Shown piece after piece: positions 1 through 64,000 of a DNA stretch of 64,000 bases (positions are counted from its first letter, which is position 1; the number at the start of each line of letters is the position of its first letter). The notes under the pieces were generated by a model, which did not search any database, was not told where the DNA came from, and saw only the letters and a program-made list of their open reading frames with translations. Location: positions 18,476,001 through 18,540,000 of the forward strand of contig OX597838.1 in the NCBI GenBank assembly GCA_951406725.2, given 5' to 3'. Source of the DNA: Octopus vulgaris (lineage: Eukaryota). The position numbers and the translations under genes were made by a program.

Positions 1-609
1 TGATTTGTGGTAGGTACGAGAAAGTGGGGTAAGGTTATGTCATGTGATTTTTTAGAAGTATAGTTATCAATAGAGGAGCTATACTGCGTTCAAGTCACGA
101 ACGAGTTGACTGGTAGCACGTATTGTTTTAGTAATGTGATGTAAGTTAGACGGCAGTTCGTGAGACAAAAGGTTTAAAATAAAGTTAAAAATCATGAAAG
201 AAACGGAGACAAGATAGAAAAGGAGAAAGAATTGAGAGAAAAAAAAACAAAAAAACATAAGAGAGAAAGAGAAAAAAAAATTAATGAGAAAGAAGCTAGT
301 TTATTTTTAATGAAGAGACAAATTGAAAGAAGGAAATAAGGGAAGGAAGAAGGATGACCGTCGAGAGAATGGATGAATAAAGGTATTGGGGAGGTGGTGG
401 TGGTGGTGGTGCTGGTGGTGGTGCTGGCGGGGGGGGGCGATGGATCAATGATACATTCATTACATCTGTATTCATTATAGAAATAGGTTTATTAAGAAAT
501 ACACTTCTTTAACAAATATTATAAATAAAACCTGCATATACATGCGCACTCATACACATACGCGCACACTCATGTGCGTGCACAAACGCATATAAACACA
601 CATACAAGT

Positions 610-722
<113 letters not shown>

Positions 723-1177
723 TAGATATACATACATGCACACACATATACATATTTACATATATATGCTCGTTTTTAGCTGTTATTCTATTTCTAGAAA
801 TTATAGGTTCTACTTTGCGCCCTCATTTATGTATTCGACATTTTGGGTTTTTAATTGCTATTTTATAACGTATTTAATATATCATAATATTAATTTATCG
901 TTAGAATATCTTATACACAAGCAAAATGGTATAATTACAACCATATACAATTTATCCATTTTCTTCTCTAGGCTATTCCTTCTTTTTTTTTTCAGCTCCA
1001 TGTTTCAGATGCGTTTTATTAGCAAATATAATAAATATTTTTAGCATATCAATGGCAATACCATACCAAATTGGAAGCAGAAACAGCTGTTAGATGGGAT
1101 GCAGTCTGTTTGTATCGAATTAATAAATAATACGTGATATAAGTCAATTGTTCCTCATTATTTCTCCATTTTCTATT

Positions 1178-1232
<55 letters not shown>

Positions 1233-1239
1233 CAAACGG

Positions 1240-1558
1240 TAATCAGAAATATTTAAAAATTTCTATTACCTGTGGCCTAGCGTGTAAAAGTTTAGTCAAT
1301 AGACCATATATTATTCGTATAAATACAGTGTACATTTAAATACATATGAGGCATCCATCATAGGATTCCTTGGACGCTAGAGAGGACAGTTAAATTTCAG
1401 ACCATTATTAGGGATAAAATTTCGAAGGGATTAGATGGTAAATGTTTTTATTTTTCATTTCCTTCGAAATTTTATCTCTGATAGTGGTTTGGAATTTAAC
1501 TGTCCTCTCTAGCGTGCAAGGACTCCTATGATGGATGCCTCATGTGTGTTTAAATGTA

Positions 1559-1562
<4 letters not shown>
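1240..1562. mobile_element. PLE pseudo-LTR-like fragment (family F) with inverted duplication
   Basis: Arms 1327-1428 and 1461-1562 are imperfect inverted repeats; same sequence as the tandem units at 11.1-11.9 kb; (TA)n on both sides. Confidence 0.7.
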
Positions 1563-1603
<41 letters not shown>

Positions 1604-1698
1604 ATCCAAACAAGAAAGCACAAAAAAAACACAACAACGCGAGGACGTGGAACAAATATAGTATTATTGGATGCTCAGGAAAGAAGGAAAGAAGGAGG

Positions 1699-1733
1699 GT
1701 TTAACATTTCGAGCGGAGCTCTTCGTCGGAAAC
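1699..1733 (-). ncRNA. Minimal type I hammerhead-like motif, family C
   Basis: GUUU-CCGACGA-A-GAGC(UCC)GCUC-GAAAU-GUU/AAAC within a ~200 bp element (1600-1802) between (TA)n tracts. Confidence 0.6.
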
Positions 1734-1800
1734 ATAGGAGAAGGAAAGATCCAGAGAAGGGAAGACAGAGGGACAAAAATAGCCAACGGTACACACGAGG

Positions 1801-1838
<38 letters not shown>

Positions 1839-2217
1839 GTACACACACACAGTGCACATAATTTTATGTACACAGGTACACGAAATACAAATATATACAG
1901 TTATAGATATATAAACTTAGAGGTGTTCTGTGTGTGTTTGTGGAGAGAGACAGACAGATTCACAAGTGACGGCTGTGATAATGTATATATACATGTGTAT
2001 GTGCATACTCACACACATGCAAATAGAAACACACACTCACTCACACATACAGAGACAAACACGCATATAACCACAGCCGTTACTTTACGAGTGTGACTTT
2101 AACACATGTACAGCACGCTTTCCCAAATTGTTTTTGGAACACATGTAGACGCGAGCAGACATAGACGTTCTTTAGGCCGTCTCACTCCCGACGCAGGGAA
2201 ACATCTAGGAGAGAGAG

Positions 2218-2264
<47 letters not shown>

Positions 2265-2297
2265 GGGAGAGAGAGATAGGCATACAGACAGACAGAA

Positions 2298-2655
2298 AAA
2301 GCGAAGGTGGAAGTATTGTTTTCAGTCGTGTTTGTTTGTTTGTCTGTCCGTAGACAATATATCTCAAGAACCGCTGGATGGATTCGGATGCAACTTTCGG
2401 GGATGTTTGGCCCCGTGACTGGTACAAACTGAATAGATTTTGGGATTGATCCAATATCAGACAAGAATTCTGGATTATTTTTCCAGTTTTTTACTTAATA
2501 TTTGAGTGCGGTCGGGTTCATTTTTAGTATTCTCGTTTGTGAGAGCAGTCGAGTTTATTTCAGATATTCTCATTATAAAAATCATCTCCGGCTAATCGTT
2601 GAGAGGACGTTGGTGTTACCTTGGCGGAGGTTTGCGCTCTCTGAGTGCTCTTGTT
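2298..2655 (+). mobile_element. DINE-1/HINE-like non-autonomous Helentron element, 5' end damaged
   Basis: GTTTGTTTGTCTGTCC microsatellite near 5' end; subterminal GGCGGAGGT followed by GCGCTC-TCT-GAGTGC stem-loop and TT at 3' end. Confidence 0.6.
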
Positions 2656-2714
2656 TATTTATACATCCAAGTATAAAAGAGTAAAGGTACAAACAGGTGT
2701 ATTAAAATTATTGT

Positions 2715-3075
2715 GACTGTGTAGTAACAAGTTTGCTTCCCAACTACATGGTTCCGAGTTCAGTCCCACTGCGTGACACTTTGGGTACCTGTCTTCTACT
2801 ATAGCCTCGGGCCAACCAAAGCCTGCTGAGCGGTTTTGGGAGACGGAAACTGAAAGAAGCCTATCGTATATGTATATATATATGTGTGTGCGTATGTGCG
2901 TGTGAGTTTTTCTTCCCCACTCTTGCTTCTCAACAAGTTTTGGTTTATTTACGTTCCCGTAATTTGCGATTCGACACAAGTGACCGATATAATAATTACT
3001 AGGCTTTAAAAGAGTCCTGTGGTCGATCCGTCCGACTAAAATTCTTCAAGGCGGTGCCCCAGCATGGCCGCAGGC
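2715..3075 (+). mobile_element. tRNA-derived SINE, CORE-like family 2
   Basis: Matches family: TGTGTGGTAAG...GTTCAGTCCCACTGCGTG...GCGGTGCCCCAGCATGGCCGCAG tail. Confidence 0.8.
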
Positions 3076-3474
3076 TAATTATTGCAACAAGTAACAAGAA
3101 CATATAGGAACGAAACAGCTGATAGTGGCGGTGGGAGTGTGGCACGTTGATGGTAGTGGTGTCAATACGGTAGTGGTGGTGACAGCAGCGGTGGTGGTGG
3201 TGGTGGTGGTGGTTGTGGTAGGAGATGTAGTTGTCGTGGTGGCTGGATTGATATTGATTTGAAATTCTGGCACAAGGTCAACAATTTCGTGGGGGAGAAG
3301 TCGATTAATTAAACCCTAGTATATGACTGGTACTTATTCTACCGACCACTAAGAGGATGAATGGTAAAGTTGGCTTTAGCAGGATTTGAACTCAGAACGT
3401 AAAGACAGACGAAATGCCGCTGTATATATGTATACTAGAATAAAGGTACAAACAGGTGTGTTAAAATTATTGTG

Positions 3475-3725
3475 ACTGCGTGGTAAGAAGCTTGCTTTCC
3501 AATTACATGATACCGAGTTCAGTCCCACTGCGTGGCAACTTGGGCAGTTGTCTTCTGCTTTAGCCACGGGTGATTAAAGCCTTGTGAATGGATTTGAGAG
3601 ACAGAAACTGGAAGAAGCCCATCGTATATGTAGATGTGTGCGTGTGTGTGTGTTTCTCCTCCTACTACTGCTTGTCAACCAGTGCTGGTTTGTTTACGTC
3701 CCCGTAATTTAGCGGTTCGATACAA
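3475..3725 (+). mobile_element. SINE family 2, 3'-truncated duplicate of 2715-3075
   Basis: Same head and same 5' flank as the 2715 copy. Confidence 0.7.
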
Positions 3726-3748
3726 GTCGCCGGCGTGCTAACGATTCT

Positions 3749-4531
3749 TATTTCTTTGTTGCCCACAAGGGGCTAAACATAGAGAGGACAAACAGGACAA
3801 ACAAACGGATTAAATCGATTAGATTGACTCCAGTGCGTAACTGGTACATATTTAATCGACCCCGAAAGGATGAAAGGCAAAGTCGACCTCGGCGGAATTT
3901 GAACTCAGAACGCAGCGGCAGACGAAATACCTATTTCTTTACTACCCACAAGGGGCTAAACACAGAGAGGACAAACAAGGACAGACAAACGGATTAAGTC
4001 GATTATATCGATCACAGTGCGTAACTGGTACTTACTTAATCGACCCCGAAAGTATGAAAGGCAAAGTCGACCTCGGCGGAATTTGAACTCACAACATAGC
4101 GGCAGACGAAATACCTATTTCTTTATTACCCACAAGGGGCTAAACATAGAGAGGACAAACAAGGACAGACATAGGTATTAAGTCGATTACATCGACCCCA
4201 GTGCGTAACTGGTACTTACTTAATCGACCCCGAAAGTATGAAAGGCAAAGTCGACCTCGGCGGAAATTGAACTCACAACATAGCGGCAGACGAAATACCT
4301 ATTTCTTTATTACCCACAAGGGGCTAAACATAGAGGGGACAAACAAGGACAGACATAGGTATTAAGTCGATTACATCGACTCCAGTGCGTAACTGGTACT
4401 TAATTTATCGACCCCGAAAGGATGAAAGGCAAAGTCGACCTCGGCGGAATTTGAACTCACAACGTAGCGGCAGACGAAATACCGCTAAGCATTTCGCCCG
4501 GGCGTGCTAACGATTCTGCCAACTCGCCACC
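3749..4531 (-). mobile_element. Tandem array of four units of a Meta-domain tRNA-derived SINE (family 1)
   Basis: ~183 bp unit repeated four times, each with GAGTTCAAATTCC B-box and GCCTTTCATCCTTTCGGGGTCGAT Meta-like domain; single complete A-box head near 4530. Confidence 0.85.
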
Positions 4532-4569
4532 ATATTGACTGGGATTATATTAAGTTGTTGTTTAACTTA

Positions 4570-4972
4570 CTCTTTTACTCTTTTACTTGTTTCAGTCATT
4601 TGACTGCGGCCATGCTGGAGCACCGCCTTTAGTCGAGCAAATCGACCCCGGGACTTATTCTTTGTAAGCCCAGTACTTATTCTATCGGTCTCTTTTGCCG
4701 AACCGCTAAGTAACGGGGGACATAAACACACCAGCATCGGTTGTCAAGCAATGCTAGGGGGACAAACACAGACACACAAACACACACACGCATATATATA
4801 TATACATATATACGACGGGCTTCTTTCAGTTTCCGTCTACCAAATCCACTCACATGGCTTTTGGTCGGCCCGAGGCTATAGTAGAAGACACTTGCCCAAG
4901 GTGCCACGCAGTGGGACTGAACCCGGAACCATGTAGTTGGTAAACAAGCTACTTACCACACAGCCACTCCTG
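4570..4972 (-). mobile_element. SINE family 2, full length
   Basis: Head AGGAGTGGCTGTGTGGTAAG, internal (TA/TG)n, tail GACTGAAACAAGTAAAAAGAGTAAAAGAG. Confidence 0.9.
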
Positions 4973-5311
4973 TAATTTTCCTTCTAACATTTCCTGAATT
5001 TATTTACAGCCTCTTCCACCACTGCCTTTTCCTCCTCCTCCCTTTCCCTCGCCTTTTTTTTTCGTATCCTCTTCCCGCTCTCTACGTTTTCCTTTCTCTA
5101 TCTTTCTGTCCCCACTCTTTACGTCTCCTCCGTACAGATTTATTCCCCTTCCATCTTTCTCCCCCATATTCCAGAATCAATTACAGTTTTATCATTTCCC
5201 CATACCGTCTACCTAAATTTCTCAACCCCTCCCTTTCTTCTCTCTCTCTCTGAACCGGTAAAATTGTCTATCTATCTGTCTATCTGTCTGTCTGTCTGTT
5301 TGTCTATTTGC

Positions 5312-5397
<86 letters not shown>

Positions 5398-5954
5398 GTC
5401 TAACTATCGCTCGATCGATCTATTGATCTATATTTCTCCCTGTATTTCACTTTTTCCTCTTAACATTCGCTACCCCAACCCACTTTCCCCCTCTCCGCCT
5501 CCTCCTCCTTACTATTTCTACCGTCCCAATCCTCACCCTTGTTCTCCACCCTACCCTCTTTCTCTCTCCTCTTTCTGCTTATTCAGTTTTCCCTCCAGAT
5601 CTCTCCCCACCCCACCTATCTTACGTCCCTCGCCGACAATTTCCATTCAAGAAGAAAAGAAGGAAGACATGAGAGAGAGAAAGAGAGCGAGAGAGAGAGA
5701 GAGAGAAAGAGACAGACAGAGAGACGAATAAAGGGATAAAGAGAGGAAGGGAGAGAGAAAGAAAAAGGAAGATAGAGATAAAGAAAGAAAAGAAGGAAGA
5801 AAAGCCGAAAGAAAGGGAAGAAAGAAAGAGAGAAAGAAAGAAACCGCAACAACAAGTCAATAAAATGAAACAAAACAACTTCGTGCGTCACAAATGCTTC
5901 GAAAAGACTTGACGTCATCCTATGAAGGATTTAGTGATTAATTTACTGTCTCTT

Positions 5955-6061
5955 TCGACAACAACAACAACAACAGCAATAACAACAACAACAACAACAA
6001 CAACAGCAACAACAACTGCATCAGAAACAGGAGCTGCACCATCAACAATTCCAACAAAATT

Positions 6062-6096
<35 letters not shown>

Positions 6097-6301
6097 CTAT
6101 AACAAGCAAATATGCATAATCACAAATACAAAGTCAATTATTAGAGGGAAAAACCTGGTACAAAACAACCATCACAACAATCACATCGACAACAACAACA
6201 ATAGCAATCACAGCAACAACAATGACGGGAAAGAGCGGTAGCAACAAGAACATCAACAAGCACAATAAGGACAATAATAATACTAATACTAATACTAATA
6301 C

Positions 6302-6343
<42 letters not shown>

Positions 6344-6348
6344 TGATG

Positions 6349-6388
<40 letters not shown>

Positions 6389-6474
6389 TGATGATGATGA
6401 TGATGATAATAATAGTAGTAGTAATAATGATAATAATAATAATGATAATAATAATAATAGTAATAGTAATAATG

Positions 6475-6522
<48 letters not shown>

Positions 6523-6546
6523 GTAATAATAATAATAATAATAATA

Positions 6547-6583
<37 letters not shown>

Positions 6584-6765
6584 TGATGATGATGATGATG
6601 ATGATGATAATAATAATAGTAGTAGTAATAATGATAATAATAATAATGATAATGATAATAATAGTAATAGTAATAATGATAATAATAATAATGATGATAA
6701 TAATAATAGTAATAAAAACAATGATAATAATAATAATAACAATAACAACAACAACAACAACAACA

Positions 6766-6815
<50 letters not shown>
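5955..6815. repeat. (AAC)n and compound (AAT/GAT/AGT)n microsatellites
   Basis: Direct reading; source of the poly-N/I/L ORFs. Confidence 0.95.
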
Positions 6816-6817
6816 CA

Positions 6818-6960
6818 ATTCTTTTTTATTGGCCACAAGGGCTGACACGCATGATTACATAAAGGGACAAGACAGGACGAAAGGTTACAAAGGGTTTTGC
6901 CGTTTTTTTTAAAAACATCGAGTAAAAATCTTTATAACAACTTATAAAATTCAACAATGA
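6818..6960 (-). mobile_element. 3' tail of a retroposon (possibly L1/Tx1-like) next to (AAT)n
   Basis: Minus strand ends GTCAGCCCTTGTGGCCAATAAAAAAG, similar to the family 1 SINE tail and to 24905-25030. Confidence 0.4.
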
Positions 6961-7614
6961 AAAACTCCCAAAAGGGGGAGACGTGACATTATTAAAATAA
7001 TCAGAACGTCAACATTAACAACACTAATGCTAGAATACTAATCACAACAAATACAACAACAGCAACACATGAGAAACCGACCCAGTGAGAAAGTAGCTTC
7101 AACCTGGTCTTTCGGCCTGCTAGAAATAACAGCTAATTTCCCCTGAATTCAGAATATTTCTACCGGTTTAAAATAGAGAAAGGATATGTTCGACAATTTA
7201 GCCTGAGATAAAAAAAATATTATGCATTAAAAATGGCAGGGTTGTCATGACTGGATATCTTTGACTGTAGTTCTGTTGGATTTGGCTGGGTATTCCACAC
7301 ACACGCACACGTCTACCCTCATTGAGAATCAGCAGGACACACACGAGTGTGTGTGTGTTTTGAGACAAAGGTGGAGCTTTTAATTGCAGGTAAATTCCAT
7401 CTTACGAACTTCCACACAGTTCCCGTCCATCCAGTGCCACTCACAAGGTTCTGGTTGACACTTGCCCCAAAACGCCAAGCACTAGGATCGATCTCTGAAC
7501 CATGTGATTGCGAAACTGTAAAGCAGACATCATAACCATTCGGCCATACAGCATCTTCAACCAGTCATCATAACATCAACAACAACAATATTAACAAATA
7601 ATACTACTCAACAT

Positions 7615-7778
7615 CACTACACCCGCTACTACTACTACACCCGCTACTACTACTACTACTACTACTACTACTAATACTACTACTGCTGCTGCTGCTGCTG
7701 TTGCTACTACTATTACTACTACTACTACTATAACTACTACTACTACTACTACTACTATAACTACTACTACTACTGCTG

Positions 7779-7820
<42 letters not shown>
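7615..7820. repeat. (ACT)n microsatellite
   Basis: Direct reading. Confidence 0.95.
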
Positions 7821-7836
<16 letters not shown>

Positions 7837-8011
7837 CACCGGGATCAGAGACTATTGCAACATCAACAACGATAATAATTATTAAAAGTCTGGAGGTGTC
7901 TTCGATCTGCTAGAAGTAGCAGCTGATCTCTTGTGGCTTACTGTCATAAAATGGATAGAATTGATGACGAAAATAGCAACAGAAAACTGGGTTGCCACGA
8001 TTGGAATAACT

Positions 8012-8233
8012 GTTTCTTTATTGCCTACAAGGGGCTACACACAGAGGGGACAAACAAGGACAGACAAACGGATTAAGTCGATTACATCGACCCCAGTGCG
8101 TAACTGCTACTTAATTTATCGACCCCGAAAGGATGAAAGGCAAAGTCGACCTCGGCGGAATTTGAACTCAGAACGCAACGACAGACGCAATACCGCTAAG
8201 CATTTCGCCCGGTGTGCTAACGTTTCTGCCAGC
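8012..8233 (-). mobile_element. SINE family 1 (Meta-like)
   Basis: Same sequence as the 3749-4531 unit plus head. Confidence 0.85.
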
Positions 8234-9162
8234 TAATAACACCACTGAGTAGAGGAGTCCTCGATGAGAATTGACCTGGGGCTAAACACAAGCGACAAGA
8301 ACAGTAACACGCGGTCGGACGTCAGAATAAGAGGAACAAAGGCCAACAACAGCAGCACCAGTACGGTCGACAACCACGCCAACAGCGGCAACTCATCGCC
8401 ACAAAGTCCCCACACATAACACACACACACACAAATATACAGCACACACGCATATACATGCACACGATCACACACACACACACACATATATATTACTATC
8501 GGCAATTACCAACCGACAAGCATCAGCACCTCAACCACCACCACCACCACCACCACCATCACAGTCGCCACCGCCGCCACCGATGCGACCATCAACAAAA
8601 GCAGAAAGCCACACTGCAGTAGGATCTTGCCAACAAGTCAGCTGTTTCCTATATTATCAAACTCCATATTGCAATGAAAACGCGCCATCTTTAAACATGC
8701 TTGGCAGTTTTAGAAAACAGCAGCAATACAATAAAAAATAAAAAATAAAAAAAATAAAAAACTTTATTCAATGTTGCTATAGCAACCATTGCTACACTTC
8801 CAGATTTTCTCTCCTTTTCTGCTCTAAGAACAGACATTGCTTCACACAACCAAATGGGATTAATGATATACATGCATACATACATACGTACGTACATACA
8901 TGCACACATACATATACATACATATACACATACATACATAAATACATACATATGTATGTTTATATATATATATATATATATGCTTTATAAGTTATAATTG
9001 AAATTCAACATTATAATGTACGTACCGCTAAATTGAAGACGCATTTGAATTATGCTGCATGGGCAACATGTATAAAATAATATTTCGCAGATATAGAATA
9101 TATTTATTGAATTATATACATACATATATACATATATAAATATATGTATTATATATAAATAT

Positions 9163-9513
9163 ATGCCAAGGATTCCAACATCACCATCAAAATACAGGTC
9201 CAGATACTGCAACAGCTTGGGTTTCAGAGGACCACAGCTCTTTAACATCCTCCCTAAATGCCTGAGAGACTTACATGGTGTGGATGTGGGTTTCTTTAAA
9301 ACTAAACTGGATCTCTACTTGTCGGGAGTCCCAGATGAACCTACCTCACGACAGGAGACACAGATGCGGGCAGCAGCATCGAACTCCCTTGTTGAACAAG
9401 TGCCACGTACCAGAGGTGGATTCACAAATTAGTGTAGCTCATTCAGCGGTGGTGCCCCAGCATGGCCGCGGCCTTCGGACTAAAACATTTTTAAGGATTT
9501 AAGAATTTTAAGG

Positions 9514-9518
<5 letters not shown>
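9163..9518 (+). mobile_element. 3' end of a CR1-group LINE (ORF2 C-terminus plus 3' UTR)
   Basis: RGPQLFNILPKCLRDL...FKTKLDLYLSGVPDEP...AASNSL, typical CR1-like C-terminus; ends in TTTAAGGA repeats. Confidence 0.75.
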
Positions 9519-9558
<40 letters not shown>

Positions 9559-9562
9559 GATA

Positions 9563-9786
9563 GATTTCTTTACTACCCAAAAGGGGCTAAACACTGAGGA
9601 GACAAACAAGGACAGACAAAGGGATTAAGTCGATTACATCGACCCCAGTGCGTAACTGCTACTTAATTTATCGACCCCGAAAGGATGAAAGGCAAAGTCG
9701 ACCTCGGCGGAATTTGAACTCGGAACGTATCGACAGACGAAAAACGGCTAGGCATTTCGCCCGGCGTGCTAACGGTTCTGCCAGCT
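9563..9786 (-). mobile_element. SINE family 1 (Meta-like)
   Basis: Family match. Confidence 0.85.
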
Positions 9787-9876
9787 CTATATATAGAGAG
9801 AGGGTGGGTCATAAGTCAAGCACCAAAACAGTTGACATTTTATTGAATTATTATTGTTACTATTATTGTTGTTGTT

Positions 9877-9939
<63 letters not shown>

Positions 9940-9942
<3 letters not shown>

Positions 9943-10655
9943 TAGTTTTATTTTTATAGCGTGCTTTCACTTCACTATCGAGCGCAGCTCTGTGTGCCTT
10001 GGGTATGTGCTGTGATTTGTTGTGATGCTCTGATGGTTATTGTATGGAAAGTGTTCTGCGTAGGATGTGTGCAGTGCCTAGTAGTGCAATTTTCTGTATG
10101 TTATATGTGTTTGTAAGTCCTGGTGTTTTTGTTATGTATTTGTCTGAATATTTTTTTATCATGCCTAATGCACCTACTATGATAGGAATTGTTTCTGTTT
10201 TCAGATTCCACATTCTTGTTACCTCTATTTCCAGGTCTTTGTATTTTGAGAGTTTCTCCACTTCTTTTAGAGACACGTTGTCATCAGCCGGTATTGATAC
10301 ATCAATTAGAAAGCATTTTTTTCTTCATGATCTCTGACAACTATATCTGGTCTGTTGGCCTTAATTTCTCTATCTGTGTGTATCGGCATATCCCAGAGTA
10401 TGGTTGCTTTCTCGTTTTCTGTGACCTTTTCTGGTGTGTGCCTATACCATCTTTTTTCTGTTGTTATTCCATAATGTTGGCAGTTACTTGTAATATTTCT
10501 TTTCATAACATGTTTTTGGTAATTTCTGGTGGGGAGGCTTTGGTCTTGTGCTGCAATTAAAAATCCCTCTGTTTCTGCTTTGAGTCCTGAGCTTCTCAAC
10601 CATTGCTGGGATTTTTTTTTTGTCTATTTCTTTTGCGTTTAGTTTAGTCCAGTAT
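9940..10655 (-). mobile_element. 5'-truncated R4/Dong-like LINE with restriction-like endonuclease domain, frameshifted
   Basis: ETEGFLIAAQDQSL, ILWDMPIHTD..ANRPDIVV, EKLSKYKDL, PIIVGALG, QKIALLGTAHILR; (ATT)n on both sides. Confidence 0.85.
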
Positions 10656-10661
10656 AATAAA

Positions 10662-10727
<66 letters not shown>

Positions 10728-10729
<2 letters not shown>

Positions 10730-10910
10730 GGTGGCGAGCTGGCAGAAACGTTAGGACGACAGGTAAAATTCTTAGGGGTATTTCGTCCGTCGCTACGTTC
10801 TGATTTCAAATTCCGCCGAGCTCGACTTTGCCTTTCATCCTTTCGGGATCGATAAAGTAAGTATCAGTGAAACACTGGGTTCGATGTAATCGATTTGTTC
10901 CCTCCCCCTA
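10728..10910 (+). mobile_element. SINE family 1 (Meta-like)
   Basis: GGTGGCGAGCTGGCAGAAACGTTAG head and Meta-like domain. Confidence 0.8.
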
Positions 10911-11061
10911 AATTATATATTACATCGTTTCTGTGTGATAAGAAGCTTGCTTCCCAACTGCGTGGGTCCAGATTTATTACCACTGCATGACACCTTCGGC
11001 AAGTGCCTTCTGCTATAACCTCAGGACGACCAAAGTAGATGGAAACCGAAAGAAGCCCTTC

Positions 11062-11107
<46 letters not shown>

Positions 11108-11109
<2 letters not shown>

Positions 11110-11920
11110 GAGGCACATGCTGGATTTATCTCATACTTATATGTTTAATCTAGGCGTACCTGTTGATGAAGACTTCGCCTAGCAAATCATTTTATTTGCT
11201 AACAAAAAAGGCTAAAATCAAGGTCCAGCAGTTAGATGGTAAATGTTTTTATTTTTCATTTCCTTCAAGTTTTTATCCCTATTAGTGGTTGGACTTTAGC
11301 TATTCCTTCAAGCGTGAAAGAAATACTATGATGGCTACCTCTTATGTGTTTAAATGTACACTGTATTTATATGAATAATATATAGTATATTGACTAATTT
11401 TCATACACGCTAGGCCACAGGTAGTAAAAATTTCTAAAATTTTTATAACCCTAATATTATTAATTATTGATAATTTTTTTCTGCAAAATTGTTCGAAGAA
11501 ATGCCGTTACATTTTTGCTGCCGACAAAAAACTGCACTTGCGCGGTGAATTTGAAAAATTATAATGAATAAAGCAAGAGACACATGCTGGATTTGCCTCG
11601 TACTTACATATTTAAACTAGGCGTACCTGTTGATGAAGACTTCGCCAAGCAAATTATTTCATTTGCTAAAAAAATTCTGAAACAACGGTCCAGGAGTTAG
11701 ATGGTAAATGTTTTTATTTTTCATTCCCTTCGAGATTTTTATCCCTAATAGTGGTTTCGACTTTAGCTGCTCCTTCTAGCGTGAAAGGAATCCTATGACG
11801 GATGCCTCTTATGTGTTTAAATGTACACTGTATTTATATGATTGATATATAGTCTATTGACTATTTTTCTGCGCGCTAGGTAGTAAAAATTTCTAAACTC
11901 TTTATTATCCTAATATTATT
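11108..11920 (+). mobile_element. Tandem dimer of family F element (period ~467 bp)
   Basis: CACATGCTGGATTT...TAGGCGTACCTGTTGATGAAGACTTCGCC repeated about 467 bp apart; (TA)n flanks. Confidence 0.8.
11626..11694 (+). ncRNA. Type I hammerhead-like motif, family F (C3U core)
   Basis: CCUG-UUGAUGA-AGACUU...AAUUCU-GAAAC-AACG-GUC/CAGG; degenerate partner at 11159-11229. Confidence 0.55.
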
Positions 11921-11925
11921 ATTAT

Positions 11926-12023
<98 letters not shown>

Positions 12024-12801
12024 CATATATATATATACACATACATATATATAGATATATACACACATACATATATATATATATATATACGTATGTATTA
12101 TGTATGTATGTATGTATGTATGTGTGTATGTATGTATACATGTACGTATGTATGTATGTATGTTTGTATGTAATGTAAATATGTACGTCTGGTGGGTTTC
12201 TACACGATATTAGCCAAATTTCATCCACATGACTTCGATCGATAGCAGGTGAAGACAGAAAATATCCGTTTAAAACAGGTGAATGTATGAATGAATCTAA
12301 AATCACGTACACATGAATAAAGATTAACAACATAACCACACCTACACATATTTACAACAAACTCATTTATGTAAGATTATTGTCTGTGTACGCAGACATC
12401 TATATAGGTACATATGTGTGTGCGCGAGTATGTTTGTGTGATATTTACTACACTTTAGAGGATGGTTATAGCTGCTACTAAAAATTTCACTAGTTGAATA
12501 ATAATATAATAATATAATAGTATAGTAATATTCTTCTTGTTAATGACCGGATTCCATTTTACATTTCCATAGTAGCCACGTAGTTTTAAAACGGAATCAA
12601 GTCCTTAACGGTGTGAATATCTTAGAATAATTCTTTTGAAACCATGATATTTCAGTATAATAATAATATAGAATTGATGGAAATTTTAGCAGCAGCTATG
12701 GCCAACCCATAAACTGTATAAATTCTATAATTATCTTGCTTTTTTTTTTTCGTAGTTTTATGATTATCGATACTGGTACTCTCTCGCCCCTTCTCTCTCT
12801 C

Positions 12802-12884
<83 letters not shown>

Positions 12885-12929
12885 ATGATAAATCTCAGAG
12901 CGAGTTATAAACAGTAGCAGCAACACATC

Positions 12930-13246
12930 GTGACGTATATTTGCCATTTGAATATGGCTAACCCCTAAGGGTCAATGCTACTGTAGTTTGTAGCCCCAGG
13001 AGGACACCTCCTCCAGCTGGCTATAGACACACTTTCTGTGCCCTATCAGTATTTGCAAAGGGAAGCCATCCTTCCCGTCTTCAACTTATGATACACACGG
13101 ACTCGAGTTTCAGGGTATTGACCCGTCATCGGCGTGTGGCAATCATAGTTGTCGATGAGCCAGCTGGAGGAGGTGTCCTCATGGGGCTACAAACTACAGT
13201 AGCATTCACCCTTAGGGGTTAGCCATATTCAAATGGCAAATATATG

Positions 13247-13250
<4 letters not shown>
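12930..13250. repeat. 93 bp inverted repeat (3 mismatches) with 135 bp spacer
   Basis: Arms 12930-13022 and 13158-13250. Confidence 0.9.
13094..13138 (-). ncRNA. Type I hammerhead, family D
   Basis: CACACG-CCGAUGA-C-GGGU(CAAU)ACCC-U-GAA-ACUCGAGU-C/CGUGUG; palindromic helix III, GUC site. Confidence 0.75.
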
Positions 13251-13302
<52 letters not shown>

Positions 13303-13309
13303 AGGACGA

Positions 13310-13585
13310 ACAACTGAAACATCATGAAGCGGAGGCTAGGGTTTTTTGGCCACGTCATGTGTCGGGATGGACTTGAGCGAACGATCATAACTGGCAAGGT
13401 GAACTGGCAGACGTAAAAGGGGCAGACCACCCCCACTTCTTGGCTGAAAGACATCGCTGCCACAGGATTGTCTTTATTCTCAGCTGTCCACGGGGAAGAA
13501 GAGGACAGGAGAAGGTGGCAAGACATCATGATGACCACAGCATCGCATAGTGCGACACCTGACTAGGATGATGATGATGACGATG
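13310..13585 (+). mobile_element. 3' end of an RTE-clade LINE
   Basis: IMKRRLGFFGHVMCRDGLERTIITGKV...RGRP..SWLKDI...DRRRWQ, then (GAT)n tail. Confidence 0.8.
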
Positions 13586-13615
<30 letters not shown>

Positions 13616-13618
<3 letters not shown>

Positions 13619-13883
13619 AATTAATCAAAATAAAAACATGATGCCAAGGATTCAGCGGTACATATGTTTCGGGCCTTTATTAGACGGATTTATAACAATG
13701 CATAATGTATGTCTGTGGCCTTCTTCAGCCGCGCACAACAACTTCCACAAGGACATGTGTTACATCAAAAATTCTTGGTTGGGGATGCATACATTATGCA
13801 TTGTTATAAATCCGTCTAATAAAGGCCCGAAACATATGTACCGCTGAATCCTTGGCATCATGTTTTTATTTTGATTAATTTAC
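13616..13883. repeat. Perfect 96 bp inverted repeat with 76 bp spacer
   Basis: Arms 13616-13711 and 13788-13883. Confidence 0.9.
13655..13732 (-). ncRNA. Type I hammerhead, family E
   Basis: GCGG-CUGAAGA-A-GGCC...GGCC-C-GAA-ACAUAUGU-A/CCGC; palindromic helix III, GUA site. Confidence 0.75.
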
Positions 13884-14214
13884 TCCACCACCTACACCAC
13901 CAAACGGTATATACAGGTGCTTACAATTATCAAGTACTCACCCCGAATTTCTATATATATATGTATGTATATGGAGGAGCAGATAGAGAGCCGACATCTG
14001 ATGAAGGGTCCTTTGTGTTTACTTGTTCTGTTCTCCATTTTGTTTTCGTTGTTTACGTATTTCATGTTGTGTTTGAAACGTTGGTGACGTCCTGTACCCA
14101 TATGTGCATGTATATAAATACACACACACACACTATATATACTATATATCATTTACTATTTATTTTACATATACATATCTGCACTTTTACTAAAGCTGCG
14201 AAACCATCACAAGT

Positions 14215-14252
14215 CTGTTACTCAGAGTTTCACGTTCCCATTCGTCGGATAG
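14215..14252 (-). ncRNA. Minimal hammerhead, family G (partly decayed)
   Basis: CUAU-CCGACGA-AUG(GGAA)CGU-GAA-ACUCUGAGU-A/ACAG. Confidence 0.6.
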
Positions 14253-14792
14253 CTGTGATGAAAACTGAATTAAAATTCTGATGGTACATATAATATGGTG
14301 TGATGTAATTCAAATGCAAAAATACGCATTTAAATTTGATTGAATAGTTGATATTCCAAGCATAACAGTATGATATTTGCTACCAGTTGGGTGTTGGGTG
14401 TTGGGGTGAAAATTACCAGTAAGGTGTATATATAGATATAAATATTATATTTGTAAAAAATACAAATCCTTGCTCAGAGCAGAGGATAAGTCCAGAAAAG
14501 GATTAATTGATTATATTTAATTGATGATAATTAATTGATAGTAAAGTAGAATCGCAAGGCGGCTGTTAAAAAAAATGGGATAAAAGATAAGTGATTATTA
14601 AAATTAATGAAAAATTCAATAACGAATATTAAATTAAACTTGCGTATCTGTACGTAGGCATATGCAAAGCTGACGTATGTATACACGTTTGTGTATGTAT
14701 ATGTGTGCGTGTATGTATCTATGTGTTTGTATGTAGGTATAGTGCCATGACTGAGTGTATCTACATATGACTTTGTATGTATGTATGTATAA

Positions 14793-14825
<33 letters not shown>

Positions 14826-14859
14826 TATGCCGTTGTCTATGTTTTTATCTCTCTTTACT

Positions 14860-15065
14860 CTCTTTCACTCTTTTTACTTGTTTCCGTCATTTGACTGCGG
14901 CCATGCTGGAGCACCGCCTTTAGTCGAGCAAATCGACCCCAGGACTTATTCTTTGTAAGGCTAATACGTATTCTATCGGTCCCTTTTTGTCGAACCGCTA
15001 AGTTACGTAAACACACCATCATCGGTTGTCAAGCGATGTTGGGGGTACAAACACAGACGCACACA

Positions 15066-15145
<80 letters not shown>

Positions 15146-15310
15146 CATATACATATATACGACGGGTTTCTTTCAGTTTCCGTCTACCAAATCCACTCAC
15201 CAGGCTTTGGTCGGCTCGAGGCTATAGTAGAAGACACTTGCCCAAAGTGCCACGCAGTGGGACTGAACCCGGAACCATGTGGTTGGTAAGCTAGCTACTT
15301 ACCACACACC
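14860..15310 (-). mobile_element. SINE family 2
   Basis: Family match with expanded internal (CA)n(TA)n. Confidence 0.85.
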
Positions 15311-15694
15311 CTCTCCCGGAAATATTTAATTGTAACTGTATATTCGTTATTGAATTTTCCATTTATTTTCATATCCCATATTTTTAACAACCATCTTGCA
15401 ATCCTACTTCACTATCAATTAATTATTACCAATTAATTAATTAATCCTTATCTAGACTTACCCTTGCTCTAAGCAAGGTTTTCTCCAATTTTATCATAAT
15501 ATTTATATTTATATATACATTTATAGTAATTTTCACCACCATCTCTAAACACCCAGACGGTAACGAATATTATACTGTTATGTTTTGAAAATCAGCCAAC
15601 CAATCAAATTCAAATGCTTATTTGTGTGTTTGAATCACATTACATCATACCATATTACATCTGCCATCAGAATTTTAATTCAGTTTTCATCGCA

Positions 15695-15734
15695 GCGGTC
15701 TGAAGAACGGGAACGTGAAACTCTGAGTAACAGC
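15695..15734 (+). ncRNA. Minimal type I hammerhead, family G, canonical core
   Basis: GCGGU-CUGAAGA-ACG(GGAA)CGU-GAA-ACUCUGAGU-A/ACAGC. Confidence 0.75.
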
Positions 15735-15818
15735 CTTGCAATAATTTTGCAGCTTTAATAATGGTATATTACTCTGTCTTTGTATTAAAGAACTTTTTTT
15801 TCTACCTAGCTTTGCACG

Positions 15819-15867
<49 letters not shown>

Positions 15868-15874
15868 AAACACT

Positions 15875-15915
<41 letters not shown>

Positions 15916-16267
15916 AATCACTCCTGTCACAACCTGGGACGTTGAGGACTGCTTTAATGCAACAAAGTATATTAGTACCTTAATATTTGATATTCAATAT
16001 TTCATCTATTCAATAAGACAATCAATACTTCATTTCAGTATACTACACTATATATACTATATATTCTATATTCTACATTAATATTATAAAGAATATAAAT
16101 AAAACATCAAAAACAGAGTTGGATTTTCTTTGAATAATATATATCCCTCTATACACAATCATACAAACACATTTATATATATATATAGTCAGACGCCATG
16201 ATAGATCCTTAGCTACTACACACATTTTTTTCTCTCCTTGTTTCTCTCCTTGTTTTCTTTCTGTGTA

Positions 16268-16305
16268 TCTTTCTGTAGAAGAGCGTAGGCTCGAAACGTA
16301 AAATA
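16268..16305 (+). ncRNA. Hammerhead-like motif, family B (A6U core)
   Basis: UUU-CUGUAGA-A-GAGC(GUAG)GCUC-GAAAC-GUA/AAA in element 16190-16398. Confidence 0.55.
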
Positions 16306-16393
16306 CTTTTTCTATTCCTGAGCGCAATAACAATACATCTGTTTGTTTGTACACCACCTGCCTTCGTCTTTTGTTTATTTTAATAAACTTTCC

Positions 16394-16512
<119 letters not shown>

Positions 16513-16517
16513 CAGAT

Positions 16518-16611
<94 letters not shown>

Positions 16612-17072
16612 CTGTGGTTGCTAAATTCTAGCCAGTCAGTAAATACCTTACAGTTGCTGCTGTGAATCGCCAATATTTACATTAATAGTCTCTCGATTTC
16701 GTAGCTTCTATCAAACAAAAAGCTGACCCTGTCTTTTAATAGAACTTGCATTATAGTTATTTTTGTATAGTTCCTTTTCCCGATCTATTTATATATAAAT
16801 ACTTCTGTCTGGGCCATATTTATTTTTTTCTTTTGTGAAACTATTTGAGGAAAATGTTTCTCTTTTATGTCACTGAGAATTTGGATATGAATATTTTACA
16901 TATATATTGATACCTTTGTCATGAAGAAAGTTTGTGTCTTTACAAACTCTTTCAGTGAGTCCTGATGAAATTGAGAATTTTTAATGGGTTTATTTAAACA
17001 TGAACAAGTAATATGAACTCAATAGTGGGTGTCTAGGTGAGCTAAGGAGTTTCTAGAATATAATGGCTTTGG

Positions 17073-17470
17073 AAGGCGGCGAGCTGGCAGAAACGGTAGC
17101 ACGCCGGGCGAAATACTTATCAGTATTTTGTCTACCGTTACGTTCTGAGTTCAAATTCCGCCGAGGTCGACTTTGCCTTTCATCCTTTCGGGGTCGATTA
17201 AATAAGTACCAGTTACGCACTGGGGTCGATATAATCGACTTAATCCGTTTGTCTGTCCTTGTTTGTCCCCTCTGTGTTTAGCCCCTTGTGGGTAGTAAAG
17301 AAATAGGTATTTCGTTTGCCGTTACGATCTGAGTTCAACATTCCGCCGAGGTCGACATTGCCTTTCATCCTTTCGGGGTCGATAAATTAAGTACCAGTTA
17401 CGCACTGGGGTCGATACTTGTCCTTCTTTATTCCCTCTATGTCTAGCCCCTTATGGGCAATAAAGAAATA
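17073..17470 (+). mobile_element. SINE family 1, head plus two tandem units
   Basis: Family match. Confidence 0.85.
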
Positions 17471-18480
17471 ATTTTTTAATTGAAGAGAAAATTATATAAG
17501 AGATAAAAAAATTTTATCTGAAAAAACTGACTTTCCGGACGAAAACGTCAAAATTTCATGGTCGATGACGGTCGCCTTGCAGTTGTTCGACTGGGCTAGA
17601 TTGTTTTTATTTATTTATCTATTTATTTATTTATTTTTGTTAACTGGAACAAGACACGGGGTGGGAGCTAAACTTTTAGAAAGTTGAAAAATAAGGGCCT
17701 CTCTAACGTACACACGTACACACTGACGCACACCCACACACGCACATGCACAAACACACGCATGCATGCACACACACAGAGGCATACATACACACACACA
17801 CACACATAAGCATATCAGCTCCCATCACTCGAACGCACTTTCATTTGTACACGCGTGTGTTAAAGAATGAGTGTGCCAGCGCAGGCCGCTGTGTGTGTTC
17901 TAGATAGAAATAAATGAGAATCTTGGCCACGTTGGAAAGTGTAGTCCCAGAATAATAGACAGGCTATGTTTGATTGAAAGTGAAAGTAACCACAATTGGC
18001 AGAAGATCTTTGATTAGCTCTCCATCATTGCAGTTATCCCGAAGCTAAACACGAACAAGAAATCTTACATTTGTGGGACTAATGAATTTGTATTAACATA
18101 TATACAATGTTACAAATAATTGAATAGACCAGAAAATAGTGCAACGAAGACAGGAATTGTTACAGCATATTTTGTACCAAGACACATGATTGTTAAAACG
18201 GCGCTTTGGGCTATAAAACTTGGAATAACAAATGTAAACTGTGGTGGGGGTGGGGGTTGGGGGTTTAAATAAGGGAATCAATACGTGGAGAATGAGAAGA
18301 AACGTGAAACCACATTGTTTGTAGTTGATTGGTTTCAGTAGAAACGGGTTACTATAATGATGATAATGTAAGTATATCTATATATGTAACTGAAACTCTT
18401 CTTCCTTTCTTCGCCTATCGCAGATTGCTGGAATAGTTCGATACTGTAGTAAGTCATGCCTCACGCCGATTCTTATCAGC

Positions 18481-18528
<48 letters not shown>

Positions 18529-18554
18529 GATTGAAAACAAGGAATTGGTGTTTT

Positions 18555-18835
18555 AAGCCTGGTAAATAGTCTATCGGTGTATTTTGCCGAACCGATAATT
18601 TACGGGCACGTAAACAAACCAACACCGGTTGTCAAGGTGTGGTTGGGCACGAGCACAATCACGAAGACACACACACACACACACACACATATAAGACTGA
18701 TTTCTTTCAGTGTCCATCTACCAAATCCACTGACAAAGCTTTGATCGGCCCTGGGCCTATTGTAGAAGACATTGTCAGTGAACCCAGATATATTTAGTAC
18801 AAAACATAACCTCTTATCACCCAGCCACGCCTGCG
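18555..18835 (-). mobile_element. SINE family 2, decayed
   Basis: Family match. Confidence 0.65.
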
Positions 18836-18854
18836 CACACACACACACACACAC

Positions 18855-18919
<65 letters not shown>

Positions 18920-19139
18920 TATATATAAACAAACTATGGAAGCGTCGAAAGTGTCTGGTACTTTACAGACAAGAAAGTAACTTTCGAATGCATTAAAGCT
19001 AGATTAGCCAGAAGTTTCCAGCTGGCGGGTACGGGAATCGAACCACAGGTTTGTAAAATACTATATAATACATACATACATACATACATACATACATACA
19101 TACATACATACATACATACATACATACATACATACGTAC

Positions 19140-19170
<31 letters not shown>

Positions 19171-19197
19171 CATACATACATACATACATACATACAT

Positions 19198-19249
<52 letters not shown>

Positions 19250-19450
19250 TTATATTATATTATATTACTCTTTTCCTAGTTTCAGTCACTTGACTGCAGC
19301 CACGCTGGAGCACCGCCTCCAGTCGAACAAATCGACCCCAGGACTTATTCTTTATAAAACTAGTAGTTATTCTATCCGTCTCTGAAACGCCAAGTTACGG
19401 GGACGTAAACACACATCAACATTGGTTATCATGCGATGGTAAGAGTACAA

Positions 19451-19548
<98 letters not shown>

Positions 19549-19639
19549 ATAAGAGGATGACGAAGGTTGGTGAAGAAATGAATAGACACATTTGTTAAAC
19601 ATTAATCGTCCCCCAGGTAACATCAATATTTACTCCATT

Positions 19640-19852
19640 AAGGCGGTGAACTGGCAATAAACGTTAGCACACCGGGCGAAATGCTTAGCGGTATTTCCTC
19701 TGTCTTTACGTTGTGAGTTCAAATTCGCCGAAATCGACTGTTCCTTTCATCCTTTCGGGGTCGAGAAATTAAGTACCAGTTGCGTAGGGAGTCGATCTAA
19801 TCGACTGGCCCCCTCCCCAAAATTTCGGGTTTGGGCCTAGAATAGAAAAGAA
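19640..19852 (+). mobile_element. SINE family 1 variant
   Basis: Head and Meta-like domain with alternative tail. Confidence 0.8.
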
Positions 19853-20773
19853 TATTCACTCAATTCAGAAAATCGCCCCTCTGAGAAAATCAAATATACT
19901 TGGAAGAGGAATGTCAATCAAGAAACATCTTTGTAGCGTCATTAGACAGACAGTGAACCCTCGGCTCTAATGGTTTTAAACAGAAAGCTCAATAAATGTA
20001 TTAAAAAATAGCACTCTGAGCAAGTATTCCACTGACGCAGGAGTAAAGTAAAAAAAATCTTGTAACCATAACTATTGAGAATATAGATGTTTGGTAAAAG
20101 TTTTAGTATTGCAAACATGTTTTAATATGATCAAAAGAATATCAAAACGCAAATATCACTGTTAAATTTATACATTTATACGCCATTAGACAGACAGTGA
20201 AATATATTAACACATACGATCAATATTAATATTACGTCAATGATCAGTCACTAGCAGTCTATGCTCTTCTGTCGTCTGCACTTATTGAATATAGAAGATG
20301 TAAGATGGCTTGCAGAGTCGTTCTGAATTTTGAAATGATTGATGTTTGATCTACTTCTAACACCAACTTACAATGAATAACACGTGTCTAATCGAGAGCT
20401 AATTAAAGCATCAACTAGGATTTCGCTATTTAATTGGAAATAATGCAGAAATTTTCCATTTTGTTCAATCATTCTTTGATTCGGAGATTGAAGAGATACA
20501 AAGTGGTCTTCATTTCATTGAGTTCTCTATAGAAATAAAGTGAAAAAAAAATCTAAAATGGATGCAAACGTAATTTATAGAATTAACTTAATGAAACATT
20601 TTATCAGATTTGTTAAACGTGTCATCAGTCTGCCGGGAGTTGAATATATACTTAAATTAGATATATTTCGGTGCAGCTTGAGTGGGCTCCGTGTGTTTTA
20701 TTGTGTCGTCTGCTCTGCGTCGTGTTCTACATTTTCCCTGTACTGAAGGTATGCGCGTGTGAGTGAGCGGTAC

Positions 20774-20810
<37 letters not shown>

Positions 20811-20836
20811 CATACATACATACATACATACATACA

Positions 20837-20888
<52 letters not shown>

Positions 20889-20895
20889 CATATAA

Positions 20896-20944
<49 letters not shown>

Positions 20945-20965
20945 CATATATTTATATACACACAT

Positions 20966-21022
<57 letters not shown>

Positions 21023-21067
21023 AGAGAGGAAGCTGACAGACAAATCGAAACAGACAGACAGACTGAC

Positions 21068-21142
<75 letters not shown>

Positions 21143-21404
21143 TGACTGACACACAGACAGATAAATAGACAGAGAGAGACAGAGAGACAGTCAAACATGC
21201 AGACAGACAGACAGATTTGACATCTTTATTAAACGTAATTAAGTACAGTCAATAGTAATGCCAAGTCTACCACCGCCGCCACTACAATCGTCATTTCCTG
21301 CGCCATTGACGATATTACTAATCTCAACTTCACCAACACGATTACCATCGCCTCACCCTGGCCATCCCTCTTCACTTTCTCTATGACGAACGACACCATC
21401 GCTA

Positions 21405-21860
21405 CCTTCACCACCATCACCATCACCACCACCACCATCACCACTCACCACTCATCATCACCATCATCACTGTGATCACCATCATCACCATCACCACCAC
21501 CATCACCATCACCATCACCGCCCCCATCACCATCACCACCATCACTATCACCACCACCACTACCATCACCACCATCACTATCACCATCACCACCATCACT
21601 ATCACCATCACTATCACCACTGCCACCACCATCACTATCACTACCATCATCACCATCACTATCACAACTACCGTCACCATCACCACCATCACTACCACCA
21701 CTATCATCACCCCTACCAGAATTGCTAACATCGCAAACATCACCACTACGACCATCACCAGGACCGCCACCACTAGGTCCACCACCTTCAGCTTTTCCAA
21801 CACCATCCCTACCACCACTATCGTCATCACTACCCACAATAACAACCATCACCACTAACA
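21405..21860. repeat. (ACC/ATC)n degenerate trinucleotide repeat
   Basis: Direct reading. Confidence 0.9.
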
Positions 21861-21942
21861 CCGACAACAACGCCTCCATCGCCACGAACATTGTAGTGCG
21901 ACTGTACAACCAGAAACCCTTTGATAATATACAACATGGGTG

Positions 21943-22152
21943 AGGCAGCGAGCTAGCAGAGTCGTTAGCACGCCGGGCGAAATGCTTAGCGGTATTTCAT
22001 CTGTCTTTATGTTCTGAGTTCAAATTCCGCCGAGGTCGACATTGCCTTTTATCCTTTCGGGGTCGAAATTAAGTACCAGTTGTGTACTGGAGCCGATCTA
22101 ATCGACTGTCCTCCACCCACAAAATTTCGGGCCTTCTGCCTCGAGTAGATAA

Positions 22153-22203
<51 letters not shown>

Positions 22204-22380
22204 AGCGGCAAGCTGGCAGAATCGTTAGCACGTCGGGCGAAATGCTTAGCGGTATTTCGTCTGGCTTTATGTTCTGAGTTCAAATTCCGTCGAGGTCGAC
22301 TTCGCCTTTCATCCTTTAGGGGTCGAGAAATTAAGTACCATTTGTGTACTGGGGTCGATCTAATCCACTAGCCCCTACCC
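21943..22380 (+). mobile_element. Two adjacent SINE family 1 variants separated by (ATT)n
   Basis: 21943-22150 and 22203-22380. Confidence 0.8.
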
Positions 22381-22469
22381 TAAGTTCCACAATCACTGGT
22401 AGCTGCTACTGAACACATAACCAAGGTATAGCGAACCGCTTTATTATTCGATGTGGTAGCAAAGAAATC

Positions 22470-22745
22470 AAATTTGGTGATGGTAGTGATGGTGGTGGTG
22501 GTGGTGTTGGTGGTGGTGGTGGTGGCGGCGGCGGCGGTGGTGGTGGTGGTGGTGGTGGCGGCGGCGGCGGTGGTGGTGGTGGCGGCGGCGGCGGCGGTGG
22601 TGGTGACAACGGCGGCGGCGGTTATAGCGATGATAATGATGGTGATGGTAGTGATGGTGGTGGTGGTGGTGGTGGTGGTAGCGACGATGATGATGACGAT
22701 GGTAGTGATAGTGGTTGGTGGTGGCGGTGGTGGTGATAATGATAC
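22470..22745. repeat. (GGT/GGC/GAT)n repeat
   Basis: Direct reading. Confidence 0.9.
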
Positions 22746-23125
22746 TGGAGTGGGAGTAATTACATTACGAAAAAAAAGGTACCCTGCAGAGCAACAGCTA
22801 GTTAGTACTCATTGTGCTAACCTCTTTATCATACCTGCTCTCATCATATAGTGATTATACTAAGGAAATATCCAACGTCTTTCCTTTCTAGGCGGCTTGC
22901 AAATCTATGGTCCATGAATTAACAACTTGATGAGTTCAGATGTCGATGCCATGGTTTAGGAGAGGGAAAACACGTGTCCTTATCTTGAATATGAACGGTT
23001 TGATAATACAGCCTTTACATTCAAGTGAGAGCTACATTAGTCAGGAAGAGAATGTCAGGCATTGTGACCCAGTAATAAGAGCAGTTAAGAAATAAGTTCG
23101 ATTCCAGGCAGTGACCTGAATAATG

Positions 23126-23216
<91 letters not shown>

Positions 23217-23224
23217 TAATAATG

Positions 23225-23291
<67 letters not shown>

Positions 23292-23645
23292 ACTAAAATA
23301 AAGCCTGTTGTCATAGGTGCCCTAGAAATGATAGCGAAAGGGGCTGATTGCTACCTAGCTCAGATACCAGGAAACCCAAAAATGGCAGAAATTCAAAAGA
23401 TAGTGCTCATGGGAACTGCTCATATCCTACGCAAAATACTTTCTATGTAATCGCAAGTTTTAAAACAAACATAATTTTCTTTTGGTTTCTTAAACATTCA
23501 CTAGTACAACACTGAGTACAAAACCAAATATATGGCACCCTAGGCATAACACCAACATGAAATTCCAACTTGTTATCTCTTGAGGTCTCTGGGTGAGACT
23601 TGGCGCCAACTTGTACAAATGTAAATCAATATTCAAACATAGAAT
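23292..23645 (+). mobile_element. 3' end of a second R4/Dong-like LINE
   Basis: PVVIGALEMIAKGADCYLAQIPGNPKMAEIQKIVLMGTAHILRKILSM* (stop 23448-23450), homologous to ORF 10037-10276; (AAT)n flanks. Confidence 0.8.
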
Positions 23646-23751
23646 AATAATAATAACAAGAACAAGAACAAGAAGAAGAAGAAGAACAACAACAACAACA
23701 ACATTGAAAAAATACTTAGGAATGAGAACCCAGGATCGAAATTTCCCCAAT

Positions 23752-23795
23752 ACACCTGATGAAGGCTGGAGGGTATAACAGCCGAGACGTTGTGT
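23752..23795 (+). ncRNA. Type I hammerhead, family A (GAAA mutated to GAGA)
   Basis: ACAC-CUGAUGA-A-GGCUG...CAGCC-GAGAC-GUU/GUGU. Confidence 0.7.
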
Positions 23796-24244
23796 TAACA
23801 ACAAACAAGATGAGGACATATATCCATCAAATGTAAATAATGTAAAAAAAAAAATGAAACGTACATACATATAAACATGTACGCAAATACATGCATTCAT
23901 ACATACATGCGTGCATAAATACATACAAACAATTATACGCAGACAATTTAATTATAGATACAGAAACACAGCCATGCAAAACGTACGAATACACATATAT
24001 AGATGCACACGCTCATACTTGTGTGCGTTGTGTGTGTGTGTGCATGTGCGTCTATGTGTGTGTGCGTGTGTGTATGTGTGTGTGTGTGTGTGTTTGTGTG
24101 TACGTGCGTGCGCCTGTGCGTGTGTGCGTGCATATGTGTGTGTCTAGAGACAGCTAGATTAATGGGTAACTAGAGAAAGAGACAGAGAGACAGAGAGACA
24201 GATAGATAGATATGTTGTTTTATTGGCCACACAGGGCTGAACAC

Positions 24245-24344
<100 letters not shown>

Positions 24345-24781
24345 GTACATAAATTTATACCAACGTACATATATTCATGCATACATATATACAAGATATA
24401 TGTTACACAGCTTAGCAGTTTACGATAATTGAATTTTTGACCTTGTAAAATAAAACACACCGGTTACGTGTTAGTTATCTTCTCAACAGAGAATAAATAC
24501 AAAGTGAATAGTCTGTTAGAAGCCTATTAAAATAAATATATTGAACTACGCTGTTGATTGTAATAAAATAGAATATGGAAGAATAATTTCACAGCCAACA
24601 CACATATGTATAATTATAGACGCACAAACACAGCCATGTAGACATATGGGTACACATCTATGGACGCACACATATTTGTGTATTGTGTGTAGGGAGGTCG
24701 TATGTGCGTGTATATGTGTGTGTTAGTCTAAATAGATAGATGGATATACTGTCAGACAGATAGACAGATAGATAGATAGAT

Positions 24782-24837
<56 letters not shown>

Positions 24838-25087
24838 TGATAGATAGATAGATAGACAGACAGACAAACTGAAAGACAGACATATAGTTAGATAGATAGA
24901 TAGATATGTTTCTTTATTAGCCACACAGGGCTGAACACAGAGGGGACAAATTACAAAGAAGAGCTTTTCTTTTGGGGGAGAAAAAAAAAGGGGGGGTCAG
25001 GTTTTCGATTAAAAAGGATCGTAAAAGAGGCAAACAGCTAAATAAATAGACAGATAGATACCTAGATTGACTGATAGACAGACAGAA

Positions 25088-25172
<85 letters not shown>

Positions 25173-25265
25173 TACACAGATAGACAGAGAGATATAGACA
25201 AAAAGAGACAGGCAGACAGACAATTAGACAGACAAGCAGACAGACAGACATACAGACAGACAGAC

Positions 25266-25346
<81 letters not shown>

Positions 25347-25829
25347 ATAAAGAATGCAGGCAGTTAGACAGATAGATAAACAATAATTCGTTGGATACAC
25401 AGAGAACATCAAGAATCACAATTATTACGCATCTAGTTCTGGCAGATTCGAATGTAAATGCCTGATGATTGCAGTTATTAGCTGTGGAATATCTCAAGAA
25501 TGAAAAAATACTTCATTGTTTGGATTCTCACTATTCTGCGCCCCGCCCCCACTACACGCACACAATGTAATATCTGTGTAGCAGACATATACACGCATCA
25601 GCCAGTTTTATTTTTTTTTTGCTAGTTCCTATAAACAAGGGCTTGTGCTCTTGTGTGTGATACGCCGGTCAGTGGTAGCTTTGAATGACGAGTAGCAGAA
25701 CGAGGTCGAAACACTGCAGTGTCCCGGTGAATCACGTGTGTCATGAACACACACTACGTCAAAGAAGAAGCTACATTATTTACATTGTTTACATTTGACG
25801 GATATTTGTCCTCATCTTGTTTGTTCTTA

Positions 25830-25874
25830 TAGCAACGTTTCGGCTGATATACCCTCCAGCCTCCATCAGGTGTC
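25830..25874 (-). ncRNA. Type I hammerhead, family A (decayed)
   Basis: GACAC-CUGAUGG-A-GGCUG...CAGCC-GAAAC-GUU; 3' strand of helix I mutated. Confidence 0.6.
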
Positions 25875-25955
25875 TTGGGGAAATTTCGAACCTGGGTTCT
25901 CATTCCTAAAGTATTTTTCGATGTTGTTGTTGTTATTATTATTATTATTATTATT

Positions 25956-26290
25956 GAGTGAGAGAGCAGTGCATGCCATCAAAGTGACACTGGGGTAAAA
26001 TATACGAAGCCCAGCATACCCATCATGACTACCCGTCTGATAAAGGTACACCAGGCACATGCATCACAACCATATGTGCGCGACATGGTGATCTCATATC
26101 AAGATAAACAGCACATGACCTTGCAGGTGGGGCCCAGTTAGAATTTTCTTCAGGTCGAGTAGCCCATCCTGCTCAAAAGGTCCCTGAATAAGGGTTGCTT
26201 TAGGATGTTGAACGAAACACCTATGTTTCCAGAGGTGAATTATTCAAACCCCAAAGAATCCCTCTCAACACATGGCTATGATGCTCCCCC
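25956..26290. mobile_element. Unclassified ~335 bp element inserted in (ATT)n inside a family A copy
   Basis: Complex sequence bounded by (ATT)n, separating the family A body (25775-25925) from its head fragment (26373-26398). Confidence 0.5.
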
Positions 26291-26291
26291 A

Positions 26292-26366
<75 letters not shown>

Positions 26367-26434
26367 CATTTTTTCAGGTCACTGCCTGGTATCGAACTGA
26401 TGCTAAAGATGATGAAGATGATGATGATGATGAC

Positions 26435-26520
<86 letters not shown>

Positions 26521-26570
26521 CATCGAAAAATACATTAAGCATGAGAACTCAGGTTTGAAATTTCCCCAAG

Positions 26571-26597
26571 ACACCCGATGAAGCCGAAACGTTGTGC
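26571..26597 (+). ncRNA. Family A hammerhead relic with helix II deleted
   Basis: ACAC-CCGAUGA-AGCC-GAAAC-GUU/GUGC. Confidence 0.5.
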
Positions 26598-28182
26598 GTA
26601 TCTAGACAGCTAGATAAATGTTTAACATTGCTTCATCTTGCTATGAGAATTTCCATTTAGATAATTAATGTTTCTTAACTGAAAGACTCATTAACTAATA
26701 TGATCCACATATGAGGTATGGTTTTATTACACAGGGGAAGCAGGTGGATTGCGATGATTTGATCTCGCTCCAAGTAACTGCGGACATAACGTAAGCAGTT
26801 TTTCGTAAATTTGTACTAACAGACTTTGTTTGTTTTCAGTATTTTATTATTAGTAAAAATGGCTCAGTGCCATTGCGTGGCACCTTGGGAAAGTGTTTTC
26901 TGCTATAGCCTCGGGCCGACCAAAGCCTTGTGAGTAGATCTCTTCTTCGCCCTTTTCAAGCCTAGCTTTTTAGGCGTTTTCGCTCAATAAAAACACACAA
27001 CGCCCGGTCTGGGAATCGAAATCGCGATCCTCCGACCGCGAGTCCGCTGCCCTAACCACTGGGCCATATAGTCGCGAAATAAGGGCACGTCTTATGTGTG
27101 AATGCGTCCAATACACCGGCAAATATGGTACTTGAGAGAAAATTATATTGGGATTTCATGAAGTCATTCCAATAACATATACACGCATCAGCCATTATTT
27201 TTTGCTGGTTCCTATAAACAAGGGCTTGTGCTCTCGTGGGATACGCTGGTCAGGGGTAGCTTTGACTGAAGAGTAGCAGAACGAGGTCGAAACACTCCAG
27301 TATCCCGGTGAATCACGTGTCATGAACACACACTACGTCAAAGAAGAAGCTACATTATTTACATTCCAATAACTGTTCGGTTCTTATATTTTCGAAGATG
27401 CTTAAAATGGAATGGCTCTTGGATGTATGAATCGAGAAACTGACTAAACATATTGTGCCGATCAGCAGGATAGAAAATCTTTGAAAAATGGTTTGTATGA
27501 CAATTTGTTGCATCTTTAATGAAAAACAAAATCTTTCCTGGCTTGTAAAAGCTGGTTTGAAGGAAGTGCTTGAATTTGTACAACATAAGAATGAATAATG
27601 AGGTTGCCAGTTCTGATACAGAAATTGCTATTAATTATCCTGAACTTCCGAGACACAATTATCGCTACAGAGGACTACACACAAGAGCAAATAGACAGTG
27701 CTGATGAAAATTCATCTTTCTAGAGACTCATCAATTATCAGTATCAGGAATTAAAGTTTCCAAAAGTTGTTTGATGCTTGTTCTGGAAGGAAATGCCGTT
27801 TGTTTTATGAAATTAAATCGTTACTAGTGAATCGTTCTGAAAATTCAAGTGTTTTCTAGAATTACGCAGTTTAATTGACCTCTGATTTTGGCATTCAAAT
27901 ACGAAGGCATGGCGGACAAAGAGCCTTTCAAAGGAAGGTTTACAAAGATTCTTTTTGTTCTGCCTGGCATAATATATCCAAAGCCTTACTCCCAAGACAC
28001 CCTTTCTGATAATGAAGGAGCAAATTATATCGTTCCACCTCGCCTTACTTCAAATACAAATCTTTTGTTCCTGCCAATACTACAAAGTGTAAAAGCTAAC
28101 TTCAAAGCATTTTATCTGAGCACTTTCACACAAGTTATAACAGTAAGTTACACATACATACATACATACATACATACATACA

Positions 28183-28214
<32 letters not shown>

Positions 28215-28983
28215 GATATACAGATATATATACACACATATATATATATACGACGGGCTTCTACCAAATCCACTCACATACCTTGTAATAACCCATACCT
28301 TCTACCATAGCCTCGAGGCTATAGTAGAAGACACTTGCCCAAGGTGCCACGCAGGGGACTGAACCCGGAACCACGTGGTTGGGAAGCTAGCTACTTACCA
28401 CACAGCCACTCCTGCGTCTATAGGCTCTACTGTATGTATGCATATATAAATATAATTATAAGTATACATGTATACATTTATGTATGTATGTATGTATAAT
28501 GGATGTATGTATGTATGTATGTGTGTCTGTATGTTTTTGCATGTGTGTGCATGAACGCGTGCATTTCTGTGTGTGTATGTATATGTGTGTGTGAAACGAT
28601 GATGTATACTTATTAGTTCAGCAGGATGGCTTTGTCGATTTATATACAGAGGGAGATGAACCGCAGAGAAGATTATAATTCACTATGATTTCCATTATGA
28701 AATAAACATACATGTATAGTATCTGCATTTTACATGGGGTTCTACTTCACGTGGCTGTATACTCAGCTTATAACATACACCCATATATGGGTGTATATTA
28801 CAGATATGTATGCTACAATGAAAAAGATTGTGAGTTTTTACAAAGGATAAGAAAACTGCGCCGAATTTCCCATCTTCGATCTTCACACGAAAATGATCAA
28901 TAGATCAAAATCAATAACAAATAGATACGCACAGAAAGTTAGATAGACATATACTTCGATAGATAAAAAGATAGATAGATAGG

Positions 28984-29014
<31 letters not shown>

Positions 29015-29141
29015 TAGATAGATAGATAGATAGATAGATCGATAGATATATAGATAGAGAGAGTTATTAATATATATATATATATATATATATGGTGTGT
29101 GTGTGTGTATATGGATATATATATATGTATGTATATATATG

Positions 29142-29204
<63 letters not shown>

Positions 29205-29243
29205 ATATATATGTATATATATATATGTACACATATGCATATA

Positions 29244-29288
<45 letters not shown>

Positions 29289-29385
29289 ATATGTATATAT
29301 GTATATATGTATGTTTAGTATATATATACATATATAAATATAAATGTATATATATATATGCATACACATATGCATATATATGTAT

Positions 29386-29440
<55 letters not shown>

Positions 29441-29633
29441 ATATGTATATATGTATATATGTATGTTTAGTATAATTCGATTAAAAACCTCGTAACGTGC
29501 ATTTAAGATCTCTTCTGCAGTTGTTCGGCTGGCACATGTTATTCTACAGTAGGGTATATTCCAGTGTTGGATAGACATGTGAAACTCCTCTTCACACAAG
29601 ATCAATAGAAGGATATATTATAGATAAAATTGT

Positions 29634-29683
<50 letters not shown>

Positions 29684-29698
29684 ATATATATATGTATA

Positions 29699-29822
<124 letters not shown>

Positions 29823-30355
29823 TATTAATATTTAGCAGATATAAGAGAATGAGAGCTTTCATGCGTCGGCACTTATCAAACTGCTTCATACGAAACTCTC
29901 CGAAGCTGAGTCTTTCTATTACTTCTGCTAGATATTAATAAAAGTATACATATAGTCGTATTTGAGTTCTATTTCTCCTGTTTCCATCAACATACCGATA
30001 CAAATCAATAAATAAAATATATGTGTGCATGCGTATATATATATATATGTATATATATTTGCCTTTAGCAGTTGAAATATGTGACAGACACATTTCAACT
30101 AACCTATATATATATATATATTAACATATTAATTTATTTATTTATTTATCAGTGTTACAAACCTGACATCTTCAGTTTTCAAAGATTGATATTCACCAGA
30201 AAATAATACATTACCAACGTACCTGGAACAAAAACAGAAAAAGAATAATATTAGTACATTTTCTATTTTTCATGTTTCCGTGTACTTACGATATAAGAGT
30301 GTGTGTGTGTGCCTCTGTGAGTGTGTGTATGTGTCTGTGTATATGTGTTTATACT

Positions 30356-30408
<53 letters not shown>

Positions 30409-30504
30409 CGGGAAGTTTTACGAAAATAAACAAAAGACGAAGGCAGGTGGAGTACAAACAAACAATTGTATTAGTATGGCGCTCAGGAATAGAAATAGAA
30501 CAAG

Positions 30505-30542
30505 TCTTTTACGTTTCGAGCCTACGCTCTTCGACAGAAAGA
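30505..30542 (-). ncRNA. Hammerhead-like motif, family B
   Basis: UCUUU-CUGUCGA-A-GAGC(GUAG)GCUC-GAAAC-GUA/AAAGA. Confidence 0.6.
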
Positions 30543-30674
30543 TACACAGAAAAGAAACACGGAGAGAAACAAGGAGAGAAAAAAATGCGTGCAGGAGCTA
30601 ACGATTCAACATGGCGGTCTGATTTCGGCCACAAGTCAGAGATCAGACATATATATATATATCGGTATGTATAA

Positions 30675-31295
30675 AGAGGGTGCGGTGAATAAACTGTCAT
30701 CTAAATTACGCAAAAATAAAAATAACTCTGAGATCTCATTTCTACAGTCATATTTACCAAAATTACATCAAAATATCTTGAAATACTAAACAGTAAATTT
30801 CTACATTAAAATCGCCATTAGCTTGAACCACGGCCTCCAGATAACTTCGGAATCTCCTGCAACTCTTCTGGACAGTCTCCTTGTTTAAGTTGGTGAATGC
30901 TGCCATAATCCTTGCCTTCACTTCTTCTTTGGTGTTACAAGGTGCTGTGTTGGTCTCCGGTCAACTGCACCCCACACATAATAATGAAGGGGGTTGCAGT
31001 CTAGGGAGGTAGGTGGCCAAATGTTAGGGGGGATGTGGTCAGAAATTTTCTGACAGCCATGACTGTGTTCTCCTGCTTGTAGTGGCATGGTGCTGAGTCC
31101 TGTTACCAGATATAGGGTCCTCCAGCAGCCACCCTCTTGACCCAGGGCAGCAGTACCTGCACCAGGGACTTGATATAGGATTCCGTATTGAGGCCGCGTT
31201 GGAAGATGAATAGAGGTATAACATCGCCATCACTAGTGATCACTCCAAACATCATGATGTTGACTGGATGCTAAATTTTTATCACTCTCGGTACA
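30675..31295 (-). mobile_element. Tc1/mariner (probably DD37D/maT-like) transposase 3' half, pseudogenised
   Basis: MFGVITSDGDV...PYIW*QDSAP...NIWPPTSLDCNPLHYYVWG...CRRFRSYLEAVVQANGDF. Confidence 0.75.
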
Positions 31296-31894
31296 TGTCC
31301 TCAGATTGCACTGTCCTGCTGGGGGGAACACATACGCCACAGAAACCGGGAAACCGGGCCCATGAGCCTGGCTAGGCTTGAAAAGGGAGCATAAATAAAT
31401 CAATAAATAATGTTATGTTACAGTTTTACAGTTCAACCGAATTGATTTTCATTGCTTTCAACTCGGTAATTGTTCTTTGGGAAAGATAAACATAAATCTT
31501 TTTGAAAAGAAAATAATTCGAAATTTATTGGACACTAATAAAGTATATCGAATTTTTTTGCAAGGATAAGTGAGAAGTATAGATTATTTTCTATATTACA
31601 AACGATGTTATGATTTGATATTTCGTATTTCAGTGTCGAAAAAAAACTATATCTTTGTTTATTCTTTATTAAATACTTAGGAAGTAATTTTTTTCCCTTA
31701 TACGTCGCTTGAATAATTTCCTCGTAAACAATAACATTAACACCTTCAGTTCCATTCTACTAAAAGCGGATATACATATCGTGTGGTTATCTGATAGTGT
31801 GATCATTAATTGTGAGCAAATATCGGTGCATGTAAAAAACCTCAGAATTTGCTATTCTTGCCAAAAATTTAACAAATTAAATATAAGCGCTGGA

Positions 31895-32370
<476 letters not shown>

Positions 32371-32429
32371 TACTTTTTTCTATCTATTTTACCTTTTTCT
32401 ATTTTCTGTCCCTGTTTATTTTTGTGTTC

Positions 32430-32465
32430 CTTTCTGTCGAAGAGCGTAGGCTCGAAACGTAAAAG
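32430..32465 (+). ncRNA. Hammerhead-like motif, family B
   Basis: CUUU-CUGUCGA-A-GAGC(GUAG)GCUC-GAAAC-GUA/AAAG. Confidence 0.6.
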
Positions 32466-32580
32466 ACTGTCTCACTTCCCGAGCATTAAACTAATACATC
32501 TGTTTGTTGTTTACCCATCCGTCTTTGTCTTTTGATTTTTTTTGTAAATTCTCACTATAGTATTCTAGATAGATATATAA

Positions 32581-32645
<65 letters not shown>

Positions 32646-32780
32646 AAGACAGACAAACAGATAGATAGACATATAGACAAACCGACATAGACAGACACAC
32701 AGATAGATAGGTAGATAGACAGACAGAAAGACAGACAGACAGCTAGATAGATAAACAGAGACACAGACAGACAGATAGAC

Positions 32781-32869
<89 letters not shown>

Positions 32870-33816
32870 TAGATATATGCATACATACATATGCATATAT
32901 ACATATACATAAAAGAACAGCAACGGAGTGTACAATCCTGGTCTGGCCAGCAGAATGAGAACAACGTACCCCATGAATTTAGTAAAGAGTTCAGTTTGAA
33001 ATTCTTTGAACATTACCAAATATGACAATACCTAAGAAAGGGCTAAAAATGCATTTGCATTGGCCCAACCCCAATATCTAGAAAAGAAGCAAACGTCGAT
33101 GACTTTTCAAAAGGAGAGGAAAGCCTTTCTCCGGAGAAACATAGGGAAAAGCAAAACAGGGATCCAATTGGAGAAAAACAGAAACGATAGCTCCGAGTCT
33201 AGAACAACAGAGAAGAGTCACCGATGCATAATGCTTCATGAAAACAGAAAGATTTGAGCAAGACTCTGAATACCATTTAGTGACAAAGTATGTCTGAGAG
33301 ACTCTTATTAAACATGGAGGATTTATTTCGTTTCATTAAAGGTTTAACTTGAAATGTGTGTGTGTGTATAAGGTGTGGTGTGAATATGGTTTTGTGTGTA
33401 TATGGTGCACTCACAATGTGGAACTTTCTCACAATTTTTGCTTCGGTTAAAGATGGAAGCCAACGAAAGCGTTCTGAATATTTCGTCCCCTTTGATGAGG
33501 TTGTTAATGTAATGGAAACCTTCTAATGTCTAAGAGCCAGTTACGTCTAGATTGGATATTTGCTGTGTGAATCTTCAAGATCCTGCATTGCACTTGCTTA
33601 CATGCACAGACGCACGCACAAAAAAAAACACACACACATGTACGCGCGCACATACATATACACGCATGTGTCTGTAAGTGTGCGTGTGTATGTGTGTACA
33701 TTTGTATACTTTATATGTGTATATATACATATATATATATATGTATGTATATATATATATATATGTGTGTGTATATATATGTGTGTATGTGTGTGTATCT
33801 ATCTATCTATCTATCC

Positions 33817-33851
<35 letters not shown>

Positions 33852-33853
33852 AA

Positions 33854-33896
<43 letters not shown>

Positions 33897-33974
33897 GTGT
33901 GTGTATGTGTTCACCATGATAGATCACTAGCCACTAAACCTTTTTTATTTTCTCTCCCTGCTTATTTCTCTGTC

Positions 33975-34011
33975 CTTTCCTGTCGAAGAGCGTAGGCTCG
34001 AAATGTAAAAG
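33975..34011 (+). ncRNA. Hammerhead-like motif, family B (GAAAU)
   Basis: CUGUCGA-A-GAGC(GUAG)GCUC-GAAAU-GUA/AAAG. Confidence 0.5.
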
Positions 34012-34111
34012 ACTTTCTCACTTCCCGAGCGTTAAACCAATGCATCTGTTTGTTGTTTACCCACCCGTCTTCGTATTTTGTGTTTTTTTTTTGTAAATTC
34101 TCACTATATAC

Positions 34112-34161
<50 letters not shown>

Positions 34162-34196
34162 AGAGAGAGAGATATATATACATATGTATGTATGTG

Positions 34197-34252
<56 letters not shown>

Positions 34253-34257
34253 TGTGT

Positions 34258-34296
<39 letters not shown>

Positions 34297-34307
34297 TACT
34301 ACATTTA

Positions 34308-34515
34308 GACTAGACGTCCACGGACAATAAAATCTAGAACAGAAATGTTCGCACAAATTATATTGAGCGAACATATAGAGACATGTGGTCAGAAAATGTT
34401 TTTAATTTTTCTTTTCCACAAACTACATGACACAAGTGAGGTTGGAAGAAAGATAAAAGAAAAACGGTTTATTGAAATGTTCACGCCTGTTCTGAACGGA
34501 AATAACAAGCAATAA
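34308..34515 (+). pseudogene. PLE GIY-YIG endonuclease C-terminus
   Basis: RLDVHGQ, frameshift, then QIILSEHIETCG...RKIKEKRFIEMFTPVLN; absent from the ORF track (56 aa). Confidence 0.65.
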
Positions 34516-34779
34516 TATGACAACCAGTTTATGATGTGGGTTAATAAATATAAACAAGATACGGAATATCGGTACGCCTGACGAACGGTGATGTTTAAGA
34601 GCATACGGATTGACCAAAAACACCCAGTTTATTGGAGCGTTCTATGAGGTACTAAAGTTTTCAAGACCTCAAATGTTAGTAAAACACATTTAATAGTTGA
34701 TGAGTATGTTATGTATGAAAGCGCTAATTTAGTGTTAAAAATACCATAATAAAAATTGTGAATACCAGACTATGTTTTA

Positions 34780-34829
<50 letters not shown>

Positions 34830-34844
34830 TAAAACATAGTCTGG

Positions 34845-34886
<42 letters not shown>

Positions 34887-35011
34887 GAGTATACATTGTC
34901 TGGGAGACTTTTCTTATAGTAGAGGAAATAGCTAAAATTTTTTGGCTGCTATTTCTGAAAGTTCGGTGTGTGGTAAAGTAAATTATTTTACTGAACCCTA
35001 ATTATATAACG

Positions 35012-35061
<50 letters not shown>

Positions 35062-35344
35062 CTCATAAAATAAAGCGTACAAAAACAAACAATGCGTGAA
35101 ATTGAAAATATGAAATGGTAACAATTTAACCATCACACGTTGTACATATGGGGAAAGGGATGAGGAGGGAGTGAGAGGGAGAGGGAGTGAAATTGGGTCG
35201 GAGTGAGAGAAAGAGAGAGGGAGCGAGAGGGATCTATGTACCTATACATATTTACGTATATAAAAACACAAATATAATATACTTTTACATATACATATGC
35301 ATTGGTGATGTATACATGCACAGTGTGCATTTATACACATAATA

Positions 35345-35569
35345 GGAATCCACACATAGGATTCATCACGCTAGAAAGAACAGCTAGTTTCTAAAACCAC
35401 CAAATTTGGGATAAAATTCCGAAAGGAACGAAATGAAAAATAAAAACTAAGTTTTCAAGTGTACACTGTATTTTATGAGTAATAAATAGTCTTTGGACTA
35501 ATTTTTCACACGCTAGGCCACTGGAAATGGAAATTTTAATTAATTTCCATTTCCCATCGATTTTATTAA

Positions 35570-35570
<1 letters not shown>
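35345..35570. mobile_element. Family F fragment with inverted plus direct segments
   Basis: Shares CACGCTAG...GGGATAAAATT (inverted) and TGTACACTGTATTT...CACGCTAGGCCAC (direct) with the 11.1-11.9 kb unit. Confidence 0.55.
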
Positions 35571-35609
<39 letters not shown>

Positions 35610-35757
35610 CGCTATGTACAGCAATATTTTTCAATTTTATGATTATATTAAGCAAATACTATATATGGGTATAGTTATTCGGCATACAGTTTATACACGG
35701 AAAATATAATTATCAAGGTGACTAACTAGTTAGTAGCTAACTGTTTTATACATGTGC

Positions 35758-35798
<41 letters not shown>

Positions 35799-35945
35799 TG
35801 TTTTCTTGTGTGTATATGCGAGTATGTGTGTGAGTCTATATATGTTTGAATGCCAGTGTAATATATGTGAGTAACTGAGCACGAGCGTGTGTGTATACAC
35901 ATATATGCATGCGTTTGTGTATATATTTGTCCGGATATATAAGCG

Positions 35946-36003
<58 letters not shown>

Positions 36004-36740
36004 CATATATATACATACCTACATATATATATATGTGATTATATATTTGTGTGTGTGTGTATGTGTGAGTGTATGTGTGAACGCGTGCATATCTGTATGT
36101 GGTTTAATGTGTGCGTATGCTAATATGTATGTCTGGATGTATGCGTATATACGATCGTATGTGTATGGTTTTTAACTGTATGTAAAGATATGCGTGGCGT
36201 ATCTATCTTTGTTTACGTGCGATTACATAATTACTTTCGTTTGCAATTATCTCGAGACATCAAAGAAAGAAATCTTTTAGAAAATGTTTGGCTGGAATTG
36301 TAAAGAAAGACACAAACAACAACAACAACACCACCACCAACAACAACCTCATACAACACACTACACAGAAAACAAGACGAGAACCATAACATTCAATAAG
36401 AACAACAAATATAACAGACATCACCACCACAAACACCACCACCACCACAAATAACAACAACAACAACATTAAAACAATAACGACTCGTTTTTTGTTTTGT
36501 TTTTATATATATCTTTGATTCGCTTTTTTCGTTACCAATTCCTATCTCAGCAGGAATAATTGTCATTACTTGCCAAATTAGAATCTAGCTGAATGTTTTT
36601 TTGTTTTCTTTTTGTTATCTTTTTGTTTATTTTTTGTACATTTTTGGCAGGTTAGAAATGCGAAATTTTCTCTGCAAATCATTTTGTCATTAGGTTTTCG
36701 AGAATTTTTGTCAATGTAGCAGTTGTGTATATCACATGCG

Positions 36741-36913
<173 letters not shown>

Positions 36914-36927
36914 ATGATAGATCGATC

Positions 36928-36964
<37 letters not shown>

Positions 36965-37299
36965 TGTGTATACATACATATATATATGTGTGTGTATATA
37001 TATATATATATATGCTTGTGTGTGTGTATGTAAACATATATATATATGTAAATGTATGTATATATGAGTGTGTGTGAGTGTGAGTATGTGTATGTGTCTA
37101 GGTGTGCATGTGTGAGTATGTATGTATTTATGTATGTAACGTTTGTGTGCATATATATATACATATATATATACACACACACATTTAATATCCAATATAT
37201 TTAGTATATATTCTTGTGTCTGACCTGTGTCTAACGACTGTCTTAGCATGTAACGTACGGTTCATTTAGTATATAACATAATTGTGAATTTAGTTTTCT

Positions 37300-37487
37300 C
37301 TTTTTATTTTCAGTCATTTGACTGCAGCCATGCTCGAGTACCACCTTATTTTTTAGTCAAACAAATCGATTCCAGGGCTTTATTCTATCGATGCCTTTTG
37401 CCGAACCGTTAAGTTACGGGGATGTCAACGAACCCAACATCGGTTGTCGAGCGATGGTGGGGGACAACACAGTCACAAAACACTTCC

Positions 37488-37543
<56 letters not shown>

Positions 37544-37710
37544 CAGGTTCCTTTTCAGTTTCCGTCAACCAAATCTACCCATAAGGCATTGGCTGGCCCG
37601 AGGCTATAGTAGAAGACACTTACCGAAGCGCTACACAGTGAGACTGAACTCAGAACCGGAACCATGTGGTTGGGAAGCAGGCTTCTTACCACACAGCCAT
37701 ACTTGCGCCT
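37300..37710 (-). mobile_element. SINE family 2
   Basis: Family match. Confidence 0.75.
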
Positions 37711-38429
37711 ATGCGTACGAAAATTAGTATATAGTATATGAATGTGCATATATAAATAGATAGATAGCTTTTTTTTGTCCGATTAACAATACTGCTTTGG
37801 CTTATGACGACGGCTAATATTGCTTACAATTTCCTGGCTTTCTGCAACAGGAACTGCCGTAATGTTGGTTAGTTCTCTACCGACAAACATAATAACTTGT
37901 AAGCCATTGATACTATAAAATACCAGTTGCACATTGAGAAACACCAGCACTTGTCCACTCAATCAATTATGTAATGTGAAAGCGATTGTATATGAAACAA
38001 AGTCCACCTTTGCCAAAGACTAATAGAAAATTAGATCAAGGGTACAACATGGGAATGTTAGAGGGTTAATTCAAACAACGCCAGTCCAATCATACTTCTG
38101 GCTATACTGTCAAGCTACATTTTACGCTTAAAAGGACATAACACTGATTTTCGTAATAAATGGAAGATCTTATAGGAAAGCTGACCTTATATACATGGTA
38201 CCAAAGATACATTTTATGCACAGCTGAAAAATGTCTCACGAATGCGTATGTATTGTTGAGAGAATGCTAAATAAAACAGTATGAGGAACAAAATAGCATA
38301 TTCTATTTAGTTAACTGCGTTACATCTTTTAGGTGAACATAACTATTGGATACAATGCCATCGGCAAGATATGCACCAGAAATATACTAATACTCTTGAA
38401 CGTATGGTTGCTGTCCAATACTCTGTTTC

Positions 38430-38800
38430 TCTTTTAATTGTTTCAGTCATTAGACTGCGGTCATGCTGGAGCACCGCCTTTAGTCGAGGAAATCGACCCC
38501 AGGACTTATTCTTTGTAAGCCTAGTACTTATTCTATCAGTCTCTTTTGCCGAACCACTAAGTTATGGGGAAGCAAACATTCCAGCATTTGTTGTCAAGCG
38601 ATGTTGGGGGGACAAACACAGACACACAAACATATACACACACATACATATATATATAAATATATATATACATATATACGACGGGCTTCTTTCAGTTTCC
38701 GTCTACCATATCCACTCACAGAGGTTTAGTCGGCCGGAGGCCATAGTAAAAGACACTTGCCCAAGGTGCCACGCAATGGGGATGAACCTGGAACCTGCGC
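38430..38800 (-). mobile_element. SINE family 2
   Basis: Family match. Confidence 0.8.
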
Positions 38801-39071
38801 CTATCATCCAATGGTAAAATTATTAAAATGATATCTAGCAGTTTCTATTTTATTTTTGTTGTTGTTGGTTGTTTATCCGCGGTTTGCTTTCACCCAGTAA
38901 AACTTTCATCAAAAGTTTTCCATTCATGACTCCCACATCTTATTTTTTCTTGTTTTTCTTTTTTCTTTTCAGAAACAGTATATCTCGGACTACATTTGAT
39001 AATGTAATTCGAGACATACTTTGTCTGATTCACGGACATAGACAACATTCACACATGCACACATACACGTG

Positions 39072-39115
<44 letters not shown>

Positions 39116-39593
39116 CACATAACAGAAGAGAGTGATAACCTCACACACACAGTTGCATACGTGCTTACACATACACACTCACACACCAAGATGAAGAAGA
39201 TGCGTATTTTTAAGATGGATGGGTATTATTATTCAAGATAGAGTTGAACGTATTAAATGTCATTATGAGACGATCACCAATGTGTGTGTACATATATTTA
39301 TATAATTGCATATATATATACACATATATATATATGTATATTTTCATATATACATATATATATATGTGTGTGTGTGAGTGTGTGTACGTATGTGTATATA
39401 CATATATATATATACATGCATGTATGTGCATGTATGTATATATAGATATATATGTATATGAATGTATATATACATATATGTGCGTGTGTATGTATGTATA
39501 TATACACACATATATATATATATGCATGTATGTATATATAGATATATAAAAGTATATATGCATATATATATGCGTGTGTATGAATGTATATAT

Positions 39594-39626
<33 letters not shown>

Positions 39627-40004
39627 TGCATGTATATGTGTGTATATCTACATATATGAGTATATATCTGCGTACATATATGTATGTATACATATGTGTG
39701 TACGTATGTCTGTGCATTTGTATTCGTCGCTCCCCTGGTGTCTTGTATTATCCTAGCGTATTTATGCCCGCGCATGCGTGTGAGTGTTGGTGTCTCTGTG
39801 GATGTATATAAAAATGTGTAATCTGCTGTGTGTATTCGTTCATATATTTTGTTCTCTCTAGATACCTCTGATTATGGCAGCATGTTGTGTGTCGTTTCCC
39901 CACCCACACTCTTTCACACGCTTCTTTTCTCTCTCTCTCTTTCTCTCTCTCTCCCTCTTCCTCTTCCTCTCCCTCTCCTTATATATATATGTGTGTATAT
40001 ATAC

Positions 40005-40118
<114 letters not shown>

Positions 40119-40281
40119 ATAGATAGATATATAGATATACAGATATATATATACACACCATTCTTTGTGTTTGTAGGAATGTCTGTGAATGAGTACTGTG
40201 TATCTCTCTCTCTCTCTCTCTCTCTCTTCTTTCTCTCTCTTCTTTGTACACGTATATATATATATATATTTGTATATTTGT

Positions 40282-40329
<48 letters not shown>

Positions 40330-40766
40330 GAGGTCGACTTTACCTTTCGTCCTTTCGGAGTCGACAAATTAAGTGCCAGTTGCATACTGGGGTCAATCGA
40401 ATCGACTGGTCCCTTCCCCCAAAATTTCAAGCCTTGTGCCTAGAGTAGAAAAGAATCGTTACCACGCCGGGCGAAATGCTTAGCGGCACTTCGCCCGTTT
40501 AAGCACTTACCCCACCGGAAACCTGTCACAATCGCTCATTTCAATGCCGAAAAGCATTATAACTGTAATCATGTCATATTTTTATTCAGATGTTATCTAA
40601 CGATCTCCGTCTCTTTAAGACGCCTGGTAAATTATACGAAACAAGTCTGACCAACATTTCTAGTCGGCCTAACGCCCACGTGAAGACATCCCCCATTGTC
40701 TTCTTTGCTGTGTATGTGTAAGGGATGGAGTTTCAAATCCTAGTATGAATATGGAATTAAAGCATT

Positions 40767-40832
<66 letters not shown>

Positions 40833-41171
40833 CGGTTAATAGTGCAAACCCCAATGCCGTTATTGATCTGATTAACGAATGTCGAAATATTGACTTCCTT
40901 TATGCAATAAATATAAATTTTATGAGATAAATAAAATATTTAAGCGATAAACATATATTTATGACATCTAGGTATTGATTGATCTTTTCATTAATATATA
41001 AAGTATGTATCGTATATGTTCATGTATATGTGTATGTGTGTGTGTATCTGTGTTTGAGTGTTTATAAAGTATACGTATGAATATATATCTATATACACAG
41101 ACATATATATGCCGTTAGCTACTACACACATTTTTTTCTCTCCTTGTTTCTCTCGTTTTTTTTTCTGTGTA

Positions 41172-41209
41172 TCTTTCTGTAGAAGAGCGTAGGCTCGAAA
41201 CGTAAAAGA
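41172..41209 (+). ncRNA. Hammerhead-like motif, family B
   Basis: UCUUU-CUGUAGA-A-GAGC(GUAG)GCUC-GAAAC-GUA/AAAGA. Confidence 0.6.
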
Positions 41210-41316
41210 CTTTTTCTATTCCTGAGCGCTATACTTATACATCTGTTTGTTTGTACACCACCTGCCTTCGTCTTTTGTTTATTTTCGTAAACTTTCCCTC
41301 TATATTTATATATATA

Positions 41317-41815
41317 CTAGCAGTATCGCCCGGCGTTGCTCGGGTTTGTAAGGGAAATAACTATATAAGCATTTTTAGAGAGTTACTTCCCTTATAGATG
41401 CCAATTCGGGCTTTCTTAGCCATTTCTGTTTTGGTGTCTTCAAGCCATGAAGTCGTTGTTCTAAAAGAACGCTGGTCTCCTTGACAACGCTTTACGACGT
41501 TGATTTCCTTACACTCCCTTCCCCACAGCTTCACGAGGGAGGGAAGAAGAGGGAGAAGCAAACAGATGCAGGGGTGACCATGGACGCCAACTCCGCCGCC
41601 ATCGACATTAAAATGGAATAAAAAAATTATGTTAAATTATTTTTAAAATCGTAGACTCATCGTAGACGCGCGCTAATACTCAGACGCGCTCGATATGAAT
41701 CACGACTATAAGATACCCGAATTTGGTTAAACTGCACCGCAAAATGTGGGAGTAGTTAGGAATCTAAATCGAAGGGGACAGACACTCACACAACTACAGT
41801 TTTATATATATATAT
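41317..41815 (-). mobile_element. Non-autonomous Helitron
   Basis: Minus strand ends CCCG-AGCAACGC-CGGG hairpin, 8 nt, CTAG then T; 5' end runs into TATATATAAAA. Confidence 0.65.
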
Positions 41816-41867
41816 ATATACGTAAATTTATGCATATATACACATGTATTACGTATGTATACACACG

Positions 41868-41900
<33 letters not shown>

Positions 41901-42084
41901 GCACACACATAATTTTACGTATATAAACGCACACGCATACAAACACATATATACAGAAAGAAGGAAAGAAAGACTGTTCTTTAGATGGATAGATAGATAC
42001 GCACACGTAGAAACACACAAATACACACACACGCGCACACTTATGTTATAACATTATATACACAAACACACATATGCATACATA

Positions 42085-42157
<73 letters not shown>

Positions 42158-42193
42158 ATATATGTCTAGACATATATATGTGTGTATATATAA

Positions 42194-42506
42194 GGCGCAT
42201 GGCTTAGTGGTTAGGGCATTCGAATCACGATTGTAAGGTCGTAAGTTCAATTCACGGTGACGCGTTGTGTCCTTGGGCAAGACACTTTACTTTCACGTTG
42301 CTCCAGTCCACTCGGCTGACAAAAATGAGTAGGGCCTATATTTCAAAGGGGCCACTGTGTCACGCTGAATCTCCGTGAGACACGTGTACCCTTAGAGTAC
42401 ACGTGTCTGTGGAGTGCTCACCCACTTGTACACTAATTTCACGAGCAAGCTGTTCCGTTGATCGTATCAGCTGGGGCCCGCGTCGTCGCAACCGACGGAG
42501 TGCTCC
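42194..42506 (+). mobile_element. tRNA-derived SINE, OK-like
   Basis: TGGCTTAGTGG A-box, GTTCAATTC B-box, GTGTCCTTGGGCAAGACACTT central domain; 3' half shared with 44601-44985. Confidence 0.75.
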
Positions 42507-42554
<48 letters not shown>

Positions 42555-42681
42555 TAGAGATAAAACCACTATTAGGCAAATCATACGATGAAAACCTTAA
42601 GCCAATACATAAGATGAATTTATTTATATTATTTTAAATATATATCAAAATGATTAAAAAAAGATAATTAGTATAACACTA

Positions 42682-42734
<53 letters not shown>

Positions 42735-42739
42735 TATAA

Positions 42740-42771
<32 letters not shown>

Positions 42772-43482
42772 TTAAGTATGCATATTATATATATATATGT
42801 AAGTGTGTGTATGTGAGTGTTTGTGTGTTTGTGCGCGTGTGTGTGTGTGGGTGGGTGTGTGTGTGTATGTGTGTTCTTACGTGCGTCCTTTTCTGCATGA
42901 GTATATATGCATACATAGATACATGGACCAATATATCGACCTAAGCATTTCGATAAACACACTAAACAAACAGCGGCAAAACTACAATTTTTTTCCTGGC
43001 GTGTTTCAATACGAAGATTTGGTGAATCAAAATTCCTGTAACGTTGGCTTTTCTCCAAGAATATTCGCTGCTTAGTCCACATCTCCCACAACATCCGACA
43101 CCCCCATCTCACGGCTAGTACTGCTGGCGGTTAAATAATCCGATTGTTTTGGCCAATGGAAATCAATAGACTGTTTCAACTGGATAAATTGTCAGCAGGT
43201 CATTTTTGCTGACCTTTGCAACTCCCTTTCTCTTACTCACCACCAAGTTATCTTCGCTGAACTTTGACCTTCTCCCTATCGTTCATCCAATCACGTCACG
43301 TGTTAGTTTTGCACAATAACAGTTTTACTGGGAAACTAATTGAGAGCCGGGGAAGATAATCGTTACAGGTGAGTAATATTTAGTTTAAGACGGATATGTG
43401 CGAGTACGTGTTTTTGTGTGTATGGTTTATGTGTTGGTATGTAGGTATACATATATATGTGGGGGTGCATGTGTGTACGTAC

Positions 43483-43568
<86 letters not shown>

Positions 43569-43659
43569 TTATAAATTTGTCTGTATGTGTGTTTGTGTGT
43601 GTGTGTGTGTGTGTATATATATTTACATATGTATATGTACAAGTGGATGCATACATTCG

Positions 43660-43699
<40 letters not shown>

Positions 43700-44085
43700 C
43701 GCATGCGTAGATGCGTGGTAAGAAATTTGCTTCCCAACCACATGGTTCCAGTTCAAGATCTACGGTGTGGCACATTGGACAAGGGCCTTCCAAGATAGCC
43801 TCAAGCCAAGGCATTGTGACTGGTTTTCGTAAACGGAAACTAAAAGAAGCTCGTCGCATGCATATATATATACACACACACACACACACAGGCACACATG
43901 TGTGTATGTTTGTGTGTGTGTGTGTGTTTTACCCTCACCACAGCTTGACAACCGGTGTTGGCGTAATTACGTCCCAGTAAAACAGCGGTTCTGCCAAAGT
44001 TGACCGATAGAATAAGTACTGAAATTGGCCATTGCGGTACTCCGCCATGACCGCAGTCTAATCACTGAAACAAGTATAAGATAAA
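43700..44085 (+). mobile_element. SINE family 2, decayed
   Basis: Family match. Confidence 0.65.
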
Positions 44086-44600
44086 TGATAAAAATTACAT
44101 TTGTAATTATATAATATTATATAAAAGTCATTTAGCCATTTACGAACACACGAACCAGAGATCAACAGCATGTACTGAACATCAAATTAATGTATTAACA
44201 ACATTTGTAAACCTCACAACCCATCTGCCCTTTACAGCACACTAACTTATCATATTCTACGTATTTTTATTAACACAAACGCAAAACTTTCCTTGTTTCC
44301 TTTGACGTAAGTTTGTCTTTAAACATAGCAAATAACGATAAAAGCAGTTTCGTGTGAACAGCCATTTTGTTTCACAGCCATTTGTTATTTAATCTCCACT
44401 TTGAAGAGTTCCTCTCACACATCACAGAAACTAATTATTTGACAGATTCTAAACATTATAAATTATATTCCAGCGATGATTTGTTGGCTCAGTAGTTCGA
44501 ACTTCGTATGAAAAGATTTTGCGAGATTTATTCTAGTTATGGTGTTTTCTGAGTTCAGATATCACCGGATTCGACTTTGCCCTTTATCTATTCGGGCTCT

Positions 44601-44985
44601 GTGGAGGCGCAATGGCCCAGTGGTTAGGGCAGCGGACTCGCGGTCGTAGGATCGCGGTTTCGATTCCCAGACCAGGTGTTGTGAGTGTTTATTGAGCGAA
44701 AACACCTAAAAAGCTCCACGATGTTCCGGCAGGGATGGTGCTGATCCCTGCTGTACTCTTTCACCACAACTTTCTCTCACTCTTACTTCCTGTTTCTGTT
44801 GTACCTGTATTTCAAAGGGCCGGCCTTGTCACTCTCTGTGTCACGCTGAATATCCCCGAGAACTGCGTTAAGGGTACACGTGTCTGTGGAGTGCTCAGCC
44901 ACTTACACGTTAATTTCACGAGCAGGCTGTTCCGTTGATTCGGATCAACCGGAACCCTCGTCGTCGTAACCGACGGAGTGCTTCC
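44601..44985 (+). mobile_element. tRNA-derived SINE, OR-like, nested in a decayed family 1 SINE
   Basis: TGGCCCAGTGG A-box and TTCGATTCC B-box; imperfect flanking duplication ATCTATTCGGGCTCT / ATCCATTCGGGTCTCT. Confidence 0.85.
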
Positions 44986-45116
44986 ATATCCATCCATTCG
45001 GTCTCTAAAGTATGAGACCAGCGCTGGCGTCGCTACTTTTCTTTCTCTCAACTCGTTTTTTCCGCCTCTCACTCTGAAAGTAATTCCACCTGAAGTGGAA
45101 TACGTTTCGCCAGACT

Positions 45117-45323
45117 TACGAGGTAATTCTCAAAAGTTCCTTGTCTTTGGGTAAAAGAAAATACAGGAAGATCAGTTAATTATGATTTTATACAACATAT
45201 TCTCCTCTCGGATTCACACACTTATTGCAGCGGTCTTTCAGTTTTTCTAAGCCCTGTAAAAGAACTCGGAAGGTTAGACCTCCAACAAGCCCTTAAAGCC
45301 AGGAACATCTCAGCATCCCTTGT
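45117..45323 (-). mobile_element. Short non-autonomous mariner (MITE-like)
   Basis: Decayed TIR pair TACGAGG...AAAAGTTCC and AAAGCCAGGAACATCTCAGCATCCCTTGT; internal KLKDRCNKCVNPRGEYV transposase C-terminus. Confidence 0.6.
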
Positions 45324-45679
45324 CAAATGATAAATACAAGTTGTATGTCATGAGGGAGACTTTACGACGCCACCAGACTTGAGAATCGATGGAAAAAACG
45401 AAACAATATTTGTCTATACAAAACAATGTAACGTTATACTCCATTATCTGTACTGTATATTCCATAACGTTTAAACGACGCTAAATAAATAAGCATTTGG
45501 TTTGCGACTAAATGTACAACACCCAAAAGGGGTGATCGATTTCTTAAGTTGGGGGTAACGTTTCTTTCAAATAAAACAAAATAAATGTTAGTTTCCAGAC
45601 TTTTATGAAATTATTCATCGAATTACAGTATGGGTTATTAGGTTGTGAAAAAGTCATAACCTTAGTCTGTGTATGAGTC

Positions 45680-46416
45680 GAACTTATCTCGAAGTACCTT
45701 GACCGTGTCTTCACCTACGTAGTGGCTTCTCTCCCCTCACACATTCACGGCACCAACCATATTCTTCGTTTATTTAATTCTTTCTCCTTCCCTCCTGGCC
45801 TTTCGCAACTCCAGTTCACTCCGGATATCAAATCTTTATACAAAGTGATCACGCATAACGAAGATCATCTTGCTTTCAAGCACTGTCTAAATCTTCGTCC
45901 AGACTCTCAGCCCAACACCGCCATCCTTCTTTGTTTGGCTGAACTCGTCCTCTCCCCAACTGCTCCTTGTTTGCAAGTTTCGTCGGCTATATTGAGTGCC
46001 AAATATTCTTACAGTTCACTGGTCCTACTCCAGAGCTATATGGTCATTATATCGACGATTCTATCGGTGTGAACTCCTCACTCTCCCACAAAAATCATGA
46101 CTCTTTCCTCACCTTCCATCCTGCTCCCGACTTCTTCTGCATAATCTCTAACTCCGCTGAATTTCTCGGAATTTCATTTAGTGTACACCACTCCATTCTT
46201 ACTATCTCCATCACACAGATTCACACCTCTATCTCAACTATTTCTCCTAACACCCTACCCACACCAAAATCTCCATCCCCTTCTTCCAGTTCCTCCGTCT
46301 ACGCCGGCTCTGCAGAGATTCAGAGACTCAGTCTCGCCTCATGGCTCGCCACTTCACCCTACGTGGATATCTCTTCGCCATTATCCAAACTGCACAATCC
46401 ATTGAGCGTGCCTCTG

Positions 46417-46475
<59 letters not shown>

Positions 46476-46820
46476 CGCACTCGCCGCTCACTTATTCGCC
46501 TTCCTTTACCCCTCACCCTACCTCTCCAACGTACCATTCTCTGAGTTTTACGTCGACTCAAGTCCGATCCCTTCCACCTCCCACATCTTCTCTAACCGAC
46601 CCCTTCATCCTTCAAATGCGCCCATAATCTGCGTGACCATTTGGTCTGTAGTTTCTTCCCGATTTCTGCTACTCAACCTGGTTCAATCCTTTGCTCTCGC
46701 CCGCGCTGTCGCACCTGCCCCTATCTCCCCAACACCCATTATCCGCGGCAGTACCCATCACACACCGCCTATCACATCACCGACCCCTTTACCTGCACAC
46801 ACATTAGCATCCAATACCTT
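45680..46820 (+). pseudogene. Penelope-like element reverse transcriptase plus Cys-rich linker (Neptune-like), frameshifted
   Basis: ELISKYLD, DIKSLY, LAELVL, YIDD, HFTLRGY, NLRDHLV, CSRPRCRTCPY, FTCT motifs across several frames. Confidence 0.85.
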
Positions 46821-46824
46821 CTAA

Positions 46825-46915
46825 CCCCTAACTCTCGTCACCCCTAACTCCCGTCACCCCTAACTCCCGTCACCCCTAACTCCCGTCACCCCTAACTCCC
46901 GTCACCCCTAACTCA
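46825..46915 (+). repeat. 16 bp minisatellite (CCCCTAACTCCCGTCA), about 5.5 copies
   Basis: Direct reading. Confidence 0.95.
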
Positions 46916-47085
46916 CCTCTCACCTCCATGCATTCCTTCACAACACACAGCATTCATTCTTAAAAAAGAACACACAGAATACACACACGCACACAACACG
47001 CATAAACACAACACGCATAAACACATACAACCTTCATACATAAGCATACGCAATACACGCGCACAATATACGGTCACACACAAAC

Positions 47086-47165
47086 ACACACACTTCATGC
47101 ACTAACATACACATCTGCGAACACCACTCGAATAAGCACACATTAACTGCTACACAAAAGCGTTT

Positions 47166-47209
<44 letters not shown>

Positions 47210-47315
47210 ACACACACACACACACACAAGCGCACAAACGCTTGTGTGTAGCAGTTAATGTGTTCTTATTCGAGTGGTGTTTACAGATGTGTATGTTAGT
47301 GCATGAAGTGTGTGT
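47086..47315. repeat. ~80 bp imperfect inverted repeat around (CA)n
   Basis: Arms ~47086-47167 and ~47234-47315. Confidence 0.85.
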
Positions 47316-48439
47316 CATAACCCGAACGCGTATGTCTATGTTTAACCACCAATATCTTAAATGAAGCAGTAACTTCTCTTGTTTCCAAACTATATACGTG
47401 TTTCCGTGCATACGTGTATTTGTGTATATGTATGTTTATGTTAATGGCAAAAAGTATTGTCTGAACGCGGAGAACAACAGAGTACTCAATATGTAATATA
47501 TAGATTAATAACCAAATATAGGTATTAAAAAGTTGATAAATAAATAAATATGAATCTATAAAAGATATATTTTTTTTTAATTTATAAAATTATAAATGTA
47601 TAAAATTATAAAAAAAGATATAGTAAAAATGGTAAAAATGGGTTAATAGAATTGGAAATGAAACGAAATATTAAAATTGTGAATGCAAATAAATCAAAAA
47701 TGTAAATATAATAAAATGAATTTTAAATGACCGAACGTGGAATAAAGTGAAATAAAATCGATTAAAACGGAATCGAAGGTAATATAGCTTAGTTATTATA
47801 GGAGTGCGACGTAAAGCGATTTGGTATTACTTAGTTGAACGCACAGAACTATTAGAATTGACAAGCCTCTTCAAAAAGGAGTTTACGAAAGTTAACAAAT
47901 CTGTCTGAGCCAGAAACTATGTTTTGTGTTAAGGCGATTTATAGCGGACAAAACTATTTTTTGGTGTGTGTTTGCAAGTATTTCATAGCTATGACCTGAC
48001 ATTTAAGCCGTATTTTTGCTTCAAGATGGTTATTTTGGCAATTAACCATAACCAGTAACGAAGCCATGAAGTGAAGCTACACTAGTGATGTGGCTGTGTG
48101 CCATTTAGGAAAGAGCCCTTATTTCTGAACGAATGACGTGTCGCTTCTCGAATTCAACAGGTATACTTAGATTAAGTGACCATGCAGTGTTTCCGAGCAT
48201 TGCCGATATTGGATGAATAAGTTGAAGATATTCTCGTGCGTCCGGTGTAGGATTTCGGAAAAAAAGAAAGGAATCATTTAATTGAACCTTAACAAATGAA
48301 ACTACAGATTTTCTCATATAGTTATCATCAAACAGACAGTTGTCAGAGTTAACATAGGGACACATAGGTGCTGTGTCTGAATTTTGAATTTTATTGCCAA
48401 TGACACTCTTAATGGATTCTAATTCCACCAAGAAGCTCT

Positions 48440-48734
48440 TTGATTCACCAGATATTGCTCCTTCGGATTTCCACTTATTCAGGTCTCTGCAGAATAGTCT
48501 TAATGGTAAAAATTTCAATTCTTTGGATGACGTAAAACGATCCCCAGATGAATTCTTTGCTTTGAAACCACGTCAATTCTGGGAAGAGGGTATTTTCAAG
48601 TTAAAGGAAAGTTGGAGACGCATTGTGCAACAAAATGGTTCGTATTTGGTTGATTAAAAATGTAATGGCAAGTATTTATTGACCTTTTTTCTTTCCTTTA
48701 AAAAATCGGCACGAACTTTCCGGAAAACCCAATA
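48440..48734 (+). mobile_element. Mariner (DD34D) transposase C-terminus and right TIR
   Basis: SPDIAPSDFHLFRSLQNSLNGKNF...GIFKLKESWRRIVQQNGSY*; ends AAATCGGCACGAACTTTCCGGAAAACCCAA-TA. Confidence 0.9.
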
Positions 48735-49149
48735 TTAACGAGCAAGTTTTCTCTTGTAATTTTCAGCAACATTAGGCCATAAATTATAGGGCCCACAATG
48801 CACACCCGACTTGACTTATTCCCAGTTAGTGGGATTTAGTTTTGTCTGCCCGATAGAGTATCTCCAATAACATGCAAAGAATAGTTCGCTTGCTTTAAAA
48901 AAAAAAAGCCGTTATATATACGAAACAGTATCCATTAAAGAAATCGAATGGAGAGGTACTGTGCATGAATATTCCTTCAAAAGACCTGCCTGAAATTAAA
49001 ATTAACTTAGTGAAAAGGATGGTTCTGTACAATAATGTATTCGTCATCAACTAACATCTCCTCGCTTTAAATGAAAAGCATTATAACCTCACATCTGATG
49101 AAAGGAAACATCAATGACCAGCATATTCATGTTAAAATCTGCCAGAACT

Positions 49150-49406
49150 TACTCTTTTACGCTTTTACCCCTTTACTTGTTTCAGTCATTTGACTGTGGC
49201 CATACTGGAGCATCGCCTTTAGTCGAGCACATCGACCCCAGGACATATTCTTTGTAAGCCTAGTACTTATACTATCGGTCTCTTTTGCCGAACCGCTAAG
49301 TTACGGGGACGTAAACACACCAGCACCGGTTGTCAAGCGATGTAGGGGGAGACAAACACAGACACACAAACATACACACACACACACACATACACGACAC
49401 ACACAC

Positions 49407-49438
<32 letters not shown>

Positions 49439-49612
49439 ATATATATACGACGAGCTTCTTCCAGTTTCCGTCTACCAAATCCACTCACAAGGCTTTGGTC
49501 GACCCGAGGCTATAGCAGAAGACACTTGCCCAAGGTGCCACGCAATGGGACTGAACTCGTAACCATGTGGTCGGTAAGCAAGCTACTTACCACACAGACA
49601 CTCCTACGCCTA
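49150..49612 (-). mobile_element. SINE family 2, full length
   Basis: Family match. Confidence 0.9.
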
Positions 49613-50157
49613 TTGAAAATAAATTGATGTTTTTTCTTTGGATTCTCACTGTGCTGCCTGCACCCCATAAATTATTATGCTAATATACAGTCATTTGGTA
49701 TTTTGTTGAAATAAGTTTCATTAACCAGACTGTCCTTATTAAAATGAAATATTAAAATGCCGTGTTTTAAAGTTTAAGATTATTTACACGAATAAGAATA
49801 TTAATTTTCATTCGCGGAAAAACAGAAAATATTGAAATATTTGGTGTACTCAGATCAATCAGAGAGCGAGTGGAATTATCGCTAAAATTCATTAACTTAT
49901 TAGGTAAAAAATTTTCTGAAAAATTATAGATTTTTGATATGAATAACAGTAAGCTAGGCTTGTGCTGTGCGCTAGATTTTAGCTCAGAAAAGGAAAATAT
50001 TAAAGACAAACATTTCAGAATAAATAAACCGGATTGTTTACGCATTGATGAATTTTCCTCACACACATACACAGACACACACACACACACACACAAATAT
50101 ATATATATTTACATATATATATATATATTTACATATACATATTTACATATATATATT

Positions 50158-50215
<58 letters not shown>

Positions 50216-50253
50216 CATACATACATACATACATACATACATACATACATACA

Positions 50254-50284
<31 letters not shown>

Positions 50285-50399
50285 TATTTGTCAACTTGTA
50301 CTTGATTATGGCGTCTTGGGATTTCTTCTCGAGTCTTTTTCCTTACTTGACTTCGTAGATGACTTTTCTTGTCAGTTTTCGACTTCATCGTTTCGCCAT

Positions 50400-51300
50400 A
50401 CACGTGGCTCTTGGAACCAGCTTTTTCGCAGCTTTTGATGTTTTCTTGCCTATTTCCTCAACGGAATTGCTCTTTTGTATGACTAATTATTTCTCTTTCA
50501 AGTAACGCCAAACCATCAGAGATAGATTTCCCCACGTTTGCTTGCCTTCCTAGTTCTCTCTAGTATCAGTACATTTCTTCAGGTTTATCTCGAGGTCTTC
50601 GTACCGTTGTTTGGGTTATGAAGCTTTGATCTTTCCTTGTTTTAAATTCCCATGAGATAGTTGTTTTAGAATTCTGGTATTACTCATTCAAACAAGTCCA
50701 CTCCACCTTAAAACACTCCAAACGATGATAACTTCTATGCTAATCATTTGAGCTTTCTCTAGACCTTCGGTATTCAAGATGTGTGTATGGTCCACTTCAT
50801 ATTCACAGCATTGGTAAAACCGTTCGAGCATCTTAATATGATTTTGTAGATCATCCAAGTTTAACAGCCATTCAATAAAGCCGAGAGGAGAGCACACACG
50901 TTTTGTAGATAGATATCTTTACGCTTAATCTGATCCCTTGTTTGGTTAAAGCCTGCTTTCCAGATTTCCAAAATCCGTCCAAAACCTTGTTCATTTTGTA
51001 TAAGATCTCCTTCCCAAAACTTGCATTATCTGACGGTGCCCTTCCCGGATGAGAATAAGGATTCTTTACTTTCAATTCTTAATCTCTTGCTAACATCTTT
51101 GGTTTAACATATGGCATTCCATGTGAAACCGATAAGATAACTTCTGTTTTCTTCAAATGCATTTCCAAAGCAAAACCTTAATCCATTAAAAACTATAATC
51201 AGATCTTACAGTGCTTGTTCTGTACGAATTCCTATATCACAATCATCAGCAAGAAATAGTTTCCTAAAAGAATATTCAAACATTTTAGTATCTGCGGTAA
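50400..51300 (-). mobile_element. Decayed RTE-clade LINE fragment
   Basis: LFLADD, FALEMHLKKTEV, IRLSVKISIYKTCVLS, LERFYQ, LRWSGLV motifs with stops and frameshifts. Confidence 0.7.
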
Positions 51301-51375
51301 ATCTCCAGAACTTGAACACATACATACACATACACATGCACGTATACATATATACCTACATGCATACATGCATGC

Positions 51376-51420
<45 letters not shown>

Positions 51421-51494
51421 GATAGATAGATAGATAGATAGATATACATATATATATATATATATACATGTATATATATATACATATATATACA

Positions 51495-51550
<56 letters not shown>

Positions 51551-51714
51551 CATATATATATACGTACATATATTATATATAATTTAATAAACACAGTACA
51601 TATATTTATGAGCTACTAACAGTTCCATGCGATAAAAAGAATTCAGTCGCCATTTTATATTTCATAATACTTATCTCTCAGGATAGTATGTTATATATAT
51701 ATATATATATATAT

Positions 51715-52420
51715 ACAGGTGAAATTTATAGAAAATCCCAAAACAAAAGAACGTCAAGGAACAACAAGCAGATGTATTAGTTTAACGCTCAAGCCTACTC
51801 TCTTCAATAGAAAGGAATAAGAGAAAATAAACCGAGAGAAAATTTAAATAATAAATTGTAGATTTAGCGTTAAGTATGGCGAATGATTAGTAAAAAATGT
51901 TTGAAAGAAGAGGTTGAAAGAAAGGGAGATAATAAAGTGCTAGTGATCGCAAATAAAGCTGCGCCTGTGTATGTGTGTGAATGTCTGTGTGTGTGTGTGT
52001 GTGTGTGTTTGAAAATGGTGTGTGTGAATGTGTGTGTGAATAGGGGCTAGTGACTTTGACGTGTGTGTGTGTGTGCGTGTAAGTGTGTGCATCTGTAATG
52101 TGTGGCTGCTCGTATAGTGGTATGCGTGGTGACGCTATTGAAGATTGTGTGTGGGTGTGTGGATGATGGTGTGTGATGTGGGTACTGGAAAGTGGTCAGT
52201 GCTAGTGTGTGTGGAGTGTGTAATTTTGTGTTGGGTGTGTGGTGTGTGTGTGCATGGGGTGGGGTGCTGGCGGCATCAATGAATAGAGGAGGTAAGTAGG
52301 AGAGAAGACAGCAAGTAGGTGTCAGATGAAGAGAGGGGGAGTTGAGCCGACGTGGAGCAAAGAAGCGAAAAAGAAGATTAATTCCTGTTCACGGTGAAGT
52401 CGGGCGTCCGAATGACCCCA
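51715..52420 (-). mobile_element. PLE 3' end: GIY-YIG C-terminus, microsatellite-rich UTR and family B terminal segment
   Basis: GHSDARLHREQELIF...APRRLN at 52420-52325; family B sequence with internal deletion at 51715-51840. Confidence 0.65.
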
Positions 52421-52511
52421 GTGTGTATGTATACACAAAATATATACATATATACATAAATTTATATATGCATATACATAAATATAAATATATATATAAA
52501 TACATACATAC

Positions 52512-52555
<44 letters not shown>

Positions 52556-53036
52556 GATTATATATCTATGTATGGGTGCATTTATATTCATGTGTAAATG
52601 CATAAATGACGTCAAAGCGCTTAAACCGCCGGACATTCAACTTTCGCCATGTATTGTATAAATACGTGGGTGGACAACAAGGAGTGGAGAGCGAGATCTA
52701 CGAGAACAGAAGGAAGCGTTAGAAGTAGACGTGTGGGAGGGGGAAATCGCCTGGATATGTTTTAGCAGGTGTGTGTGTGTGTATGTGAGTGCGTGCGTGT
52801 CTGTATCTACGCATATATATATATAGCTGACAAATAATAAAACATATATATATATAGCTGACAATACAGCGACAGTGATATATGGATACACACACACACA
52901 TACACACGAATTCGATCGGACGAAACTAGATTGGTTAACCGGAAAAAGATTCTCAAGTGCATCACACATGCACTCATGCCACCCCACCACTACTACATAA
53001 ACTGCATATACATATGGTAATTTCCAGCAATAGCTG

Positions 53037-53069
<33 letters not shown>

Positions 53070-53134
53070 ATATATATATACACACGTCGGAAACATAGGA
53101 GAAGGAAAGATCCCGAGAAGGAAGACAGAGGAAA

Positions 53135-53192
<58 letters not shown>

Positions 53193-53230
53193 CCTCTGTC
53201 TTCCCTTCTCGGGATCTTTCCTTCTCCTAT

Positions 53231-53265
53231 GTTTCCGACGAAGAGCTCCGCTCGAAACGTTAAAC
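53231..53265 (+). ncRNA. Minimal type I hammerhead, family C (U4C core)
   Basis: GUUU-CCGACGA-A-GAGC(UCC)GCUC-GAAAC-GUU/AAAC. Confidence 0.65.
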
Positions 53266-54596
53266 CCTCCTTCTTCCCTTCTTTCCTGAGCGTCCAATAA
53301 TATTTTATTTGTTCCACGTCCTCGCGTTGCTGTATTTTTTTGTTTTCTTTGTGTTTTCTTGTTTGGATTCTCTTGCTCCTCCTCCTCCCACCCGTCGTTG
53401 ACCCGCGACGAGAGCTCCGCTACTGTCTTTCTAGCATCTACCTTCTTGAGGTGTGGACGGCAATTCTCTTTGCTCCGTTCGCCGTTCACAGAATTTAGCG
53501 TTCGTACTCCTTTTTTTCGTTCGGCGTTAACAGCCCTTCTTGTCTTGTTATTTTCCTTGTCCTGTCTTTTACTGCTTATATTTTGTACTGTCGTTACTGT
53601 CCTGGTTTTGTTACCATTTTACCCCTCTGCAAAAAGATCTCAAATTTTATTTGATTTGCTTTTCGCAAGAACGAAAGTTTCTTATCGAAGTTACGTCTCG
53701 CCTTTACCTTCGAAACGTGGAGTAGATGAAACCATGGTGACTGAAGAAGGGGTTTTTTCCTTGTGTTATTTGTTCTGTACTCTTTCTTTGTTGTTTAAGA
53801 AAAATGTCCAGTTCCTTGTGTTTGTGTCTATGTTTTCGTTTCTCATTGTGTTCGCCATTTTTTTGGTGTCCTGTACTCATATATGCGCGTATATATACAT
53901 GTAGAGGTAGGTACGTACATATATGTACATATATATGCATATGTTTTATTTATTAATATATCATATATGTATATATATCATATATGTATATATGTACATG
54001 CACGAATGTGTGTTTACATCTATGAAGCCATATACACGAATCTCTATATGTAAGAAATGGGTTACTTATCTGTCTGGAAATAATTCACCATTGTTGTCCT
54101 TCTAATGTCAATTATAATCAACACACTTGTGGCGATGTGTGTGTGTGTGTGTGCGCGCGCGCATTTGCGTGCGCGTTTCCGTGTGTGTTTCTGTGTGTGC
54201 GTGTGGTGTACGAGTGTTTGTGAATGTGTTAGTAACTGACATATTCTTTGTCCCACGTCTGTCAGTTTATAACCTCATCTACAAACAAAGCTGAAAGTTC
54301 GCCATTATACCGGAACTTGTTGTGTTTTCACAATCTATATTCCTTTCTGTGGGTTCGTGTTTCTTTATTGATTGGACACTGGCCAATACATCACATTTGC
54401 TGCGACAGTTTACTGATTACATTGGTCAATATGTTTGGACAAACAACTGTCCGCATACACAGTGCTCCATACACACTCATACACATCTGGTTACCTGATA
54501 TAATATATATATATATATATATATGTGTGTGTATGTGTTATGTATGTATATATGCAGATACACTTACGCATACACGACACACATGCGTATATGGAG

Positions 54597-54648
<52 letters not shown>

Positions 54649-55225
54649 GCTAATACCTCGATTAACGTAGTGTTCTAGATATTTTTTCTCCTTTCTCTAT
54701 CAGAAAGTTCGTAACTAGAGGAAGGAGAAACAGTTTTCATTCAAATATAACATCTCTTCTTTATCGAAAGAAATGTAAACATGTTTTAAATACAAGTCTA
54801 TGTTGGCTGTTCATCGCTATATATATATATATGTTAAGTCTTTTGAACAATATATTATATATATATAATTCAATAAAATATACAGATTATATGAAGAAAA
54901 CTCTTTCCAACAGAACTGTAATTCATTTCAAGAATACTCTTTCTTTAGTTTACGCAAGCAAAAACCAAATTAGAAACACATGTTTACATACATGCATGCA
55001 CATACACGCACACACACATTCATACACACACATACATATACATATTACCTGACACGCGACCGACATCGCAGGTCACAATGCGTTTTGCATTGTTTTAGCA
55101 AAGGTGGGTGGTGGGTCTGGAGCAACGTGAAATGAAGTATTTTGCTCAAGAACTCCATCTGGCAATCGTGAGTGCAACAGTCTAAAAACGAGGCCACGCG
55201 CCTTCACGTGCATATGTGTGTGTGT

Positions 55226-55344
<119 letters not shown>

Positions 55345-56034
55345 TGAGAGAGAGAGAGAGAGAGAGAAATAGATAGATAGGTGCAGAAGTGATTTTAAGG
55401 CAAGTAGCTTGCTTCGCAACCACATGGTTCCTAGTTTACTCCTACTTCGTGGCACCTTGGGCAAGTGTCTTCTACTATGACCTTTGGCTGGCCAAAACCT
55501 TGTGAGTGGATTTGGTAGAAGGAAACTGGAAGAAGTATGTATAGAGTATTAGGTGTAATGTACAGAACTGAATATTGAGCGCTCAAGAAGCTTGGTTTCC
55601 AACCATTAGACTTCGAGTTCAATTCCATTGCAGGGTACCTTGAGCAAGAGTCTTCTATTACAGCCTTAGGGTGACAAATGAATCGTGGTAGAATTGGGTA
55701 AATGGAAACTGTGTGGAAGCAGGTTGTATACATCATCATCATCAGCATCCTCTTCATCATCACCATCGTCATCATCATCATTCTGGCGTCCACTTTTTCA
55801 AGCTTGCTTGTATCGGACGGAGTTTATTGAGGCAGATTTTTTTTGTACAGACGCCCTTCCTGTCGCCAGATCTCACCTGTTTTCCAATCAAGGTAATAGT
55901 GGCAATTAATGGCACTGCTTGGGTGACAGTGATACTCCTTTACAATTATCATCGTATGTCAAGAAAAAGAGACACAAATACGCACGCACTCTTTCTCTCC
56001 ATTAACCTTGAGAAGGTGTTTGCGAATTCCGTAT

Positions 56035-56207
56035 AGGAGTAGGAGTGGCTGTGTGGTAAGTAGCATGCTTACCAACCACATAGTTCCGGGTTCAGTCCCA
56101 CTACGTGGTACCTTGGGCAAATGTCTTCTACTGTAGCCTCGGGCTGACCAAAGCCTTGTGAGTGGATTTGGTAGACGGAAACTGAAAAGAAGCCCGTCGT
56201 ATATATG

Positions 56208-56258
<51 letters not shown>

Positions 56259-56465
56259 ATATGTTTGTGTGTCTGTGTTTGTCCCCCCCAACATCGCTTG
56301 GCAACCGACGCTGGTGTTTTACGTCCCCGTAACTTAGCGGTTCGGCAAAAGAGACCGATAGAATAAGTACTAGGCTTACGAAGAATAAGTCTTGGGGTCG
56401 ATTTTGTCGACTAAAGGCGTTGCTCCGGCATGGCTACAGTCAAATGACTGAAACAAGTAAAAGAG
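56035..56465 (+). mobile_element. SINE family 2, full length
   Basis: Family match. Confidence 0.9.
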
Positions 56466-56719
56466 TAAAAAAAAGTATCTTCCGAATTCACCTCAGAATG
56501 ACTATGATTAAACAGAGGCTATATCATCGGAGGTGAACTATTGATAAACTGTTGAGACTTAGAAATATGCTGCCCACAGGAACAGTAAACCATTTTGTAA
56601 AGCAGGAGTTTTTCTTTTCGACTGTTAAAATTTAATTTACAATTTTATTTAAAATTCTGAAAGAAAAAAAAAAAAGAAAAAACAAAGTGAAAAATATTCT
56701 ATTCAATCTGGAACATTAA

Positions 56720-57020
56720 CTTATTGATCTTTTGACCCATTGATCTGTTTGTTAACTCATTGTTCTTTTAAATTTATGAAGTGTTAATCTGATCTATTAA
56801 CACGCTAATCTGCTTAAATCTATTTATCTTGTAACATACTGATCTGTCAACATCGTAAACCGACTTACCATTTAACCAGCTAATCTACTTAGCCTACTCA
56901 TATGTTAATCTAATCCGTTAGCCATCTTAACGGTTAACCTACTGATCTGTTAACCGACTAACCTGTTAACCTACTTATTTGTTAAACAACTAATATATTA
57001 AGCTACTGATATGCTAACCA
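56720..57020. repeat. Degenerate ~16 bp minisatellite (CTACTGATCTGTTAAC-like)
   Basis: Recurring TGATCTGTTAAC-like units, resuming at ~57420 and ~57860 after SINE insertions. Confidence 0.55.
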
Positions 57021-57024
57021 ACCG

Positions 57025-57199
57025 CGGCCATGCTGGGACAACGCCATGAAGACATTTTTCTCGAAGGAATCAGCCCTAGGACTTATTATTTTCTAAAGCC
57101 TGATCTCTTTTGCCGAACCACTAAGCTACAGGGACGTAAACACACCAACGCCGGTTGCCACAAATACAGACTAAAAGACACACATACACAAAAAATCAA

Positions 57200-57257
<58 letters not shown>

Positions 57258-57410
57258 CGGGCTTCTTTCAGTTTCCGTCTACCACATCCACTCACAAGGC
57301 TTTAGTCGCCTCGTAGCTATAGTAGAAGATACGTGCCTAAGGTGCCACGTAGTGGGAATGAACCGAGAACTATGTAGTTAAGAAGTAAGCATCTTACCAC
57401 ACAGCCACGC
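57025..57410 (-). mobile_element. SINE family 2, decayed
   Basis: Family match. Confidence 0.7.
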
Positions 57411-57471
57411 ATACAAGCAACTGATATACTAAGCAATTTATGTGTTATCCCACTAATACGTTGACCAACTG

Positions 57472-57852
57472 GGAAGCACTCCGTCGGTTACGACGACGAG
57501 GGTTCCGGTTGATCCGAATCAACGGAACAGCCTGCTCGTGAAATTAACGTGTAAGTGGCTGAGCACTCCACAGACACGTGTACCCTTAACGTAGTTCTCG
57601 GGGATATTCAACGTGACACAGAGAGTTACAAGGCCGGCCCTTTGAAATACTGGTACAACAGAAACAGGAAGTAAGAGTGAGAGAAAGTTGTGGTGAAAGA
57701 GTACAGCAGGGATCACCACCATCCCCTGCCGGAGCCTCGTGGAGTTTTAGGTGTTTTCGCTCAATAAACACTCACAACGCCCGGTCTGGGAATCGAAACC
57801 GCGATCCTGCGACTGCGAGTCCGCTGCCTTAACCACTGGGCCATTGCGCCTC
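57472..57852 (-). mobile_element. OR-like SINE with 14 bp target-site duplication
   Basis: Near-identical to 44601-44985; TSD TACGTTGACCAACT at 57457-57470 and 57853-57866. Confidence 0.9.
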
Positions 57853-58273
57853 TACGTTGACCAACTAATCTATTAACACACTGACCTGTTAATACACTTC
57901 TGATAAACTTATCTGTAGATCTACTTCTTATCTCTCGTTGCGAGATTTAAAAATAGTAATTTTGTACTTCTTATCCGCTAACCTACAGATTTGCTCCCTT
58001 GTTGTTAAGCTATGCTAATAATTTCAGACATTTAATTTGACCCAAGTTCTGACGGTTCATCAATCAAAATGACACATTTCGTGTGGAATCAACAGAACAC
58101 GATTAATAAACTCTTGTACCATGTGATTAAAGACAACACTCTGGCCACCACTGACTGGTCAGTTTGGTGATTTATCACATCACACTTTTATTTTTATTTC
58201 TGGTTGAATGAAATATCTATAATACAATTAACGGAGTGGGAACGAATATCGTCGTCATCATCACCGACATCAT

Positions 58274-58304
<31 letters not shown>

Positions 58305-58358
58305 AGCAGAAGCAGCACTATTATCTCCATCATCATTATCATTATCATTGTTATCATG

Positions 58359-58852
58359 AAGGCGGCGAGCTGGCAGAAACGTTGGCACGTCGGGCGAAAT
58401 GCTCAGCAGTATTTCGTCTGCCGCTACGTTCTGAGTTCAAATTCCGCCGAGGTCGACTTTGCCTTTCATCCTTTCGGGGTCGATAAATTAAGTACCAGTT
58501 ACGCACTGGGGTCGATGTAATCGACTTAATACCTATGTCTGTCCTTGTTTGTTCCCTCTGTGTTTAGCCCCTTGTGGGTAATAAAGAAATAGGTACTGCG
58601 TCTGCCGTTACGTTCTGAGTTCAAATTCCGCCGAGGAATATGTTTGTGTGTCTGTGTTTGTTCCCCAGCATCGCTTGGCAACCGATGCTGGCGGGTTTAA
58701 TTCCCCGTAACTTAGCGGTTCGGCAAAAGAGACCGATAGAATAAGTACAAGGCTTACGAAGAATAAGTCCTGGGGCCGATTTGCTCGACTAAAGGTGGTG
58801 CTCCAGCATGGCCGCAGTCAAATGACTGAAACAAGTAAAAGAGTAAAAGAGA
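58359..58852 (+). mobile_element. Family 1 SINE joined to the 3' half of a family 2 SINE
   Basis: Family 1 at 58359-58637, family 2 tail at 58640-58852. Confidence 0.8.
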
Positions 58853-58957
58853 ATTGGATGAGAATCCCTACAACGTTCTAATAAGTTCTTGAGCGCTTTC
58901 AGCATATACATGTTTCGACAAACCGGTTTAAGATATAACTTATGAGGCTACATATTC

Positions 58958-58992
<35 letters not shown>

Positions 58993-59340
58993 ACGTGTGT
59001 GTGTGTGTGTGTATGGCACAGCAATTATGTGTATGTAGAAAGATACAGTTGCATATGTGTGTATATTGTAAAGAAATCGAGAATATATTTTACATAACGT
59101 AAGCACTATCTGATATACAGCTCCAAATGAGAGAATATATATGTGTGCGTGTGCAGGTGTGTGTGTGTGTATTGCTTTCATGTGGTTATATAAAAACAGG
59201 CGAACATTAAACTGAAGGATCACTCAACATTATTTATCGAATTTTATCGGAAAATGATTGACAGTAATATCGAAGTCAATATGTTGAAGTCAGTAGCAAC
59301 ATTTTGCTCATCAAAATTTATTTATATGTATGTGTGAGTC

Positions 59341-59375
<35 letters not shown>

Positions 59376-59527
59376 TGAATATGTATTCATATATATATAT
59401 ACATACACACACATATATATATATATGTATACGCACACGCGCGCGTGCACATATACATATATAGAATATATAATATATGTATATATATATATAAACACAC
59501 ACATGTATGTATATATATGTATATATT

Positions 59528-59835
59528 TTTATTTATTTATGCGTCCTTTCCAAACTTCCCAGGCTCAGGGCCCGGTTTCCCGGTTTCTGTGGCGTATGTG
59601 TTCCCCCCCAGCTGGACGGGACACCAGTCTGTCGCAGCGTTACTCAAGAAACAGGAAGACAGAGTGAGAGAAAGTTGTGGCGAAAGAGTACAACAGGGGT
59701 CGGCACCACCGGGGCCTCGTGGAGCTTTTAGGTGTTTTCGCTCAATAAACACACACAACGCCAGGTCTGGGAATCGAAACCACGATGCTCCGACCGCGAG
59801 ACCGCTGTCCTAACCACTGGGCCATTGCGCCTCCA
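59528..59835 (-). mobile_element. OR-like SINE with an alternative 3' tail
   Basis: Same tRNA head as 44601; tail ACACATACGCCACAGAAACCGGGAAACCGGGCCC also present at 31300-31410. Confidence 0.8.
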
Positions 59836-60106
59836 ATCTTTATTGCAGTATAAATCTATATTTCTGACATGCAAGCAATGTTTATTTTTCATACTAATGA
59901 AAGTCAATAAATCAGAAACCGCATCGTTCCAGTCAATCGTCTGCTTGAAAGCTAAACATGGCACCTCTTGAAATGTCTCGAGTATTTAGCAAATTAAATT
60001 AATTTATTGAATTAATTTATGAGCGCAGAGCTCTTTCGTGATGCCACATGGTAACCGTCAGAATAATGCATACATACACACATACATACATACATACATA
60101 CATACA

Positions 60107-60140
<34 letters not shown>

Positions 60141-60166
60141 CATACATACATACATACATACATACA

Positions 60167-60200
<34 letters not shown>

Positions 60201-60349
60201 CATACATACATACATACATGCATACATACATACATACATACATGCATACATGCATACATACATACACACACACAAACACACACACACATACACACACACA
60301 CATATATATATGTGTGTGTGTGTGTGTGTGTTTGTGTGTATGTATGTAA

Positions 60350-60595
60350 GTATATATTTATTTGTGTCTTTGTGTCTGTGCTAATCCCCCCACCGTCGCT
60401 TGACAACCGATCAACCGATGCTGGTGTATTTATGTCCCCGTAACTTAGCGGTTCGGCAAAAGAGACCGATTGAATAAGTACTTGGCTTAGAAAGAATGAG
60501 TCCTGGGGTCGATTTCTTCGACTAAAAAAAAAAAAGGCGGTGCTCCAGCATGGCCGCAGTCAAATGACTGAAACAACTAAAAGAGCAAAAGAGTA
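60350..60595 (+). mobile_element. SINE family 2, 3' half
   Basis: Family match. Confidence 0.8.
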
Positions 60596-61592
60596 ATCAA
60601 CCAATTATTTTTTTTTCTTTTTACATGTATCGCTACCCCATTATCGCCGCACTTTTCTTCAACGCCCCCTTGGGATTTCCCAGGGGGGCGATACCGCCTT
60701 CTTTGGGAACCAGTGCTCTAAAGGAACATCCAAGTTTAAATGCAGATGGATATCGCCTCTGGGCATAAACACCACTTCTCTCGTTGATATACACTTGTTA
60801 CAATAACGTGTACGAAGTCTCAGAGTCTCTAACCATTGGGAGTAAAGGTTGTTGACTGATTTGAATTGAAGGATGTCAACAATCTTTAACCATTGCGTGT
60901 GAGAGACGTCAATTGTTTATGAATCAACAACTGCGAGTGGGTGGTGTCAATTGTCTATGAAACCACCATTTTTAAATGAGCGGAATTAGCAGTGTTTAAA
61001 CAATTTCTGAATAATGACGCTTCATGAAAGGCATTGAAAGTCAGAGGTGTCAAGTACTTCAACACCGAGAACAAACAATTAGAATTTGCCATAAAATCTG
61101 TAGTAAAGAAGAAAAAAAAAGCTTACATCTCGAGAAAAACGATAAAAGGAGATTTAGACGGTGAGGACAACGACGACAACAAACATAATCAACCACAACG
61201 ACAACAACAGCAAAAACAACTACGAGAACTACATCTTTAGTAATATCAACAACAACAACAACAACAACAAAAATGAGAACGATGGGAACAACAATAATAA
61301 CGGCAAGAACAACATCTATACCAACAACAATAACAATCTCGAAATCCATCTGTATCGTTCTAAAATGTTTTGCTTTCAACGCCATCATTTCTCAAGTGGA
61401 AATATTTATATTTCTTTACGAGAGACATTTTTCTCAATCAGTAAACGGACGAATATGATATAAAGAAAAAAATGGAAGAAAAAAAATGAAGCAATTATTT
61501 TTATAGCTATCAGGATATTTATAAAAGGTTAGCTTTTTAAAAAGTAAGAAAATTATACAAACGCACGCACACGCAGACATTCACTCTGTCTC

Positions 61593-61641
<49 letters not shown>

Positions 61642-61682
61642 GATACATAGATACATATGCTTTTGTTTATGTGTGTGTTTGT

Positions 61683-61735
<53 letters not shown>

Positions 61736-61864
61736 AAGAAACAGAAAGAGTGAAGTAATATTACTACGGTGTTGGAGAAAGGTATATTCCTCGTGGAAAA
61801 GACGACAGAGTTTAAAAAAAAGAGATTTACATGCATATGTATGTTGAAGCGCAATGTATATATA

Positions 61865-61903
<39 letters not shown>

Positions 61904-62148
61904 TACATACATACATACATACATACATACATACATACATGCATACATACATACATGTATACATACATACATACATACATACATACATACGTGCATGCAT
62001 ACATACATACATACAAACATGCATGCATACATATATATAGTTACTCCAAGCATGAACAAAGAGAAAACGCAACAACGCGAGGACGTGGAACAAGTATAGT
62101 ATTATTGGACGCCCAGGAAAGGAAAGGAAGAAAATCGCCAACAATTTT

Positions 62149-62183
<35 letters not shown>

Positions 62184-62270
62184 CATATATACATATATAT
62201 ACATATATACATACATATATATACACATATACATATACATACATATATACATATATACATACATACATAT

Positions 62271-62350
<80 letters not shown>

Positions 62351-62451
62351 GCCAGAGTAAGCACTTAAATGCTAAACAAGGTAGAAAAAATAGAACTCAA
62401 ATACCAGAGGTAGAGTAATATGCTTTACTAAAAAGTAGCAAAAATATCACA

Positions 62452-62497
62452 AAAACTGTTACTCAGAGTTTCATGTTCCTGTTCGTCAGGCAGTTTT
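62452..62497 (-). ncRNA. Minimal hammerhead, family G variant
   Basis: AAAACUGC-CUGACGA-ACA(GGAA)CAU-GAA-ACUCUGAGU-A/ACAGUUUU; helix II decayed. Confidence 0.6.
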
Positions 62498-62790
62498 GAT
62501 TATATATCAGTGGTGACTCCGGCATTCGGGCTGTTCGGGCTTAGTCCGAGTATAAATTTAGTAAAGTGTACGTGTATTTGCAAGCTGATTTAATTTCTGC
62601 CAACATTGGCTTAAAGTATGTAACTTCAGCTAATAATCCAGAAATAAATTTAATATATTTTCATCTGTCTTACCCGCTTATGTTCTGGTGTCTGCTGAAT
62701 TTCTCTACAGAGCATTCATTTCTTTGTAGTTAGATCGTAGATGATCTTCTTCTAGCATATTGGTTATCCACCTAGTGGTTATCCCTAAAT

Positions 62791-62860
<70 letters not shown>

Positions 62861-63049
62861 GTACAGGACGTCACCAACAGTAAACAACATGAAATACGAA
62901 AATAAGCGAATTAGATATGCAAACAACGAGAGAGAAAAATTGAAAACAGGACAAGTCACACAAGCAACGACTTTTCATCAGTTGTCGTCTGTCTATCTAT
63001 TCCTCATTTCGAGCAATCACCAATTATCTCCTTGTTTCTTTCTGTGTTC

Positions 63050-63085
63050 CTTTCTGTGGAAGAGCGTAGGCTCGAAACGTTAAAG
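63050..63085 (+). ncRNA. Hammerhead-like motif, family B
   Basis: CUUU-CUGUGGA-A-GAGC(GUAG)GCUC-GAAAC-GUU/AAAG. Confidence 0.6.
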
Positions 63086-63184
63086 ACTTCTTCACTACCC
63101 GAGCGTTAAACTAATACATCTGTTTGTTCTCTAAACCACCCTTTCTTCTTTTGTTCTTTTTTGTAAATTCTCTCCATATATATG

Positions 63185-63224
<40 letters not shown>

Positions 63225-63228
63225 ACAG

Positions 63229-63267
<39 letters not shown>

Positions 63268-63331
63268 TGCATATATGTTGGAATTTTGACTGGTGACTAT
63301 TCTTTCTCTCTTATGCATATTTATATGTATG

Positions 63332-63421
<90 letters not shown>

Positions 63422-63422
<1 letters not shown>

Positions 63423-63551
63423 ATTAATTTGCGACTAGCTTATAGTTTCAGAAGCCTGTCTCAGTCGCTGCGATTTTCTCAAGACTAGCTTTGAGAAGGC
63501 CACAACGATTGAAGCAAGTTTCTAAAGCTGTAAGCTAGTCACAAATAAATA
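63422..63551. repeat. ~130 bp imperfect palindrome (foldback)
   Basis: Arms of ~60 bp differing mostly by transitions. Confidence 0.8.
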
Positions 63552-63879
63552 TATTCAATGCACTTCCTGAAGTAATAAGTCTTTTGTTAGATATATGAAT
63601 GCCATCCTCCAACGAGCAAGCACAGAAGACATAAGATGCGTGTGTGTCTACGCAAGTGTATATATATATATGTCTGTGTTATGTGTGTGTATGTATATAT
63701 ATATACTCACACACACTACACACATATATGCATATAAATACATGTAGCAATCTTTACCGAAACATATCTAAGAAATCTAAATTATACACATATACGTATG
63801 TGTATATATGCATATATATATTTATGTATATATATATATATATATATATATTTTATGTATTTATGTATATATATATATT

Positions 63880-63958
<79 letters not shown>

Positions 63959-64000
63959 GTATATTGTTTTATTCTTTTACTTGCTTCAGCCACTTTGACT

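Follow-up and report, generated by a model that had tools for sequence, protein, structure and literature searches.

Hammerhead motifs with U in place of the normally invariant A6 are fixed in a very recently active family of Penelope-like retrotransposons of Octopus vulgaris, and six of them lie in the window, the 64,000-nucleotide stretch of contig OX597838.1 that was analysed. Each is of the minimal type I class and sits at the 3' end of a copy of a Neptune-type element that has lost its 5' part. From the variation among genomic copies we infer that the hammerhead pattern stayed under selection after the A6U change. The explanation that we favour, and to which we give an even chance, is a ribozyme that is constrained, attenuated and probably assisted by a protein or by dimer formation, its A6 having been changed to U in active Neptune-type master elements.

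Motif copies in the window and their host element

Copy 1 (16268..16305, +) had C3 at 16273, U6 at 16276, A at N7, helix II at 16281-16292 and A at H17 (16300). Copies 2 (30505..30542, -; C3 30537), 3 (32430..32465, +; C3 32434) and 4 (33975..34011, +; C3 33980; two decayed positions) all carried C at N7 and A at H17. In copy 5 (41172..41209, +; C3 41177, U6 41180) both N7 and H17 (41204) were A, and in copy 6 (63050..63085, +; C3 63054) they were G and U. The preliminary description, which had reported six copies at these places with U6 in all six, N7 as A, C, C, C, A and G, H17 as A in five and U in one, and an invariant helix II, was borne out in each respect, and the loop of helix II was identical as well. 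A seventh, decayed copy (51720..51837, -) had lost the 3' half of its core by deletion. The 19-nt stretch from G8 to A15.1 had six exact matches in the window, compared with 0.00 expected from 100 shuffles. Each window motif contained an extra A between A9 and G10.1, and a 4-nt palindrome took the place of a true helix III, which was absent. Copy 1 had a mismatch in helix I; copy 4 had a helix I mismatch and a CpG change inside the palindrome. No Rfam hammerhead family was found on copy 5 at E values up to 10, as expected of a motif without helix III, and the whole-window Rfam scan gave only microsatellite-driven microRNA matches among the matches listed (150 of 339). At 15700(+), 62489(-) and 27266(+) there were also hammerhead-like motifs that combined the canonical CUGANGA core with a longer helix III region; the first two were alike.

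The 5'-truncated Penelope-like 3' end around copy 1 spanned 16188..16396 (+; 5' limit approximate) and was flanked by (TA)n runs; that around copy 2, also truncated, spanned 30408..30649 (-; 5' limit approximate). Copies 3 to 6 sat in element ends at ~32381-32555, ~33914-34104, ~41111-41300 and ~63023-63176, all on the + strand. The 16-mer of helix II occurred exactly 24,016 times in the 2.8-Gb genome. Genomic copies ended at a common 3' point, followed by (TA)n, but differed in their 5' ends, and the longest extended to the GIY-YIG C-terminus and reverse transcriptase (RT). When the genome was searched with the family protein, 114 of 24,043 candidates were scored, many of them equally, with open frames of up to 1,214 codons, and 12 long-frame loci were retrieved for full-element analysis. 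The motif flanked the ORF on both sides in nine of the 12, about 4.5 kb apart, and lay ~790 nt upstream of the start codon; one locus (L105) held three motifs in tandem. The ORFs of 11 loci were 99.2-99.7% identical to that of the twelfth, indicating that the family was active very recently. A non-LTR retrozyme was ruled out, the copies being dispersed truncated ends or 4.5-kb coding units.

The single ORF held an RT domain (PF00078, E 1.4e-7, above cut-off) and a GIY-YIG domain (PF01541, E 0.0066, below the curated cut-off) preceded by a CX4CXXC linker. A Pfam search with the C-terminal 366 aa alone and a PDB sequence search gave no match. With a single ORF for RT and C-terminal GIY-YIG, partial-tandem repeats and 5' truncation, the element corresponds to EN+ Penelope-like elements; the linker and a microsatellite insertion bias, with 3' ends that run into (TA)n, fit the Neptune clade, a probable assignment drawn from these two features, and Nematis has the same linker. 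In loci L098-L109 the ORF had no stop right after GIY-YIG and continued for 100-200 codons of a Ser/Pro/Leu low-complexity tail, the length and frame of which differed among near-identical copies. Directly before the 5' terminal repeat of the full-length copy in locus L102, an inverted duplication of flanking DNA was observed (2470-2625). The window also contained a broken RT-to-linker remnant of a related Penelope-like element (45677..46826, +; 47-65% amino-acid identity to the family protein), which was frameshifted and ended in a short tandem repeat; no hammerhead was seen 3' of it. ORF fragments at 10026-10623(-), 9097-9432(+) and 30918-31229(-) resembled remnants of other retroelements or transposases.

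Fixation of U6 and variation of the core

Genome-wide, 19,249 cores carried U6 and 267 carried A6. Among the 30 best protein matches, all 27 motif-bearing loci had U6 (three loci had no motif within reach), and so did all 22 same-strand motifs of the 12 long-ORF loci, including both terminal repeats. Decay as the source of U6 was rejected, since intact, young master elements carry it. By hand count, N7 among the matches listed (first 100 U6 rows) was U in 39, A in 23, C in 22 and G in 16. H17 was U in 5,021 cores genome-wide compared with G in 132, and G17 was seen only as scattered decay.

So that the motif itself played no part in the sampling, copies were chosen by an anchor 3' of the motif (the first 90 of 16,110 places, from the first 15 Mb of contig C1); these gave 89 distinct copies and, with eight truncated or gapped copies left out, 81 full motifs. 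U6 was present in 77 of the 81. N7 was A in 22, C in 20, U in 24 and G in 15, and H17 was A in 69, U in 9, G in 2 and C in 1, that is, not G in 79/81. C3, A13 and A14 were each retained in 81/81 copies, G8 in 78/81, G12 in 77/81, A15.1 in 79/81 and U16.1 in 80/81, and the extra nucleotide 9a was A in 80/81. The type I core (C3 U4 G5 A6 N7 G8 A9 / G12 A13 A14) was complete except for A6, and A15.1-U16.1 and the NUH cleavage triplet were present. Departures at the other non-CpG core positions amounted to 0-6% and at CpG positions to up to 12%. A second allele at a frequency of at least 10% was found in 2/22 non-CpG core columns, namely N7 and H17, compared with 21/59 downstream columns (Fisher p 0.025); upstream, 11/20 columns had one. 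When N7 and H17 were set aside, 0/20 core columns were polymorphic (p 0.0009 against downstream). N7 and H17 varied far more than the other core positions among genomic copies, rather than to the same extent. CpG mutation behind the N7 variation was rejected because all four letters mark subfamilies. No compensating base-pair change was found in helix II within the family.

The proposal of a constrained ribozyme with an unusual core was upheld in part: core and flank columns differed as constraint requires, but loop 2 and the extra A, both nominally free, were invariant as well, which speaks against a purely catalytic reading. The constraint could not be demonstrated from the six window copies alone, because they come from different subfamilies, and it acts on master elements, not on dead copies. 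Only 8-9 unpaired core columns carry a signal specific to catalysis, and alone they were marginal (p ~0.04-0.06 at the flank rate, by arithmetic). The same pattern appeared in contigs from four public runs (two labelled organism A, one B and one C), in which depth is not copy number. No difference was listed at 2% for C3-U6 or G8-G10.3 in these contigs; U made up 30-42% and C 17-23% of depth at N7 (G7, though common, being omitted from the table), and U made up 20-25% of depth at H17.

Of 177 motifs collected, 128 entered a tree for which positions 6, 7 and 17 were masked and in which A6 rows were overrepresented. The tree took the form of a ladder in which five canonical CUGAUGA copies stood beside the outgroup, followed by nested U6 groups (SH-aLRT 97, 99, 93, 92, 96 and 98; 92 of 125 inner branches open). 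Many A6 rows were point revertants nested among U6 rows, and three U6 rows lay in the basal polytomy, which leaves the origin of U6 approximate. Eight subfamilies were defined by their flanks in a set of 100 rows (63 of 163 rows, unassigned, were dropped; the basal subfamily has 4 rows). Across them N7 changed about four times while U6 was kept, and after U6 no core column except N7 and H17 changed. Counted along this ladder, changes numbered 0/26 compared with 27/91, a result that is partly circular, subfamilies being defined by flank letters; the second-allele comparison in the 81 copies was made to avoid this circularity. H17=U accompanied U or G at N7, implying two origins, and U7 was lost and then regained along the subfamilies.

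A sister hammerhead family in the same genome, with CCGACGA as its U4C core and a loop 2 of 3 nt, occurred in the window at 53235(+) and 1729(-) and had 9,310 exact genome copies. The U4C change has a precedent in a viroid (PMC3088659). The U6 family and its U4C sister show that this clade tolerated core changes more than once.

Predicted effect of U6 and the explanations weighed

The numbering of hammerhead positions and the parts assigned to G8 and G12 follow bioRxiv 2026.07.22.740005, PMC6765202 and PMC6155905, as well as common usage in the field. Published rates were low for related core changes. The natural A6C hammerhead cleaved at <0.1 per min (PMC3088659); in 0.3 mM Mg2+ another hammerhead cleaved at 0.3 per min and, once given A6C, at 3.55e-6 per min, whereas with this change it kept 0.18 per min in Mn2+ (PMC7151607). 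Natural A6C and U4C hammerheads retain low activity (PMC3088659, PMC7151607), single CUGA changes gave low activity in a mutant scan (PMC9901934), and minimal hammerheads are slow even with a canonical core (PMC4209133). Neither a natural A6U hammerhead nor an A6U cleavage rate was found in the literature searched; for natural variants the search ended short of the main survey of Penelope-associated hammerheads (Lunse et al., PMC5785218), which may include such cases, and of position 6 in the inactive variants of Fig. S7 of PMC3088659.

In predicted folds, helix I (4-5 bp) and helix II (4 bp) formed, and folding z-scores were unremarkable (-0.5 to 0.8). According to the folding model, U6 can pair with A15.1, which would close U4-G5-U6 onto the palindrome and give an inactive rod. 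For the G5-C15.2 pair the model gave mean probabilities of 0.46-0.97 when the U6 copies came from the four youngest subfamilies and 0.0-0.4 when they came from older ones; three natural A6 classes, each of 1-2 copies, had 0.05-0.15. The active dimer of U6 copies was predicted to be 1.7-6.9 kcal/mol less stable than two folded monomers; it would lie 6-7 kcal/mol above them for U6/U7, ~2 for A6/U7 and 1.7 for U6 with A7 or C7. In a short construct the predicted rod effect was weak when N7 was G and small when it was A or C, so the brake is predicted mainly for U6/U7. The idea that U4C strengthens the same rod pairing was rejected, the folded pairing probability being 0.00-0.01. About 20 nt 3' of the cut site (41224-41228, +, and equivalents), in this family as in the U4C sister, five conserved nucleotides repeat the 5' strand of helix II; they can pair with its 3' strand in predicted folds and may give a second inactive conformation.

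Genomic copies ended 98 nt 3' of the cut site; a full-length copy has, at this same distance, a run of AU that corresponds to the (TA)n target. Reverse transcription therefore likely starts ~98 nt 3' of the cut site, so that templates would have to be uncut at their 3' motif. Of 11 long copies, none began at the 5' cut site and 8 reached at least 386 nt upstream of it. At (TA)n 5' junctions, 7/37 fitted the cut site and 8/37 a control TA in loop 2 (hand count; 37 distinct loci of one subfamily among the matches listed, the first 100 of 409); as the cut site itself forms a TA, this is a weak test. A slow ribozyme and a dead but selected fold would look alike in these DNA data.

Such a fold is possible, if somewhat doubtful: the motif would be catalytically dead, with its sequence or fold kept for the element protein, a host factor or a terminal-repeat DNA promoter. 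Genomic DNA without a trace of cutting in 5' junctions or long copies, and a loop 2 and helix II that are invariant without covariation, agree with this. So does the youngest subfamily, which adds U17 and a U7 predicted to strengthen the rod (pairing probability 0.95), and the abundance of U4C in its 9,310 copies suggests relaxed catalysis in the clade. Further, catalytic mutants of the anole element PAc had no effect on insertion in vitro (PMC11167929), and Naiad elements thrive without hammerheads (PMC8557442). However, variation falls on just those two columns that catalysis by a hammerhead does not fix: N7 takes all four letters and H17 avoids G at the subfamily level. In addition, insertion still takes place with PAc RNA trimmed past the core, evidence against the fold as an RT binding site (PMC11167929). 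That the motif is instead an unselected relic, killed by A6U in one master too recently for further changes to be fixed, is hardly tenable. Subfamily copies are just 2-10% from their majority and the motif has only 28 nt, as this would need; yet about one third of the downstream and half of the upstream columns became polymorphic compared with none of the 20 other core columns, and N7 alone changed about four times. The comparison of core and flank polymorphism thus largely refutes the relic.

Full compensation of U6, through extension of helix I past a 2-nt bulge, the invariant loop 2, a protein or Mn2+, with near-canonical Penelope-like cutting as the outcome, is very unlikely. U6 persisted through several subfamily turnovers, Mn2+ rescues A6C, and the G at -8 in U6 subfamilies, compared with A in the basal one (4 rows), could add a helix I pair. 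However, the extension lacks covariation support, folding predictions are less favourable to the active form in U6/U7 copies, and efficient cutting would destroy the RT template. A more far-reaching and rather unlikely reading is that A6U evolved as a brake, with weak catalysis and the rod lock sparing the RT template until a dimer, the protein or Mn2+ enabled cutting; the loss and regain of U7 mean that the rod may be a side effect. If such a brake did evolve, the successive subfamilies would record, in 19,000 fossil copies, how the rate of a ribozyme was tuned in nature.

Master elements carry U in place of A6, and the core positions other than N7 and H17 do not change at the subfamily level; according to the attenuated-ribozyme model that we favour, the need for an uncut template at the start of reverse transcription would have let a weaker core be tolerated or even favoured. 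U6 is predicted to weaken the active site, and its pairing with A15.1 may hold a single motif in the inactive rod, most strongly in the youngest subfamily. Cutting would then be late or rare and would set in once the 4-nt palindrome joins two motifs of a tandem transcript; refolding of the RNA by the element protein may be an alternative or added trigger, and late cutting would trim read-through transcripts.

Comparison with known systems

Hammerheads of Penelope-like elements are conserved, cut slowly and are not required for insertion in vitro (PMC11167929, PMC4209133). The octopus family is a natural experiment on their role, with an active element, A6 and U6 siblings one letter apart and a subfamily ladder. 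If U6 cuts, the core consensus is looser than search descriptors assume, and in this genome such descriptors overlook tens of thousands of motifs; if U6 does not cut, the hammerhead core must be conserved for another reason.

Element type and motif type are already known. Neptune elements (PMC8557442) share with the octopus element an RT followed by a C-terminal GIY-YIG, the CX4CXXC linker, a (TA)n insertion bias and a partial-tandem structure; unlike theirs, the octopus ORF has no stop just after the endonuclease and continues into the low-complexity tail. The motif has the extra 9a, the palindromic 15.1-16.1 and the presence in both pseudo-LTRs that define Penelope-like min-HHRs. The min-HHRs of Cervera and de la Pena 2014 (PMC4209133) and the octopus motif agree in occupying both terminal repeats, in the extra nucleotide between 9 and 10.1, in G10.1-C11.1, the palindromic 15.2-16.2 and the missing helix III, in a helix I of 4-5 bp with a U-rich 5' flank, and in occurring mostly as dispersed single truncated copies. 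However, A6 was found in 56/56 rows of Fig. S3 of that paper whereas the octopus family has U6; the core variant described there is U3-A8, and its descriptor would miss the U6 family.

In the phage Bcep176 A6C hammerhead (PMC3088659, PMC7151607), the same core position is substituted and the remaining core is intact. Its activity is low but measurable; it is a single phage motif with C6, whereas U6 is fixed in a retrotransposon lineage with ~19,000 copies. Further, C6 cannot pair with A15.1 and U6 can.

The PAc element of the anole belongs to the Poseidon clade, and its hammerhead cuts only with the element protein, is dispensable for insertion in vitro and leaves no read ending at the cut site (PMC11167929), a picture with which the octopus 5' ends agree. 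Reverse transcription starts 3' of the cut site in both elements, at 85-92 nt in PAc (numbering of PMC11167929) and at a probable 98 nt in the octopus family; uncut RNA is the template in PAc (PMC11167929) and presumably in the octopus family, and targets are AT-rich in both. The PAc motif overlaps the ORF start, whereas the octopus motif precedes its start codon by the ~790 nt given above, and, unlike in PAc, the AU run of the octopus template matches the (TA)n target at the probable start.
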